From Heteronotia binoei (lineage: Eukaryota), in contig NC_083229.1 in the NCBI RefSeq assembly GCF_032191835.1, forward strand, positions 46,500,001 to 46,564,000: a stretch of DNA of 64,000 nucleotides, read 5' to 3'. The notes beneath the pieces are model-generated. The model made no database searches. It saw only the letters and a list, made by a program, of their open reading frames with translations, and was not told where the DNA came from. The position numbers and the translations under genes were made by a program. Positions 1-64,000 of the stretch are shown here, one piece after another. Numbering within the stretch: position 1 is the stretch's first letter; every line of letters begins with the position of its first letter.

Positions 1-15
1 TTAATAATTGCTTCC

Positions 16-227
16 GGGAGGGACGGTGGCTCAGTGGTAGAGCATCTGCTTGGAAAGCAGAAGGTCCCAGGTTCAATCCCTGGCATTTCCAAAAAAGGGT
101 CCAGGCAAATAGGTGTGAAAAACCTCAGCTTGAGACCCTGGAGAGCCGCTGCCAATCTGAGAAGACAATACTGACTTTGATGGACCAAGTGTCTGATTCA
201 GTATAAGGCAGCTTCATATGTTCATAT
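16..227 (+). mobile_element. tRNA-derived SINE with CR1-type (TATGTTCA)n tail
   Basis: A-box-like GGTGGCTCAGTGGTAGAGC and B-box-like GGTTCAATCCC; ends gcagcttcatatgttcatat; close paralogue at 9016-9236. Confidence 0.85.
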
Positions 228-1220
228 CCCCGTTCTACAAATTGAGCCACTAATTGGTTACTTGCTTGCACATAATCAGATCTCAATGTGCTATTCCGTT
301 TCATACGCAAGAATTGGCCATAAGGCACATTATTACGTAAATATGGGGTTGAAAGGAAGTATAGTGAAGATAACCATTCTTGGCAACCGGTTTCTTATGG
401 TTCTTAATTGCCAACGTGTTGTGGGTGATACGAAACACATATAATAACACATATAATGTTATTATATGTATCTAAAAATACAATCATGTCTTGATCCTCT
501 TTGAAAGAAAACGTAATGCTAGAATGGCATGCATCCATCCATTCCACTAATGCTTCTACTCTTACCCCATGTTTCAAAATCAAAAAAATGTAGTCCACAA
601 ACTCTAACATGGCCATAAATAAACAAGCAATAGATGGCGCCAGAGAGCTACCCATCGCTACCCCCTTGCGTTGCAGAAAGAATTCTTCACCAAAACGAAA
701 ATAGTTTTTTTCTATTATAAGATCTACCAATTCAAGTAAAAAAGATGTAGGAGGATCGAGATCTTCCCTTTGGTCTAAATAAAATTGTGCCATTATTCTC
801 AAGTCCTCAAAGGGAATATTAGTATACAATGACTGTACATCCATAGAAACTAATACTGTATCAGATGGAATAGATCGATCCTCAATTTTTAGAACAAAGT
901 CTGTTGTGTCTTTAACGAAACTTGGAATTTTATTCACAAAGGGCTTCAAATAATAATCTACAAATTTAGATAAAGGTTCCATTCCCTGACACTATAGGAC
1001 GACCTGGAGGAGGGTTACCCTCCTTATGTACCTTTGGGAGGGCATAAAAAATCGGAACTCTAGGATAGGGATTGTTAAAAATTCAAACTCTTTTTGTGAC
1101 ACATAACCCATCTCTCTGGCATCTACTAAAACCAACCTTATCAACTTTCCTATTTTTTCAGTAGGATCAGAACATAATGGTACATAATGGGCCACATCTG
1201 ATAATCTCGTGTTTTGTGTA
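228..1220 (-). mobile_element. Degenerate Penelope-like element (PLE), reverse-transcriptase region
   Basis: ORF 404-982 has PLE RT motifs LVSMDVQSLYTNIP, QRKGVAMGSSLAPSIACLFM and a decayed YxDD (FVDYIF); broken continuation in ORF 992-1195 and a possible endonuclease-region remnant near 125-330. Confidence 0.8.
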
Positions 1221-2173
1221 ATTCTGGGGCAGGTGCTTTCAGAAATTTATTGAGATCCCCTTGAGTTTCTTATTGTTACCAGCTGTGACTTGTCTTTTTA
1301 GGATGGAGAGTCTTGTCATTAATGTGATTATCCTGTATGCGCTGGGAGAGATATTGGTCTGAGGACCTTTTCAGGTTGTATGTTGGAGTAGTTTCTATGT
1401 CTATTTATGTATTTAATTATTGTATATTAGGTATTTTGTTATTATATGTGTTGTCACATTTGGTTTTAGAGTTGGCTTATGAAGAAGCTGTAAAGGCAGC
1501 GGAACACAATTCAAACCGGTGGTTGCGTGAAAGAAAGAATTTCTCCTTTGAAGCCGACGCCATGGAAGGACTCCATTTGTACTTTACACTTGAGTCTTAG
1601 TACTCCTTACAGACTGTATGAAGATTGTTTCGGAGTCATCCTTTGATAATGTTTATATGGGATTGTTCTTTGTTCTTTAATGTCTGAATATTGGTATTTG
1701 GTCTGCATATTTTCTATAATACAATGTATTAATTTTTGAAAGTTGTCAATTGTTTCTTGACACAATAGGTTTTGTTTTTTGCATCTTTGCTTATATTGTG
1801 TTGCCATTGTTTAATTGCAAGTCAGTGATGGGGCAGAAAAACAGCCTCTGAAGGAGGGAAGTTGAAGGGATCCATCATAGAGCACTTATAAGATTCAGGA
1901 TCTGTGATTATGTCCATTGCTGTGTTGAGGAAAAAAAACCACCTCTCTTTTCCACCAAACAGATGGTACAAAATTACCACAGAACTGTATTCTGCGGGGG
2001 GGGCAGCTAGGATGTTGATGATAAATCACTTGCTTATGATATCATTAATCTGCTTTAAACTGTTTCAGAACTTAGAGTGGAAATGGAAATAGAATCAGAG
2101 CCTGGTTTTTCCACTTAGATGGGGTGGGTGTGACAGGCAGATATTCCACATTATTTCCCATGCAAACACTCAC

Positions 2174-2292
2174 CTCTCCTGCATACCTTGTTGCATCCAC
2201 AACATGCTCAGAGCCTTTGTCATCTGTAGAACCCCAGTGGATGTGGAGTTGACGCAGCCTGTAAATTCCTGGGAGTGGTCCACCCCTCAATA
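2174..2292 (-). CDS. CA3: Carbonic anhydrase 3-like, coding exon 3 (119 bp)
   Basis: ttattgcAG|TATTGAGG...GGAGAG|GTgagt; translates LRGGPLPGIYRLRQLHIHWGSTDDKGSEHVVDATRYAGE with Zn ligands H94/H96, R91 and the SEH motif; 119 bp is the conserved alpha-CA exon 3 size. Confidence 0.96.
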
Positions 2293-2559
2293 CTGCAATA
2301 AAGAGCTTCCGTTAATACAAAACTTTCCACTGCCAGAACAACAGTACAACAGTATACCTCTGTTGCAACAACAACTAATTTAATTGAAGGTGTTTTCTCT
2401 TCTTGATTATGGCTTCTCACTTTTCCAAAGGAAATATCCATAACACTCTTATTCCACTTACTTCTCTAATGAGCAGAAATTATTGTTGTTCTTTCCCTTC
2501 AGTAATTTGGGAGGGGGCGCTAATCACAATCCACCAACATGGTAATTTAAACAAAGACA

Positions 2560-2700
2560 AATTTATGGTGACCTGAGCTTTCATGAGCCAAAGTTCTCTT
2601 CATCAGATGTATAATATACTATTTTCAGTTAATATACAGGAATAAAAGTGTGGGGGGAGTTATTACAAAGAGAGGTGAGAAGCGCCAGCATTCCGGGACA
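2560..2700 (-). mobile_element. Penelope-type terminal-repeat fragment with minimal hammerhead-like motif
   Basis: Minus strand reads CTGATGAAGAGAACTTTGGCTCATGAAAGCTCA (CUGAUGA...GAAA core). Confidence 0.5.
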
Positions 2701-2715
2701 TGAGCATGTTGCATT

Positions 2716-2904
2716 TAGGGTTGTCTTCCTCAAGACGGGGCTTGGAGATCTCCCAGAATTATAAGTTTTCTCCAGATGACATCAAAAAGTTTCCCTGGAG
2801 AAAAAGGCTGCTCCTTGAGGTCCCCTCCCTCTCCAACTTTTGCTTTCCCCAGTTCCACCCCACCATATCTCCAGGAATTTCCCAACCCAGAATTTGCTAC
2901 CCTA
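2716..2904. mobile_element. Short hAT-like MITE (TAGGGTTGCCA-type TIR family)
   Basis: Ends TAGGGTTGTC...GCTACCCTA; similar internal sequence in other copies (21.4-22.0 kb, 30.75-30.99 kb); no clear TSD. Confidence 0.6.
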
Positions 2905-3248
2905 AGTAAAGAGCAAAACAAGGCTGCTTCCACAGGAGGAACTGAAAATATCACCTGATTAAGGCACAGCCAGCAGCAAGCTATGTGGGGGTGAGCAGGA
3001 ATGGCATCCACACTTCCCTATTCTTGTACCACTCATAGCTGTCCCCTGTTGATCACTTTTTCTTCACTGTGCCTGTGCAAAAGCTCCAATGTTTCTCTTT
3101 CCCTGTTGAGCTGCACTAATGATACAACATAGCTCAGCAGGGAGGTTAAAGAGCTAAAAAGGAAAGGGGATGGCATGGCAGCAAAGTGTCCCTTGTCAGT
3201 TTGAAATCAGAGTTCCGCTTAACCTACAGTAGCAATCCACATTTTTTC

Positions 3249-3818
3249 CATAAGAACATAAGAGAAGCCATGTTGGTGTGTCACACAGTGGCCAAAAAAA
3301 TTACACACACACACACACACACACACACTGTGGCTAATACCACTGATGGACCTCTGCTCCATATTTTTATCTAACCCCCTCTTGAAGCTGGCTATGCTTG
3401 TAGCCGCCACCACCTCCTGTGGCAATGAATTCCACATGTTAATCACATTTTGGGTGAAGAAGTACTTCCTTTTATCTGTTTTAACCTGACTGCTCAGCAA
3501 TTTCATCGAATGCCCATGAGTTCTTGTATTGTGAGAAGGGGAGAAAGGTACTTCTTTCTTTACTTTCTTCATCCCATGCATAATCTTGTAAACCTCTATC
3601 ATGTCACCCCACAGTCGACGTTTCTCCAAGCTAAAGAGCCCCAAGTATTTCAACCTTTCTTCATAGGGAAAGTGTTCCAACCCTTTGATCATTCTAGTTG
3701 CCCTTTTCTGGACTTTTTCCAATGCTATAATATCCTTTTTGAGATGCGATGACCAGAATTGTACACAGTATTCCAAATGAGATCGCACCGTCGATTTATA
3801 CAGGGGCATTATGATACT
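3249..3818 (-). mobile_element. 5'-truncated CR1 LINE (ORF2 C-terminus + 3'UTR) with internal (CA)n
   Basis: LEYCVQFWSSHLKKDIIALEKVQKRATRMIKGLEHFPYEERLKYLGLFSLEKRRL is typical CR1 ORF2 C-terminus; CTTATGTT-type tail; (CA)n at 3303-3328. Confidence 0.92.
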
Positions 3819-6429
3819 TCCACATTCCACATTCTTTCACAGCTGTTCTGAGTCTATTCTTGAATTTAATTCAAATTCAGCACTTTCTTGCTCTTGAAAC
3901 TCTACTGCATCATAAACCAGGGCATCTACCTAACTATACAGTTATCTTTATCAGAACTTTGACATGAGCACAAAGTACAGTATTGAAAAGGTTTTTTAAT
4001 GCACATTTCGAGCACATTTTCTTAATGTACATTTCTAGCAATTGCCTTTCAAGTGCTCCTCTCCCACGTATAGCATTTCCCACATGTTAGCAGGCCTAAA
4101 ATGCTGTACACATAATGAGTTACCAATTACACAATGCCATAAAGCTTTTGAGAAGACTGGAAAGCAGTGAGCAAACGAGTGGGCATCTCCCTCTTTTCCC
4201 AAGGTAACAACCAATCTACACATTTGGAGAATGTTGTAACCCGCTTTGTGCCTCCATTGGGATACAAATGAAGTAGATAGACAGACAGATAATTAGATGG
4301 CTGGCTGGATGGATGGATAGAAGCAATAGTAAAACTTCCCAGCACAGTCAAGAAGGCTCCTTCACGTTAAAAATGCACACATACAGACACCCTTCCTGCA
4401 CACAGAAATTCTGGCAAAGGGGAGGGGGGGGGGAGTCTTGAAACTGCAAACTCAGATAAGCATACTGGCAAGCCCATAGAAACCCCCAGAAAACACAAAA
4501 ACAATGAGAAAACAGAAAAAAAAGAAAGCATTCCCAGCAGCCTGCAAACACTGACTCCCAATCTTTCTGGTTAATCCCAAATATTTCTGGGATTTTTGGG
4601 GACCATTTTCAGTGACTATGCGGGGGGGGGGGGGGGGGAGTTAGCGAAAATTCATTACCCTGTAATATTAACTTTCCTCAGGCAGACTATATGATGCCAA
4701 CATGCATTTAGTCCTGTGTCTTCTGACTGCACTGTGAAATGCGCTGTTTGGGGAGGGCTGTCCTGTTGGGGGGGGGGGGTGTTGTATGTAAATTTACATT
4801 CAAATCAAAGAGATGCCCATAGCCATAAGTGCTTGGTCATGGAACTTTACCAGTTTTAGAACTCTGTTTGGCTTTATGAGACATGATGAGACCAAACGGT
4901 AGTACTGTGGCCAATAGTTGTGGACAGCAATCATATTTGAGAACAATAATAACTCATACTTGTCATTTGTGAGCTAAGTACATGTCACTTCGAGGGTAGC
5001 AAGTGAGGCTGAGTTTTTGCCAAAAAGTCACACTTGTCCCATTTATAAATAGAGTCTACCTTCTGCCTAAATGAACAGTGAGATACAATGGCAAGAAAGA
5101 AACCTGGAAAGCATGAGTAATCCTTCCACAAAACAGGAAGGGCATTTGAAACTGTCATGACAATGTATCTGGAGATGTCTCCTTTTTCTGATCAGGGGTA
5201 AATGTTTCATTTTTTCCATTTATTGTGGCAGAATTGCACTTTGCAAAGAGCTGAAGAAGCACAGTAGGAAAAAGCAAAAGTCATTAGCCCAGGCTTTTAA
5301 TGGAATCCCTCCCACCTTTCAGTTCACCATTTTAGGACAGATTTTATAGCTTATTATTTCACATTTCCTGCCTACCCTGTCTATAATTATTTTAGTTCTG
5401 TTTTATGTACTGTGCTTCTGCAATCAAGCTCTTCTGCTGTTTTGGTGTTCATTGTTGCACTGCTTCTGGGCATGTTATTTATAGGTGGTGTTATTGCTAT
5501 TGTTATTAAATTAATTTATTTATTTCAATGAATGCATGAATGAAATACCTTGGGCTGGCACAGCACAGAATGTTCCATTGCTGAATATGACCCCTCTATA
5601 TAAATCTCTCAGCATTCTAGTATTTTGTTCAGACCAATATTAAAGCACAAGTGGGGCACCCACAAGAACTTGCAAGGAATATCTTGTTTCTCCATTGCCT
5701 TTTTAGTCTTTCTTTCCCTCTTTATCTTCCCTTTCATTCTCTCCTACTTACCTTTTATTTCTTCTCTCTCTAGCAGACTCTGTACCCCTGCCTCCCCACC
5801 TATCTTTTTAAAAATCCTCCTTATGCATGAGGATTTATTTCCCCCTTTTGCCTGTTTTTTTTTCTTATTTTACTTACCCCCTCCTATATTTTACTACTTT
5901 TAAGTCTTTCTCTTTCTCTTCCCCTCCCCCGCACTGATTGACACTTGGACTCCTCAATATTAGGTGCAGATTATCTAGATACCTCAAAAATGGCTGCTAA
6001 GATTTCACAATGTAAACTTGCAAGATTTCAGCAGCACACTTTTCTTAAAGAATAAAACATTAGTTTTATTATATTTAGGTTTTTCTAAACCTTGATGCAT
6101 TTTTTTTACATTTCGTATTTTATGCAAACCTGGGGCTTTTACCAAACTTGTAGAACAATATTTCTTGTCTCTCCCTGTCCCCATTGTGTAGATTTTTTTA
6201 AACTACACTCTATGGATTTTATGATTCCACAAGTGATATTTATCTGGGTTTGTAAATTCTGTTTGTCCCAAATTATATTAAATTGGTTATAAACATCATC
6301 AAATGGATACTTGTCTGGCTCAGTATCTGAAAATTTCATTTGAAAAAATATAATGCTTGAAGTACGCATTATGAAGTATGCTGATATGATTTCTGAATTT
6401 GTGAAGTAAATTTTTCCAGAAGTGTCATA

Positions 6430-6925
6430 TTCCTTGTGACCGCCTCTCCCCATATGAGCCCTGAAGACATGCTGCGATCTGCCAATCAACATCTTCTGGC
6501 CATCCCTGGCCCAAAGGACGTCCGTCTTGCCTCAAGGCTTTTTTGGCCTGTCCTGGTGGAATCAGCTCCCCATAGAGATCCAGCCCCTACTGGATCTGTT
6601 GCCATTCTGTAGGGCCTGTAAGATGGAGCTGTTCCGCTGGGTCTTTGGTTGAGGCAAGCGAGCGTCCTCTTCTCTTCTCTTATTGTTCAGTCATCTACTG
6701 CCTCCCCGCATAATAACTTACCATCTGAATTATTATACTACGGCTGATAACTGTGCTTAATCTGCAAAATGTGCCCATCCTGCCTGTATTACATTTTTAT
6801 TTAGTTATGTGGTGTTGTTTAGTTGTAGAGTATTAATTTTATTGTTATATTTTAATTGTTTTTATGCTTGTAATCTGCCCTGAGCGCTTATGGGGTAGGG
6901 CAGAATATAAATCTGCTAAATAATA
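6430..6925 (+). mobile_element. L2 LINE 3' fragment (decayed)
   Basis: Resembles the C-terminus and 3'UTR of the intact L2 at 58964-62404; ends ctgccctgagcgc...gggcagaatataaat. Confidence 0.7.
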
Positions 6926-7125
6926 ATTAAAAAATCTTCAGAAACCTTTAAATTTTAAATTAAAATTATCACTGAGCAACTATATGTATTTTTGCCACAA
7001 TTTCTACATGTATTTCTTCTCTTCGGTGTTCTACAGGACCTTAGCCTCAGCATACCCATGCATCATTTTCCTGCCAAAAATTCAGAAGGGATTTGACCAA
7101 CAACACAGAGTGCTATTTTTTAAAA

Positions 7126-8392
7126 CAGGGGTGTCGAACTCATTTGTTATGAGGGCTGGATTTGATATTTGATATGTATGTCATAAAATGTAATGCCAGA
7201 TAGAGGATATATAAACTTTATAAAGGGCACAGACAAACAAAATTATTATTTTTTACTTAAAATATGTTTAAAACATTAGCATGCTTGCAATATTTTGTTT
7301 AACAGTCTCTGATAACTGACATGTCTTGCTCTGAATTATTGCATAAAAACTGGAGACAATACCTGTGCTGTAGCAATCTTGAGTATGCTATTCAGGTGTT
7401 GTTTAGGTGTGTAAACGTAAGTTACAAACCTACCTTTGATTTACTGACATTTATTACAGAAATCTCATGGTCAATGCTTAGAGCCCAAGCCCCAGAGGAA
7501 AACATGAAATGGCTGGGCATTGTGAGCTTTTGTACATAAATTGCTTCATGTACTGGTCAAGAACATGTGAAGGCACCATGTCAAAGACTGAGAGGTATGT
7601 GTTTGTCTCCAAAACTATAGTCTTCTACAGAAAAATAACTACAACTCCTATGTGGCAGTGCAAGAATAGAGAGATAGCCATATATAATGGTCAGTATCAG
7701 CCTACTATCTGGGAAGTATAAGTTCAAAATCCCGTCAATCAAAGGAAATCAAAGGAAAATGTGAAATGTAAAAGAAAAATCAAAGAAAAATGTGCCAGAT
7801 GAACTTGGTCTGGATGCACTCCCAGCCTAATCCGGGTTGTTGTTATTCCACTTCTGGATCATGAAGACATGAATACAATGAAAAGAGGGAGAAAAATCCA
7901 GTTGCACCCAGGAGAGCCCTGGCAAAAAAATTCTCTCTCTCTGAAAGCTCATACCTTGAATAAAATATTGTTGGTCTTCAAAGTGCTTTCTTTGTATCTC
8001 TCCTGTGTGATTGATAGAGGGAACTGGGCAAAGGAGGCTCTTCCTCTTTCCCTCCCTCCCCAGGGTTAGGGTTAGGGTATGAGGAGGGGGAGGAGCCTTA
8101 GCCAACAGAAGGAAGAGAAACTTGGCTCAGTAGCTCTGCAGTGTGATTGAGAGCACCTGGCAACCCAGGTGCTTTCAATCACACAACAGAGATACAGAAC
8201 CAAGCTCCTCCATTGGTTGAAGCTCTTTTTCCCTTTGGAAAGAGGGAGGGGGGAGGAGGGAAAGAGCAAGAGGCTGCTTTGATCAGGTGCCTCATTTCAG
8301 GGAAGGAAACTGGCAAGGGAGAAGGAAGCAGGCAATGGCCAGTTTCTGGCAGGCCTGATTGGAGTCCTCTAGGGGCCAGATTAGGCCTGCAG
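7126..8392 (+). mobile_element. Non-autonomous hAT (Charlie-like) DNA transposon, decayed
   Basis: 5' TIR CAGGGGTGTCGAAC; internal sequence shared with 31020-31601; right boundary approximate. Confidence 0.55.
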
Positions 8393-8735
8393 GATGGATG
8401 GATGATTCCCCTGTCTTAAAGCTTTCAATCTGTATGAAATTTAACTCTTGTCATGTATCACATACTTATTTCCTGCTGTTCAGCTATGCAGCAAGCAGAA
8501 AAGAAAGAGGAAAGGCAGGAACAAGTAAAGAAGTGTAGTAGGGGATAGAAACTCTTCGGGCTAGCAAAAGTGTCAAATGCTCATATTTATTATATCTATC
8601 AAGGGTTGGAAATAGTCCTCACCCACTCACAATGAACTGGTTACTGTTTTGATGGAAGCTGTTTGAAACTGGCTTGTTTTTGTAACATCGCTCCTCACCC
8701 CTGCTGTTTTCTGTTAATATTAATGGTGGTGGTAA

Positions 8736-8942
8736 ATGCCATCAAGTCACTGTGGATTTATGGCAGCCCTATAAGATATTCAAGGCAAGAAATGTTCCAT
8801 AGGTGATTTGCCATTGCTTGTCTCTACAGAGGTGACCCTGGACTTCCTTGGTGGTGTCCCATCCATGTACTAACCAGGATTGGCCCTACTTAGCTTCTGA
8901 GATCTTATGAAGCTGGGCTAATCTTGACCATTGAGGTCAAGA
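8736..8942 (-). mobile_element. 5S rRNA-derived SINE (5S-Sauria-like) fragment
   Basis: Minus strand GATCTCAGAAGCTAAGTAGGGCC...GGTTAGTACATGGATGGGA matches the 5S rRNA internal promoter region. Confidence 0.7.
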
Positions 8943-9015
8943 TGTTAACATAAATGCATTAGCCTAATCAATGTATTTTCATGCATCAAATGAAGTGAGC
9001 TCCAAATCACAAATT

Positions 9016-9236
9016 GGGGAGGGACAGTGGCTCAGTGGCAGAGCATCTGCTTGGGAAGCAGAAGGTCCCAGGTTCAATCCCCGGCATCTCCATTGAAAAA
9101 GGGCCCAGGCAAGTAGGTGTGAAAAACCTCAGCTTGAGACCCTGGAGAGCCGCTGCCAGTCTGAGTAAACAATACTGACTTTGATGGACCGAGGGTCTGA
9201 TTCAGTATAAGGCAGCTTCATATGTTCATATGTTCA
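9016..9236 (+). mobile_element. tRNA-derived SINE with CR1-type tail (same family as 16-227)
   Basis: A/B boxes and (TATGTTCA)n tail; collinear with the 16-227 copy. Confidence 0.85.
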
Positions 9237-9571
9237 AATGCTTATGCTGAAATATATTTTATTAGCCTCTAAAATACTGCTGGGCTTTTGTTTTATCATC
9301 CTATTACAGATCAGTGCTATTATATGCAAGGGGGAAGGATATCTAAATTCAAAGTTTGTTTTTCTTAACTGTGATTTTCATATAGTCTCTATTGCTAGAC
9401 TCTTACTGAAGATGACAGTCAAAATAAATTTTGTCCTTTGGGGGTTTTGACACAAAACCAGCAATTTTTGTCACAAGGTCTGCTGATTGTATTCATCAAA
9501 CATGAAAATATAGCAAATTCAGACCAGCAAAAATAAGAAGGTGGCAATCTGTGCCACACAACAGACAGAGA

Positions 9572-10263
9572 TAGGCTTGCCAATCCCCAGGTCCCAGCGG
9601 GGGTTCTTCCGCTTTCCCAGGCTCCTTCCCACCCCCAGTCAGCTAGCTGGTGGGGGGGAAGCCACGCCCCCAGAGGACTATGTGCCTTTCTACCTCCGGA
9701 GGCTTCAGGCTCCGATTGAAAGGCTTCCTCTTGGGATGGTGTGTCTGTGTTACTTTGAAGAAGTTGGCAGCAACTCATGAGTAGAGAGGCCAATCCCTCA
9801 CTTCAGAGTCACCAAAAACGGGGTGGGGGTAGGTGGGGGGGGGGGAGGGAACGTCTGCTGAGCACTTCATTATTCCCTATGTGGAGATCGATTCTCATAG
9901 GGTATAATGGGGAATTGATCTGGAGGTTTCGGGGGCTCTGGGGGAGCTGTTTTTTGTGGTAGAGGCATCAAATGTTCAGTATAGTATCTAGTGCCTCTCC
10001 CAAAAGTACCCCCCAAGTTTCAAAACGATTGGACCAGGGGGTCCAATTCTATGAGCCCCAAAAGAAGGTGCCCCTATCCTTCATTATTTCCCATGGAAGG
10101 AAGACATTTAAAAAGGTATGCTGTCCATTTAAATGTGATGGCCAGAACTCTCTTGGAGTTCAATTATGCTTGTCACACCCTTGTTCCTGGCTCCACCCCC
10201 TAAGTCTCCTGGCTCCAGCCCCAAAGTCCCCAGATATTTCTTGAATTGGACTTGGCAACCCTA
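9572..10263 (+). mobile_element. 692-bp non-autonomous hAT element
   Basis: TIRs TAGGCTTGCCAA / TTGGCAACCCTA; perfect 8-bp TSD GACAGAGA at 9564-9571 and 10264-10271. Confidence 0.9.
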
Positions 10264-11632
10264 GACAGAGAGAACAACTGATTCTTCTATACATCAGACG
10301 AGACAGGTAAAAACAAACTCTATCAACCAAGAATGTAGTTCTAGTTATATATAGTCATGGGGAAACCAAGTCTTATAGATGTGAAGGCCTCACCTGTTGC
10401 CAGATTTGCAGTGACAGGTGATAATCCACAAGAGAAAACAATGAGTACCCTCTTCCCCCAGATATAAAATGATGGCTCTGCCATGTTATTTCATGATAAA
10501 AACAAACTAACAGTACAGCACAGTTGGCTGTGTCAATAAGGATGCATTAACAGGTCCATAAATAAATAAACATTGCCTCGGCACACTGTTTTGGCACGTT
10601 CTTTGTCATTATGGTCAATAACGTTAGCTATGTGTGTTTGCCAATGTGTAATTACTTGGCTTGCATTTCCAAGAAGGACATTTCCCATCAAAAGCAATGC
10701 TATTTGTCATAATTGAAAACAACTGTTGATAGAAATGAGGCTTTTATTGTACAATCATTGGGCATAGAGACTGAAAAAACACCTGCAAAAGGATAGTCTT
10801 TATTTCTGATCTCTAGTGCCCCTAGTGTACTGTTCTAGCCCCAGGCCTCTAGAGCTACCAAATGTCTTTGTTCATAGCCTATAAAAGGAAATGAACCCAT
10901 GTCTCCCCGAGGAAGAAAGCTGATAACCCAATTTACTGCGGCAATCCCTGAAGGCCTTTGTTTGAACAACGTTCAAGTTTTTTTGACCTCCAGCAACAGC
11001 ACGGAATTTCAAAGTTAATGCTAACACAGGTCTTAAAATCCTTTTGTGCCAGGACACTGCTGGTCACATGTCAGTGATTGATACTCTATGTGCTGGAATT
11101 CCCAAAGATAAAAGATGTGTTAAGCACAGAGTGAAAGGCTTAACTTGGACTTTTCTTTCTGTAGTTGGTGCAGAAATGCCTGCACCAAGTGCCATCTCCC
11201 TGTTTCAGCTGTGCAGTTCTTCTCAGTCTGATAGGAATGCATCAATACAAAAATAAATCACCATCAACAACATGCTGTTATGTAAAGATCTCAAAGAGCT
11301 GCATGAAGAACAGATAAATTGTGTCATGCCCATAAGATAAATGAGGACAACAAGACGAAAGGGGCCAGCCTGATTTTCCGCACTGGTATCAATAGCAGAA
11401 TTTCCACTGGGATGAACATTATATCTAAATAGCCACATCCTAGAACTTGATGCTCCAGCACAGGTCCATAAGATAGGACGTAACAACAACTTTACTAGGA
11501 TCATGTAACAAAACACGAATATATGACATCTTGACTGTAAGTGGTTGCAAATATATAAAACAAGCAATCAGTGTTCTGCTCCTTAAACATCTGATATTTG
11601 TCCTATTGAAAACAATTATCCCCCCCCCCCCA

Positions 11633-11905
11633 AAAAAAGGTAGTCCCCTGTGCAAGCACCAGTCGTTTCCAACTCTGGGGTGACATTGCTTTCACGTTTT
11701 CACAGCAGACTTTTTATGGGGTTGTCATTGCCTTTTTATGGGGTTGCCATTGCCTTCCCCAGTCATCCACACTTTCCCCCCAGCAGGCTGGGTACTCATT
11801 TTACCAACCTCAGAAGCATGGAAGGCTGAGTCAACTTCGAGCTAGCTACCTGAACCCAGCTTCCGCCAGGATTGAACTCAGGTTGTGAGCAGAGCTTAGG
11901 ACTGC
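11633..11905 (-). mobile_element. Sauria-SINE-like element
   Basis: Reverse complement of the family at 15817-16124, with ...GGGGACTACCTTT tail. Confidence 0.8.
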
Positions 11906-14900
11906 CAAAGCATCCCCTTATTAAACACTTTGGCTACTGCAGATATGGACAAAACAATTACTTAAAAAAATCTTTATTCTAGACAGAGTGATTAAACGAG
12001 ACATTACATGGAAAATGCATGTATCAGTCTCCCTTTATTTCAAAAATATCCAAATCAGATCCAAAGGCTTCCATCAGGTGTGGTGAGAGAAGTGACTTAA
12101 AACTCTCACTTCCAGCTACTTTCCCAGCCATGGGGGCAGGGGAGAAGCATGGAAGAAAATTCCACTGGAATAAATGAGAATTGCTTCATCATAAATGAGG
12201 TCAGGATTGTGATCCTAGTCCTTGATATTAAACCAGCATAAGTGGAAGGACATCCGCTGAGAAGAGTTGTGAAATGCAGGCACTGCCCAATTCATGCTTA
12301 TAAGTATTGTACAGGTCCTTCCAGAAGGGTGAATGAATAGTGCTAGTATTTTCAGAAGACATTCTCCAGTCCCTAGTCAGAGTAAGATCCATGTGTATTT
12401 AGATTGACTTCTGGAGTAGCCAGTTCTCAACATAGCCTACGTTCATTATAAAACTAGAGCAGGAACACAATATTTTAATACAGCTACTTATTCAAGATTA
12501 CTTGGCACAGATTACTTGGCACAGATTTTTGTCAATGCTTGCTCTGTAAATTACAGCCTACAGTAGTATTCTTTATACAACAGATGCTGAAATTCTTCCA
12601 TTGAAGTAACAACATAGCAAATATTAATTTATTTTCACTTCACAAAGCTTCTTATCATTTGGAAAAATTGCATTCTATTTAGTTCATTTTTTAGGAGCAA
12701 ACTGGGCATTACAACAGTTCTTGAGCAAGCTAAGCCAAGTGAGCCCAGGGGTGGGGGGTACAAGTCTGCACCTGCTGCCATCATTGCCATAGTATGGTCC
12801 AAGCTGCATAGACCCTGCGACGCCACCAGCACCACAGGGCCACTTGGCTCGGCTTTCTCCTGCCCCCTATTAGTCCTCTAGAGGAATGGACCCTAGGGAA
12901 CTTTTCCTAGTAAATTAAAGGGCCGGTCCACTCCCATCAGTCTTCATTAAGTCACAAAACATCCCCAGGTTTAAAGGATAACATATCCATGAAGTTCTAT
13001 GTCACAATGAAGATGAAGGTGCATGGCATTTTATGTGATATATATTGCAGTTATATATATATAATTACGCTAGCACATCATGATCTGGTCATATGCATTT
13101 CTGCATATGGAAGGCCTTGTTGGCTCACAGAAGAACGATCACACAAGAACATTATGCAAGAAAAATCCAACTACATACAAAGGTGTACTTCCACACACAA
13201 GAAAAATCATGAGAATGGCTTTAGAATCTTCCTTTGTCCCCAGTGTGAGTTCTTGCCCAAGTTATTGTACAAACATCCAAGGAACAGTGCTAGGAGATAA
13301 CTTGTACCACTGATATATCCCAAATATCTTAATATATTAATTTATTTCGTTTTTATCCTGCTCTTTCTATAAGGAGCCCAGACAGAGTGGTCCCCTCCTC
13401 TTCCCATTTTATTATCATATGATAACATGATATGATATCATATGTTGTGACTACCCTGAGCTCACTTGTGTGGTATGGCAGCATATAAACCCAATCAAAT
13501 AAATAACAAACAAATAATCACAACACCCACTACCCCTTTACAACACAACCCATTGTGTCATCATGGAAATCAGTTCCGACTGTTAATGATTAAAACTATA
13601 CTTTCTTTTGATTTGAGGTTTGAGGTTCAGCAGAAATATTATAGGTTCAAGTATGTAGTTCTTTACAATAATGTGCTACAGGCCATGGGAGGTTTGCTAA
13701 AGTTAGAACATGCCTTTCTGCTTGTTTTTGAGCTTTGAATAACAAAGGCCTTTGGCTGAAATATTATCCATTGTGGCCAATTCTTTTTTTAATCTTAGAT
13801 CAGGTATGGACACTTGAGTTCAAAATACATGCACAAGTCAAATGTGAAGGCAGCACAGTTGTAAAATTTGACTTGGAAGAGAGAACAGGGAAGAGATCAG
13901 TCTGCTGCTTACTAGTATGTAAGGCACAAGGCATTTTGAAATGGCAGTCAGCCCCTTAGTTTTATTTCATTGGCATGCATAATAATGACATTATCCAGTA
14001 AACAGGGTAGGCTGTTACAATAGCCAGAGATAAAGAAGAAACATGATCCAGAAGAGACCACAAGAAATGAACTGTAAACATTCAATGTATCTTGAGTTTA
14101 ACTTTTTGACAGAGATCTTTGTTCATATCAAAGATTGATAGCAGCAACCTTAGAAGAACACTTTCAGTACTCAAAAACACTCATGAAATCTTGTTATACT
14201 GAATCAAGCCACTAATCCATCAAAGTAAGTGCTGTCTGTTCATATTGGCAGTAGCTCTCCAGCATCCTGGGACTAAGCCTTACTGAATAGGCTTGAGTTA
14301 GATTCTCAGTAGACCAGTTTAGGATTGCTCTCTCAGTCTCAAACTGGACATTATATTTGGTTCTGAGTCAACCTGGGGTTCATGGCCTAACAGAACGTCT
14401 AGGCTGGGGCCTTTGTGTTTTCCCTCTCTGATATTTTTTGTCTCCTGTTACAAGAGAGGGAGATAGATGACTGGAATGTTCTCTTGGAACAGAAAGGAAG
14501 TTCCTCTGGGAAATATTGCTCAGCTCAAACTTCATGATTACTTACATTCAAAATAAACACCATATCAGTACCTGTGGCATCACTAGCCATGTCAGGGTCA
14601 AATATTTACAGGTATTGAGTGTTCTTTACATTTCACTTCACACTTGGAAGAGCAGTCTGACATTTTCTCTGTAGTGTTCAAAGCATATGAGACCATTCCA
14701 TTTGCTTTGAATCACTCTTAGTAAGAGTAAAGAAGGTGGCCCCCATGGTAAACATGAAAACAGCATTCTAGGGCCATCTGCAGATGAGCTAGAAATTTCT
14801 ACATGTTTGGCGAACTCCCTAGGTATAATGATATGATTTTGTAAATTAATCAAAAGAGAAAAACAGAATAGAACCATGAGCCTGAATCTGGAAATGTTGG

Positions 14901-15131
14901 GAAATGGTTAAAGGTGGGGGGGGAGGGGGCTAGCCTGCACAAAATCCCAAGAGTTTATAGATTTCTAGAAGCAGAGATATTTTTTTTGGGGGGGGGGGGT
15001 TTTGGCCTCCTTATTGGCCTCCAACGTGTAAATAAATCATATTGATTCTTTCCTGCATCATACACAGCATCCAACTGGGTGCTGTTTCTTTTCTACATTT
15101 TCATTTTCTACAAATGAAAAGATTAAATACC

Positions 15132-15238
15132 CAGGACATTTTTTGTAGAAAAGTCCAGCAGGAACTCTTTTGCATATTAGGCCACACACTCTGACACCAA
15201 ACCAGTCAGAACTGCATTCCTGCTCAAAAAAAGCCCTG
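15132..15238. mobile_element. Short hAT-like MITE (CAGGGCTTTTTT TIR family)
   Basis: Ends ...AAAAAAAGCCCTG; related copies at 15521, 22868 and 36570. Confidence 0.65.
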
Positions 15239-15520
15239 CAAATCCCGAATCTGCCTACAATGCTCCCCCTGGGACATGGCAATGGCTATATTTTTAGAGT
15301 CTAAATAAAGGAGAAAGAGGATAAGAGAAGGTGAGAATGACCACACCATCCCCCAAGACCCAAATAATGGCTCTGGATGTGGGTTGTACCTGCATGATTC
15401 TTTCTACCAGTTGGTACTGTTTCCATGTGGCAGAGGTCACTGTACAGGCATTAGGACACTGGAGTTAATAGTGTCGGCTGTGCAATATAAGGAGCCTCAA
15501 AATCCTGCTTGTCCTGCTCA

Positions 15521-15719
15521 CAGGGCTTTTTTTGAGCAGGAACACACAGAAACACAGTTCCAGCTGGCTTGGCATCAATGGGTGTGGCCTAATATGCAAA
15601 AGAATTCCTGCTGGGCTTTTCCTGCAGAAAAGCCCTATGTGAAGCCATGGAGACATCAAGGGGTGTGGTCTAATATGCAGATGAGTTCATGCTGGGCTTT
15701 TGCTACAAAAAAAGCCCTG
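15521..15719. mobile_element. hAT-like MITE (CAGGGCTTTTTT TIR family)
   Basis: TIRs CAGGGCTTTTTTT / AAAAAAAGCCCTG; 8-bp TSD cctgctca / cctgttca (7 of 8 match). Confidence 0.8.
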
Positions 15720-15816
15720 CCTGTTCACATTACAGTAAATGCATGTACAATCAGCCTGTAAGAACACTTCAACACATATTCACTATACAAATGAAACTGG
15801 GGTCCAGGAAAAATTA

Positions 15817-16124
15817 GAGAGCTCCGTGGCACAGAGTGGTAAAGCTGCAGCACTGCAGTCAAACTCTTTGCTCACAACCTGAGTTTGATCCCGGTGGAAG
15901 CTGGATTCAGGTAGCCAGCTCAAGGTTGATTCAGCCTTCCATCCCTCTGAGGTCAGTAAAATGAGTACCCAGCTTGCTGGGGGGGGGGGGGGTGAAATGT
16001 AGATGACTGGGGAAGGCAATGGCAAACCATCCCATAAAAAGTTTGCCATGAAAACATCATGATGCGATGGCACCCAAGAGTCGGAAATGACTGGTGCTTG
16101 CACAGGGGACTACCTTTACCTTTT
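15817..16124 (+). mobile_element. Sauria-SINE-like element, near full length
   Basis: tRNA-like head GAGAGCTCCGTGGCACAGAGTGGTAAAG; 3' ACCTTTACCTTT tail typical of BovB/RTE-mobilised Sauria SINEs. Confidence 0.82.
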
Positions 16125-16572
16125 TGCCAGGATAAATATGGGGCTTAAATCACACATTCAGCTGTTCATATGCTGAACATAACCTAGGCAGTATGCAACG
16201 TACATATAAATTAAAAATCAACAGTACACTGTGCACCAATTGTACATGTGGTCACTATGACGTCAACAGGACTACCAAGGGAGGTAGGAAGGGAGGTTCT
16301 GCTGTCCCCTAATCCATAGTGCAGTAATAGATTTAGAGACAAATGCAAAAACTGAAGAGTTGCTGATAAAAAGATTGGAAATTGCAGAAGGCAAAGGGCT
16401 TCCTTTTTTCTCTCCTTCCCCTTGAACAATTGGGGGGAGGGAGACAAAGAAATTTTCTAAACTCCTTTGACTCTGCCAGCATCCCCCATAGTTCACTTCC
16501 CACCTCCCCAAATTTAGCTGAGATGTGCAATTGTTAATCACAATTATTTGCCCAAAGAAAACTGAAACTAAC

Positions 16573-16770
16573 CTGAACGATCAAAGGTGTCATCAAACGC
16601 GATCCGGCAAGTTTTTCCAGTGTTTGTTATGGTCTTGGATGCCCCTGGATCATAACTTGTAAACCAAGGTAGAAGAACGGGGTCTTTGAAGACATCTTTG
16701 GTAAGGATTGCAATTGGTGACTGATTATTTCCTTTGGCCAATGGGTAAGTTTCATGCCAACGATCAGGCC
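16573..16770 (-). CDS. CA3: Carbonic anhydrase 3-like, coding exon 2 (198 bp)
   Basis: ttttgattAG|GGCCTGAT...CGTTCAG|GTtagt; translates GPDRWHETYPLAKGNNQSPIAILTKDVFKDPVLLPWFTSYDPGASKTITNTGKTCRIAFDDTFDRS; K64/R67 (GKTCR) are diagnostic of CA3; conserved 198-bp size; not in the ORF track. Confidence 0.96.
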
Positions 16771-18051
16771 CTAATCAAAAGAAGCAAGGAAACTGTCATG
16801 GTCTGAGTAGATGCCAGAAGGTAAATACTGTGCAACAGTTCTCCTGCTTGTTTAGTTGCAAACTGTTCAGTGTTGCATTTGCAGCGTAATACCGTGTTCT
16901 GCTAGCTGCCATTCCTTATTAGGCAAGAATAGTTAATTACCAGCCAGGCATGCACAATTTTTATTTCATTGTAATATAAATGTAACCTGTAAAGTTATTG
17001 TTCTGCACTACTAAAAACTTCATGACTGGAAAAGATGAAGGGCTGAAGGTACAACCTGCCCAGTATCTCTGCTATGAATCCTCATTTATTTAAGGGAACT
17101 TGTACAAAAATATGTGGAAGTCCTACTGAAATGGATTGAACTAACACAGCTACAATTAGCAACTGGTGGAATGGTGCCCAGTTGTTTTTCACTGAATCAA
17201 TTATTTGATGAAATGCAGAAAGAAAAAATAGCTTAAGCAGCACTATGATTCATTTCACTTATTTGCAGAACGTGAATAGAATATATAGCATAGTCTAATG
17301 ACAGAGCACAAGATTCAGCTGTGTTACCTTTTTCATTCCCATTGATTTCAAAGTAAAGTATTTAAGCATTTGCTCACCTGGCCTATGAAAACAAATGGAT
17401 TTCAATAGTGTACAAATGTAGATCGATCATGCCCCAATCATTTCACAGTGACTCAATGTTTATTTACCAGAGTTTGGGGAGGAAAAAAAATAGAATCTGC
17501 TACACAAAAGTCAGGAACCTTTTGCAAGTAAGTACACTTGCAATTTCAATGTTTTTCAGGTGTTTAGTTCAATATCTTGAATGAGGACATGAAAGATGAG
17601 GACATCTGTTTTAAAAAAATATGGCAGTTAACAAAAATGAAAAAGAGAGAAACAATGTTTGAGCAACCTCTACCTTCTTATGCATCCATATAAATAACCA
17701 ACGTTTTTGAATCAAGCACCAGCACTGGTGTGGCTGGAGCACAGAAACAAGAACTTGAGAAGTGTCCTCCAAGGTCACACTCAACGTAGTCCCAGCCAGC
17801 CAGACATGCTGAAGCCAGCAAGATACTTCTGGGAAGCCTATAAGCAGAGCATAAAGACAACAGCTCCCTCCTGCTGTTACCTCCTGGCCACTAGTATTCT
17901 GTGGCATACTCCCTCTGATCCTGGAGGTGCTTTGGCTTGGACAGTTTAGCCCATTTTAAATCCTTCTAAACTAGTGCCCACAACCACACCTTATTGCAGT
18001 GTTAATAGTGATGACTTTCTAAAATGAGAATGACCACATTTAGAATAAGAG

Positions 18052-18330
18052 ATGGGATTTATAATACTACTTTTATAGCCCACCTTTCACTACCCGAAGG
18101 AGTCTCAGAGCAGCTTACAATCTCCTTTCCCTTCCCCTCCCCACAACCAACAGTCTGTGAGGTAGGTGGGGCTGAGAGAACTCTGACAGAAATTGCTCTT
18201 GAGAGAACAGCTTTGAGAAGACTTGTGGCTGACCCGAGGTCACATCAGCAGGTGTATGTGGAGAAGTGGGGAATTGAACCCGGTTCTCCCAGGTAAGAGT
18301 AACACACTTAATGACTACACCAGCTGGCTC
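18052..18330 (-). mobile_element. Squam3-like tRNA-derived SINE
   Basis: Reverse complement of the family at 41109-41391. Confidence 0.8.
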
Positions 18331-18654
18331 CCAACTTACTTAACTACATTTATTTTTCACTTTTCTCCTCCAAAGGTCCCAAAGCGATTTACAATGATAC
18401 AAAACTATAATCCAAATACAGCATTTAAAAGTACAATTTAAATAAGACCAAACCCTGGATCCATGTTCAAAGTCAAAGGTCATGAACCAGGAACCAAGAG
18501 TCTTTGGCTGTTGCTTTTCAGGTTGTGCCCAGTGGCTCAGGCCTGGACCTGCATTGAGACTTGACACTTAGAGACAGGAGGAGCAAACAAAAGCACAGAC
18601 TGGATGTTACAGCTAGCAGCAACGTTCTTGCCTAAAAGCCCCTGGTGGAAAGTG

Positions 18655-18800
18655 CCATCAAGTCACATAGGGGTTTCAAGGCAAGAGAGATTCTCCAGAT
18701 CATGACCCTTGGAGGTGTCCCATCCAAATACTAGCCAGGGCCAACCCTGATAAACTTCTGAGATTTGAAGAGATTGGGATAGCTTAGATTATCCAGGACT
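18655..18800 (-). mobile_element. 5S rRNA-derived SINE fragment
   Basis: 5S-like segment (reverse complement of ...CTGGCTAGTATTTGGATGGGACACC). Confidence 0.6.
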
Positions 18801-19855
18801 GAGCTACTTGGTTGGCTGGCTACCATCAAATGGCCAAGGCATACTTTAGTCGTTTAGAACAGAGTAATGTGACAGGAACACTAAAGAACTCAGAATGTTC
18901 TGAGGCTCAGAGTAATTCTTAGTCTGAAACTGAATGGAATTCTGGAAGTTGTACGTTGTGCTGGAGACAGAGAGATTTTGTGTCCTTGCAACTTGGCGGC
19001 TGCATTGTTTCCTGCCTTGAGTCCAAGGAAATAAGTTAGGATAGATATATTTCAAATAAAGAAGTAAATAACATAGCCATAAACTTACAAAAATACACAT
19101 ACGTAAAGAGGAAAACAAGTTCCTGCTGTGCTATGTACAAAAAAAAATTAGCCAGAACAGGCAAAAGATAGATCACCAGGAAAAGGTTAGATTTGCTAAG
19201 TTTCCCAGACTCTCATGCTACAGTGAATAAATTGGTCTTTATTATGGTACTCCACAGCTTTTTGTGGTTCCCTTGCTGTTGAAACGCCTAATGTTTCCCT
19301 AGAAACATATGCAGGGGTTTTTTTTGGTTAGTCTACATAACATGCAACTTGTGATTCTGTTTATTTAGTTGACTTTGTTATGTATAATGCTAAATAAATA
19401 TTTGTTGTTGTTTTGAAAAAAGTCTCTAGAAGCCCTGGATATGACCTCCCTCCGTTTATTCCACTGGGTGGTGTATTTTATCTGGCTGGGTTTCTCCCTC
19501 CTCCCCGCCCCCCCCCCACGAATTTTGGACTGTTATAAAACTTTAATTTTTTAAAAAAAATCTTATAATTGAAAACAAATTTGCTATTTCATGATAGCTG
19601 AATAGTGCTTTTAACAAGTATCCATATTGTAAATAAGCAGATACTGCACCGCGCGCACACCGGAACATCTTCGCAGGCCACTGGCCAGAGATGCTACTCT
19701 CTCCTCGCGTTGAGAAAGCCCTGCCTCAGCCAGACGCTGCGGCCAGAGAGTTCTGATCTCCGCGCTTGCCAGCCTCCCTTCCTCACCCCCCTTCCTAGAC
19801 TCAGGAGGGATACCGTCCGCTAAGCCACCTCCGGCCGAGGACTTCCGGAACTCAC

Positions 19856-19892
19856 CGTTTTCCTTGGAATAGCCCCACGGCTGCTGGGTCAT
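19856..19892 (-). CDS. CA3: Carbonic anhydrase 3-like, coding part of exon 1 (37 bp)
   Basis: gagacaATGACCCAGCAGCCGTGGGGCTATTCCAAGGAAAACG|GTgagt = MTQQPWGYSKEN-G; WGY motif; phase-1 donor joins in frame to exon 2. Confidence 0.93.
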
Positions 19893-19976
19893 TGTCTCCG
19901 CCTGAAGACTCGGCGCTTCGCAATCTGGCGCTGGCTTCTGCACCCGGGGAGCCGCGATCGTTGGGCGCCAGGGCCA

Positions 19977-19982
19977 TTTATA
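19977..19982 (-). promoter_or_regulatory. CA3: TATA box of the CA3-like gene
   Basis: ccctATAAAtggc on the minus strand (TATAAA), ~85 bp upstream of the ATG inside the CpG island. Confidence 0.7.
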
Positions 19983-22229
19983 GGGCTCGGCCAACGCCGA
20001 CCCTCTGCGTCTGGCTGAGGCAAAGGCATGCGGAGGGGAGGAGCGAGGAGCATCCGGCAGGGGCCCCCCAAATTAGTCTCAGAGGTTTCCCTTGCCGAGC
20101 CACCGTCCGCCAAGCTGCCGCGGGCTGGAGTTCAAACGGACCATTCTCCATCCTGCGCTCCGAGGAGCTAATAGGCAAATAATAGGATACGCCCGATTTA
20201 CATGCTGGCTGAGAGAGGCTCTTTGAATGGCGTTTTCTGGTTCGTTTCTCCAGTTCAGAAATAGCTAAAACCTGGACACTGTAAGGGAATTCCTTCCTCC
20301 CCAAAGCAGGAGTTTAAAACAACATCTACATCTGCTCAAATTAGATTTACATTCAAGTAGCCTATGAAATGTGATGATATAGAGGAAGGGTTAGAAACAT
20401 CATATATTATGTTTATTATATGAAATGTATGGTTTTCTACAGTTTTGTCCAGATCTATCTGAACTGATACCACCAGGAACTTCTATGAAACAAATGTTTG
20501 AAAGTTTCCTAACATGTGAACAGAACAGATTATATTACACAACCTAAGACACTGTGACAATATCAATATGAACAGATTTATTGGTTCATGTCATTTTCTC
20601 ACCGATAAGGACTTGAAGTGGATTTCATTGTCTCCTTTCCTCCATTTCAGCCTCACAATAACAGCGCTGTGAGGTAGGATAGGCGGAGAGTGTGGGAGTA
20701 GACCAAGGTCATCCCAGCAAGCTTCCCAGGCATAGTGAGGATTCAGACCTGGATTGGAACACCAGATCCTAGTCCAGCACTCTAACCAGCTATATCACAC
20801 TGACTCTCATACTATTTGTTAAAGATACAGTTGCTATCAAAGGTACAACATTTACCAAATGAAAGAAATTAGCCTAAACACTCTTAATTGATTTACAGTA
20901 CCAACACATGAGATATTTCTTACATTTCATCCTCTTTAAAAAGTAATCCACGGGAACACATGAAGCTGCCTTATCCTGAACCAGACCACTGGTCAAAGTT
21001 AATACTGTTTGTTGAGTGGTAGCAGCTCTCTGGGGTCTCAGGTAATCTTACATATATATAAAAGCCCTATGAAAATGGCCCAGTATGGCTCTCTCATTGG
21101 CTGTGATGTGAGTTGCATCAACCATTGGCCCATCAAACATCACTCAAGTGCACTTGTGTGGCATTAGCTGACTCCACTCCTCTCCCCCACCCACTGCCGG
21201 CCCAGGGTTGGGCCACTGGTGAACTGCTAGGCAGTGGCTGTTGCTAGGCAACCAATGTTGGTTCTCTCAGTAAAAAGCAACCAAACTTGGTTCTATCAGT
21301 AAAAGGCAGGATGGGGGAGGCCCTTTCCAGGCCTATTTTGGCCTTTAAGGGAGAACTCATTGGGCTCACTCCTGACTATGCTGCCAGTTCCAGGTTGATG
21401 GGAAATTCCTGGAGATTTTGTGGTGGAGTCTATGGAAGCCAGAGTTTAGGCAGGGGAGAAGCCTCAGGTGAATAGAATGCCATAGAGTCTACCCTCTGTT
21501 ATTTTCTCTGGGGGTGAGAGATCTGTTGTCTGGAGTTCAGTTGTGATACCAGGAGATCTTCAGACTCCACCTAGAAGTTTACTACCCTAGGCCTGGCTGC
21601 TTGCTACTGTTCAGCAGCAGCCAACCAACCATTTTCTCCTGAGGAGCCATTGCTGCCAATCTCCAGGTGAGAGCTGGAGTTCTCTCAAAATTACAGGTGC
21701 TTTCCAGATGGCAGAGATCAGCTCCCTTGAAGAAAATGGCTGCTTTGCAGGGTGGACTCTGTGTCATTATAACCTACTGAGGTTGCTTCTCTCCTGCATT
21801 GGTCCACACTGTGATTTAAGACTAGTCACAGACTTTCAGTTTAACTTACCTCACAGGGTTGTTGTGCAGACTAAAAGGTGGAGAGGAGAATGATGTAAGC
21901 TGCTTTGGTCCCCACTGTAGAGAAAGACTGTGCTTTTCCTAGGTGGAGGCTGTAGGGAGGGGGGAAATGGAAAGCTGAAATCAGATCAGTTCCCCTACAG
22001 AAAATGGCTGCTTTGAGTGGGTGGGAAGACAGCAGGGGCGCACTTGCCCAGAGTTTCTTACTAGAGCCTGTTGTATTTTTCTTCACAATGGGCCTTATTC
22101 CTATAATTAAATAATTATCATATGTCATTGTGTGTAAAGTAGCCAGAAGATCCTAAGGTTGTCTGGTAATCAGACATTCTAGCTCTTTTAGCATTATGCA
22201 CCACTAGATGGCAAGCTAGATTTATTTTT

Positions 22230-22385
22230 AAGGCAAGAGATGTTTCAGAGGTAGTTTGCCATTGCCTGCTTCCGCATCACAACCCTGGTATTCCTTGGAG
22301 GTTTCCTTCCAAATACTAGCCAAGGCCCTGATAAGCTTCTGAGATCTGACAGGATTGGGCTATCCTGGGCTATCCAGGTCAGGGC
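22230..22385 (-). mobile_element. 5S rRNA-derived SINE fragment
   Basis: Reverse complement of GATCTCAGAAGCTTATCAGGG...CTAGTATTTGGAAGG; same family as 8736-8942. Confidence 0.6.
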
Positions 22386-22867
22386 TTCATGGTTGACTGG
22401 GTCTTTTACATCACCTGCTACCTGAGCTTTTCACTGGAGATGCCAGCAATTGATTCTGACCTCTGTTTGCAATGCAAATGTTCCGCATCTGAGCCTGTCA
22501 AACATCTCCTTCCCAAACCCAATGTACCTAACAAATCTCTGCCACCATTCTAGCAAATCTGCCTACATTATGGATTGCAAACATAACTACCCAACATACT
22601 TTTAAAAATAAATCTTACAGACAAATTGCCCATCCTTCAAAAACAATGTAGCACAATGTTTGAGCTACACTGAAAGGTAACCATTTTAGTGTTTTCTTAG
22701 TAAGAAAGCTATCTTCACTATTAGCTGCAGATGATGCTTCACATAGTACATGATGCATATGCTGGGATATAGAAATTACTGAAAAAAGAAACTGAATCAA
22801 ATTTCAATGTGCTTCCTCAGTGAAACGGAGCAAGCTCTGTTTGTTGCTGTTGTTTGCAGTCAAGTCC

Positions 22868-22976
22868 AGGGCATTTTTGTAGAAAAAAGCCTAGCAGGAA
22901 CTCATTTGCATATTAGGCCACACACCCCTGACATCAAGCCAGCCAAAACTGTGTTCTTGCTTTTAAAAAGCCCTGA
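22868..22976. mobile_element. Short hAT-like MITE (CAGGGC family)
   Basis: CAGGGCATTTTTG...AAAAGCCCTG. Confidence 0.65.
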
Positions 22977-23825
22977 TCAAGTCACACCTGACTTAAATTG
23001 ACCCCATGGATTTTCAAGGCAAGAGATGCTCAGAAGTGGTTTACCATTGCCTGCCTCTACATTACAGCCCCCATATGATGACATCAGCAGAGATCAGGAC
23101 CATGGAGATAAACAAAACTGGAGGAAAATGACACACTCACTCTGTGTAGAAAATAATTCTCAGTGTAATCCACAATTTGCAATTTCTATGTGCTAATAAA
23201 CAATTTAGTAATACAAATAGCAAACCATCCTATGCACAACACAACTACTGTCCAAAGAACCATGCAACATTTAAACTGTAGTCCAAGAAATCATAAAAGA
23301 ACCAGTCCAATTTTGTTTCAGAAGTATCCTTCTTCAAGGGACCATCTTTTGTACTCATTAGATATGTCTAGTAAAGCAGAGAAGGTCTGGCATCTGACCA
23401 TGGGAAAAGCCTATCCAGGAGCTTGTGTTGGATGTACTTTTTGTCTCTTGATCTTCTCTTTTAAATGGGGAGAGTCTGTGACCAGATGGAGTGGGTTCCC
23501 TGAACAGCCTGTTGAACAACTGAACACTATGATAATCCTGCCACTTCCCTGTGTTTTAATAATTCATGCAGCTTTCAATTTACATTCCAGCCAACTTCTC
23601 AACTGGTTCCACCCTTCTAGGTCATTTTGGTAGATCCTACCACTCCACTGAGCAAAGTTTTTAAAAATTCATTTATTTATTAAAATATTTACATTCCACT
23701 TTTCCTTTCAGCTCAAGTTGAACATATTCCTCCAGTATAAGGAGCTTCCTCCAGTTTAAATGGCTCTTCAATTGAATGAAGAGCTGCTTAAGTTGGAAGA
23801 AGAGCTGCCTAATAGAAGGCTACTT

Positions 23826-25541
23826 GAGCACTAATATCTGTATGCAGCTCACACAGTAGAAATAACAACCTTTTGTCAATATTCAAATCAGTTAGCTTTT
23901 GCCATAGACAGTTCCTATCAATGGAATCAAATGCAGCGGCCAGGTCCACAATGTAACGTATAGAGATGTTGTGGGACCTTTTAAACCAGCATGCACCAAA
24001 TGATGGAGGGTATGACAGTGGTCAACAGTGCAAAGACCTTTCCTGAAACCTGCTTGGTGTGGGTGAATAATGTGACTCTCAGTAACCCAATTCTCAAGCT
24101 TAAACAACAAATATTTACTATATATTTTTGCTGCTATGTCAAGCAAGCTGATTGGCCTATAACTCTGAGGATCTGATTTAACCCCTTTCTTATGAATAGG
24201 TACAATAATACTAAACTTCCAGCCAGGAGGGATTATGCCTGTGTCATTAATTTGTGAAAAAACTGTAGCTAGCACAGGCAACCACCATGAGGGAAAGGCT
24301 TTTTAAAAGTCTGAGGGGATCAAGTCTTCCCCAGGAGATTTTCTAGAAGCCAAAGAACTAATTATACCATTAATCTCTTTCTCCGAGACTGGGGCCCACA
24401 TGGGTAGATCTATTACGTCAAAATTAAAATTTTGCAATTGTGGTGTATCTACAGAGGAAGAAGCCACAGATAGCCCAAATACCTGACTATAATGCTGAAC
24501 CCAAGCTTTAGGAGAAATTTGCGCATCAAGCTGTTGAGGGTGACTGTTAGTACAATTAGAGACAATATCCCAAAAACGAGTTTCATTTTTCCTTGAGACA
24601 GCTAGTTCAAGTTCATTCCATAAAGAATTAGCATACTCCCTTTTCTTCTGTTCGATTAAGTTTTTAAGTGAGACCTAAGCTTCAGAATTTGTGACATCAG
24701 TAAATCATAATTATTACGTCTTGCTAATCTCATTAAAGATGTAATCTCTTTTTTGTCGCCTTACATTCCAAATCATACCAGCCATTGCTAGTGTACACTA
24801 TAGAATTAATTGGCCCACTATTAATAAAAAAGGGTTTAAAATAGCCATTTATAGCATCAAGAGTTTTAATGGAATCATTGCCAGACTGAGAAAGAGCAAG
24901 TTTCAAAGTCTCCAACTCAGGGTTAGCAAAGGCTTGGGATAATTTGGTGTGTAGTTGCCCTGACCACCTAAGTCCCCTGAATCCTTGAATTAAGTCTTCT
25001 GCAAACTCTTGCGTTTTGAAACAATGCCTATGGCAGTGCTTGCTGGTCGCTATAGTAAAATCCCTAAGGAACAGCGTCTTTGCATCTGTGGCATTTCTGT
25101 GAGTGAGGATTTACCTCATTACATTCTTAACTGTCCACTGTATGCTCAACCCAGGGTAAAAATTCTCTCTGGGACATTAGTTAATCTACATGCCTATACA
25201 GATCCTGAGACGATTGTATTTCTGTTAGCTGATGTTGATGCCGCTATATCTCACAGAATGGCATTGTTTGCCCTTGCAGCGAAGAAACTATGGGCCAAAG
25301 CTGTTTATACAGGTGACAATTAACTACTGATTTTGTGGCTACTTTATGATTGTAATTTCTGTTCTTATTTTGTGGTGTATTTTGCTTGGTTGGTTTTATC
25401 TGTGGTCTTCAGTACAACTTGTCCCATGGTTATATGATATTTCACTTATATTGTATCCCATTTGTATATTTTATCTTTATGGATTTTTTGATATTTTTGT
25501 TTGTGATAGCCTATGACTTAATACAAATAAATAAAAAGTAC
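23826..25541. mobile_element. Non-LTR retrotransposon insertion with inverted 5' segment (clade unresolved; C-terminal CCHC)
   Basis: 13-bp TSD TAGAAGGCTACTT at 23813-23825 and 25542-25554; minus-strand part encodes pre-RT/RT N-terminus (WYDLEC, IIVPIHKKG, YRPISLL, QAGFRKG); plus-strand part encodes RLCICG...EDLPHYILNCPLY and ends in an AATAAATAAA tail. Confidence 0.88.
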
Positions 25542-25859
25542 TAGAAGGCTACTTAGAGGATGGTAGAATCCACTCCATTAACTGCAATAAGAGGTGTAAC
25601 TGTTTAGGATTGCAGTATAAAAGAAGTCTTTTGAGAGTTGGGATGCCAAACTTTTGTTTTTAAAAGATGCTATCTTTTCTGGGACCTTGTAGCCATTTTT
25701 GTCACACATTAATGTTCTTATATTGGTAGGACTAAATAAAATAAAACAAATTAAAATGAAATAAAATAAAATTGATTAGCTGAAAGGAGGGAAGAGAAAA
25801 CAAAAATGGATTTTAACACCTTTCTTGTATGCCAGCATTTCCATTGATAGCCCACAATT

Positions 25860-26400
25860 CTTTTATTATTGATTAAGATATTTATATCTCACTTTTCTAT
25901 ATAAATATATTCAAGGCAGCTTATACTATAAACAACAATAAAGTTTAAAAAAATTAAACACAATATAAATGGAAAGCAGCAGCAAACAAAACAACGAAAT
26001 TAATAGATTAATATATTAAAACAGGATAAGGTCTTCAGCATCATAAAAATAGTATTAAAGGAGCATCTAAAGCACAACCTACAACAATAATAACAAAATG
26101 ATATAGCTAAATTAGTTGCAGGGGCTCTAAAAGGCTTGAGAGAATAAATGTCTCCGACACCTTAAAAAATATGGCACCATGCAACCTATCCAAAGCCCAG
26201 GTGCCACAACAAAAGGCCTTGCCTTGGAGACTGGCCCTTCTAACTTCAGACTATACGGAGACATAGAGCCTGTTGAGCAGGACCTGAACTGGCAAGCATA
26301 TTCATAAGCCAAGATTTCAGTCACCCTAGATCATGTAGAGTTTTATAGGCCAAAACCAGCAGCTTAAATTGTACCCTGAAGCAAACCAGAAGCCAGTGAA
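25860..26400 (-). mobile_element. L2 LINE 3' fragment (decayed)
   Basis: ORF 26127-26324 resembles L2 ORF2 C-terminus (YSLKLEGPVSKARPFVVAPGLW); AT-rich 3'UTR to the left. Confidence 0.6.
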
Positions 26401-26415
26401 GAGCTTCTAGAAAAT

Positions 26416-26502
26416 ACCAAGAGTCCAGTAGCACCTTAAAGACTAATAAAATTTGTGGCAGGCTGTGTGCTTTCATGAGTCACTGCTCACTTCTTCAGAT
26501 AC
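26416..26502 (-). mobile_element. Penelope-type terminal-repeat remnant with minimal hammerhead ribozyme motif
   Basis: Minus strand GTATCTGAAGAAGTGAGCAGTGACTCATGAAAGCACAC...GTCTTTAAGGTGCTACTGGACTCTTG. Confidence 0.6.
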
Positions 26503-29050
26503 TAGCTTCTGTAGCTGGCAAGATATGGAAGGTTTGAATTTTTAAAAAATTGCTCATAAAGCTCTCATTTGTTTCAATGGAAGAATATGTTTTCTGGTAG
26601 CTAAGGGATGTGTAAATTCAACCTATGGGTTGTTTCTATCTGCAAAACAGATATATTTTTTTGCAGAATATTTTGAATTAATCCTACTGAAATTGTGAAC
26701 TTTAAAACAGAAAGGCTATAGAGAATCTCTTTCAGGAGGAACTCGTATCTGGCACTTGAAGTGACTTTGAAAGGAAAGTGCTGGGAGGAATCTGAGATGG
26801 GACCTTTTCCCGTGTCTATTTTCCTGACCGTACATGGTTAAGAAATTCAGTTAGGGAATACTAGGCCTCAGAGCTCCTACATAAAACCAAAAGTATTTTA
26901 TAGGCAAGTGACCTGCAAGTCTTTCTGATGATGGCGGAAGGAGTTTGAGGAAGCATCACTTGAACACTTCTACACCTGACTTAAAACAGTCCCATCTATT
27001 TTAATATTACCTTTCCCTCAGTGTCATGTGATATTGACACAGAGTTCTTTGATCAGGCTGCAAAATTACTCAGGTTCTCATCAATATACCACATGAATAG
27101 GCACTGACACATTGCCGCCCCAGCCCCGGCCCTCTCCTGACCGCTACACTTCCCGCAAAGTAGCAGCTGCTTGTTAACAACTTCTTTGTCTCAGTCATAA
27201 AGCAGGGTGCCACTTCTGGTATTGTCCCGTACTTGACGGCAGCTGTCATTTCAATTTGTCTTCTGGGAGCAGAGACAGATGGAGGCAGACAATGTGGAGG
27301 TGGCTTGAAACATGGCACCAGATCTGAAATGCCTTTATGCTAATTCAAGGAGTGTGGGAGGACAAGAATGATAAGCTAAGTGCAGAGAAATATGATTAAC
27401 AGTCTAATCCTGTATAAGTTTACTTGGGAGTATGTCCAACTCTGTTCAGTGATGCATATTCTTGGGTAATAATAATAATAATATTATAGTAGACGTAACT
27501 GTAAAAACAAATATCAGGTTGTTCAGGAATATTATAATAATAATAATTGCAGACATCACTGTAAAAACCAAATATCAGGCTGATCAGGAAGGGTGACTTC
27601 ACACATAACAAAGTCCTTATGTTGGTTGGTAGATGACATGGGGACATTGTATTGGACACTTGTGATGGACTAGAACAAAAAGTAGATTTTGTAAAACTGC
27701 AGAATTCTTGGTAGAGGGAAGAGTGGCTATGATTGACAGCTCTTTTCCTAGCTCTCCCATTGGTTGGAACGAACCCACAGAATTCTAGAGAGGGAGTTGG
27801 GTTTTGACATTGAGGTGGTTGAGGAAAGAAAATTATCCCTGGAGAGAAACATTTGGAAGGTGTCTCAGAGAAGCTCTTGAGGTGAGGGCCAAAGAGAGCA
27901 ATTTTGGGTGCTGACCCAGAAAGGGCAGAAACACCTATATGGGGGGCGGGGGACATACATTATACAGTTACCTCTGCCAGTGGTAGAGGAGAAGTCATCC
28001 CAGTCTGAAGGCATAAGAAACAGCTGTATATGTACAGGGTTATCAGGAAGACAGAAATGTGTAATGGTCTCTTGAGTATTAGAGGGATAATGCTCTGGCC
28101 AGAGAAAGGGGTTTGTGTGGACACAACCCTGGTTCAAATACAAGGTAGTTTCTGTCTAGACACTTCAGTCTCTCAAAACCTATAAGCTGAGGTATCTAAA
28201 GAAGTTAAAATAGATTGGGAGGGTGGAAGAAATCCCTCTCTTACTCCTGCAAGCTCAAGGAAAGCATGTTTTAATGGCTATTCCTATCATAAGCACCTGA
28301 AGGCTTGATTCATAGGCATTTCCAAAAGACAGTCTAAATTGCCCCCCCCCCCCCGAATACATCAGTCTGGCCTCAAAATTATAAACACAATCTCAGCCTG
28401 AAAGTCCTAAAAGTTTATGCTTATTCCAACCTCTGTTATGTTCAATAAATTTTGTTATTTTGTTTGAATTTCTAACTATTGTCTCCAATGCCATTTTTGC
28501 TCATCTTCGGAAAAGTCCAACAACTTCTGTGTTCCCCTTTTTACCTTTATCTATTATACACTGGGATGAATAAGAGAGGGTTTTTTGTTGTTGATGTCAT
28601 AAACTGTACCAAAACTGTTAGCAAATAGAGGCAGGAAAAACCTGCCTGATTAAAAGGAAGTAACAGGAGTTCATCATAACGTTCAATGGGAGTTTTGTGC
28701 CTCACAGACTCGTCCATTTCCTGCTTGCAGTCATGGTGTACAGAAAGAAGTCGCTTCAACCCTCCTCCTGGTCCTGTTTTTGCACTGTCAAACCACCACT
28801 GTTGGCTCCATTTGCAAACTCCCATTACTTATGTGGCTACCTGTAAATCATGCAGATGAATGAACAGCAGCTCCATGGGAACGTCTGAGGAAGTGAATAT
28901 GGTACAGGAAGGAACTGAAGTAACATCCACACATGTAATCATGGTCACAAGGAGAAAAGGACTTAGGTGAGCCTGGGAGGCACAGAACTCCCATTGAATG
29001 TCTGATACATAAAACTCTCCCTAATGCCTGAAGCAAAGTCCTTGAGATTC

Positions 29051-29317
29051 TGACCAATTTCACACTACGCTTGTTCTGGGGTGGAGAGCCCTTTTTCTAC
29101 CAGGGCTTTGCTCCATTTTTGCACAAGTTGCCCGGAGCTACAATTTAGCATGCCGCTATTCCGCAGCAAGCGGAAACCACTTGTCAGCATATCCTGCTTG
29201 CTGTGGAATAGCAGCGCACCAACTCACAGCTCCAGGGCAACTTGTGTGAAAACAGAGCAAAGCCCTGGTAGCAAAAGGGCTCTCCACCCCAGAACAAGCA
29301 TAGTGTGAAATCAGTCA
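29051..29317. mobile_element. Fold-back (palindromic) MITE, 267 bp
   Basis: Inverted arms ~120 bp each (TGACCAATTTCACACTACGCTTGTTCTGGGGTGGAGAGCCC... and its complement), ~24-nt spacer; flanked by a TTC direct repeat. Confidence 0.8.
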
Positions 29318-31019
29318 TTCATTGACAAAAAGCAAATAAATGTTCATGGCATTGACCTCTTAGGAGTCCTGTCTCCTTGCCATGTGTATCTGTTAAAATA
29401 CATATGTTGCTAAATGAACACATGCACATGTTTTGCTTTTCTTACATGCTATGTACACACTTGACCATAAAAAGGTGTTCAAAACCATGACTCATTTGAT
29501 TTTTGCTGAGTTCATATTTAACTGTGAAATTAACCAATTAAATAAGTATGAATTGCATGTGAATGGGTTGGGTCCAGCCAAATTTTTTACAGTCGCCCTT
29601 TATTTCCTCTTTTTACTATATTTCTCTCCATATCTGTCTTTTGCCCGTATGGGCTCCATGATCTTCAGCACAGCCTTTTATTTATTTACTTACATTATTT
29701 ATAGTTCACCTTTCTGACTGGGACTTAAGGCAGAATACACAGAGTAGATCAGTAGAATCAACAGGATGGGACATTCAATAAACAGGATGGTAGAAACAGC
29801 CAGAAAACTTAAAAAAGCAGAAATGAAGCAAAGTGTGAGTGTTATATAGCAAGCTATACACAGTAACTATACCCAAACTATATACCACAGATGCTAGTCA
29901 AAGGGGACCCTCTTTTCCCATTTTTACCAGTGGGAAAAAAATCTGGATCCAACTCAATAAAATTATTTTGAAGGGAATACAAATTCTTATTTGGTTTTTT
30001 AGGTGGTAGGCATATATAGTGCAACTGTCACCATCTTAGAAAGGGCATTCTTTCCTAGGTGGAGCAGAAATGCTTCTTTAGAGATGACCTGCCCTTTGCA
30101 ACTGTTATAAGAATTTCTTTCTGAAATTTTTAACTTGCAGAATAAATTAGACAATGTGTTTTTTTAGTTGATCAAGACACTTTAACAGCTTGATTTTGCC
30201 AACTGATTAAAGGTTGTGGACACAATCTAAATCTGTTAGATTAGTAGAGTCTTGTAGTAACAGGCATGCAGATAATTCAGCACAGTTCACACCCATAAAC
30301 TGCATTAGAACTGTGTTAATCCCACTGATTACTACTGCTACTTCGACTGCAGATTGGAAACTAGGAGGATTGTTGTCAGTGGCAATATTCAAAAGAGTGA
30401 CTGCTGCATAAAACTCTTCCCTGGATGCTTTGTGAAATTTATCTCAGGCTCCGTCTATACATTACACACAAACCTCATGTTTTGGGAAGGAGGAGCTGAG
30501 GATTTTTGTGAGGATCTTTGCAAGAGGAGTCTTGTGCCTCCCAGTTTCACTTCAGCTATTTGCATTTGCAATCACAGCATGCTAGGGAAAGTGTCTATAC
30601 CACCACTCCCACCCGCTCCTGTTTTCGAATCTGCAAACCATCCTGTGAAGCTACTATTGGCTCCATTGTAAAAACTGCATTGCTTACATAGCAGCTACAT
30701 GTAAGTTTCACAGCGGGGCCAATAGCGATTTCATGGGGCAGTTTGCAGACATTTCTCCCTGCATGCTATGGATACAAACAGAAAAGAGTTGGTATGTATG
30801 CCTGGAGACTTTGGGGGTGGATCTGGGAGAGAGTGGGGTTTGGGGAGGAGAGGAGCCTCAGCATGGTACAATGCCATAGAGTCCACCCTTCAAAGCAGCC
30901 ATTTTCCCCAGTGGAGCTGATCTGTGCCAGCTAGAGACCAGTTGTAAAAACAGGAGATCTCCAGGCCCCATCTGGAGGTTGGCAACATTAGATTTCACAC
31001 ATATTGCAAAACAAAAAAC

Positions 31020-31601
31020 CGAGATTGGACACCAAGTTTACAGTTAGTAGTAGTAAAATGTAATTCCAGGCAGTAGAGATATAAACTTTATAAAGGACAC
31101 AAATATTTTTTTTTAAAAAATACGCTTAAAAGATTAGCAGTCTTGCAATATTTTGTTTATTTAACAGTTTCTGATAACTGGCACCTCTTGCTCTGAATTA
31201 TTGCATCAAAATCTAGAGACAATGTCTGTGCTGTAGCAATCTTGAGTATGCTGTTGAAGTGTTTTTCAGGTGTGTATCTGTAAGTTGCAAACTTACTTTT
31301 GATTTATTGACATTCATTAAAGAAATCTCTTGGTCAATGCTTGAGCCTGACCCAGAGGAAAAAATGAAATGGCTGGGAATTGTGAGCTTTTGTACATAAG
31401 CTGCTTCGTGCTGGTTAGTCAATGGAGAAAATAGAAGCTTGGCTCTGTAGTTCCTGTGCAGTTGATCAAGCCTGGCAAAGGAAGCTGTGATACAGAAGGA
31501 AGCAAAGAGGGAGAAGGAAGCAGACAACAGTGAGTTACTCATGGGCCTGATAGGAGCCCTCGGGCCTGATCCATCCCACAGGCCACACATTTGACATCCC
31601 T
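31020..31601 (+). mobile_element. Non-autonomous hAT (Charlie-like) element, same family as 7126
   Basis: Shared internal sequence with 7200-7540; 3' TIR ...TTTGACATCCCTG. Confidence 0.65.
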
Positions 31602-32232
31602 GCTTTAAAAAGTAATACATTACATCTCTCTCAACCATAGGAATGAACATTTAAAATGCAAAGCATTTATTACCCATGAATTTAAATGCATTTCTTCAGC
31701 AGAAAACATTGCAATGTGCCTTGGAATTCCATCAGATCAATCAATATACACAGTCCCCTGAATCTCACATTTTCACTGCAAATATTCAGTGACACAGAGA
31801 AATCTAAATCCTGATTCAAGTGTTGCACAATCTGCTTTTATACATTCTGGCACAGTCTGGCTCAGAATAATCCAGGAATGAAAATCTGACCTAAGCTGTT
31901 TGCTTTTATAAACTCCAGGCGTGTCTGCTCTGAAATTCCAGATCGGGAACTCGTTCCTGACATCACACAACCCTCTGCCTTTGCTGACCTTGAACTGTAT
32001 AATGTAAGTGAATAATCAGACATCTAGGAGCAGATGAGGCCACAGGGAAGATCAATAGCATGTTCAATAATAATGACACATTGGGATAAAGCAGTGGTAG
32101 GCCCAGTCTTTCTTATTTATTTTATTTTATTTATTTATTTGATTTATATCCCACCCGCCCCACCAAAGCAGGCTCAGGGTGGCTTCCTTCCTTCTCGACT
32201 AGACTGATGGCCCAATACAGCACTTTGTAGAA

Positions 32233-32368
32233 CAGGGGTGGCCAACAGTAGCTCTCTGAATGTTTTTTGCCTACAACTCCCATCAGCCCCAGTCAGCATG
32301 GCCAATGGCTGGGGCTGATGGGAGTTGCAGGCAAAAACCATCTGGAGAGCTACCGTTGGCCACCCCTA
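32233..32368. mobile_element. 136-bp palindromic hAT MITE
   Basis: CAGGGGTGGCCAAC...GTTGGCCACCCCT; near-complete hairpin; 8-bp TSD ttgtagaa / ttgtagag. Confidence 0.85.
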
Positions 32369-32607
32369 TTGTAGAGGACAGCAGTTTTGTTGCAACAATG
32401 AATAAGAAGGAGCTTCCTCCCCAATCCAGTCTTGATGCACATGCTTCTGTTTGCTCCAGTATATCAAGGGATGAAGAGATAACTGACTATTATTGGATGG
32501 AAAGGAAAAGATAAGTAATGGGTGAGAAATCCTAGTAGCAGTGACAAAGGGCAAGGAAGGTCACATATAAAGTGAGGAATCAGTAGGTGAACAGAAGTAA
32601 CTTAAGC

Positions 32608-32955
32608 AGAGGTGGCCAAACTATGGCTTGGGAGCCACATGTGGCTCTTTCACACATGTTATGTGGCTCTCGAAGCCCCCACCACTCCATCAGCCAGCTT
32701 GGAGAAGGCATTTGTCTCTTTAAATCATTTCTCCGAGCCAAGCCAGCCATCCCTCACCCATCTTCCTTCCTTCCTTCCTTCCTTCCTTCCTTCCTTCCTT
32801 CCTTCCTTCCTTCCTTCCTTCCTTCCTTCATTCCTTCATTCCTTCATTCCTTCCTGTCTCGCAGCTCTCAAACATCTGATGTTCATGTCTTGCAGCTCTG
32901 AAACATCTGATGTTTATTTTATGTGGCTCTTACGTTAAGCAAGTTTGGTCACCCA
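32608..32955 (+). mobile_element. hAT-like MITE containing a (TTCC)n microsatellite
   Basis: CAGAGGTGGCCAAAC...GTTTGGTCACCCATG ends; (TTCC)n at ~32762-32853. Confidence 0.65.
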
Positions 32956-34633
32956 TGGCCTAGAGCTTTCTGATGCATGTAGAGCAGATTTGTGCAGGTG
33001 GAAGTTTGGTTTATGAGGCTTTAGAAACTGAGGGGTCAAGGACATCCAACAAGTCAGAGATGAAGTGTGAGGTGTTGCGTTCTTATCTGCAAATGCCAAA
33101 ATGCATAAGATCCAGGTCAGCAATGGCACGGGGGATGTGGAGAGAGAGAAATGAGTGAAAAGTAACCCTTTTTCATTCACATAAGTTTTACTGATGACCA
33201 TGAGTTTAGATAGCTTTAGACAAGTGAATGGAGAATGTTGTATCTACCACTGGCTGCTATTCAAGGCAGCTAAAGAACAGAACTTCCACATTCAGAATCC
33301 CTTTGTTTAGTTGACATTGGATATGGCCATCACATCATGGTTGTGAGCTTTTCATTGAGCTTGATACTGTTCCAAAAAAAAAAAAATTGCACCTGGTGCC
33401 TCTTCAGTTTGATCCAGTAACACAGGTACTATATTCTTGTGAACTTTAGCAAAGGCCGTGTTCTGAGGCTAATATAAGGTTTGGTGCATGGTGGTAGTGA
33501 AATTGGGGCAACCTGTTTTGGCACAAGCAGAGGCTTTACTGCAATACTTCTCACAACATTTTGTGCAAGACAAGCAGAGTGATGCTGGAGAGCTTTGTCC
33601 TGCAGGCTACTAAGAGCAAATGAGAAATCCTTGGTAAACTTCCCAACAATAGCAAGACTCTGACAGGAGATCAGGGGTAGCAATGCACACACTGTGTATG
33701 TACACTCAGATCTTTTTAAATGTCTGGGAATGGGGAAATGTGGTGTACTTTTTAAATATGAGTATTTAAATAAGTATTTTAGATACACAGTGATTATGGA
33801 CATCAATGAGCAGTTTCTTTTCCAATTTCTGTCAGTTTTGACATCTCCTTTGAATACACTGGCTATAATTTGTTACTAGTAAATGCATATCATTATTTTT
33901 TCATTATAATAACCACCCCATAAATGCATACCCAATTTCTCTGATGCTCAAAATCAGGATTTCTGCCTGCAGAATTTACACAGTTCCTATTTGTGAATAC
34001 TTGCAATGGAAGGAGAAAGAAGAATGCAATTGGCAAGGAGATCAAAAGTGAAAGTCTACACTGCCTCTGCAGATGTACAATGCATACAGTGCTTAAATTT
34101 GACTATTGTAATTAGATATGCTTCATGTGTTACTAATTATTGTTCCAAAGAGAAGTGTGTGCTTAGCAAAGAAATGTCTGGAAAGGTAATCCAAGGTTCT
34201 CCTGTCAGAAATCATGAGAGAAAGCTATTTGTCTACAGGCATGCATTCACACAAAAACTTATACCCAGAATAAAACTCTTTTGGTCTTAAAGGTGCAACT
34301 GGACTCAAACGTTGTTCTGTTGCTTCAGACCAATGTGGCTATCCACATGAATCTATATTTTAGGTTAATTTAATAGATGAAAACTCTACAGAAGGAACTG
34401 TGCATTGCCTAAATTATTTGTTTGCTTAAAACATTTTCGTGCCTCCTTCCCCCTTAAATAGGGCACCAAGGTGTATTTTATGCAGACCTAAAAGAGTACA
34501 AAGATACCATGTAGCAGCCAGAAGTAAATTCTGCTGTTCAATTAGTCTTGTTTTATCAGGTGTGTTTTGAATTGTATCCTTTGATTGTATTTTTTAAAAC
34601 ATTTAGAATTCATCCTGCTTGTTAAAACAGCAA

Positions 34634-34636
<3 letters not shown>

Positions 34637-34710
<74 letters not shown>
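34637..34710. repeat. (TA)n microsatellite, ~37 units
   Basis: Uninterrupted TA run. Confidence 0.97.
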
Positions 34711-34716
<6 letters not shown>

Positions 34717-35962
34717 GAATTCAAAGTGATTTCTTTAAGAGCAGCATTTAATCTCTGGCCTGAACTACATCCAGTATCTGACTGAAAATTCATTTGAGGC
34801 ACTGTTCTATCACGTTGAATGGTCAGTTTGCAAAAGGAGCTTAATATGATGGCATGTAGTAATATTTTGCAATATTTCAGTTATCCTTCTATATATTTCT
34901 ATCACAAGTGTGTTTTTCCTGCTAAGAATTTGGATTGTTTTTGTTAACAACCTATTTTTACTAGGTTATTTCACTCACCTAGTCCACCAGATTTCTGCAT
35001 TAGCAGTTTTATTGGATCTTTATTCACTGTGCTGCACCCTATTAGCTTTTTTCACTGCCAGACAGAAAGTAGCCCCCTTTTAACCCCCAAAAGGGATATG
35101 CTGGGCACGGTGAAACCTGTGTGGACAAATGTTACATGCAAAGGGGGAACATAAACAACGTTTAATTTTTCAAAAAGTGAACGACTCAGGCGTTCATACA
35201 ATAACTTTTAAAAAATACATAGGAGGGCTTCACAAAAATGTGCTTGCACAAAGTCAACAATCTAGTTCATTTAGTTAAAAACCCAGGATATTAATGAATT
35301 TATGTAGGGAAGAAGGCTTTTTTCTGTAGAAAAAGCCCAGCAGAAACTTATTTGTCAAAACCTGGAAGCTAAGCAGGGTCAGTATTTGGATGGAAGACTT
35401 TCAGGGAATCCTTGGGCTGCTATCCATTGTCTTCACTCCACACACTCAAATGATCATGGTTCCACTGAGAATAAATCAGGAATCCTGTACACAGGCTGCA
35501 TTCACAAATGAACTATGAATCTGAGGAGGCTGAAAGTGAGGACCAAAAGCACAGTTTTCCCCCATATGTTCACCGTTCCTGGATTTTAAATCTTATGAGT
35601 AAGAATAACTAATTTTATATTAGGTCAGTGGTGTCTACACACCAACTCATGGCAACTCTCAAAATTCACAATCTTTTGCACCCTTGCTCCTTTTGCTAGA
35701 GACAACAGTGAACTTATTCCTGTAAAGTGTGCACTCTACCACTATCCAAGGACCTTCCAATGCTTTAATGACACATGGGTCATGGACATTTTTACTATTA
35801 GGGACAGGAACTCCTCCATTGGTTTTGAGTCAAACACTAGTGGGAGAAGGAGGAGGAGTTGGTTTTTTATACACTGCATATATTGGAGTCCACAGCTCTT
35901 AACCACTACACCATGCTGGCTTTTTAGATGTATGACTCATTTGTCAGAACCTGGAAGCTAAG

Positions 35963-36396
35963 TGTAGGGGAGCCCCTGAAAAATTAATTAAAACCCCTAT
36001 AATAATGAATATATCGATTAAGAGCATGCTTTGTCTTTAACATGTCTGCTGTAATTTTCCACTGAAGGGCTGGCCACAGCATAGCGGGTGTGTGTCTAAA
36101 GCTGGCCAGCCAAGATAAGGGAAAGGGCCCCTTAGAGCTGCCTTGCTGAGATAGATAAGGGAACTTGGTCATGGAAATTTACTAGGAAGAGTTCTGTGGG
36201 GCGGAATCTTTGAAATCAGATAAGTTTACGCCAGCCTGCTTGCTTGCTTACTAGAAAAACTGTATGCGCTTAGGTAAATGCATCTCAGTTCTGTAGGGCT
36301 GTTCTGCCGGAACCGGGATCTGCCTTTTGATACCAAAAAAGTAAACCTTGCTTCAAACCAGTAATCTTGTGCGGACCTTGTTATTTCTCTGCTTCA
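35963..36396 (+). mobile_element. Probable solo LTR inserted into a 5S-derived SINE
   Basis: TG...CA-bounded ~434-bp block splits the SINE motif GAAGCTAAG|CAGGGTCGGTACTTGGATGGGAGAC; AGTAAA polyA-like signal ~50 bp from the 3' end; TSD not clean. Confidence 0.5.
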
Positions 36397-36569
36397 TTTG
36401 CAGGGTCGGTACTTGGATGGGAGACTACCAGGGAAGCCTTGGGCTGCTATCCAGAAGAAGGCAATGGCAAACCATCTTTCTTTTTGAAAACTGGAACTTC
36501 ATGGGGTCACCATGAGCTGGTTATGATTTGACCGCATGCTTTACATTAATGCATGATTTAGTTCTATTA

Positions 36570-36774
36570 GAAATATTTTTTGTAGAAAAAGCACAGCAGG
36601 AATTCATTTGCATATTAGTCCACACACACACACCCCCGACATCACCATTGTTTTGCACAGGGCTTTTTTTGTAGAAAAAGCCCAGCAGAAAATCATTTGA
36701 ATATTAGGTCACACCCCTGACACCAAGCCTGCCAGAATTATATTCCTGTGCATTCCAGCTCAAAAAAAGCCCTG
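36570..36774. mobile_element. hAT-like MITE(s), CAGGGC family
   Basis: Two adjacent units ending AAAAAAAGCCCTG; internal ATTTGCATATT motif as in other copies. Confidence 0.6.
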
Positions 36775-38711
36775 AATATTACTATACAGCAATGCAAATC
36801 ATGATCCACAATTCATGCTGCTAGCCTTTGCAGAAATTTAAAATGCTAGTTAACAATGTAAATACTGTGAAGTACTGTGCATATTCATTGTGTTATATAA
36901 ATAACATGAAAGGTCTTTTTATTTTCATTAAATAGTCTGCAAGAGATTACTTTCTTTATTCTACAAAATACAAGAAGGAGGCCTACATTTAAAGGTATTT
37001 GACATGTAACATGCCTCATAGAACACATTCTGAGGCATGTCTCTCTGTGTTTTGATTGAGGGATGCCAAGGTCTCAGTGGTATGTTGTTGCCAACAAGCC
37101 AGAATGTCATATGCCTTTCCCTTCACTGTGATGCATGCCATGAAATGGAAAGCATGATAGGTACGGATGGAAACCACACAAGAGCCAGATCTTTGTTGAA
37201 AGAGCTGCCAAAGCTAAAATAGCAAAATGCAGAGGAAAATCTCACTTTTTTTTAAACTCAGAGATCTGTCGATTTATCTGCTAGTTTCTTCTTTTAAATT
37301 CGGCAGTCTTTTACAAAGCTTCATAATTTAACAGATATGCAGTACCAAACAGATTTCACAACAGATTAATTGATAAAATATCTTATGTTATACAATAATA
37401 TTCTCCAGTAATGTGTAGAAAAAGCTGAGTTGGAGATATGATTATGAAAGTTGCCATGAAAATTGTACAGACCATAGATTCCTAGGGGGCAAAACAACAT
37501 AATTGCCATGTATTTATTTATAGTCCACCTTTCTTACTAAATTCAGGGCACATTACAGAATATAAAACAATGTATTAAACAGCATGAAACAACCAGAGGA
37601 TAATGCAATAGGACTAGGATTACAGAATTAAGGGAAAAAGTGAACAAAGAGCCAAGTCAAGATAACATTATAAATGGTGCAAAAAGTGGGATTACAAAGG
37701 TATAAGGCAATGCAGTAAAAGCAAGATACTGACAATAATAATTGCAGATGACTACAATTCTACTCTATTATAAAATACTATTATACTCTATTATAAAATA
37801 ATACTCCATTATAAAATAAGAATACTCATCTGAAGGAATGAACATAGGCAATCAGTTAACATATGTGGTGTTTGTACATCACAAATCTTTCATCTATTTA
37901 AGGCACAGCTTCCAGATTTGACACACTGAAAATGCCTAATCTCTATAAGTAGGTGACTTGTCATAGGTATTCATTTGCATGGCGTGTGCATTGAAATCCA
38001 AATCTCAATTCAAGAATGAAAATCGGAGCCAAGCAGTCTGCTTTTATACACTCTGGCAAGGTTGACTTGGAATAATCCAAGAATGAAAATCTGACCTAAG
38101 CTGTTTGCTTTTATAAATACTGGACGTGTCTGCTTTGAAATACCAGGAGCTTGGCATCTCAGCTCTCCCTAGGTACAGCTTTATATCTCCTGCTGACCTT
38201 GAAAGCTCTGTTCTGAAAAAATTGTCTGTATACCTGGAAAAACTTGCCACCTCACAACCTAAGCAGTCAGGTGAGGTCAGAGCAGGAGGGAAGAAGGCTG
38301 ATAACTGATAACATCTCCAGGCAGAAATAAGACAGATGTATTAGTTCATCAGATATGTGGCAGGAAAAAAATGGGTTGGATCTGAAGGTAGACGATGTGT
38401 GGGCAGAAGATACTTCTACTTGCACAAGGATGGTGGGGGAAGCAATTTCTGCAGGTCAAACACTCAAGCTGCAGCTCCATGTTCTTTATTCTATGCTGTT
38501 CTGAGACCTTCAGGATCAGCTTTTTGGATGGTGTAGGGAAATAGTATGGAGAACTGGTGCAAGGAGTTGCAGAAAAGAATAGTAAGGAGTAAAAGAGTGA
38601 AGAATAAGAGAGGGTAAGGAAAGATCCTTTGTCCTAGGCACCCTTCCTCAAATGAAAACATCAGACAGCAGTATAAATTTAACTAGTTTATTTGAATAGC
38701 TACTCTATGTC

Positions 38712-38850
38712 ATGCCCTGACCTGGCTAGTACTTGGAGACTAGTTAGTACTGGGAGACCATCAAGTAAGTCTAGGGTAACTACTCAGAGGCAGGCAATGG
38801 CAAACCACCTCTGTGCATCTCTTGCTTTGAAAGCCCCGTGGGGGATGTGA
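38712..38850 (+). mobile_element. 5S rRNA-derived SINE fragment
   Basis: GTTAGTACTGGGAGACC...GGCAATGGCAAACCACC. Confidence 0.5.
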
Positions 38851-40240
38851 CTTACAGCAAAAAGCTCCCTCAAAAACTCTACATTGTAATTCGGTAAAAT
38901 ATGCTAGCACATTTTAAGGGCAGGTTGCACTAAGCAGCCCGCGTTTCTGCCTTTGCTGAGTAGCTCCACCCTGGCTCCAAACACAGCTAATGATTATGTC
39001 AGCCTTGTTTATCATCATCGGCATTTATCCCATGCCAGAAGGTGCCAAGCTTCATCACTCTTCCCTAATGTACTTAAAAACACTACTGGGTTTAGGCAAT
39101 GCTGCTCAGCACCAAGGGTGCTCTATTTCAACCCAGACACATGATAGATTGTTCAAGAGTTGATCCTCCATTTTTGGCTGAAGCATCAAGGAGTTTTTCA
39201 GTTCTCCTTTTTGTGAGAATTCTTGCCAACAAAGGGGCTTTGCCTCACTTGAAACCTGTTGCCCCACCTGAGAATATAATAACATCCCACAGGCAATGAT
39301 GCAGATCAGCCAGGTAGGTGTCACATAATGAACCTCACAAACTGAGCCAGTTTGTTTGGCACCTAAAAGTTTGCCATGGTTTGTGGCTTGCAAACCGGGA
39401 ACACCATGAACCGAAACAAACCTTATTTTCCCAGTTTGTGCCCATCCCTAGACACCAGCCCCAGCCAATCAAAATTCCATTCCTCATCTGAACTGGAGAA
39501 GGCCTGAGACAAACGGATCCACAGCTCTACTTCTGTAAATATGTTTCTGTGACCAGAACACAAGTTGCCATTCTTTGGACCCTATTCTTTGTGACTACCG
39601 GAAAATGTAGTTGTAAAGACCAATGAACAATTTTTTGCGTGGAATATCCCATTCTAACAGCGGAAACAACAGCAGCAAGTTATTGCATAATCTTTAATAG
39701 GTGACCTGTGGTGTTTGTTTATTGTATTCTACTGGTCTATTGTCAGTTAGATTTGGTCAAGGAAGCAAGTTCAGAATAAATTTTCTCCATTTAAAAAAGA
39801 GTATGCTTATCTTCTTGACTTCTGCACAAAGAGCAAGACAGGCCATTTCATCTGATCATCTGGCAAATCTGGTTCTAGATTTCAGTCCAAGTTTTTGTAG
39901 GGCATCACTGAGGTTCAACATGCTTGGTCAATGCTCTGCTTGGCTGTGCAAACTGGAACTTGCCCTAGAATCTTTTGCCATGTGTTGGCCTAGAATGACA
40001 GATGTGAAGGAATTCCTAGGCAGACATGACAAAGTTGACAGACATTAGAATTTGAAAGACAAATTCCCATGCAGCTGTGCTTCAGATCAGGACTATGTGA
40101 TAAGAGGAGGAGGAATTTAATTCCTCAAACCCTGATCAGTTTTCAAATCACCCTTTCATCTTGGCTACTAACAGGTTCATTAAAATTTATTTTTGAAGGA
40201 CACATCTATGTTTTCTTTATTGTTGAGTTGGAATCCTGAT

Positions 40241-40390
40241 CAGGGCTGGCTCTAGACTATCTGGCACCCTAGGCAAGGCTGACTTCTGGTGCCCCCCCCC
40301 ATCATTGATAGCCACATGGGGGATGCCCAATCTGGTGCCCCCCAGAAGGTCAGCACCCTAGGCAATCACCTAGTTTGCAGAGCCAGCCCT
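40241..40390. mobile_element. Short hAT-like MITE
   Basis: TIRs CAGGGCTGGCTCT / AGAGCCAGCCCT. Confidence 0.65.
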
Positions 40391-40967
40391 TCTTAGTACC
40401 TTACAAAGTCCTCATGTCATGTTCAGGTCCACAAGAGCTTTCAATCAGATGTAAACTGTGAGTTCCCTACAGTGAATACAATTCCCAGACATAAACAGGC
40501 ATAATCTGGATTTGGACCAAAGTAGGCAAGAAGAGAGTATTTAAGCCCCAACACCCCACTTAGAGCTCCATGTACTGATGTGGCATGGGGGTAGGCTTAA
40601 TCACCCTCTCACCGTGTACCTGGTCATGATGGTAATCAGGCACCCACAAATTTGGGAACTGAGTTCCAAATGGAGACCTCACATCTCACATTTGATTAAA
40701 ATTCCTCATGGTAGACCCAAAACCAGGCTCAGATGGATGTTTTATTGGGAGGGGGGATAGAAAAGGGGAATTGTGTAACTTGTCCTAACATGCTGGCATT
40801 GTCAGACTATTAATGGATCACAATAAGTCCCTTAAAAGTTGTCTTCAATTCAATGAACCACATCTGTGCAATCAGGTTTGCTTGTTAACTGGTTGGCAAA
40901 AATTTTTGAAGACATGTTATTGCAAATTTGACAGGTAATACAAGAAACAATTACTGTGGTGTGCTGG

Positions 40968-41583
40968 TGTTAGAATGAACCACACAACACACGTGTTGAG
41001 GAGAGAATGCTCTGCCTTGCCTCTCTGAGCAAGGGTTTATTTATTCCTGTTCCACTCACACCAAATATAATTCAGCTTACCGCATCGCAACAGACAAAGC
41101 ACGCACAGGAGAGCCAGTTTGGTGTAGTGGTTAAGTGTACGGACTCTTCTCTGGGAGAACCGGGTTTGATTCCCCACTCCTCCACTTGCACCTGCTGGAA
41201 TGGCCTTGGGTCAGCCATAGCTCTGGCAGAAGTTGTCCTTGAAAGGGCAGCTGCTGGGAGAGCCCTCTCCAGCCCCACCCACCTCACAGGGTGTTTGTTG
41301 TGGGGGAGGAAGGTAAAGGAGATTGTGAGCCGCTCTGAGATTCTTCGGAGTGGAGGGCGGGATATAAATCTAATATCTTCTTCTTCTTCATCATCTCTCC
41401 TGTTACCATGAGGTCGTGTCTGCCTCATCTACAGAAACTAATACCAACTCAGCAGTTGTCAGGAATAGATTTATCTGAGGAAGCAGAAGTGTGGTTTGAA
41501 CACCGGTGTAAGAATCTTGTGCTTTTGTGTTATCAGAATTATAGGGAAGCAGGATGGTGTGCTGATTGCATGATCCTCCCACA
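40968..41583 (-). repeat. 3' LTR of the ERV (interrupted by a Squam3-like SINE)
   Basis: Collinear with 48023-48352 once 41109-41391 is removed; preceded on minus by purine-rich AAAAAAGAGTAAGA (PPT, 41584-41597); AATAAA on minus. Confidence 0.93.
41109..41391 (+). mobile_element. Squam3-like SINE inserted in the 3' LTR
   Basis: GAGAGCCAGTTTGGTGTAGTGGTTAAG...GGAGGGCGGGATATAAATC-(TCT)n; absent from the 5' LTR. Confidence 0.9.
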
Positions 41584-43737
41584 TCTTACTCTTTTTTATT
41601 TATTTATTGTAAGCTTATTTTAGTAAGGCAATTTTGTGTGATCATAATTCTGTGTGACCACTCAGGAAGGGCAGTTAAGTGACATTTTGGTTTTCGACAT
41701 TCCCAGGAAGGAATGAAATGACGTTACAGTGGGGTAACAAAAAGATGTACTAGATGGGGTAAAAATAAGCCACAGCTGGAAAACAAACAATAATGGGTTT
41801 ATGCATTCATACTGGCACATCTTAGTATTTAATTTTTGTCCCAAAAAGATGCGTGTGTAGGGGGAGAAGGGTTATTCAGAGGCATGCTTTGACTAGGCAG
41901 CCCAGCCTTCCATTACAGAGCTGTTTAGGTCTCCATCATGGGGCTGGGCATGCAGGCTAGTGTGAGAGGGCCCACCATGTCTTTTGAGGCTAGGCTACCC
42001 TCCTTATGCCGTGAGAGGGTCCACCATGTCTCTTTTGAGGCTAGGCTACCCTCTTTATACAATAGCACACTGGTATCAGTTCCCCCCCTTCCTGCACTGT
42101 ACAATTCTTGGAGAGTGTATGCCACATTGCATGAGGTGCTCTCATTTAGATTTCAAACAACCAGGGTTGAAACACAGTTGAGACAAGAGGGGGATGGGAA
42201 TGTCAATTACCAAAAATAAGCTCTTCATGCATGAGGGAAAGCTATGTGTCTTGGTATTGACAATTCTTTATCAATAAACACTACTAGTTATGTTGCAAGA
42301 ATAAAAAAACTCATTTCAATTTCTAAAACACATAAGGGACATATGGAAGTGACATGTTATAAACTGAATCAATTCATGTGCCTTTATGGCAAGCAGCATA
42401 TTGTAGCCTAGGTGATCAAGATACACACATTCAAACATAGGTGAGAGCATGGCCAGAAATGGGCAGTCCATACTGGCCATAATAACATAGGTGAAAGCAG
42501 TGCCAGAGATGGGCAGTCCATACTGGCACATTACAATACAAAAACCATTTCACTGTTCATTTCTTGTTTCCCTCCTCCCTTAGTCTAACAAAAGGTCTTC
42601 TTTCTTGAATTCATGGAGAGTTTGCGTGCTTTATACATGACAATCTTTTCAAAGGGAAATGTTTTTTTTTTTGTAGCCAAAAGGAATTCTTTTTATTTGG
42701 AACTACAACTTGGAAGTGACAGTGGGGCTGCTATTGTGATCATCTGGGGCAACCAGCCTTTTGCTAGGCAGAGGAATTTCCCTGAAAATAAGTTTTCTCC
42801 ATAACTCAGTTTGGATGGGGTTTTGGGGGAGGCCTTCCTTCCAACATCAATGAGGCATGCCCAGGCAAATTTCAGGGCCTCTGGGTAGATATGGAAGAGC
42901 ATGGAAAACATACCTGGAGAAACAAACAAAACAAGAATAATAGATTTTTTTTTTCTTTTAAAGCTTTCCTTGGCTGTCCACAAATTGCCATAACTTGAGC
43001 TCAACCCTGTTGAGATACGGTTGCACACATTAGATAAATTACTACACTTGTTTTGGAATGGAGACTTTCTCCTCCTCACATGGAGTTTCAGTTTGACAAG
43101 GTCTCTACCCTTCCAATGTTAAAGGGCAAATTTTATACACCATACATTATGCAAAATACAAATCCACAATATAAACCTATGCATCACTTCTCATGATTCA
43201 GACTAGTGTACACCCATATAGAAAGCATGCACCTAGAGATTCATGAAAGGCTTTTTACTTTGTTGCAACAGATATGAATTTTAATAAAAACATGAAATTG
43301 TGCACAAGATTGGAGCTCCAAAAAGAGATTACCAGAGTTGGAATTACCCCTGGATTCTGAAAATGGTCACAAAAAGGGAAGAAAAATGTTTGCTATAGCT
43401 TTAGAACATATAAAATTGTCAAAAATAAGAAAAACATCAAAAACAAACAAAATAAAAATGAGGCCTCAATAGAACAATGCCAACTTTAACATGCATGTAT
43501 ACGAGCGATCAGACCCAAAATGATTAGAGAACTGGATCAGAGAATTTAAACCATTGGAAATCAGTGGGGTGATCAAGTCCCACTGAACCCCATTTTTCTC
43601 TGTGCCAGCTCATCCAAAATTTGTTCTGTGGGTCTCACATAGGTGTGAGAGTCGGTTTCAACAAACTTTAGCAACAAAATCCTAAAAGCAAATTCTGGTT
43701 AATACACCTTGACAAACACACAAAACAATTCTTAAAT

Positions 43738-43881
43738 NNNNNNNNNNNNNNNNNNNNNNNNNNNNNNNNNNNNNNNNNNNNNNNNNNNNNNNNNNNNNNN
43801 NNNNNNNNNNNNNNNNNNNNNNNNNNNNNNNNNNNNNNNNNNNNNNNNNNNNNNNNNNNNNNNNNNNNNNNNNNNNNNNNN
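43738..43881. other. Assembly gap (144 N) inside the provirus
   Basis: Run of N. Confidence 0.99.
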
Positions 43882-44781
43882 ACTTGCACAGCCAAGAAGA
43901 TGTGTGGGGCAGTGCAAAGATATAATTCAAAACTGATGTATAAAGCAGGGTGCTAAAACATGCACCTTGATGAAGTTGAAATAATGGAGAAGCTGAAACT
44001 TAAAACAAGCAAAAAGAAACGTGTTATCCAATAGCAAGCCTGGCCAGGACTGTAGAATGGGTTGAAACACAAAATCAAGCAGAACTGTAGTTCTACCATA
44101 GTAAGAACATGAAACATAGAAAGGATTTTCTAAACAAAACACTCAGAAAAGGTCAAACTCTAACAAGATACTCTAGAGGCATAAAATAAAATAGATAAGC
44201 ATGTAGATACCTCTTTCCACAGGTAAGAGGTTCACCAAATAGCTAAATAGGAAGATTGATATGTACAGTTCATAGATGGAACATAACTATAAATGACATT
44301 AAGAGAGCAAATGAAGATATACATTTAAGGAATGCAGAACATTATTATAAAGTCCAGATTTCTAATGAAGACCAAGAGTTTTTAGGAATTCTGCCTAGTG
44401 AATTACCAATAAATCTAGAAAAGGTATTTCTATGAGAAGCACGACATTGAGAATAAAACAAGGTATTAGTTTTTCAAGACTTAAGAGAGAAGTTGCACAG
44501 TGAGAGGGTAGTTTTATCCAAGGAAGGGTACAGATGTTCTTCTATAACACATGCTATAACTTCAAATGAAAAGAGGTCTTATAGGAACCAAAATTTGTGA
44601 GGTAGAATTTTAAAACACTGTTCTTTTCAGAAAATAAAAATTCAGAACCAACAACAAAAAGAATTTTCAGATTTAAATGAATGAAAAATTGGGGAAGTTC
44701 AAAGTAAGATAGAAAACTGTGTTAAATGTAACACTAATAGCCTTGACAGGAGACAAAATACATAAATATAAACAATAGAGA

Positions 44782-45270
44782 CTAGTCATGGATTTCATTG
44801 TGAGTTTCAAAAACAGCAGCCACCAAATTCTCTGGAGAAGGCTCTTGCCCAGCCTCTTCCAGCGTTTGAGGCTGAGATTGAAATTGAGAATCAGGTTTGG
44901 GAGACCCTGATGCCATGCCATCTTTAGCCGGGTGAATACAATGTGCCAGAACCCACAAAAGACCTGCAAGAGAAAACACAGCAGCATGTCTGCACCCCCA
45001 GGTAAGGGGAGCTGAACCAAAGAGAAAACACAGCAGCATGTCTGCACCCCCAGGTAAGGGGAGCTGAACCATGCCGTTAATAAGCCCAAAGACCAAATTC
45101 AATTGTTCCTGAGCCTGCATTTGGATAGGAACCCTCATTTTCACTCCTTTTAATTGTTTTTGAAGAGTGGTTTTCAATGTCTGATTAGCATGTTCCACAA
45201 TAGCTTGACCTGTGGAATTACATGAAATGCCATGCTGGAATTAAATGTTCCATTGTGTACAAAAATCAAC
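44782..45270 (-). pseudogene. ERV integrase remnant (catalytic-core end and C-terminal domain)
   Basis: FCTQWNI*FQHGISCNSTGQAIVEHANQTLKTTLQKQ parallels the betaretroviral IN G-I-P-Y-N-x-x-G-Q-A-I-V-E-R-x-N-x-T-L-K segment; GSAPLTWGCRHAAVFS...LWVLAHCIHP parallels the IN CTD WGRGYACV...W...IRP segment; stop codon and a 52-bp duplication. Confidence 0.8.
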
Positions 45271-46084
45271 ACATTCAGAAAAACAGGTAAAGTAAAATGG
45301 GATTCAGCAAGAGAAATACAGAAATATAGACAGCGGTCTTGTCTAGCATGTACAAAACTAACAGGCACATAGTAAAATCTGTTATCACCCCCTCCTTGTG
45401 TTATTGCAGCAGGGAGGATGTATGTCTGGAACCATCGTTTGTTGTTGCTGTTTCCAGAGAGGATGGGTTTTTAGATGCATGCTTTTATGGGCAATGTGAA
45501 GTCACCAGGGCCATTTTTTACTGCTGGTGTGTGTGCATGTGAGACCATATCTTAATTCTGGAAAATATTAGAACACACTTGAGATTAAATCAAGAGAAAA
45601 ACAAAATTAATTCTATATCACATGGCTGATCAAGAATGTTTTGTTTTGGTTTTTTTCATGAAAAGAGAAGCTAGGGTTAAAAATGAAGTTGCCCTTTGCT
45701 TTTCAGAGCAATTTGTAACACAAAGGGTTACATTCCTTAGCTCTATGCAAAGAAGCACTAAGCTATTTATTGCTTTAGTGAAACTTCGCTCATTTCCTGT
45801 TTCTTCTCTAAAGGCAGAGAGAGAGAGAGAGGAAAATGGCTCTAAGCACATGTCTTTGTTTGTTTTAAATAAAAAAAAATCTGGCTTGGGTTTTTGAAGT
45901 AATGCTATCTGTCTGTCTGCCACGCCTCTATTGGCAGTAATACTTTGTGGGCTGTTTTCTGTCTTCATTGCACAATCCTGTTGTTTGTACTTGGCCCGCC
46001 TTGCAGGGCTGGCGTGCAAGTGCAGAGCAGAGTTGTTAGTGATGAGGAAAAAAAAATGGGTAAGTGTGCCAATTGCTTTTGGTT

Positions 46085-46625
46085 CCTATTAAGCATTCAA
46101 TGAAATTGCTGAGCAGTCAGGCTAAAATAGATAATAGGAAGTACTTCTTCACCCGAAGGGTGATTAACATGTGGAATTCACTGCTACAGGAGGTAGTGGC
46201 AGCTACAAGCATAGCCAGTCCCAAGAGTGGACTGGATAAAAATATAGAGCAGAGATCCATCAATTGCTCTTAGCCACAGTATAGATATACAAATATATGT
46301 ACATGTGTGTATGCATAGAAGAAGACATTGGATCTATGTTCTGCCCTCCCTCACAACAGACACCCTGTGAGGTGGGTGGGGCCAAGAGAGCACTGACAGA
46401 AACTGCTCTTAACTAGAACAACCTCGGAGAGGGCTATGACCGCCCAAGGTCACTCCAGCAGTTGTAAGTGTAGGAGTGGGGAATTAAACCTGGCTCTTTC
46501 AGATAAGAGTCCACACACTTAATTATTACACAAAACTGACACATATTGGTCACTGGATGACACAGAGTGCTGGACTGGATGGGCTGTTGGTGTGATCCAA
46601 CACAGCTTCTCTTATGTTCTTATGT
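46085..46625 (+). mobile_element. CR1 3' end inserted in the ERV, itself interrupted by a minus-strand Squam3-like SINE (~46320-46535)
   Basis: SMKLLSSQAKIDNRKYFFTRRVINMWNSL matches the CR1 at 3249-3818; ends cttctcttatgttcttatgtt. Confidence 0.85.
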
Positions 46626-47059
46626 TAGTTTGCAAACCACACAGGTTAACAGCATAATCAGGAAGATGATTATTAGCACAATGTGCTGAGTCTGATCAAA
46701 AGCAACAAAAACCGTTTGTCCAGTGCTCTGGCATTTAGGTAAAAATAACTATGACTGAGAAAGAAAAATAAATAAATAGAAGAAGTAACATCTTTCAAAG
46801 TCTTATCAGCAAATTCATTGTTCTGAGCAATCACACCAGGAAGATTAAGATGGCTTTAAATAGTGAGCAATGAGAAAAGTAACAACAAAAAATTAAAACC
46901 TGCAAGATTAAAAATATAGCCAATCAAATCAAGGTCAGTTTGGAGAGATACATGCACCAGGAAGTTGATGAATCAAATTCAGTGCATATAAGGTGTCCTA
47001 TTAAGTTGAAAGCCTGTGTGAATAGTAACAATTTCAGCCTGCTGCACTGAGCACTGCCG

Positions 47060-47247
47060 CAAAGTAAAGTTTTACACTTCCCCCCAACAAATTGGGTACT
47101 CATTTGACCAACCTCAGAAAAATGGAAGGCTGAGTAACCTTGAGGCAGCTACCTGAATCCAGCTTCCGCCAGGATCAAACCCAGGCCATAAGCAGAGCTC
47201 AAGACTGCAGTACTGCAGCTTTAACGCTCTGCACCACGGGGCTCTTT
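47060..47247 (-). mobile_element. 3'-truncated Sauria-like SINE at the point where gag homology stops
   Basis: Minus strand GAGCCCCGTGGTGCAGAGCGTTAAAGCTGCAG...; same family as 15817-16124. Confidence 0.8.
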
Positions 47248-47833
47248 TTGAATCCAAATTAACATTTTCTCTGATAGCCTTTACCGATAAAAGGTCAGGC
47301 AACTCTTCCCCTGTCAAATGTACAGGGCAAATAGACAACATTTCTGCCAATTCTGGGACATCTTCCAATTTAGCCTGATCAAGTTCCTTCCCCAAAACTT
47401 CACAGACCATGTGTCCCGGGGCATTAGATGGTGGGCCCATGGGTGGATCTGTTGGTGGAAGAGGGGGAGAAGGAGGAGGAAGAAGAGGAGGGGCAGGGGG
47501 CACAAGTTGGACACTAGTGCCTTTTAGGGGACAATCTTTGAAGAGCTGGCTTGAGTTAGAAACGGGCATAAATTTCTCTACTGCATATCTGCATTTATGC
47601 CAGAATTGCAGCAGTTTAATAGAAGCTCGGGGCTCTGTGTGAAAGGTCTTCCCTATCTTCTCCCAGTCCCGAAGTTTAAGAGAACCTCCTTCCGGATACC
47701 AGGGGCATTACTTACTGATATCTTGTAACAGAGTCTTAAGTTGGCCAGAAGTCATGGACCCGCCGGACTTTTGGATCAAAAACTTTAACTCACCTAAATG
47801 TTTCTGCTCAGCCTGAGAGAACTGTCCACCCAT
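47248..47833 (-). pseudogene. ERV gag remnant: betaretroviral matrix (Gag_p10-like) + proline-rich region
   Basis: ATG at 47833: MGGQFSQAEQKHLGELKFLIQKSGGSMTSGQLKTLLQDISK*CPWYPEGGSLKLRDWEKIGKTF; CPW.PE.G.L.L.DW..IGK is the class II MA signature; single in-frame TAA at 47708-47710; frame continues into ORF 47114-47569; splice donor GGTAAGT directly before the ATG. Confidence 0.9.
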
Positions 47834-48001
47834 ACTTACCAAATGAAAGGGGTCATTTGAGAACGACAGAGTGCGCACTTTGGGGTCTTATGCCAGGCAT
47901 TTGATAAGTAGGAGCTGAGCTGCTGGGCTGTGCCAGGTGATACCTGAAAGCAGGAGCTCTCCCTTGTCCCGGGAGCTGAGCTGTGCCTGCCTCGGTGAGC
48001 T

Positions 48002-48020
48002 GTCCCTGCTTCAGGCGCCA
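48002..48020 (-). promoter_or_regulatory. Primer-binding site, tRNA-Lys3(UUU) type
   Basis: TGGCGCCTGAAGCAGGGAC vs canonical TGGCGCCCGAACAGGGAC (1 substitution, 1 insertion), 2 nt from the LTR end. Confidence 0.85.
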
Positions 48021-48022
48021 CT

Positions 48023-48352
48023 TGTTGGAATGAACCACACAACACACGTGTTGAGGAGAGAATGCTCTGCCTTGCCTCTCTGAGCAAGGGTTTATTTATT
48101 CCTCTTCCACTCACACCAAAAATAATTCAGCTTACTGCATCGCAACAGACAAAACACTCACAGGAAGACATCTCCCCCATTACCATGAGGTCGTGTCTGC
48201 CTCGTCTACAGAAACTAATACCAGCTCAGCAGTTGTCAGGAATAGATTTATCTGAGGAAGTAGAAATGTGGTTTGAACACGGGTGTAAGGATCTTGTGTT
48301 ATCAGAATTATAGGGAAGCAGGTTGGTGTGCTGATTGCATGATCCTCCCACA
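48023..48352 (-). repeat. 5' LTR of the ERV (330 bp)
   Basis: TG...CA termini, AATAAA on minus, followed by the PBS; paired with 40968-41583. Confidence 0.93.
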
Positions 48353-50139
48353 TGCTGGCTAACAATATTTATTAAAATCATTTTAAAACCCTTTGCAAAT
48401 ATCTTTTTGCACTTCATATTATGACAGAGATCCATTCTCACATTTCAATATGACAAAAGAAGTCCTATGTACACCCGAATGTAAGCTCATTTCATCAATG
48501 GACTTTCTCAGGAGTAATCCTTCATAAAATTCTTCCATGGTTACCAGCCTTTTGTTACAACCCAATGTGAATGCTCTTCTTCAAGTTCTTTCATCCTGGA
48601 ATACACCAAAATACTAACAACAAGGCATACTACAAAGCTGAATGGAAATACATATTTCTTGAGATTTTATATTGTTGTAAAAAAACTTACCACTCAATGA
48701 CACTTAAGTGCATGTGCTTCTATTTGGAGCTTAAGCCAGTCCAAACTTATTTTTTTTAGCCAGATGCACAAGCCCTCTGGAGTTGTTGGTCTTTAAGGCT
48801 CTCTACAATATTTTTATTGGAAGCAAGCTGTTCTTTTAGATGGCCAATTGCTCTTCTACTCTCTATATTAATTATTTTTAATTATTTTTTTAATTTTAAT
48901 TTTGAGTAAGCCATTCCTTTGACAGCAAATTAGCTCAAAGCCACTTAAGTGTAAGGCCAGTCCTATGCCTCTACTAAATGCAAAAATCTCTTAAGAGTCT
49001 ATTGGCAATGTCCTAAGCAAAAGACTGAAACTCTAACTCTACTTTAAAGACCATTCTGATAATTCCAAGCAGCTGCATGTTACATATTTCTTTCTTAAAG
49101 GTATAACAATGACAAAAATTCTTCTAGGCTGAAACCCCATACAATACATCCAATTAAATGCCAGTGACCAGGGGGAACCTGGGAACTCTACTGATAATTC
49201 ACACACATCTGCATCTGCTAGTAGGTAACAACACCATACTTCCAGTGAACTATAGGAACAAGTGGCAATTATACCTGCATAAATCTAATTTATTTATTTA
49301 CCTACTTCCTTTATACCTTGCCTTTCTCCTCAGAGCACCTTATATCATTGTCCTCTCTTCCATTTTATCCTTGCTAGACTGCAGTTCACCAACCAAGCTT
49401 CCATGGCTGCAGGGATTCTAACCTGAGGCTCCCAGATCCTAGCCCAACACTTTAAACCACTAATTTGCTGCAATATAAATTGCAAATTAAGTGAAATCAA
49501 ACATATTGCTGAATTGATAATCAAATTAGACAGCATTGGATTTGGTTGGTTCCATGCCATCTGTTTAGCTCGAGACTGCTACAACACATTTAGTAAATTT
49601 TTAAAGATAATCCAGATGCAAAATTTTCTATGTTGCTTTCCTGCATTTTCCTGTATGTGGTATTTTTTAAACTTAAAATAGGCTCTCCTGTTTGGATACT
49701 TAAAGTGGTATTAAGGCTTCCCAGTACTACTGTACCTTTTAGTATTTAATTCTTCCTTCTTCCATTAAATAATATAATTATTTCCTGTTTTCTCCTGCAC
49801 CTCTCATGAATAATTGTAAATTCTCATCTCTTGTTTCCTGGGGAGAGGGGCTTAAGTATCACTTTGCACTTTTTAGCCAGCTGAACTCAGCACCAATCTT
49901 TTTTAAAATGGCCATTCTTTAATAATTATACTGTTGCCATCACTGCAAATAAAATACAGTAGTGTAGCACCAGCCTGAACTACATGAAAATGTTACTTAC
50001 ATACAAAATTTAGAATCAGGCAGCCTCGTCTATAAATCAGTAATAGTTCAATTAAAAATTGTTCATGATCAAATTGAAGTTGCCCCCATCAAACAAGTAG
50101 GATGAAGAGGACCAGGGGCTGAATCAGCAAAATGGCAAG

Positions 50140-50325
50140 AAGAGGAAGAGGGAGGAGGAGGAGATTGGATTTATACCCCACCCTTCACTATCCAAAGGAA
50201 TCTCAGAGCAGTTTATAATCGCCTTTATTTCCCCTCCCCACAACAGACACTCCGTGACGTAGGTGGAGCTGAGAGAGCTTCCAAGAACTGCTTCTGAGCA
50301 GAACAGCTCCAAGATCACTACACAA
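50140..50325 (-). mobile_element. Squam3-like SINE, 3' part
   Basis: Reverse complement of the Squam3 3' half with purine-repeat tail. Confidence 0.7.
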
Positions 50326-50906
50326 GTGTTCTAGATTCTAGCAATGCAGGCAGATATGCAGGAGTCAATGTGCCAACCAGTTTATTTTCAAGTACATGAC
50401 TCAACTGCTTCATGACTTAATATGTAGGGAACCCACAGCACAGTCCTCTACAAGCTAATGAGCTGGGTCCAGCATGATGGGAAAATTAGGGGTCTGTAGC
50501 AGGAGTGTGGAAACTGGCCAACTGCCTCACTCCCTTCCATTAATGGAAAATTTAGCCTTGATCCAACCCAATAGTTGTTGTTGGCATTCTGTTCTTCAGT
50601 GCATATGCCATGCCTATGAGACATTTTGACTTATCTGTACCACTTATTCTTAACTCTCCATGCAAAGAATACAACGTGCCTATAAAATCCTTCTTTAAGA
50701 GATCAAGCACATGCCCTTCTGATATCTCTGATAAACTTTCTGATAAATATATATATATATATCTTGTCCTGCTTGGAGACATTTGATGCCCATTCCAAGA
50801 ACATTCCATTTTGAAACACCTAGTCTCTGCATCAAGAACCATCTGCCATCAGCTCATTCCATATGGTTTGCAGCTCCTGATATAAACCTGAACCTGAACT
50901 AGAACC

Positions 50907-51077
50907 AGGCCTCAGATTCAGTGGGAACTCACAGGAGCACAGCTCCTGAATCTTTCTGAGCGTTCCACCTCCTCCTTCTGAGAGTTCCACCTCCTTGTCC
51001 ATTGAATAGTATGTGCAGCTGCATAACAATCCCTGCGTGAGCTCCACCACCTATTTTTCTACAAAATGACCTCTGAC
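50907..51077. mobile_element. Short DNA-transposon-like repeat (hAT MITE-like)
   Basis: CAGGCCTCAGATTCAG...CTACAAAATGACCTCTG; family assignment from recollection only. Confidence 0.45.
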
Positions 51078-51372
51078 TAGAACTAAAATATGAAATGCTA
51101 AGCCTTTCCCAGGTTCATTCCATAAGCATCTGAGCCTGTGTCCATACTATTCCATCTTTGTATAAACAGCAGTAGTTTTCCTAAAAGACTACTTGTACAC
51201 CAGAGACAATTTTTCATTGCAGTGTTAAACTACAGGAGAGTGTTCAGTGTGACTCAGGTGTGTTCTCAATTTGCAAGAGGTCACACTTGGGCTCCATTTA
51301 CACTTTACAAAGCCCATGGAACTGCTTTTGCCTCTGTTCTAAAAATCAGCAGCGCCAATAGTGGCTCCATCA

Positions 51373-52054
51373 TAGGCTTGCCAATCCCCAGGTCCCAGTG
51401 GGGGTTCTTTCGCTTTCCCAGGCTCCTTCCCGCCCCCAATCAGCTGGCTGGTGGGGGGAAGCCCCACCCCCAGAGGACCATGTGCCTTTCCACCTCCGGA
51501 GGCTTCAGTCTCAGATTGAAAGGCTTCCTCTTGGGATGGTGTGTCTGTGTTACTTTGAAGAAGCTGGCAGCAACTTGTGAGTAGAGAGGCCAATCCCTCG
51601 CTTCAGAGTCACCAGAAACAGAGGGGGGGGAGGGAAACGTCTGCTGAGCACTTCATTATTCCCTATGTGGAGATCGATTCTCATAGGGTATAATGGGGAA
51701 TTGATCTGGAGGTTTCAGGGGCTCTGGGGGAACTGTTTTTTGAACTAGAGGCACCAAATTTTCAGTATAGTATCTAGTGCCTCTCCCCAAAGTACCCCCT
51801 AAGTTTCAAAACAATTGGACCAGGGGGTCCAATTCTATGAGCCCCAAAAGAAGGTGCCCCTATCCTTCATTATTTCCTATGGAAGGAAGACATTTAAAAA
51901 GGTGTGCTGTCCCTTTAAATGTGATGGCCACATTTGGCCACACTTGGAGTTCAATTATGCTTGTCACACCCTTGTTCCTGGCTCTGCCCCCAATGTCTCC
52001 TGGCTCCACCCCCAAAGTCCCCAGATATTTCTTGAATTGGACTTGGCAACTCTA
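51373..52054 (+). mobile_element. 682-bp non-autonomous hAT element (same family as 9572-10263)
   Basis: TIRs TAGGCTTGCCAA / TTGGCAACTCTA; perfect 8-bp TSD CTCCATCA at 51365-51372 and 52055-52062. Confidence 0.9.
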
Positions 52055-52756
52055 CTCCATCAGCTGGTTTGAGGAAGAGAAAACAGAAGAGGAAGCTACA
52101 GCTGTTTCTCCTGTGTGACAAAATGGTGTGGCACAAAGCCCCATCTCACCTCAATCTTGTTGCCTTAGCAACATGCTCCTCCTTCAATTTCCCATTCAGA
52201 CTAAACACAGCTTTTTAAACCTTCATTTTGAATGGTGGGGGAAGAGGAAACATCTCATTGTTGAGACAACCAGACCAGTATTTCCTGTCTTATTACATTA
52301 TACTGCTAGAAAAATAAGGAGCATCAGTCTAGTTGCCTTGGCAACTGGCCAATGTGTTCCATCATGTGCTGATTGGTTGAGTTTTTTGTAATGAATGAAG
52401 AGGTAATAAATGGAACAATGCCAATAAGGGGAGCAGCAGCATATAAGGCTTTGCATGGAAAACTACACGTGTTAATCACTGGACGACTACCACTTAAAGT
52501 GAAATAGCCAACATGGACCAAGAATCACAGACAGATAATATGCAATACTTTAGGCTTGATACTTTTCAGAGGAGTCAACTCACACACTGAGCTGCATAGG
52601 ACTGCACTGTCAGTGGTAGTGTAAGAATGATAAAAAAGCTAATTTCTCACAAAACTATGGCAAAAATTAATTACATAATAATTGAAAATGCTTTGCAAAT
52701 AGTTAAAAGCTATGCAAACTGAAAACATGTGCATCACCATTAAAATACTCATTGTA

Positions 52757-52780
52757 TGTGTGTGTGTGTGTGTGTGTGTT
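52757..52780. repeat. (TG)n microsatellite
   Basis: Visible TG run. Confidence 0.9.
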
Positions 52781-55604
52781 TGTTAAGTGCTGTCAAGCCC
52801 CTTTCAAATTTTGAATTAATGACCTCCAAAATGTCCTATTGTTAACAATCTTGCTTAGGTCTTGCGAACTGAGGGTTGTGCCTTCCTTGACTTAAGCACT
52901 TATTAAGGACAAGGACTTCAAGGACTTAAGCACTTATTAAGACAGATAATACAATAATTAACTTATGCTGTTTTATTTGTCTGGAATGTTTTTATTTATT
53001 TATTTGCTCCACTTAAAGATCTTTCACCAAGAGCTCTCAAAGTGGTTTACAATAAAAAAAAAATAAACAATTCACAATTAAGTTACATCAGGTAAATCAG
53101 TTACAGAAAAGGTGACACTGGAGATTTTGTGAAAGTCTCAGGCAAATGCCATTTCCATTGCAATGACACATTTAAAAAAAAAATGAGTACCATTTTTTCT
53201 CATTCTGGGAATATTTGGCTGAGCAATACTGATACTCGCATATCAAAATGCCTGTTCAAAAACTGATTATGTGTTGGGCACCGTGAAGGGCGCTGGGTGT
53301 TTTGGTATGACAAGCCGTATTATGTGTTCCAGCAACACTCTCAATGAACTTTGTCACACAGCTATTGTCCATCTTCTTGTCACTTATTTCAACTACATCT
53401 TTACACTACTTCCCAGTGCCCCACTCTTCTTATTGACTTTTTATAATAAATTTGATTTCTTCATAATGCTTCCTTTTGCTTATTATTTTTAACAGAGGCA
53501 TCTTGAGTGTCCTCTTTTTTTGCTTACGACATTTCGTCTCTTTTTTTTAAAGTTCTGTTTTCTGGATATAAGCTACCTACATTCCCTCAACTACCTTCAT
53601 CAATAAATAAGTTTTGTATTTTATTGTAGGGCAGCAGTCCCCCCCCCCTTTTTTTTATTTTCTCCCTTGCATCAATGTGAAAAGCAGTCATTCCACCACC
53701 ACTACACATTTTGGTGTATTCAACTGCACCTATGGAACAGCTGATGCTCAGCAATGCTGTGTATTCATCAGACAAAAGCAACATGAAATTCATGTGGTCA
53801 TCCATGTGCTCCTTTATTAATTGGCTTCTGCTCCAGTTTTATGAAACCTAGCACCCTGTGGACATTTTCCTCACCCCCTATTTCCCAACCAGACAGCTAG
53901 GGTTCCATGGATTTTTAATAGCTGTTCAGCAGAAACTATAGCAGTACAGTAAGTCTTCAAGCATGAAAGGTATTCTTTCCACATTTCAACCACTGTACCT
54001 TTTCCTACAGCTGTACAAACTCAGTGTTTCTATTATAGAACTTACGCACACGTTGTTGGGCAACCTGTCAACAACTTGCCTGCCTTTATCTCTGGGCCAG
54101 CAGCATTTGTTGAGCCATAAACTGAGAGGTGCTGTAGCTGCTGGTGGCTACTCACACCACTCTTGTTTCATGTGGCAAGAAAAGATATGCTTTGATGATG
54201 GCTTTTTCTCCAAAGATTTTTTTTTCCAAGAGAGAAATTCAATTCCACAGAAGAAAAACGTACACAATTACACTAGGCAGACAAAGCACTAGAGATCTGG
54301 GAGTACAGAACATACAAAACATACAAAAACGATTGCCTCTTCCATGTTCAAAAAGAAAATCTGCAGGCCCTGCCATCTTTTTATTCTACAGAGGCTCTTG
54401 AAGCAGCATCTGTAGCTTTCATTTCTCCATTTTATCCTTGTAACAACCATGTTAAATAAGTGAGACTGAAACAGAGGGATGAGACCAAGGTCATGCCATG
54501 AGTTCATGGCTGAATGGTGATTTGAACTCAAGTCTCTCTAGTCCTACTCTGGCACTCCAACTACTGGGACATCCTGGATCTACAGAATTGGAATCCATTC
54601 AGCACGTGTGAGGCTTCATCGTTCCTTTGAAAACAAATTTTTATCTATATAATTGAGTGCAACTAATAACAATTCCTCATAAATCATGATTCATAAAGTG
54701 AAACTCAGGAGAAGGAAAATATGTTACTGTTTTCTATGATGATAGTGGGAAACAGAAAGAGGAATATTGGATGAAAGTACCCCCTGATCTCACATGCCAC
54801 TCTTTTTAAGTCCATTAATTCCTCTGATAGCCCAACCCACACTAGCATCCAAAGTGGATAAAAACAATCAAGAACAACCACATGTCTCCAATTTATATTT
54901 CCTATTTCAGCTTCTGTTCTAATTAATTTTAAAACACTTCCTGGACATATTCTTATCCACTCAGCATTAAGCAAAATGCTTTCCTGGGTTCAAAAATGCT
55001 TCAAAATTTACCACATTATTTTCTACCTTATTGTTACATAGTCCCCCCCCCCCTTTCTTACCTAGTTTCTTCTCCATTCCCCAACATAATGAATGGTCAA
55101 AGAACATAGCTGCAAGGAGGCAAAAACATTTCTGAACACAACAGAACTTTGGAGATCAAGGGCTATATTGTCTTAGTTTACACAAATAACTTCTAGATTT
55201 CAAAGAAAACTAAGGTGCTACTGGGCTCTTGCTCTTTTCTGTTGCTACTGACAGACTGACACAGTTACCCATCTTGAACAAAGTCTCAAGAAGCAAAGAT
55301 ATAAATGTAAAATACAGATGAAGAGCCAGTGTCAAAATAAAGGAACATTAAGTGAGAAGTGTTCAATTTATTTTAAATTTGTTGTGTTGCTCCATTCATC
55401 TTTTTTTGTACCCCAATGCTCTTCTACTCAAGTTTTGCATAACATCCAAATGTGACCCCCCCCCACACACACAAGTGGGTAGATTCTTTTATAACCTTTG
55501 TCTCTCAATGGTACTTCATAAGCAAATTTGCAAGAAGGGGAAGAGAAGGATCATGGTGGGTTACAGAGCACTAGAACATAGTATAGGGACATGTTTTATT
55601 CTTT

Positions 55605-55810
55605 AGAACATAAGGAAATAAGAGAAGCCATGTGTGATCAGGTAAATGCCCCATCCAATCCAACACTCTGTGTCACTCAGTGGCCAAAAACCCCAAGTGC
55701 TATCAGGAGCTCCATCTGTAGGACCAGGACCTCCTGATGGCACCTGGTTTTTTTGGCCACTGTGTGACACATAGTGTTGGACTGAATGGGCCACTGGATG
55801 GGCTTCAGCA
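55605..55810. repeat. Inverted pair of CR1 3'UTR fragments forming a hairpin
   Basis: 55651-55709 is the near-complement of 55731-55789; the left end carries the CR1 tail taagagaagcc. Confidence 0.75.
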
Positions 55811-56090
55811 AATGAAGTGTTTCCAATAAAAGGCTTTTGTCTGGATGATCAAATGTCAACCAAAGAGTTAATTATCTGATCTCCAAAGTTATGTCATTTT
55901 AATCATCAGCATGTTATAACTTGGATTTTGTTGCTGCTGTTTATTTTTTAATAAAGTATCAGTGCTAAGTTAAACCAGAAATCTCCAATATGGTGCCGGT
56001 GGGCCCCATGGCACCTGCTGACATCTTTCCTGGAGCCCACCAAGTGTTTTTAGAAATGGATGTGGTTAGGTGATGACCAACAAGGCTCCA

Positions 56091-56352
56091 GAGAGCCAGT
56101 CTGGTGTAGTGGTTAAGTGTGCAAACTTTTATCTGGGAGAACCAGGTTTGATTCCCCACTCCTCCACTTGCAGCTGCTGGAATAGCCTTGGGTTAGCCAT
56201 AGCTATCACAGGTGTTGTCCCTGGAAGGGCAGCTGCGATGAGAGCCCTCACAGGGTATCTGTTGTGGGGGAGAAGATACAGGCGATTGTAAGCCACTCTG
56301 AGTCTCTGATTCAGAGAGAAGGGCAGGGTATAAATCTGCAGTCTTCTTCTTT
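56091..56352 (+). mobile_element. Squam3-like SINE
   Basis: GAGAGCCAGTCTGGTGTAGTGGTTAAG...GGGCAGGGTATAAATC-(TCT)n. Confidence 0.88.
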
Positions 56353-56646
56353 TTCATGACCACTGGAGTTCTGATTGTCTATGCAGTTTTTTTTTAGTTT
56401 TTTTTTTAAACTGCTTCAGCAACTGCTGCCACCACAGCACAACTTCATGGTGTGACTGAAGGTAAGCTGTGTGTAAGAAAATATTTTTAATTTTTATACA
56501 ATATGTTTATTTGAAAATGCATTGCTAAGCAGAGTTTCTGCCTGAAACACTGAAGAATTACTATTAGAGTTATGCCTAACCTCACTCCCCAATATTTTGT
56601 GGTTGGCTCTGCTTCCTCCTGTGGCAGCTATTTTGTGGTTCCCTGT

Positions 56647-57170
56647 TAGGCTTGTGTATCCGCAGGTCCTGGTTTTTCAGACTCCTCTCTACCACCAGTA
56701 GGTATAGAAGAGGCTTGCGGCTGTTTGTGTTTCTGAATGTGTGTGTGCCTTTAAATCTTAGTGGGGGGGGAGGTGAGCAGACAAAGCCACATTGCTCTCA
56801 GTTCCTTTGTTTGTTTGGAGGAAAATTCCACCCTCTAGGCTGTTTTTTCATTTTCTTATGAGTCTGAAGAAGTTGATTGAAATGCAGCAGATAGTTACAT
56901 TAAGCAATGTGAGTAAATTGTCCCAGTGAGATCACAAAAGTGTGTGCATGCTGTGTTTATTTTGTCTGCTTTGTGAGGGAGTGTTCACTTTCATTTAGTG
57001 GAAGTATAGCTGCTGGGGTGAGAAAATGAAGACTGTAATCAGGGGAATTGCACTGCTGTATTTTTATTTATTTTAGGGAATGAGAAAGTCTCCTGGCTCC
57101 ATCCCAAAGTCTTCTAGCTCCACATCCAAACTCCCAGATATTTTTTTTTAAAGTTGGACCTGGCAACCCT
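56647..57170 (+). mobile_element. Decayed hAT element of the TAGGCTTGCCAA family
   Basis: Degenerate 5' end TAGGCTTGTGTATCCGCAGGTCC; 3' end GACCTGGCAACCCTG. Confidence 0.55.
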
Positions 57171-57761
57171 GTTCCTTGTGTCAGAATTCCAAAGGTGCCT
57201 GCAGACTCAAAAAAGTTTGTGAACCCACCCTGCACCTACAGGTCCCATTCACTGACCTCCTTAGCAGAAGATCTGCCCAGAGCCATTCATAAATCCTTGT
57301 GATTGGATAGTCCACTTGTTTGCTGGGTTCTCAATCACTTAGAAAAAGTTAGATCCACAGGACCTTATTCAAACCTTCTCTTGAATGTACAAAGATGAGG
57401 CCAGAACAAGCAGTCTCTTCGATACATGTTCAAAGTGCGTGTATACAGCAATTGGACACGTATTGAGCCCAGAAGCCACTTTCAGTACTCAAAATGTGTT
57501 GCTTGTGCCCAGCTGAGAATCTTCATTTTGACTGTCTTTAAGCTGTTGAATGCAAGATTCTATTTTGAATGCAAGGGCAACCTCTAAGACATGTGGTATA
57601 ATTTCAAGACAGTCTTCCAATGCTTAAAAGTTGCAGTTTGTCTGAATCTCATGTAGCTTAGATGTGTAGCAGTTCTACACATATACGCTTTGCAGGAAAT
57701 GTGCCATTGATAAAGACTTCTTACTAGATAACATCAGATAAAGAAAATATATGGTAAAATA

Positions 57762-58118
57762 CACATAGAATCATAGACTAATAGAGTTGGAAGGGCCTCC
57801 AGGGTCATCTAGTCCAACCCTCTGCACAATGCAGAAAGTTCACAAATTCCTCCCTTCAAATTCACAGGATCTGCATTGCTGTCAGATGGCCAACTAGCCT
57901 CTGTTAAAAAAAAACCTCCAAGGAAGGAGAGCCCACCATTTCCCAAGGAAGCCTGTTCCACTAAGGAAGCATTCTGTCAGGAAGTTCTTCCTAATGCTGA
58001 GCCAGGAAACTCTTCTGATTTAATTTCAGCCCACTGGTTCTGGTCCTACCTTCTGGGGCCACAGAAAACAATTCCACACCATCCTCAATATGACAGCCCT
58101 TCATGTACTTGAAGATGG
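57762..58118 (-). mobile_element. CR1 LINE 3' end (second CR1 family, ATTCTATG-type tail)
   Basis: Plus strand catagaatcatag tail; minus strand encodes IFKYMKGCHIEDGVELFSVAPEGRTRT. Confidence 0.8.
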
Positions 58119-58963
58119 TGCTAATATGACAGATTGCTTGTCAGCAGATTTATGCAAATTCCAATGCAAGAAGTAATTTCTGTACAGGCATGCTGGCATG
58201 TGTAAAATAACCCATTCAAGTCATAAAGTCTTGCTATTTAAATCAATGACAATGGAGGAAAATCACCTGTATTACAAACTCTGAGAAAGTTAGCATGTGT
58301 TTTATTCATAAAGTCTCAGTGCCAGTAAAATGGATTATTCACTTTAATACCTGTCATAACATTCATAAGCCTCTTAAAAGGTAACTATGAAAAAAAAACA
58401 TCAGTATTTAAATATATGGATTGATGTTAGCCTTTAACCTTAAAATATTACTCTTGCAGAAACATGTTGGAATTATAATCCAATTCCCTAACTACAACTG
58501 ATTAAATATTGTTTCAAAAAAGATATGTGTTCAAATACAGAGTTTGGCATATTTCCATTTTGTATCAAGGGTTGTCTTCTTACAACTAAAATTTCTCTAC
58601 TCCATACTTTTTGCAGAATCATTTTATAAACATATAATGCTCCACTGAATGTTTAATTATTTAGGATCCTTTAACAAAATCTCTATTGCATATAATCTTG
58701 GAGCTTCTAGGATTTCATACTATTCAAGATGGATGGATTTACAGTTGTCTCAAGTTTCCTAGTGGATAATCAGCAAACTTTATGAGATTCCAGACTGAAT
58801 TATCACTTTAAACTCAAGAAGCCAAGGAATATATCTGAGAACTCAAAGAATTCATCAACCAGACTGGAGAAAAACAGCCCTGCAAAGATACATAAATCTG
58901 TAAGGGATCATCAGATCTAAGATCATGCATGCTTAACAGCTTCCAGCAAATGTTTTGCTAATA

Positions 58964-61900
58964 TTTATTTTTATTTTATTTCATTTATATCCCGCCCTCC
59001 CCCACCACGGCAGGCTCAGGGCGGCTAACAACATTCTACAATCATACAATAACAAGTAAAACCTTAAAATTACAATATAGAGCAATAAAACATTAAAATA
59101 TTAACTTAAAACCAATCCAGTAATACAGTTGTGATGCGGTATAGATCTTTAGACCGCATTGGCGGACCCTTGGTTACCGTTTTTCCTAGCAGTCCGAGTA
59201 TGCTAATTTAAAAAGGGTGGTCTTGCAGGCCCTGCGGAACTGTTCAAGGTTCCGCAGGGCCCGCACCTCCTCTGGGAGTCGGTTCCACAGGGTAGGGGCC
59301 GCGATCGAAAAGGCCCGTGCTCTGGTACTCTGATATTTAATTTCCTTCGGCCCAGGGACAGTCATTAGGTTTTTCCCGGTTGACCTCAGTGCTCTCTGGG
59401 GTTCGTATGGGGAAAGACGGTCCCTCAGGTAGACAGGTCCTCGGCCATATAAGGCTTTAAAGGTAACGACCAACACTTTGTACTGGACCCGGTATATAAT
59501 CGGCAGCCAGTGCAGTCCACGTAGCCCCGGCTGTATATGTTCCCGTTTTGGGAGTCCCAACAACAGCCTGGCCGCCGCGTTCTGCACTAGCTGCAATCTC
59601 CGGGTCCGGCACAGAGGTAGCCCCAAGTAGAGGGCATTACAGTAGTCTAGTCTTGAGGTGACCGTTGCGTGATTCACTGTTGCGAGGTCCCGGCGCTCAA
59701 GGAAAGGGGCCAGCTGCCTTGCCCGCTTCAGATGGAAGAATGCTGACTTGGCAGTGGCTGCTATCTGGGCCTCCATCGATAGTGAAGGCTCCAGTAAAAC
59801 ACCCAGACTCTTTACCTGGCGCGCTGCTTTCAATGGCGCACCATCAAAGGTCGGGAGAGCTATTTCCCTTCCCAGAGCGCCGCGACCCACGCATAGGACC
59901 TCTGTCTTCGCTGGATTCAACTTCAGCCCACTCAGCCTGAGCCATGTCGCAACAGCCTGTAATGCCCGGTCGAGGTTCCCTGGGGCGGAGTCGGGCCATC
60001 CATCCATTAGTAGATAGAGCTGGGTGTCATCTGCATATTGATGGCAACCCAGCCCAAACCGCCGGGCAATCTGGGCAAGGGGGCGCATATAGATGTTAAA
60101 CAACATCGGGGAGAGAACTGCTCCCTGAGGCACCCCACAATCCAGTGTGCGCCTCCGGGACCGCTCGCTCCCGATAGCCACCCTCTGTCCCCGACCTAGG
60201 AGAAAGGAGGAAAGCCACTGCAAGGCCGACCCCTCAACCCCAATGTCGGCGAGGCGGCGCGTCAGTAACCGATGGTCGACTGTATCAAATGCAGCCGACA
60301 GGTCTAACAACATCAGTACCGCAACGCCGCCCCGATCCAGTTGCCGTTGGAGGTCATCCACTAAGGCGACCAGCACCGTCTCCGTCCCATGGCCCGGCCG
60401 GAAACCAGACTGACATGGGTCTAGGACAGAAGCGTCATCCAGAAACCCCTGTAGCTGCTGCGCCACGGCCCTCTCAATAATTTTACCTAAAAACGGTAAA
60501 TTGGACACCGGCCGGTAGTTCGCCAATTCAGCCGGGTCTGCTGTAACTTTTTTCAGGAGAGGGCGGACCAAAGCCTCTTTCAGAGGTGTTGGAAAATGCC
60601 CCTCTAAAAGGGATCTATTTATGATGTCCCGTAAAGGACATCTAAGCTCCCCTTGGCAGGATTTAATCAGCCAAGAGGGGCAAGGGTCCAGATCACATGT
60701 TGTCGGGCGAGCAGCAGAGAGGACTCTGTCGACTTCCTCCAGGCTGAGTGGGTCGAAGTGGTCCAGCACTAAACCCGAAGACAGGCACGGAGCCTCAATT
60801 TCACTCACTGTATCTAATGTGGTAGGCAGGTCTTGGCGGAGCAGCGAGATTTTATCTGCAAAATATTTCGCAAATGCCTCGCAGCCTATTTCTAATTCTC
60901 TAACATTTGGTTTGCCTTGTGGCAACGTTGTAAGATCCCCAATTATTCTAAATAATTGTGCTGGGCGCGAATTTGCAGATGCAATCTTGGTTGCAAAGTA
61001 ATCTTTCTTTGCAGCCTTGACTGCCATCTCATAAGACTTCATAAACGTTCTATAGGATGTTCTCGTTGCTTCGTCCCGAGTATGCCTCCATTGCCTCTCT
61101 AGTCGTCTGAGCCCTTGTTTCAGCTGGCGCAACTCCAAGGTGTACCATGGAGCCAGCTTCATACGAGGGCGCAGAGGGCGCCGGGGTGCAATTTCGTCGA
61201 TAGCCCTGGACAGCTGGCCCTGCCATATTTCCACCAGGTCATCGAGGGAATTGCCAGTGGGCCAGGGATCCCTCAGGGCCGTTTGGAACCGTTCCGGGTC
61301 CATCAGGCCCCGAGGGCGAGCCAAAATAGGCTCTCCGCCCATACAGGGTTGGGGCGGCATCCCCACACGGGCCTTAAGGGCTAGGTGATCCGACCATGGT
61401 ACCGCTTCTACGGCGATATCGTTCACCAAAATCCCGGCTGCAAAGATCAGGTCTAATGTGTGCCCGGCCTGATGCGTGGGAGTCGTAACAAATTGAGAGA
61501 GTCCCAGTGTCGCCATGGACGACACTAGGTCCATCGCCTGAATGGAGGCCGTGTCGTCGGCATGGACGTTGAAGTCACCCAGGACCATAAGCCTCGGGTA
61601 CTCCAACGCCCAGCCCGCCACTGCCTCCAATAGTGATGGTAAGGCGTTAGCTGGCGCGTTGGGCGGACGGTACACCAGCCAAACTGCCAACCCCTCTCCG
61701 ACATCCCATGCCAGACCGGTGCATTCAATCCCGTCAATCTTTGGGTCCGGGAGAGCCCGAAAGGAGTAATCCTCCCGTATGAGTAATGCTACCCCTCCCC
61801 CCCGCCCGCTCATCCGTGATTGGTGAAAGACCGAGTATCCTGGGGGGGACATCTGGGAGAGAGCTACTGTCTCCCCGTCCCTCACCCAGGTCTCGGTCAC

Positions 61901-62404
61901 GCAAGCCAGGTCCATGTTCTGCCGTAGCAGGAACTCCCTAAGGGTTGCGGTCTTATTATTTATGGACCTGGCATTACATAACACCAATGACAGAGGCGAG
62001 CATTTCCTCTTGGTCCCACTACCTGCTACCATTGGGATGGGAAGTAGACTGGAAGGTGGCCGAGCGCCATTTTGTCTCTGTCTCCTTCCCTTATATTTCT
62101 GTCTATTCCCACCGTCATATCTTCCCCTCCCCAGGAGCACTGGAATCTCCTGGCCGAGCATCTGCACCAACCCAAGATGAACCCAAGGTAAACTCGCCGG
62201 TATCACTCCCCGATTTGTTTGCACCTGCCGTTCAATTTACCCTCCTCACCATAGCCCCTCCGGTTCCCGGCTAGTAAACCCACTACTCATGTCTTAAATT
62301 AATTAATTTAGTTAACCCTCCCAATCTACCTTACAACCAATTAGTTTGAATTCATATGCATTCATTAGTTCCTAAACTTATTAATAAATAATCCCTCCCA
62401 CCCC
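58964..62404 (-). mobile_element. L2-clade LINE, 3441 bp, 5'-truncated upstream of ORF2
   Basis: 15-bp TSD AATGTTTTGCTAATA at 58949-58963 and 62405-62419; A-rich (AAAT-like) tail; CpG-rich body. Confidence 0.93.
59186..62224 (-). CDS. L2 ORF2: APE endonuclease + reverse transcriptase, uninterrupted (~1012 codons)
   Basis: EN motifs CNARSI, VTETW, GGGVAL, VYRPP, LGDFNVH, GHTLDLIF, WSDH; RT motifs YRPVSNL, QSGFR, LDLSAAFDTVDH, GVPQGAVLSP, YADD; L2-type C-terminus RAFSIAAPTLWNRLP; the track start is GTG, first in-frame ATG is codon 22. Confidence 0.95.
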   Translation of the reverse strand: MQTNRGVIPASLPWVHLGLVQMLGQEIPVLLGRGRYDGGNRQKYKGRRQRQNGARPPSSLLPIPMVAGSGTKRKCSPLSLVLCNARSINNKTATLREFLLRQNMDLACVTETWVRDGETVALSQMSPPGYSVFHQSRMSGRGGGVALLIREDYSFRALPDPKIDGIECTGLAWDVGEGLAVWLVYRPPNAPANALPSLLEAVAGWALEYPRLMVLGDFNVHADDTASIQAMDLVSSMATLGLSQFVTTPTHQAGHTLDLIFAAGILVNDIAVEAVPWSDHLALKARVGMPPQPCMGGEPILARPRGLMDPERFQTALRDPWPTGNSLDDLVEIWQGQLSRAIDEIAPRRPLRPRMKLAPWYTLELRQLKQGLRRLERQWRHTRDEATRTSYRTFMKSYEMAVKAAKKDYFATKIASANSRPAQLFRIIGDLTTLPQGKPNVRELEIGCEAFAKYFADKISLLRQDLPTTLDTVSEIEAPCLSSGLVLDHFDPLSLEEVDRVLSAARPTTCDLDPCPSWLIKSCQGELRCPLRDIINRSLLEGHFPTPLKEALVRPLLKKVTADPAELANYRPVSNLPFLGKIIERAVAQQLQGFLDDASVLDPCQSGFRPGHGTETVLVALVDDLQRQLDRGGVAVLMLLDLSAAFDTVDHRLLTRRLADIGVEGSALQWLSSFLLGRGQRVAIGSERSRRRTLDCGVPQGAVLSPMLFNIYMRPLAQIARRFGLGCHQYADDTQLYLLMDGWPDSAPGNLDRALQAVATWLRLSGLKLNPAKTEVLCVGRGALGREIALPTFDGAPLKAARQVKSLGVLLEPSLSMEAQIAATAKSAFFHLKRARQLAPFLERRDLATVNHATVTSRLDYCNALYLGLPLCRTRRLQLVQNAAARLLLGLPKREHIQPGLRGLHWLPIIYRVQYKVLVVTFKALYGRGPVYLRDRLSPYEPQRALRSTGKNLMTVPGPKEIKYQSTRARAFSIAAPTLWNRLPEEVRALRNLEQFRRACKTTLFKLAYSDC

Positions 62405-63700
62405 AATGTTTTGCTAATAGTGTCACTGTATGTAATTGATGTCTGGGAGTTATTTAATTTATAAACTTTTCTTGTTTTTCTTACTCAGCATGTATAGCCT
62501 TTTAAATGTGTTGACTTGTGGACAGATACCACTGATCTGAGGAAGAATAAAATCTCAATTGTCGCATTTATGTCAAAGTAACATAATCACAAGGTGACAT
62601 CTCTCCCCCCCATATCTTTCAAATAGTGAATGGGATGAGATATGGAGTACTTACTATGGAATGCTTCACCTGTTGTATGGCAGCAAATATATTTTCACCA
62701 CCATGTGTAACATGGTGGGGAGTTATGGATAACATACTGCTATAATGCTAATATTGAAATATGCATCTGTTGTGTGCATGATTACCTTTGACATGTGCAC
62801 ATTATAATTATAGGTTTAGGATTGCAATCAGAATGTTTGTGCTTGTAGCTAAATGCAGTTTTTATGAATGTGATGACTGCTTACAATAACTGATAGACAT
62901 GTGGAAATTGCTCTGTAACTAGCCATGTGTCTTTCAGTTGATGGGCTGATCTGGCTCCTGGCCAGGATTCCAAAGGTGGAGTGAATGAAGTGGTAGAGAC
63001 ATTACAAGTGGGGATAGGATTTTTGACACTAAACTCCATTCTCATTCTTTTCCTTGACCTTTCTGAGCCCAGCCAAGATGCTAACAAGGGAGGGAATTAA
63101 CAAGGCAAGAGACTTTTCAGCTGTTTGCTCGATACTCTGGTCTCAGCTTTCTTCCAGGACATACAGAGCCACATACAAAAGCCAGAAATTGATTTCTTAA
63201 CTGCTGATAATTTTGATGTTCCTGCTCTAAAACTGTTCACTTAGCAAGAAAGCAGTGCGCTAATAGCAAATTTCCAGAAGTAAATGAAGCTGATTTTTTT
63301 TGTGTTTATGTCTTTCTATTTTAGCTGTTTTGGGTGTGAGATTTTTTTTGTTCATTTTAATGGTTTTAAAATGTGATTTTTATAATATGTGTTTTAATTT
63401 GTTAGCTGCCATTATGGCCCTTGTGATGACAGAAAGTGTATAGACTAAATAGCACTATTATTCATGTTGTAATGGAATTCAAGAAAAAAGACACTTTACT
63501 GAGACCAGTTATGTTGGCCAGACACCAGTCTCTCAGATGCAGGCCACCAAGAAGGAACCAGTTTCTAGGGCCCTTGGCACTCTTGGGATCCATAGAGCTG
63601 GGCAAGTCATTTGACTTGTTTTAATATAACAGGATGCAACTTGGGAAATCCTGCATGCAAAAGTACGCATGCCTCCACTGAACTATGGACCTTCTAGAAC

Positions 63701-64000
63701 TAGGCTTCCCAATCCCCAGGTCCCAGCAGGGGATCCCCCGTTTTTACAGGCTTCCCCCGCCCCCAGCCAGCTGGCCGGCGGGGGAAGTCCCACCACCTAC
63801 AGTCACCATGTAGTTTTAGAGCTCCTGCACGTCCGTTTTTAAAATATGTGCCTTTAAGGCTGAGCAGGGAGCAAGAAGCAGGAAACAGAAAGGACTTCAG
63901 AGAATGGCCCCTCCCTTTGTTTTGCTTTTGTTTTCAGATCAAGTAACGTTCTGCAGGAACAAGACCCAGTAAGTATTTGTGTGTGTGAGAGAGGGAGGGG
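63701..64000 (+). mobile_element. hAT element (TAGGCTT-TIR family), cut by the window end
   Basis: TAGGCTTCCCAATCCCCAGGTCCCAGC start as in the 9572 and 51373 copies. Confidence 0.7.

What the first reader, a model, noticed from the sequence alone, without database searches (positions are those of the whole stretch)
40968..48352. Two-LTR class II (betaretrovirus-like) provirus in a lizard genome, upstream of and co-oriented with CA3
Seen: paired TG...CA LTRs, 6-bp TSD TGCTGG, Lys3-type PBS, PPT, splice donor, a myristoylation-type MG start with the CPW.PE.G.L.L.DW..IGK matrix motif, and an integrase core/CTD remnant. Established: a 6-bp TSD, a tRNA-Lys PBS and this matrix signature typify betaretroviruses (MMTV, HERV-K, MPMV). 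Inference: this may be an undescribed gecko class II ERV family; as far as I know, reptile class II ERVs are sparsely characterised. The ORF track misses the matrix domain because of one stop codon. By-eye LTR comparison gives ~16 substitutions plus one 9-bp indel in ~325 bp (~5%), so the insertion is neither very recent nor ancient.
Basis: partly seen in the sequence, partly recalled or inferred. Interest (0 to 1): 0.75.

Follow-up and report, generated by a model that had tools for sequence, protein, structure and literature searches.

The report
Gutted reptile class II retroviral insertion
This is a real but badly broken retroviral insertion 21 kb upstream of a carbonic anhydrase gene in a lizard-like genome; it belongs to a beta-like virus lineage also found in snakes, tegu, turtles and a caecilian, and it was likely already defective when a helper virus likely copied it here.

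Summary
The provirus is real. It lies on the minus strand with two TG…CA LTRs, a 6-bp target duplication, a near-Lys3 primer site and a polypurine tract; a relative's contigs show the empty site with one TGCTGG. The matrix hits Pfam Gag_p10 (E 1e-12); the integrase remnant is closest to MMTV/ASV among solved structures. Its nearest relatives are Gag, integrase and Env leaders already annotated in cobra, tegu, sea turtles and a caecilian, a reptile class II lineage noted in print in 2018. Capsid to reverse transcriptase is deleted, integrase is split by 1.2 kb of foreign DNA, and only the env signal peptide survives, followed by 3.1 kb of unidentified DNA. Related species carry this gutted interior in many variants, so it is likely a non-autonomous, ETn-like family. 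It is class II but cannot be filed as a Betaretrovirus. Side finding: relatives' Env joins a Rec/Rem-like leader to an alpha-like gamma-type ectodomain. No effect on CA3 is shown. Interest 0.33.

The parts
48023..48352 (-). 5' LTR, 330 bp, TG...CA, TATA-like box near 48310, AATAAA at 48100
48353..48358 (.). target site duplication, right copy (TGCTGG)
48002..48020 (-). primer binding site, tRNA-Lys3 type (17 of 18, one extra base)
47834..47839 (-). splice-donor-like GTAAGT just before the gag start
   Evidence: function inferred
47246..47833 (-). gag remnant: matrix (Gag_p10), proline-rich linker, start of capsid; one stop; cut off by a SINE
47074..47245 (.). SINE-like repeat at the point where capsid, nucleocapsid, protease and reverse transcriptase are missing
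   Evidence: 80-83% to two other places in the window; very high depth
46700..46867 (-). end of RNase H and first half of the integrase zinc finger, 31% to a sea-turtle element
   Evidence: score 69, best of 300 shuffles 35
45420..46626 (.). about 1.2 kb of non-viral DNA inside integrase: 670 bp unidentified, then LINE 3' fragments (46093-46280, 46546-46626) and a SINE fragment (46345-46538); left edge approximate
   Evidence: CR1 label recalled
44902..45285 (-). integrase core (second half) and C-terminal domain, with an internal deletion and a 52-bp tandem duplication
44735..44921 (-). env signal-peptide remnant in two frames; the middle (basic) part is missing
41598..44734 (.). 3.1 kb unidentified DNA where env SU/TM would be; includes a 144-base assembly gap (43738-43881) and two short tandem duplications; many variants in related species
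41584..41597 (-). polypurine tract
40968..41583 (-). 3' LTR, interrupted by a SINE
41111..41391 (+). full-length SINE with (CTT)n tail, in the 3' LTR only, so later than the integration
40962..40967 (.). target site duplication, left copy (TGCTGG)

Best explanation
A class II endogenous retrovirus of a reptile-amphibian lineage sits here with both LTRs, primer site and purine tract but without capsid, protease, reverse transcriptase or Env ectodomain, and it was likely already defective and likely copied in trans by a coding helper, as mouse ETn is by MusD. Shown: integrase-type insertion with a 6-bp duplication and an empty site in a relative; which genes are missing or broken; that related species hold the same gutted interior in many variants. 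Inferred: the RNA of a deleted copy kept its cis signals (LTR, Lys primer site, leader and 5' gag as packaging region, purine tract), was packaged, reverse-transcribed and integrated by helper proteins; afterwards the LTRs drifted 5% apart and a SINE landed in the 3' LTR. The locus now encodes no working viral protein; no effect on CA3 is shown.
For: Gag_p10 hit and best PDB matches HERV-K Gag, MPMV and MMTV matrix. Integrase best matches MMTV and ASV, then HTLV and lentiviruses. Matrix 52% to cobra, 50% tegu, 41-44% sea-turtle Gag; integrase 36-37% over about 150 columns to sea-turtle proteins, E to 1e-22 in a 7.4-kb target. Empty site: two contigs of run X2 run from the right flank straight into sequence like the left flank with one TGCTGG, and no listed piece of the four runs crosses from LTR into this flank. 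Interior covered at summed depth about 40-290 over most of 41644-45303 in X1-X3, up to 14 contigs at one base, mostly 90-95% alike. Contigs of X1 (45259-45518) and X2 (45378-45646) cross from integrase into the non-viral insert, so that defect is shared with copies elsewhere. Uneven decay: gag keeps its frame (1 stop in 196 codons; 0.2% of 500 shuffles as low) while the first half of the integrase core and the zinc-finger cysteines no longer align above shuffles, more damage than 2.5% drift per LTR would give. ETn/MusD and IAP 1-delta-1 precedent: PMC6466679, passages.
Against: No genome is held, so copy number, solo LTRs and shared breakpoints were not counted. The runs are RNA libraries kept as contigs from related species; summed depth is no copy number and pooled individuals could add variants. 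The flank has at least two variants in X2, so the empty site may be a paralogue. No listed contig crosses from the env leader into the 3.1-kb stretch, and relatives' contigs stop matching sharply at 41692, so that stretch could be a separate repeat. Frameshifts alone can hide short alignments. Where it aligns, integrase is as close to the turtle element as matrix is (45% and 45%).
Confidence: 0.62

Rival explanations
1. An ordinary full-length class II provirus integrated intact and decayed in place by deletions and later repeat insertions; the LTRs look young because of gene conversion.
For: The SINE in one LTR shows that repeats do insert after integration. Gag is little damaged.
Against: Relatives with an empty site carry the integrase/insert junction. 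Relatives carry the longer form of the 8-bp LTR indel, as the 3' LTR does, so the LTRs are not homogenised there. At least five separate lesions plus 3.1 kb of replacement is much for 5% LTR divergence.
Confidence: 0.2
2. A composite: a class II provirus into whose env region a different multi-copy repeat (41692 to about 44735) inserted, before or after integration.
For: Sharp edge at 41692 in relatives' contigs; depth higher there than over gag and LTR; no coding signal. In all four runs laid, the same LTR abuts a different 3' interior.
Against: No terminal inverted repeats span the stretch and no second copy lies in the 64-kb window; depth is continuous across the env-leader edge.
Confidence: 0.13
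3. A betaretrovirus with a beta-type (non-covalent) Env outside mammals, or one carrying a decayed antisense accessory or captured gene at 43884-44800.
For: Env leader is of the long Rec/Rem kind. One plus-strand frame has 15 stops against 25 and 28.
Against: No SU or TM remnant by profile, tblastn, Pfam or PDB. Relatives with this leader carry gamma-type TM. The stop deficit is not significant (15% of 500 shuffles); best PDB match E 0.3.
Confidence: 0.05

Closest known systems
Reptile class II ('Shui' clade) betaretrovirus-related ERVs of pythons, other squamates and turtles (Xu et al. 2018, PMC6001957); database Gag of Naja naja (P0007), Salvator merianae (P0001), Pantherophis guttatus (P0002), sea turtles (P0003, P0092)
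   Same: Gag_p10 matrix at 41-52% identity, same capsid-start motif, integrase, and the same env leader start.
   Different: This copy lacks capsid to RT and SU/TM; relatives keep capsid, zinc knuckles, dUTPase and protease. Identity with the exact lineages of that paper was not tested (no RT here; its supplements were not read).
Caecilian ERV-AB-Mun (class II pol, alpha-like gamma-type env, separate pro frame, 325-bp LTR; PMC12690878, passages)
   Same: Class II with alpha-like env in the lineage; LTR of nearly the same length (330 bp); a caecilian Gag and Env leader are among the relatives (P0022, P0072, Rhinatrema).
   Different: ERV-AB-Mun is young and coding; it is from another caecilian species and was not compared by sequence; matrix identity to the Rhinatrema Gag is 39%.
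Python molurus ERV (PyERV; as described in PMC3758190 and PMC1224870, passages)
   Same: Reptile class II gag-pol with gamma-type env.
   Different: PyERV env is described as murine-gamma-like and dUTPase was not found in it; the relatives here have alpha-like env and dUTPase. No sequence comparison was possible.
Mouse ETn (with MusD) and IAP 1-delta-1 (PMC6466679, passages)
   Same: Class II LTR element with only traces of viral genes, copied in trans.
   Different: Not homologous as a family; trans-mobilisation is shown for ETn and only inferred here.
Mammalian betaretroviruses MMTV, MPMV, HERV-K(HML-2)
   Same: Gag_p10 matrix, Lys primer site, 6-bp duplication, Rec/Rem-like env leader.
   Different: Far more distant by sequence (phmmer 25-39 bits for matrix); no beta-type TM.

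Membership tests
Integrated LTR retroelement (provirus) | Two TG...CA LTRs, target duplication, primer site, purine tract, empty pre-integration site | tested here: met
Class II ERV | Class II-type Gag matrix | tested here: met
   Gag_p10 E 1e-12; HERV-K, MPMV, MMTV best in PDB
Class II ERV | Integrase closest to beta/alpha/delta/lenti | tested here: met
   25 of 26 PDB matches are class II-type integrases by name or entry, the last an unrelated MHC chain at E 1; best MMTV and ASV (assignment of entries named only 'integrase' recalled); no Pfam hit
Class II ERV | Reverse-transcriptase phylogeny | not testable with these tools
   RT is deleted in this copy
Genus Betaretrovirus | tRNA-Lys primer site and 6-bp duplication | tested here: met
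   6 bp as a beta trait is recalled and is shared with alpharetroviruses
Genus Betaretrovirus | dUTPase before protease; two nucleocapsid zinc fingers (PMC1224870) | tested here: inconclusive
   region deleted here; present in turtle and agamid relatives
Genus Betaretrovirus | G-patch after protease (marker of mammalian betaretroviruses, PMC1224870) | not tested
   protease deleted here; not looked for in relatives
Genus Betaretrovirus (type B) | Beta-type TM (CXnC, no immunosuppressive domain) | tested here: not met
   no TM in this copy; relatives P0051, P0059 have the ISD and CX6CC, TLV_coat/Avian_gp85 matches
Genus Betaretrovirus (type B) | Long Rec/Rem-like env signal peptide | tested here: inconclusive
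   remnant matches the relatives' leader profile (E 5e-6 and 5e-5); 18 of 31 relatives show HERV-K_REC at E<=0.1, only 1 above the curated cut-off; the window's own piece gives no Pfam hit
Genus Alpharetrovirus | Alpha-type matrix and tRNA-Trp primer (recalled) | tested here: not met
   only Gag_p10 matched; primer site is Lys-type
Non-autonomous, trans-mobilised ERV (ETn-like) | Many copies sharing the same defects; cis signals intact; helper present | tested here: inconclusive
   cis signals met; shared insert junction and many variants in relatives; no genome to count, helper not seen

The most novel reading that the evidence does not exclude
An undescribed, ETn-like non-autonomous lizard family derived from a reptile-amphibian class II lineage whose Env joins a Rec/Rem/Rej-like leader to an alpharetrovirus-like ectodomain. 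If that leader worked as an RNA-export regulator, complex 'betaretroviral' regulation is not a mammalian invention and env swapping happened inside env, behind the signal peptide; the 3.1-kb replacement may hold the matching RNA element or captured host sequence.
Probability: 0.3. Interest if true: 0.58.

Novelty: new member of a known kind. Interest (0 to 1): 0.33.

Why it matters
As a locus it is one more decayed ERV. It matters modestly because class II ERVs of ectotherms are thinly described (a 2025 paper counts three, PMC12690878, passage) although databases hold many, because it likely shows trans-mobilised class II elements outside mammals, and because its presence/absence between related lizards is a phylogenetic marker. 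The wider point comes from its relatives: gamma-type Envs are described as having short, ordinary signal peptides (PMC9967133, passage), yet these carry a long Rec-like one.

Tried and rejected
Whole-genome copy count: no genome held. Pfam for integrase, env or anything else in the interior: only Gag_p10 in 6, 28, 5 and 4 window frames or pieces. Word-based protein search with the integrase remnant: 0 of 910 candidates. Beta-type env: three minus frames against PDB, 0 matches each; env profile from relatives finds the leader only. Hidden gene in the 3.1-kb stretch: stop counts not below shuffles (p 0.12-0.25) except 42400-43300 minus (p 0.02) and, in the integrase insert, 45420-46092 plus (p 0.04), two of 14 tests besides gag; NCBIfam 0 of 6; Atlas best 0.77 for the 141-codon frame at 42693-43118, no lead; the plus-strand frame at 43884-44800 has no Atlas result, PDB best CENP-N at E 0.3, rejected. 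Rfam: 0. Folding: 41660-42240 z -2.0, helped by its tandem repeat, leader z +1.0; neither taken as evidence. Viral contigs with a Gag alignment: none. RNase H/zinc-finger piece against PDB: none. Matrix tree of 11 rows (10 of 47 Gag relatives chosen by host): the window row is in no supported clade and no mammal or bird rows were on hand. Expression and strand: first mates fall on both strands, so nothing follows. Earlier scan findings: none in 4 look-ups. Regulation of CA3: no evidence either way.
Full report
Anatomy. The element spans 40968-48352 on the minus strand. The 5' LTR (48023-48352, 330 bp) and the 3' LTR (40968-41583) both run TG...CA and are flanked by TGCTGG. The 3' LTR holds a SINE of about 281 bp that the 5' LTR lacks; copies of it, 77-79% alike, lie elsewhere in the window. 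Outside the SINE the LTRs differ at 16 of 326 columns (11 transitions, 5 transversions; K2P 0.051, standard error about 0.012) and by one 8-bp indel. With an assumed neutral rate of 1-2.5 per billion sites per year (not measured, recalled range) that is roughly 10-25 million years. A primer site follows the 5' LTR after 2 bases and matches PBS-Lys3 as printed in PMC8775094 at 17 of 18 letters with one extra base; a splice-donor-like hexamer precedes the gag ATG, and a purine tract precedes the 3' LTR.

The insertion is confirmed from outside. No genome is held, but 3 of 12 listed runs hold 14-16% of the sampled words. They come from related species: laid records are mostly 90-95% alike. On 48200-48600, two contigs of X2 leave the right flank at the duplication and continue in sequence like the window's left flank, one at 27 of 30 letters, with a single TGCTGG; no listed piece of the four runs crosses from the LTR into this flank. 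The flank has at least two variants in X2, so one or both may be paralogues. The same lay shows the LTR joined to another flank in X5 and, in all four runs, to a purine tract with a different 3' interior, so the LTR family has other members.

Class. Read with X at its one stop, the gag piece hits Gag_p10 and, among solved structures, HERV-K Gag, MPMV and MMTV matrix. The integrase piece misses Pfam but matches MMTV and ASV integrase best (E 1.5e-4 to 1e-3). The closest sequences are reptilian: 1 of 1063 candidates for the gag piece, a tegu Gag; with that as query 47 of 7991 scored candidates, of which 42 sea turtle, 2 cobra, 1 tegu, 1 corn snake, 1 caecilian (the search is word-limited, so the lack of mammal or bird rows is no evidence). 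Matrix identity is 52% to cobra, 50% tegu, 41-44% turtles, 39% caecilian. A tree on 88 columns does not place the window row in a supported clade. Turtle and agamid relatives carry dUTPase before protease, a beta trait also seen in chicken alpha-beta intermediates (PMC1224870, passages).

What is broken. Gag stops at the start of capsid, where a SINE-like repeat sits (47074-47245); capsid, nucleocapsid, dUTPase, protease and RT are not detected with any of 47 Gag-search proteins or the later Pol-containing ones. The end of RNase H and half of the integrase zinc finger survive at 46867-46700 (31%). About 1.2 kb of non-viral DNA follows, with LINE and SINE fragments. The second half of the integrase core and the C-terminal domain lie at 45285-44902 with an internal deletion and a 52-bp duplication; the first half of the core does not align above shuffles. 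Env is reduced to its signal peptide (44921 to about 44735), in two frames and without its middle. The remaining 3.1 kb matches no Env, Pfam, NCBIfam, PDB or Rfam entry tested and shows no significant coding signal; 144 bases of it are an assembly gap.

How it likely arose. In X1-X3 most of 41644-45303 is covered by many variant contigs, up to 14 at one base, and contigs of X1 and X2 cross from the integrase core into the non-viral insert (only 24 of more than 11,000 pieces were listed). Since X2 also shows the empty site, those copies likely lie elsewhere, so the defects were likely copied with the element. Gag keeps its frame as expected after about 2.5% drift, while parts of integrase are past recognition. 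The simplest account is a non-autonomous family that kept its cis signals and was mobilised by a helper, as described for ETn/MusD and IAP 1-delta-1 (PMC6466679, passages). Against this: depth in RNA contigs is no copy number, relatives stop matching sharply at 41692, no listed contig bridges env leader and 3.1-kb stretch, and no helper was seen. I give it 0.62.

The env of the lineage. A full scan with a turtle env leader found 32 proteins among 1.84 billion. I looked up names for 23 of the 31 new ones: sea turtles, pond turtle, tortoise, agamid, anole, fence lizard, girdled lizard, tegu, cobra, rattlesnake, a caecilian, a pika 'Rec protein-like', and 4 unnamed. 18 of 31 show HERV-K_REC at E up to 0.1, 1 above the curated cut-off. 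Those that continue into TM (Caretta P0051, Anolis P0059) have an internal fusion peptide between cysteines, an immunosuppressive domain and CX6CC, the avian gamma-type of PMC3758190 (passages). So the claim that beta-type TM is confined to mammals (PMC3758190; bioRxiv 2021.11.23.469661, passages) is not challenged. Alpha-like envelopes are already reported as ubiquitous in reptiles (PMC13568524, passages). The Rec-like leader on such an Env did not turn up in two paper searches, which cover open-licence papers only; PMC9967133 (passages) describes gamma-type signal peptides as short.

Neighbour gene. Three carbonic anhydrase exons lie on the minus strand at about 19890, 16700 and 2250; the third matches CA3 best. 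The 3' LTR ends 21 kb upstream of its TATA box. Co-orientation is real; nothing links the two functionally.

Literature and verdict. Beta-related ERVs in squamates and turtles were noted by Xu et al. (PMC6001957, passages) and in caecilians (PMC12690878, passages). Searches for a gecko family gave 1, 30, 29 and 5 papers, none describing one by title or abstract start; no supplements were read, and those of Xu et al. may list such elements. All papers were seen as passages or listings, none whole. The host being a gecko, and the SINE and CR1 labels, are recalled; PMC10702118 (passages) only confirms (CTT)n tails for squamate SINEs. Verdict: a real, decayed, likely non-autonomous member of a known reptile class II lineage; it works like a defective betaretroviral element but is not shown to be a Betaretrovirus.

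Noticed in passing
P0051, P0059, P0061, P0067, P0072, P0087 (database proteins of turtles, lizards, a caecilian): Env proteins with a long Rec/Rem-like signal peptide on an alpha-like or other gamma-type ectodomain; the ectodomains differ between hosts (one leader is followed by a weak Ig-like match, P0068; P0087 has only two cysteines after its ISD-like stretch), suggesting repeated swaps behind a kept leader.
   Followed up: partly
window 43884-44800 +: A-rich stretch with one stop-poor frame antisense to the provirus (15 stops against 25 and 28; not significant); diverged variants in relatives; unidentified.
   Followed up: partly
window 45420-46092: 670 bp of unidentified DNA inside integrase, with a CCAAT-like box and an ATG followed by a splice-donor-like motif on the + strand; could be captured host sequence.
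   Followed up: no
runs X1, X2, X3, X5 at window 48353: Contigs of 981-1736 bases join this LTR family to a different 3' interior; 9 raw reads in X5; a candidate second subfamily.
   Followed up: no
window 59186-62236 -: Open frame of 1016 codons resembling a non-LTR retrotransposon endonuclease/reverse transcriptase (label by eye).
   Followed up: no
window 41960-42060 and 42434-42527: Two short tandem duplications (about 50 bp) in the 3' non-coding stretch; 21-base inverted pair at 41685-41705 and 42195-42215 next to the edge where relatives stop matching.
   Followed up: partly
P0069 (Crotalus): A gene model of a sugar transporter isoform ends in this env leader, probably an ERV exon spliced or mis-annotated into a host gene.
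   Followed up: no
window 19-91 +: ARAGORN calls a tRNA-Ser-like gene; may be a SINE head.
   Followed up: no
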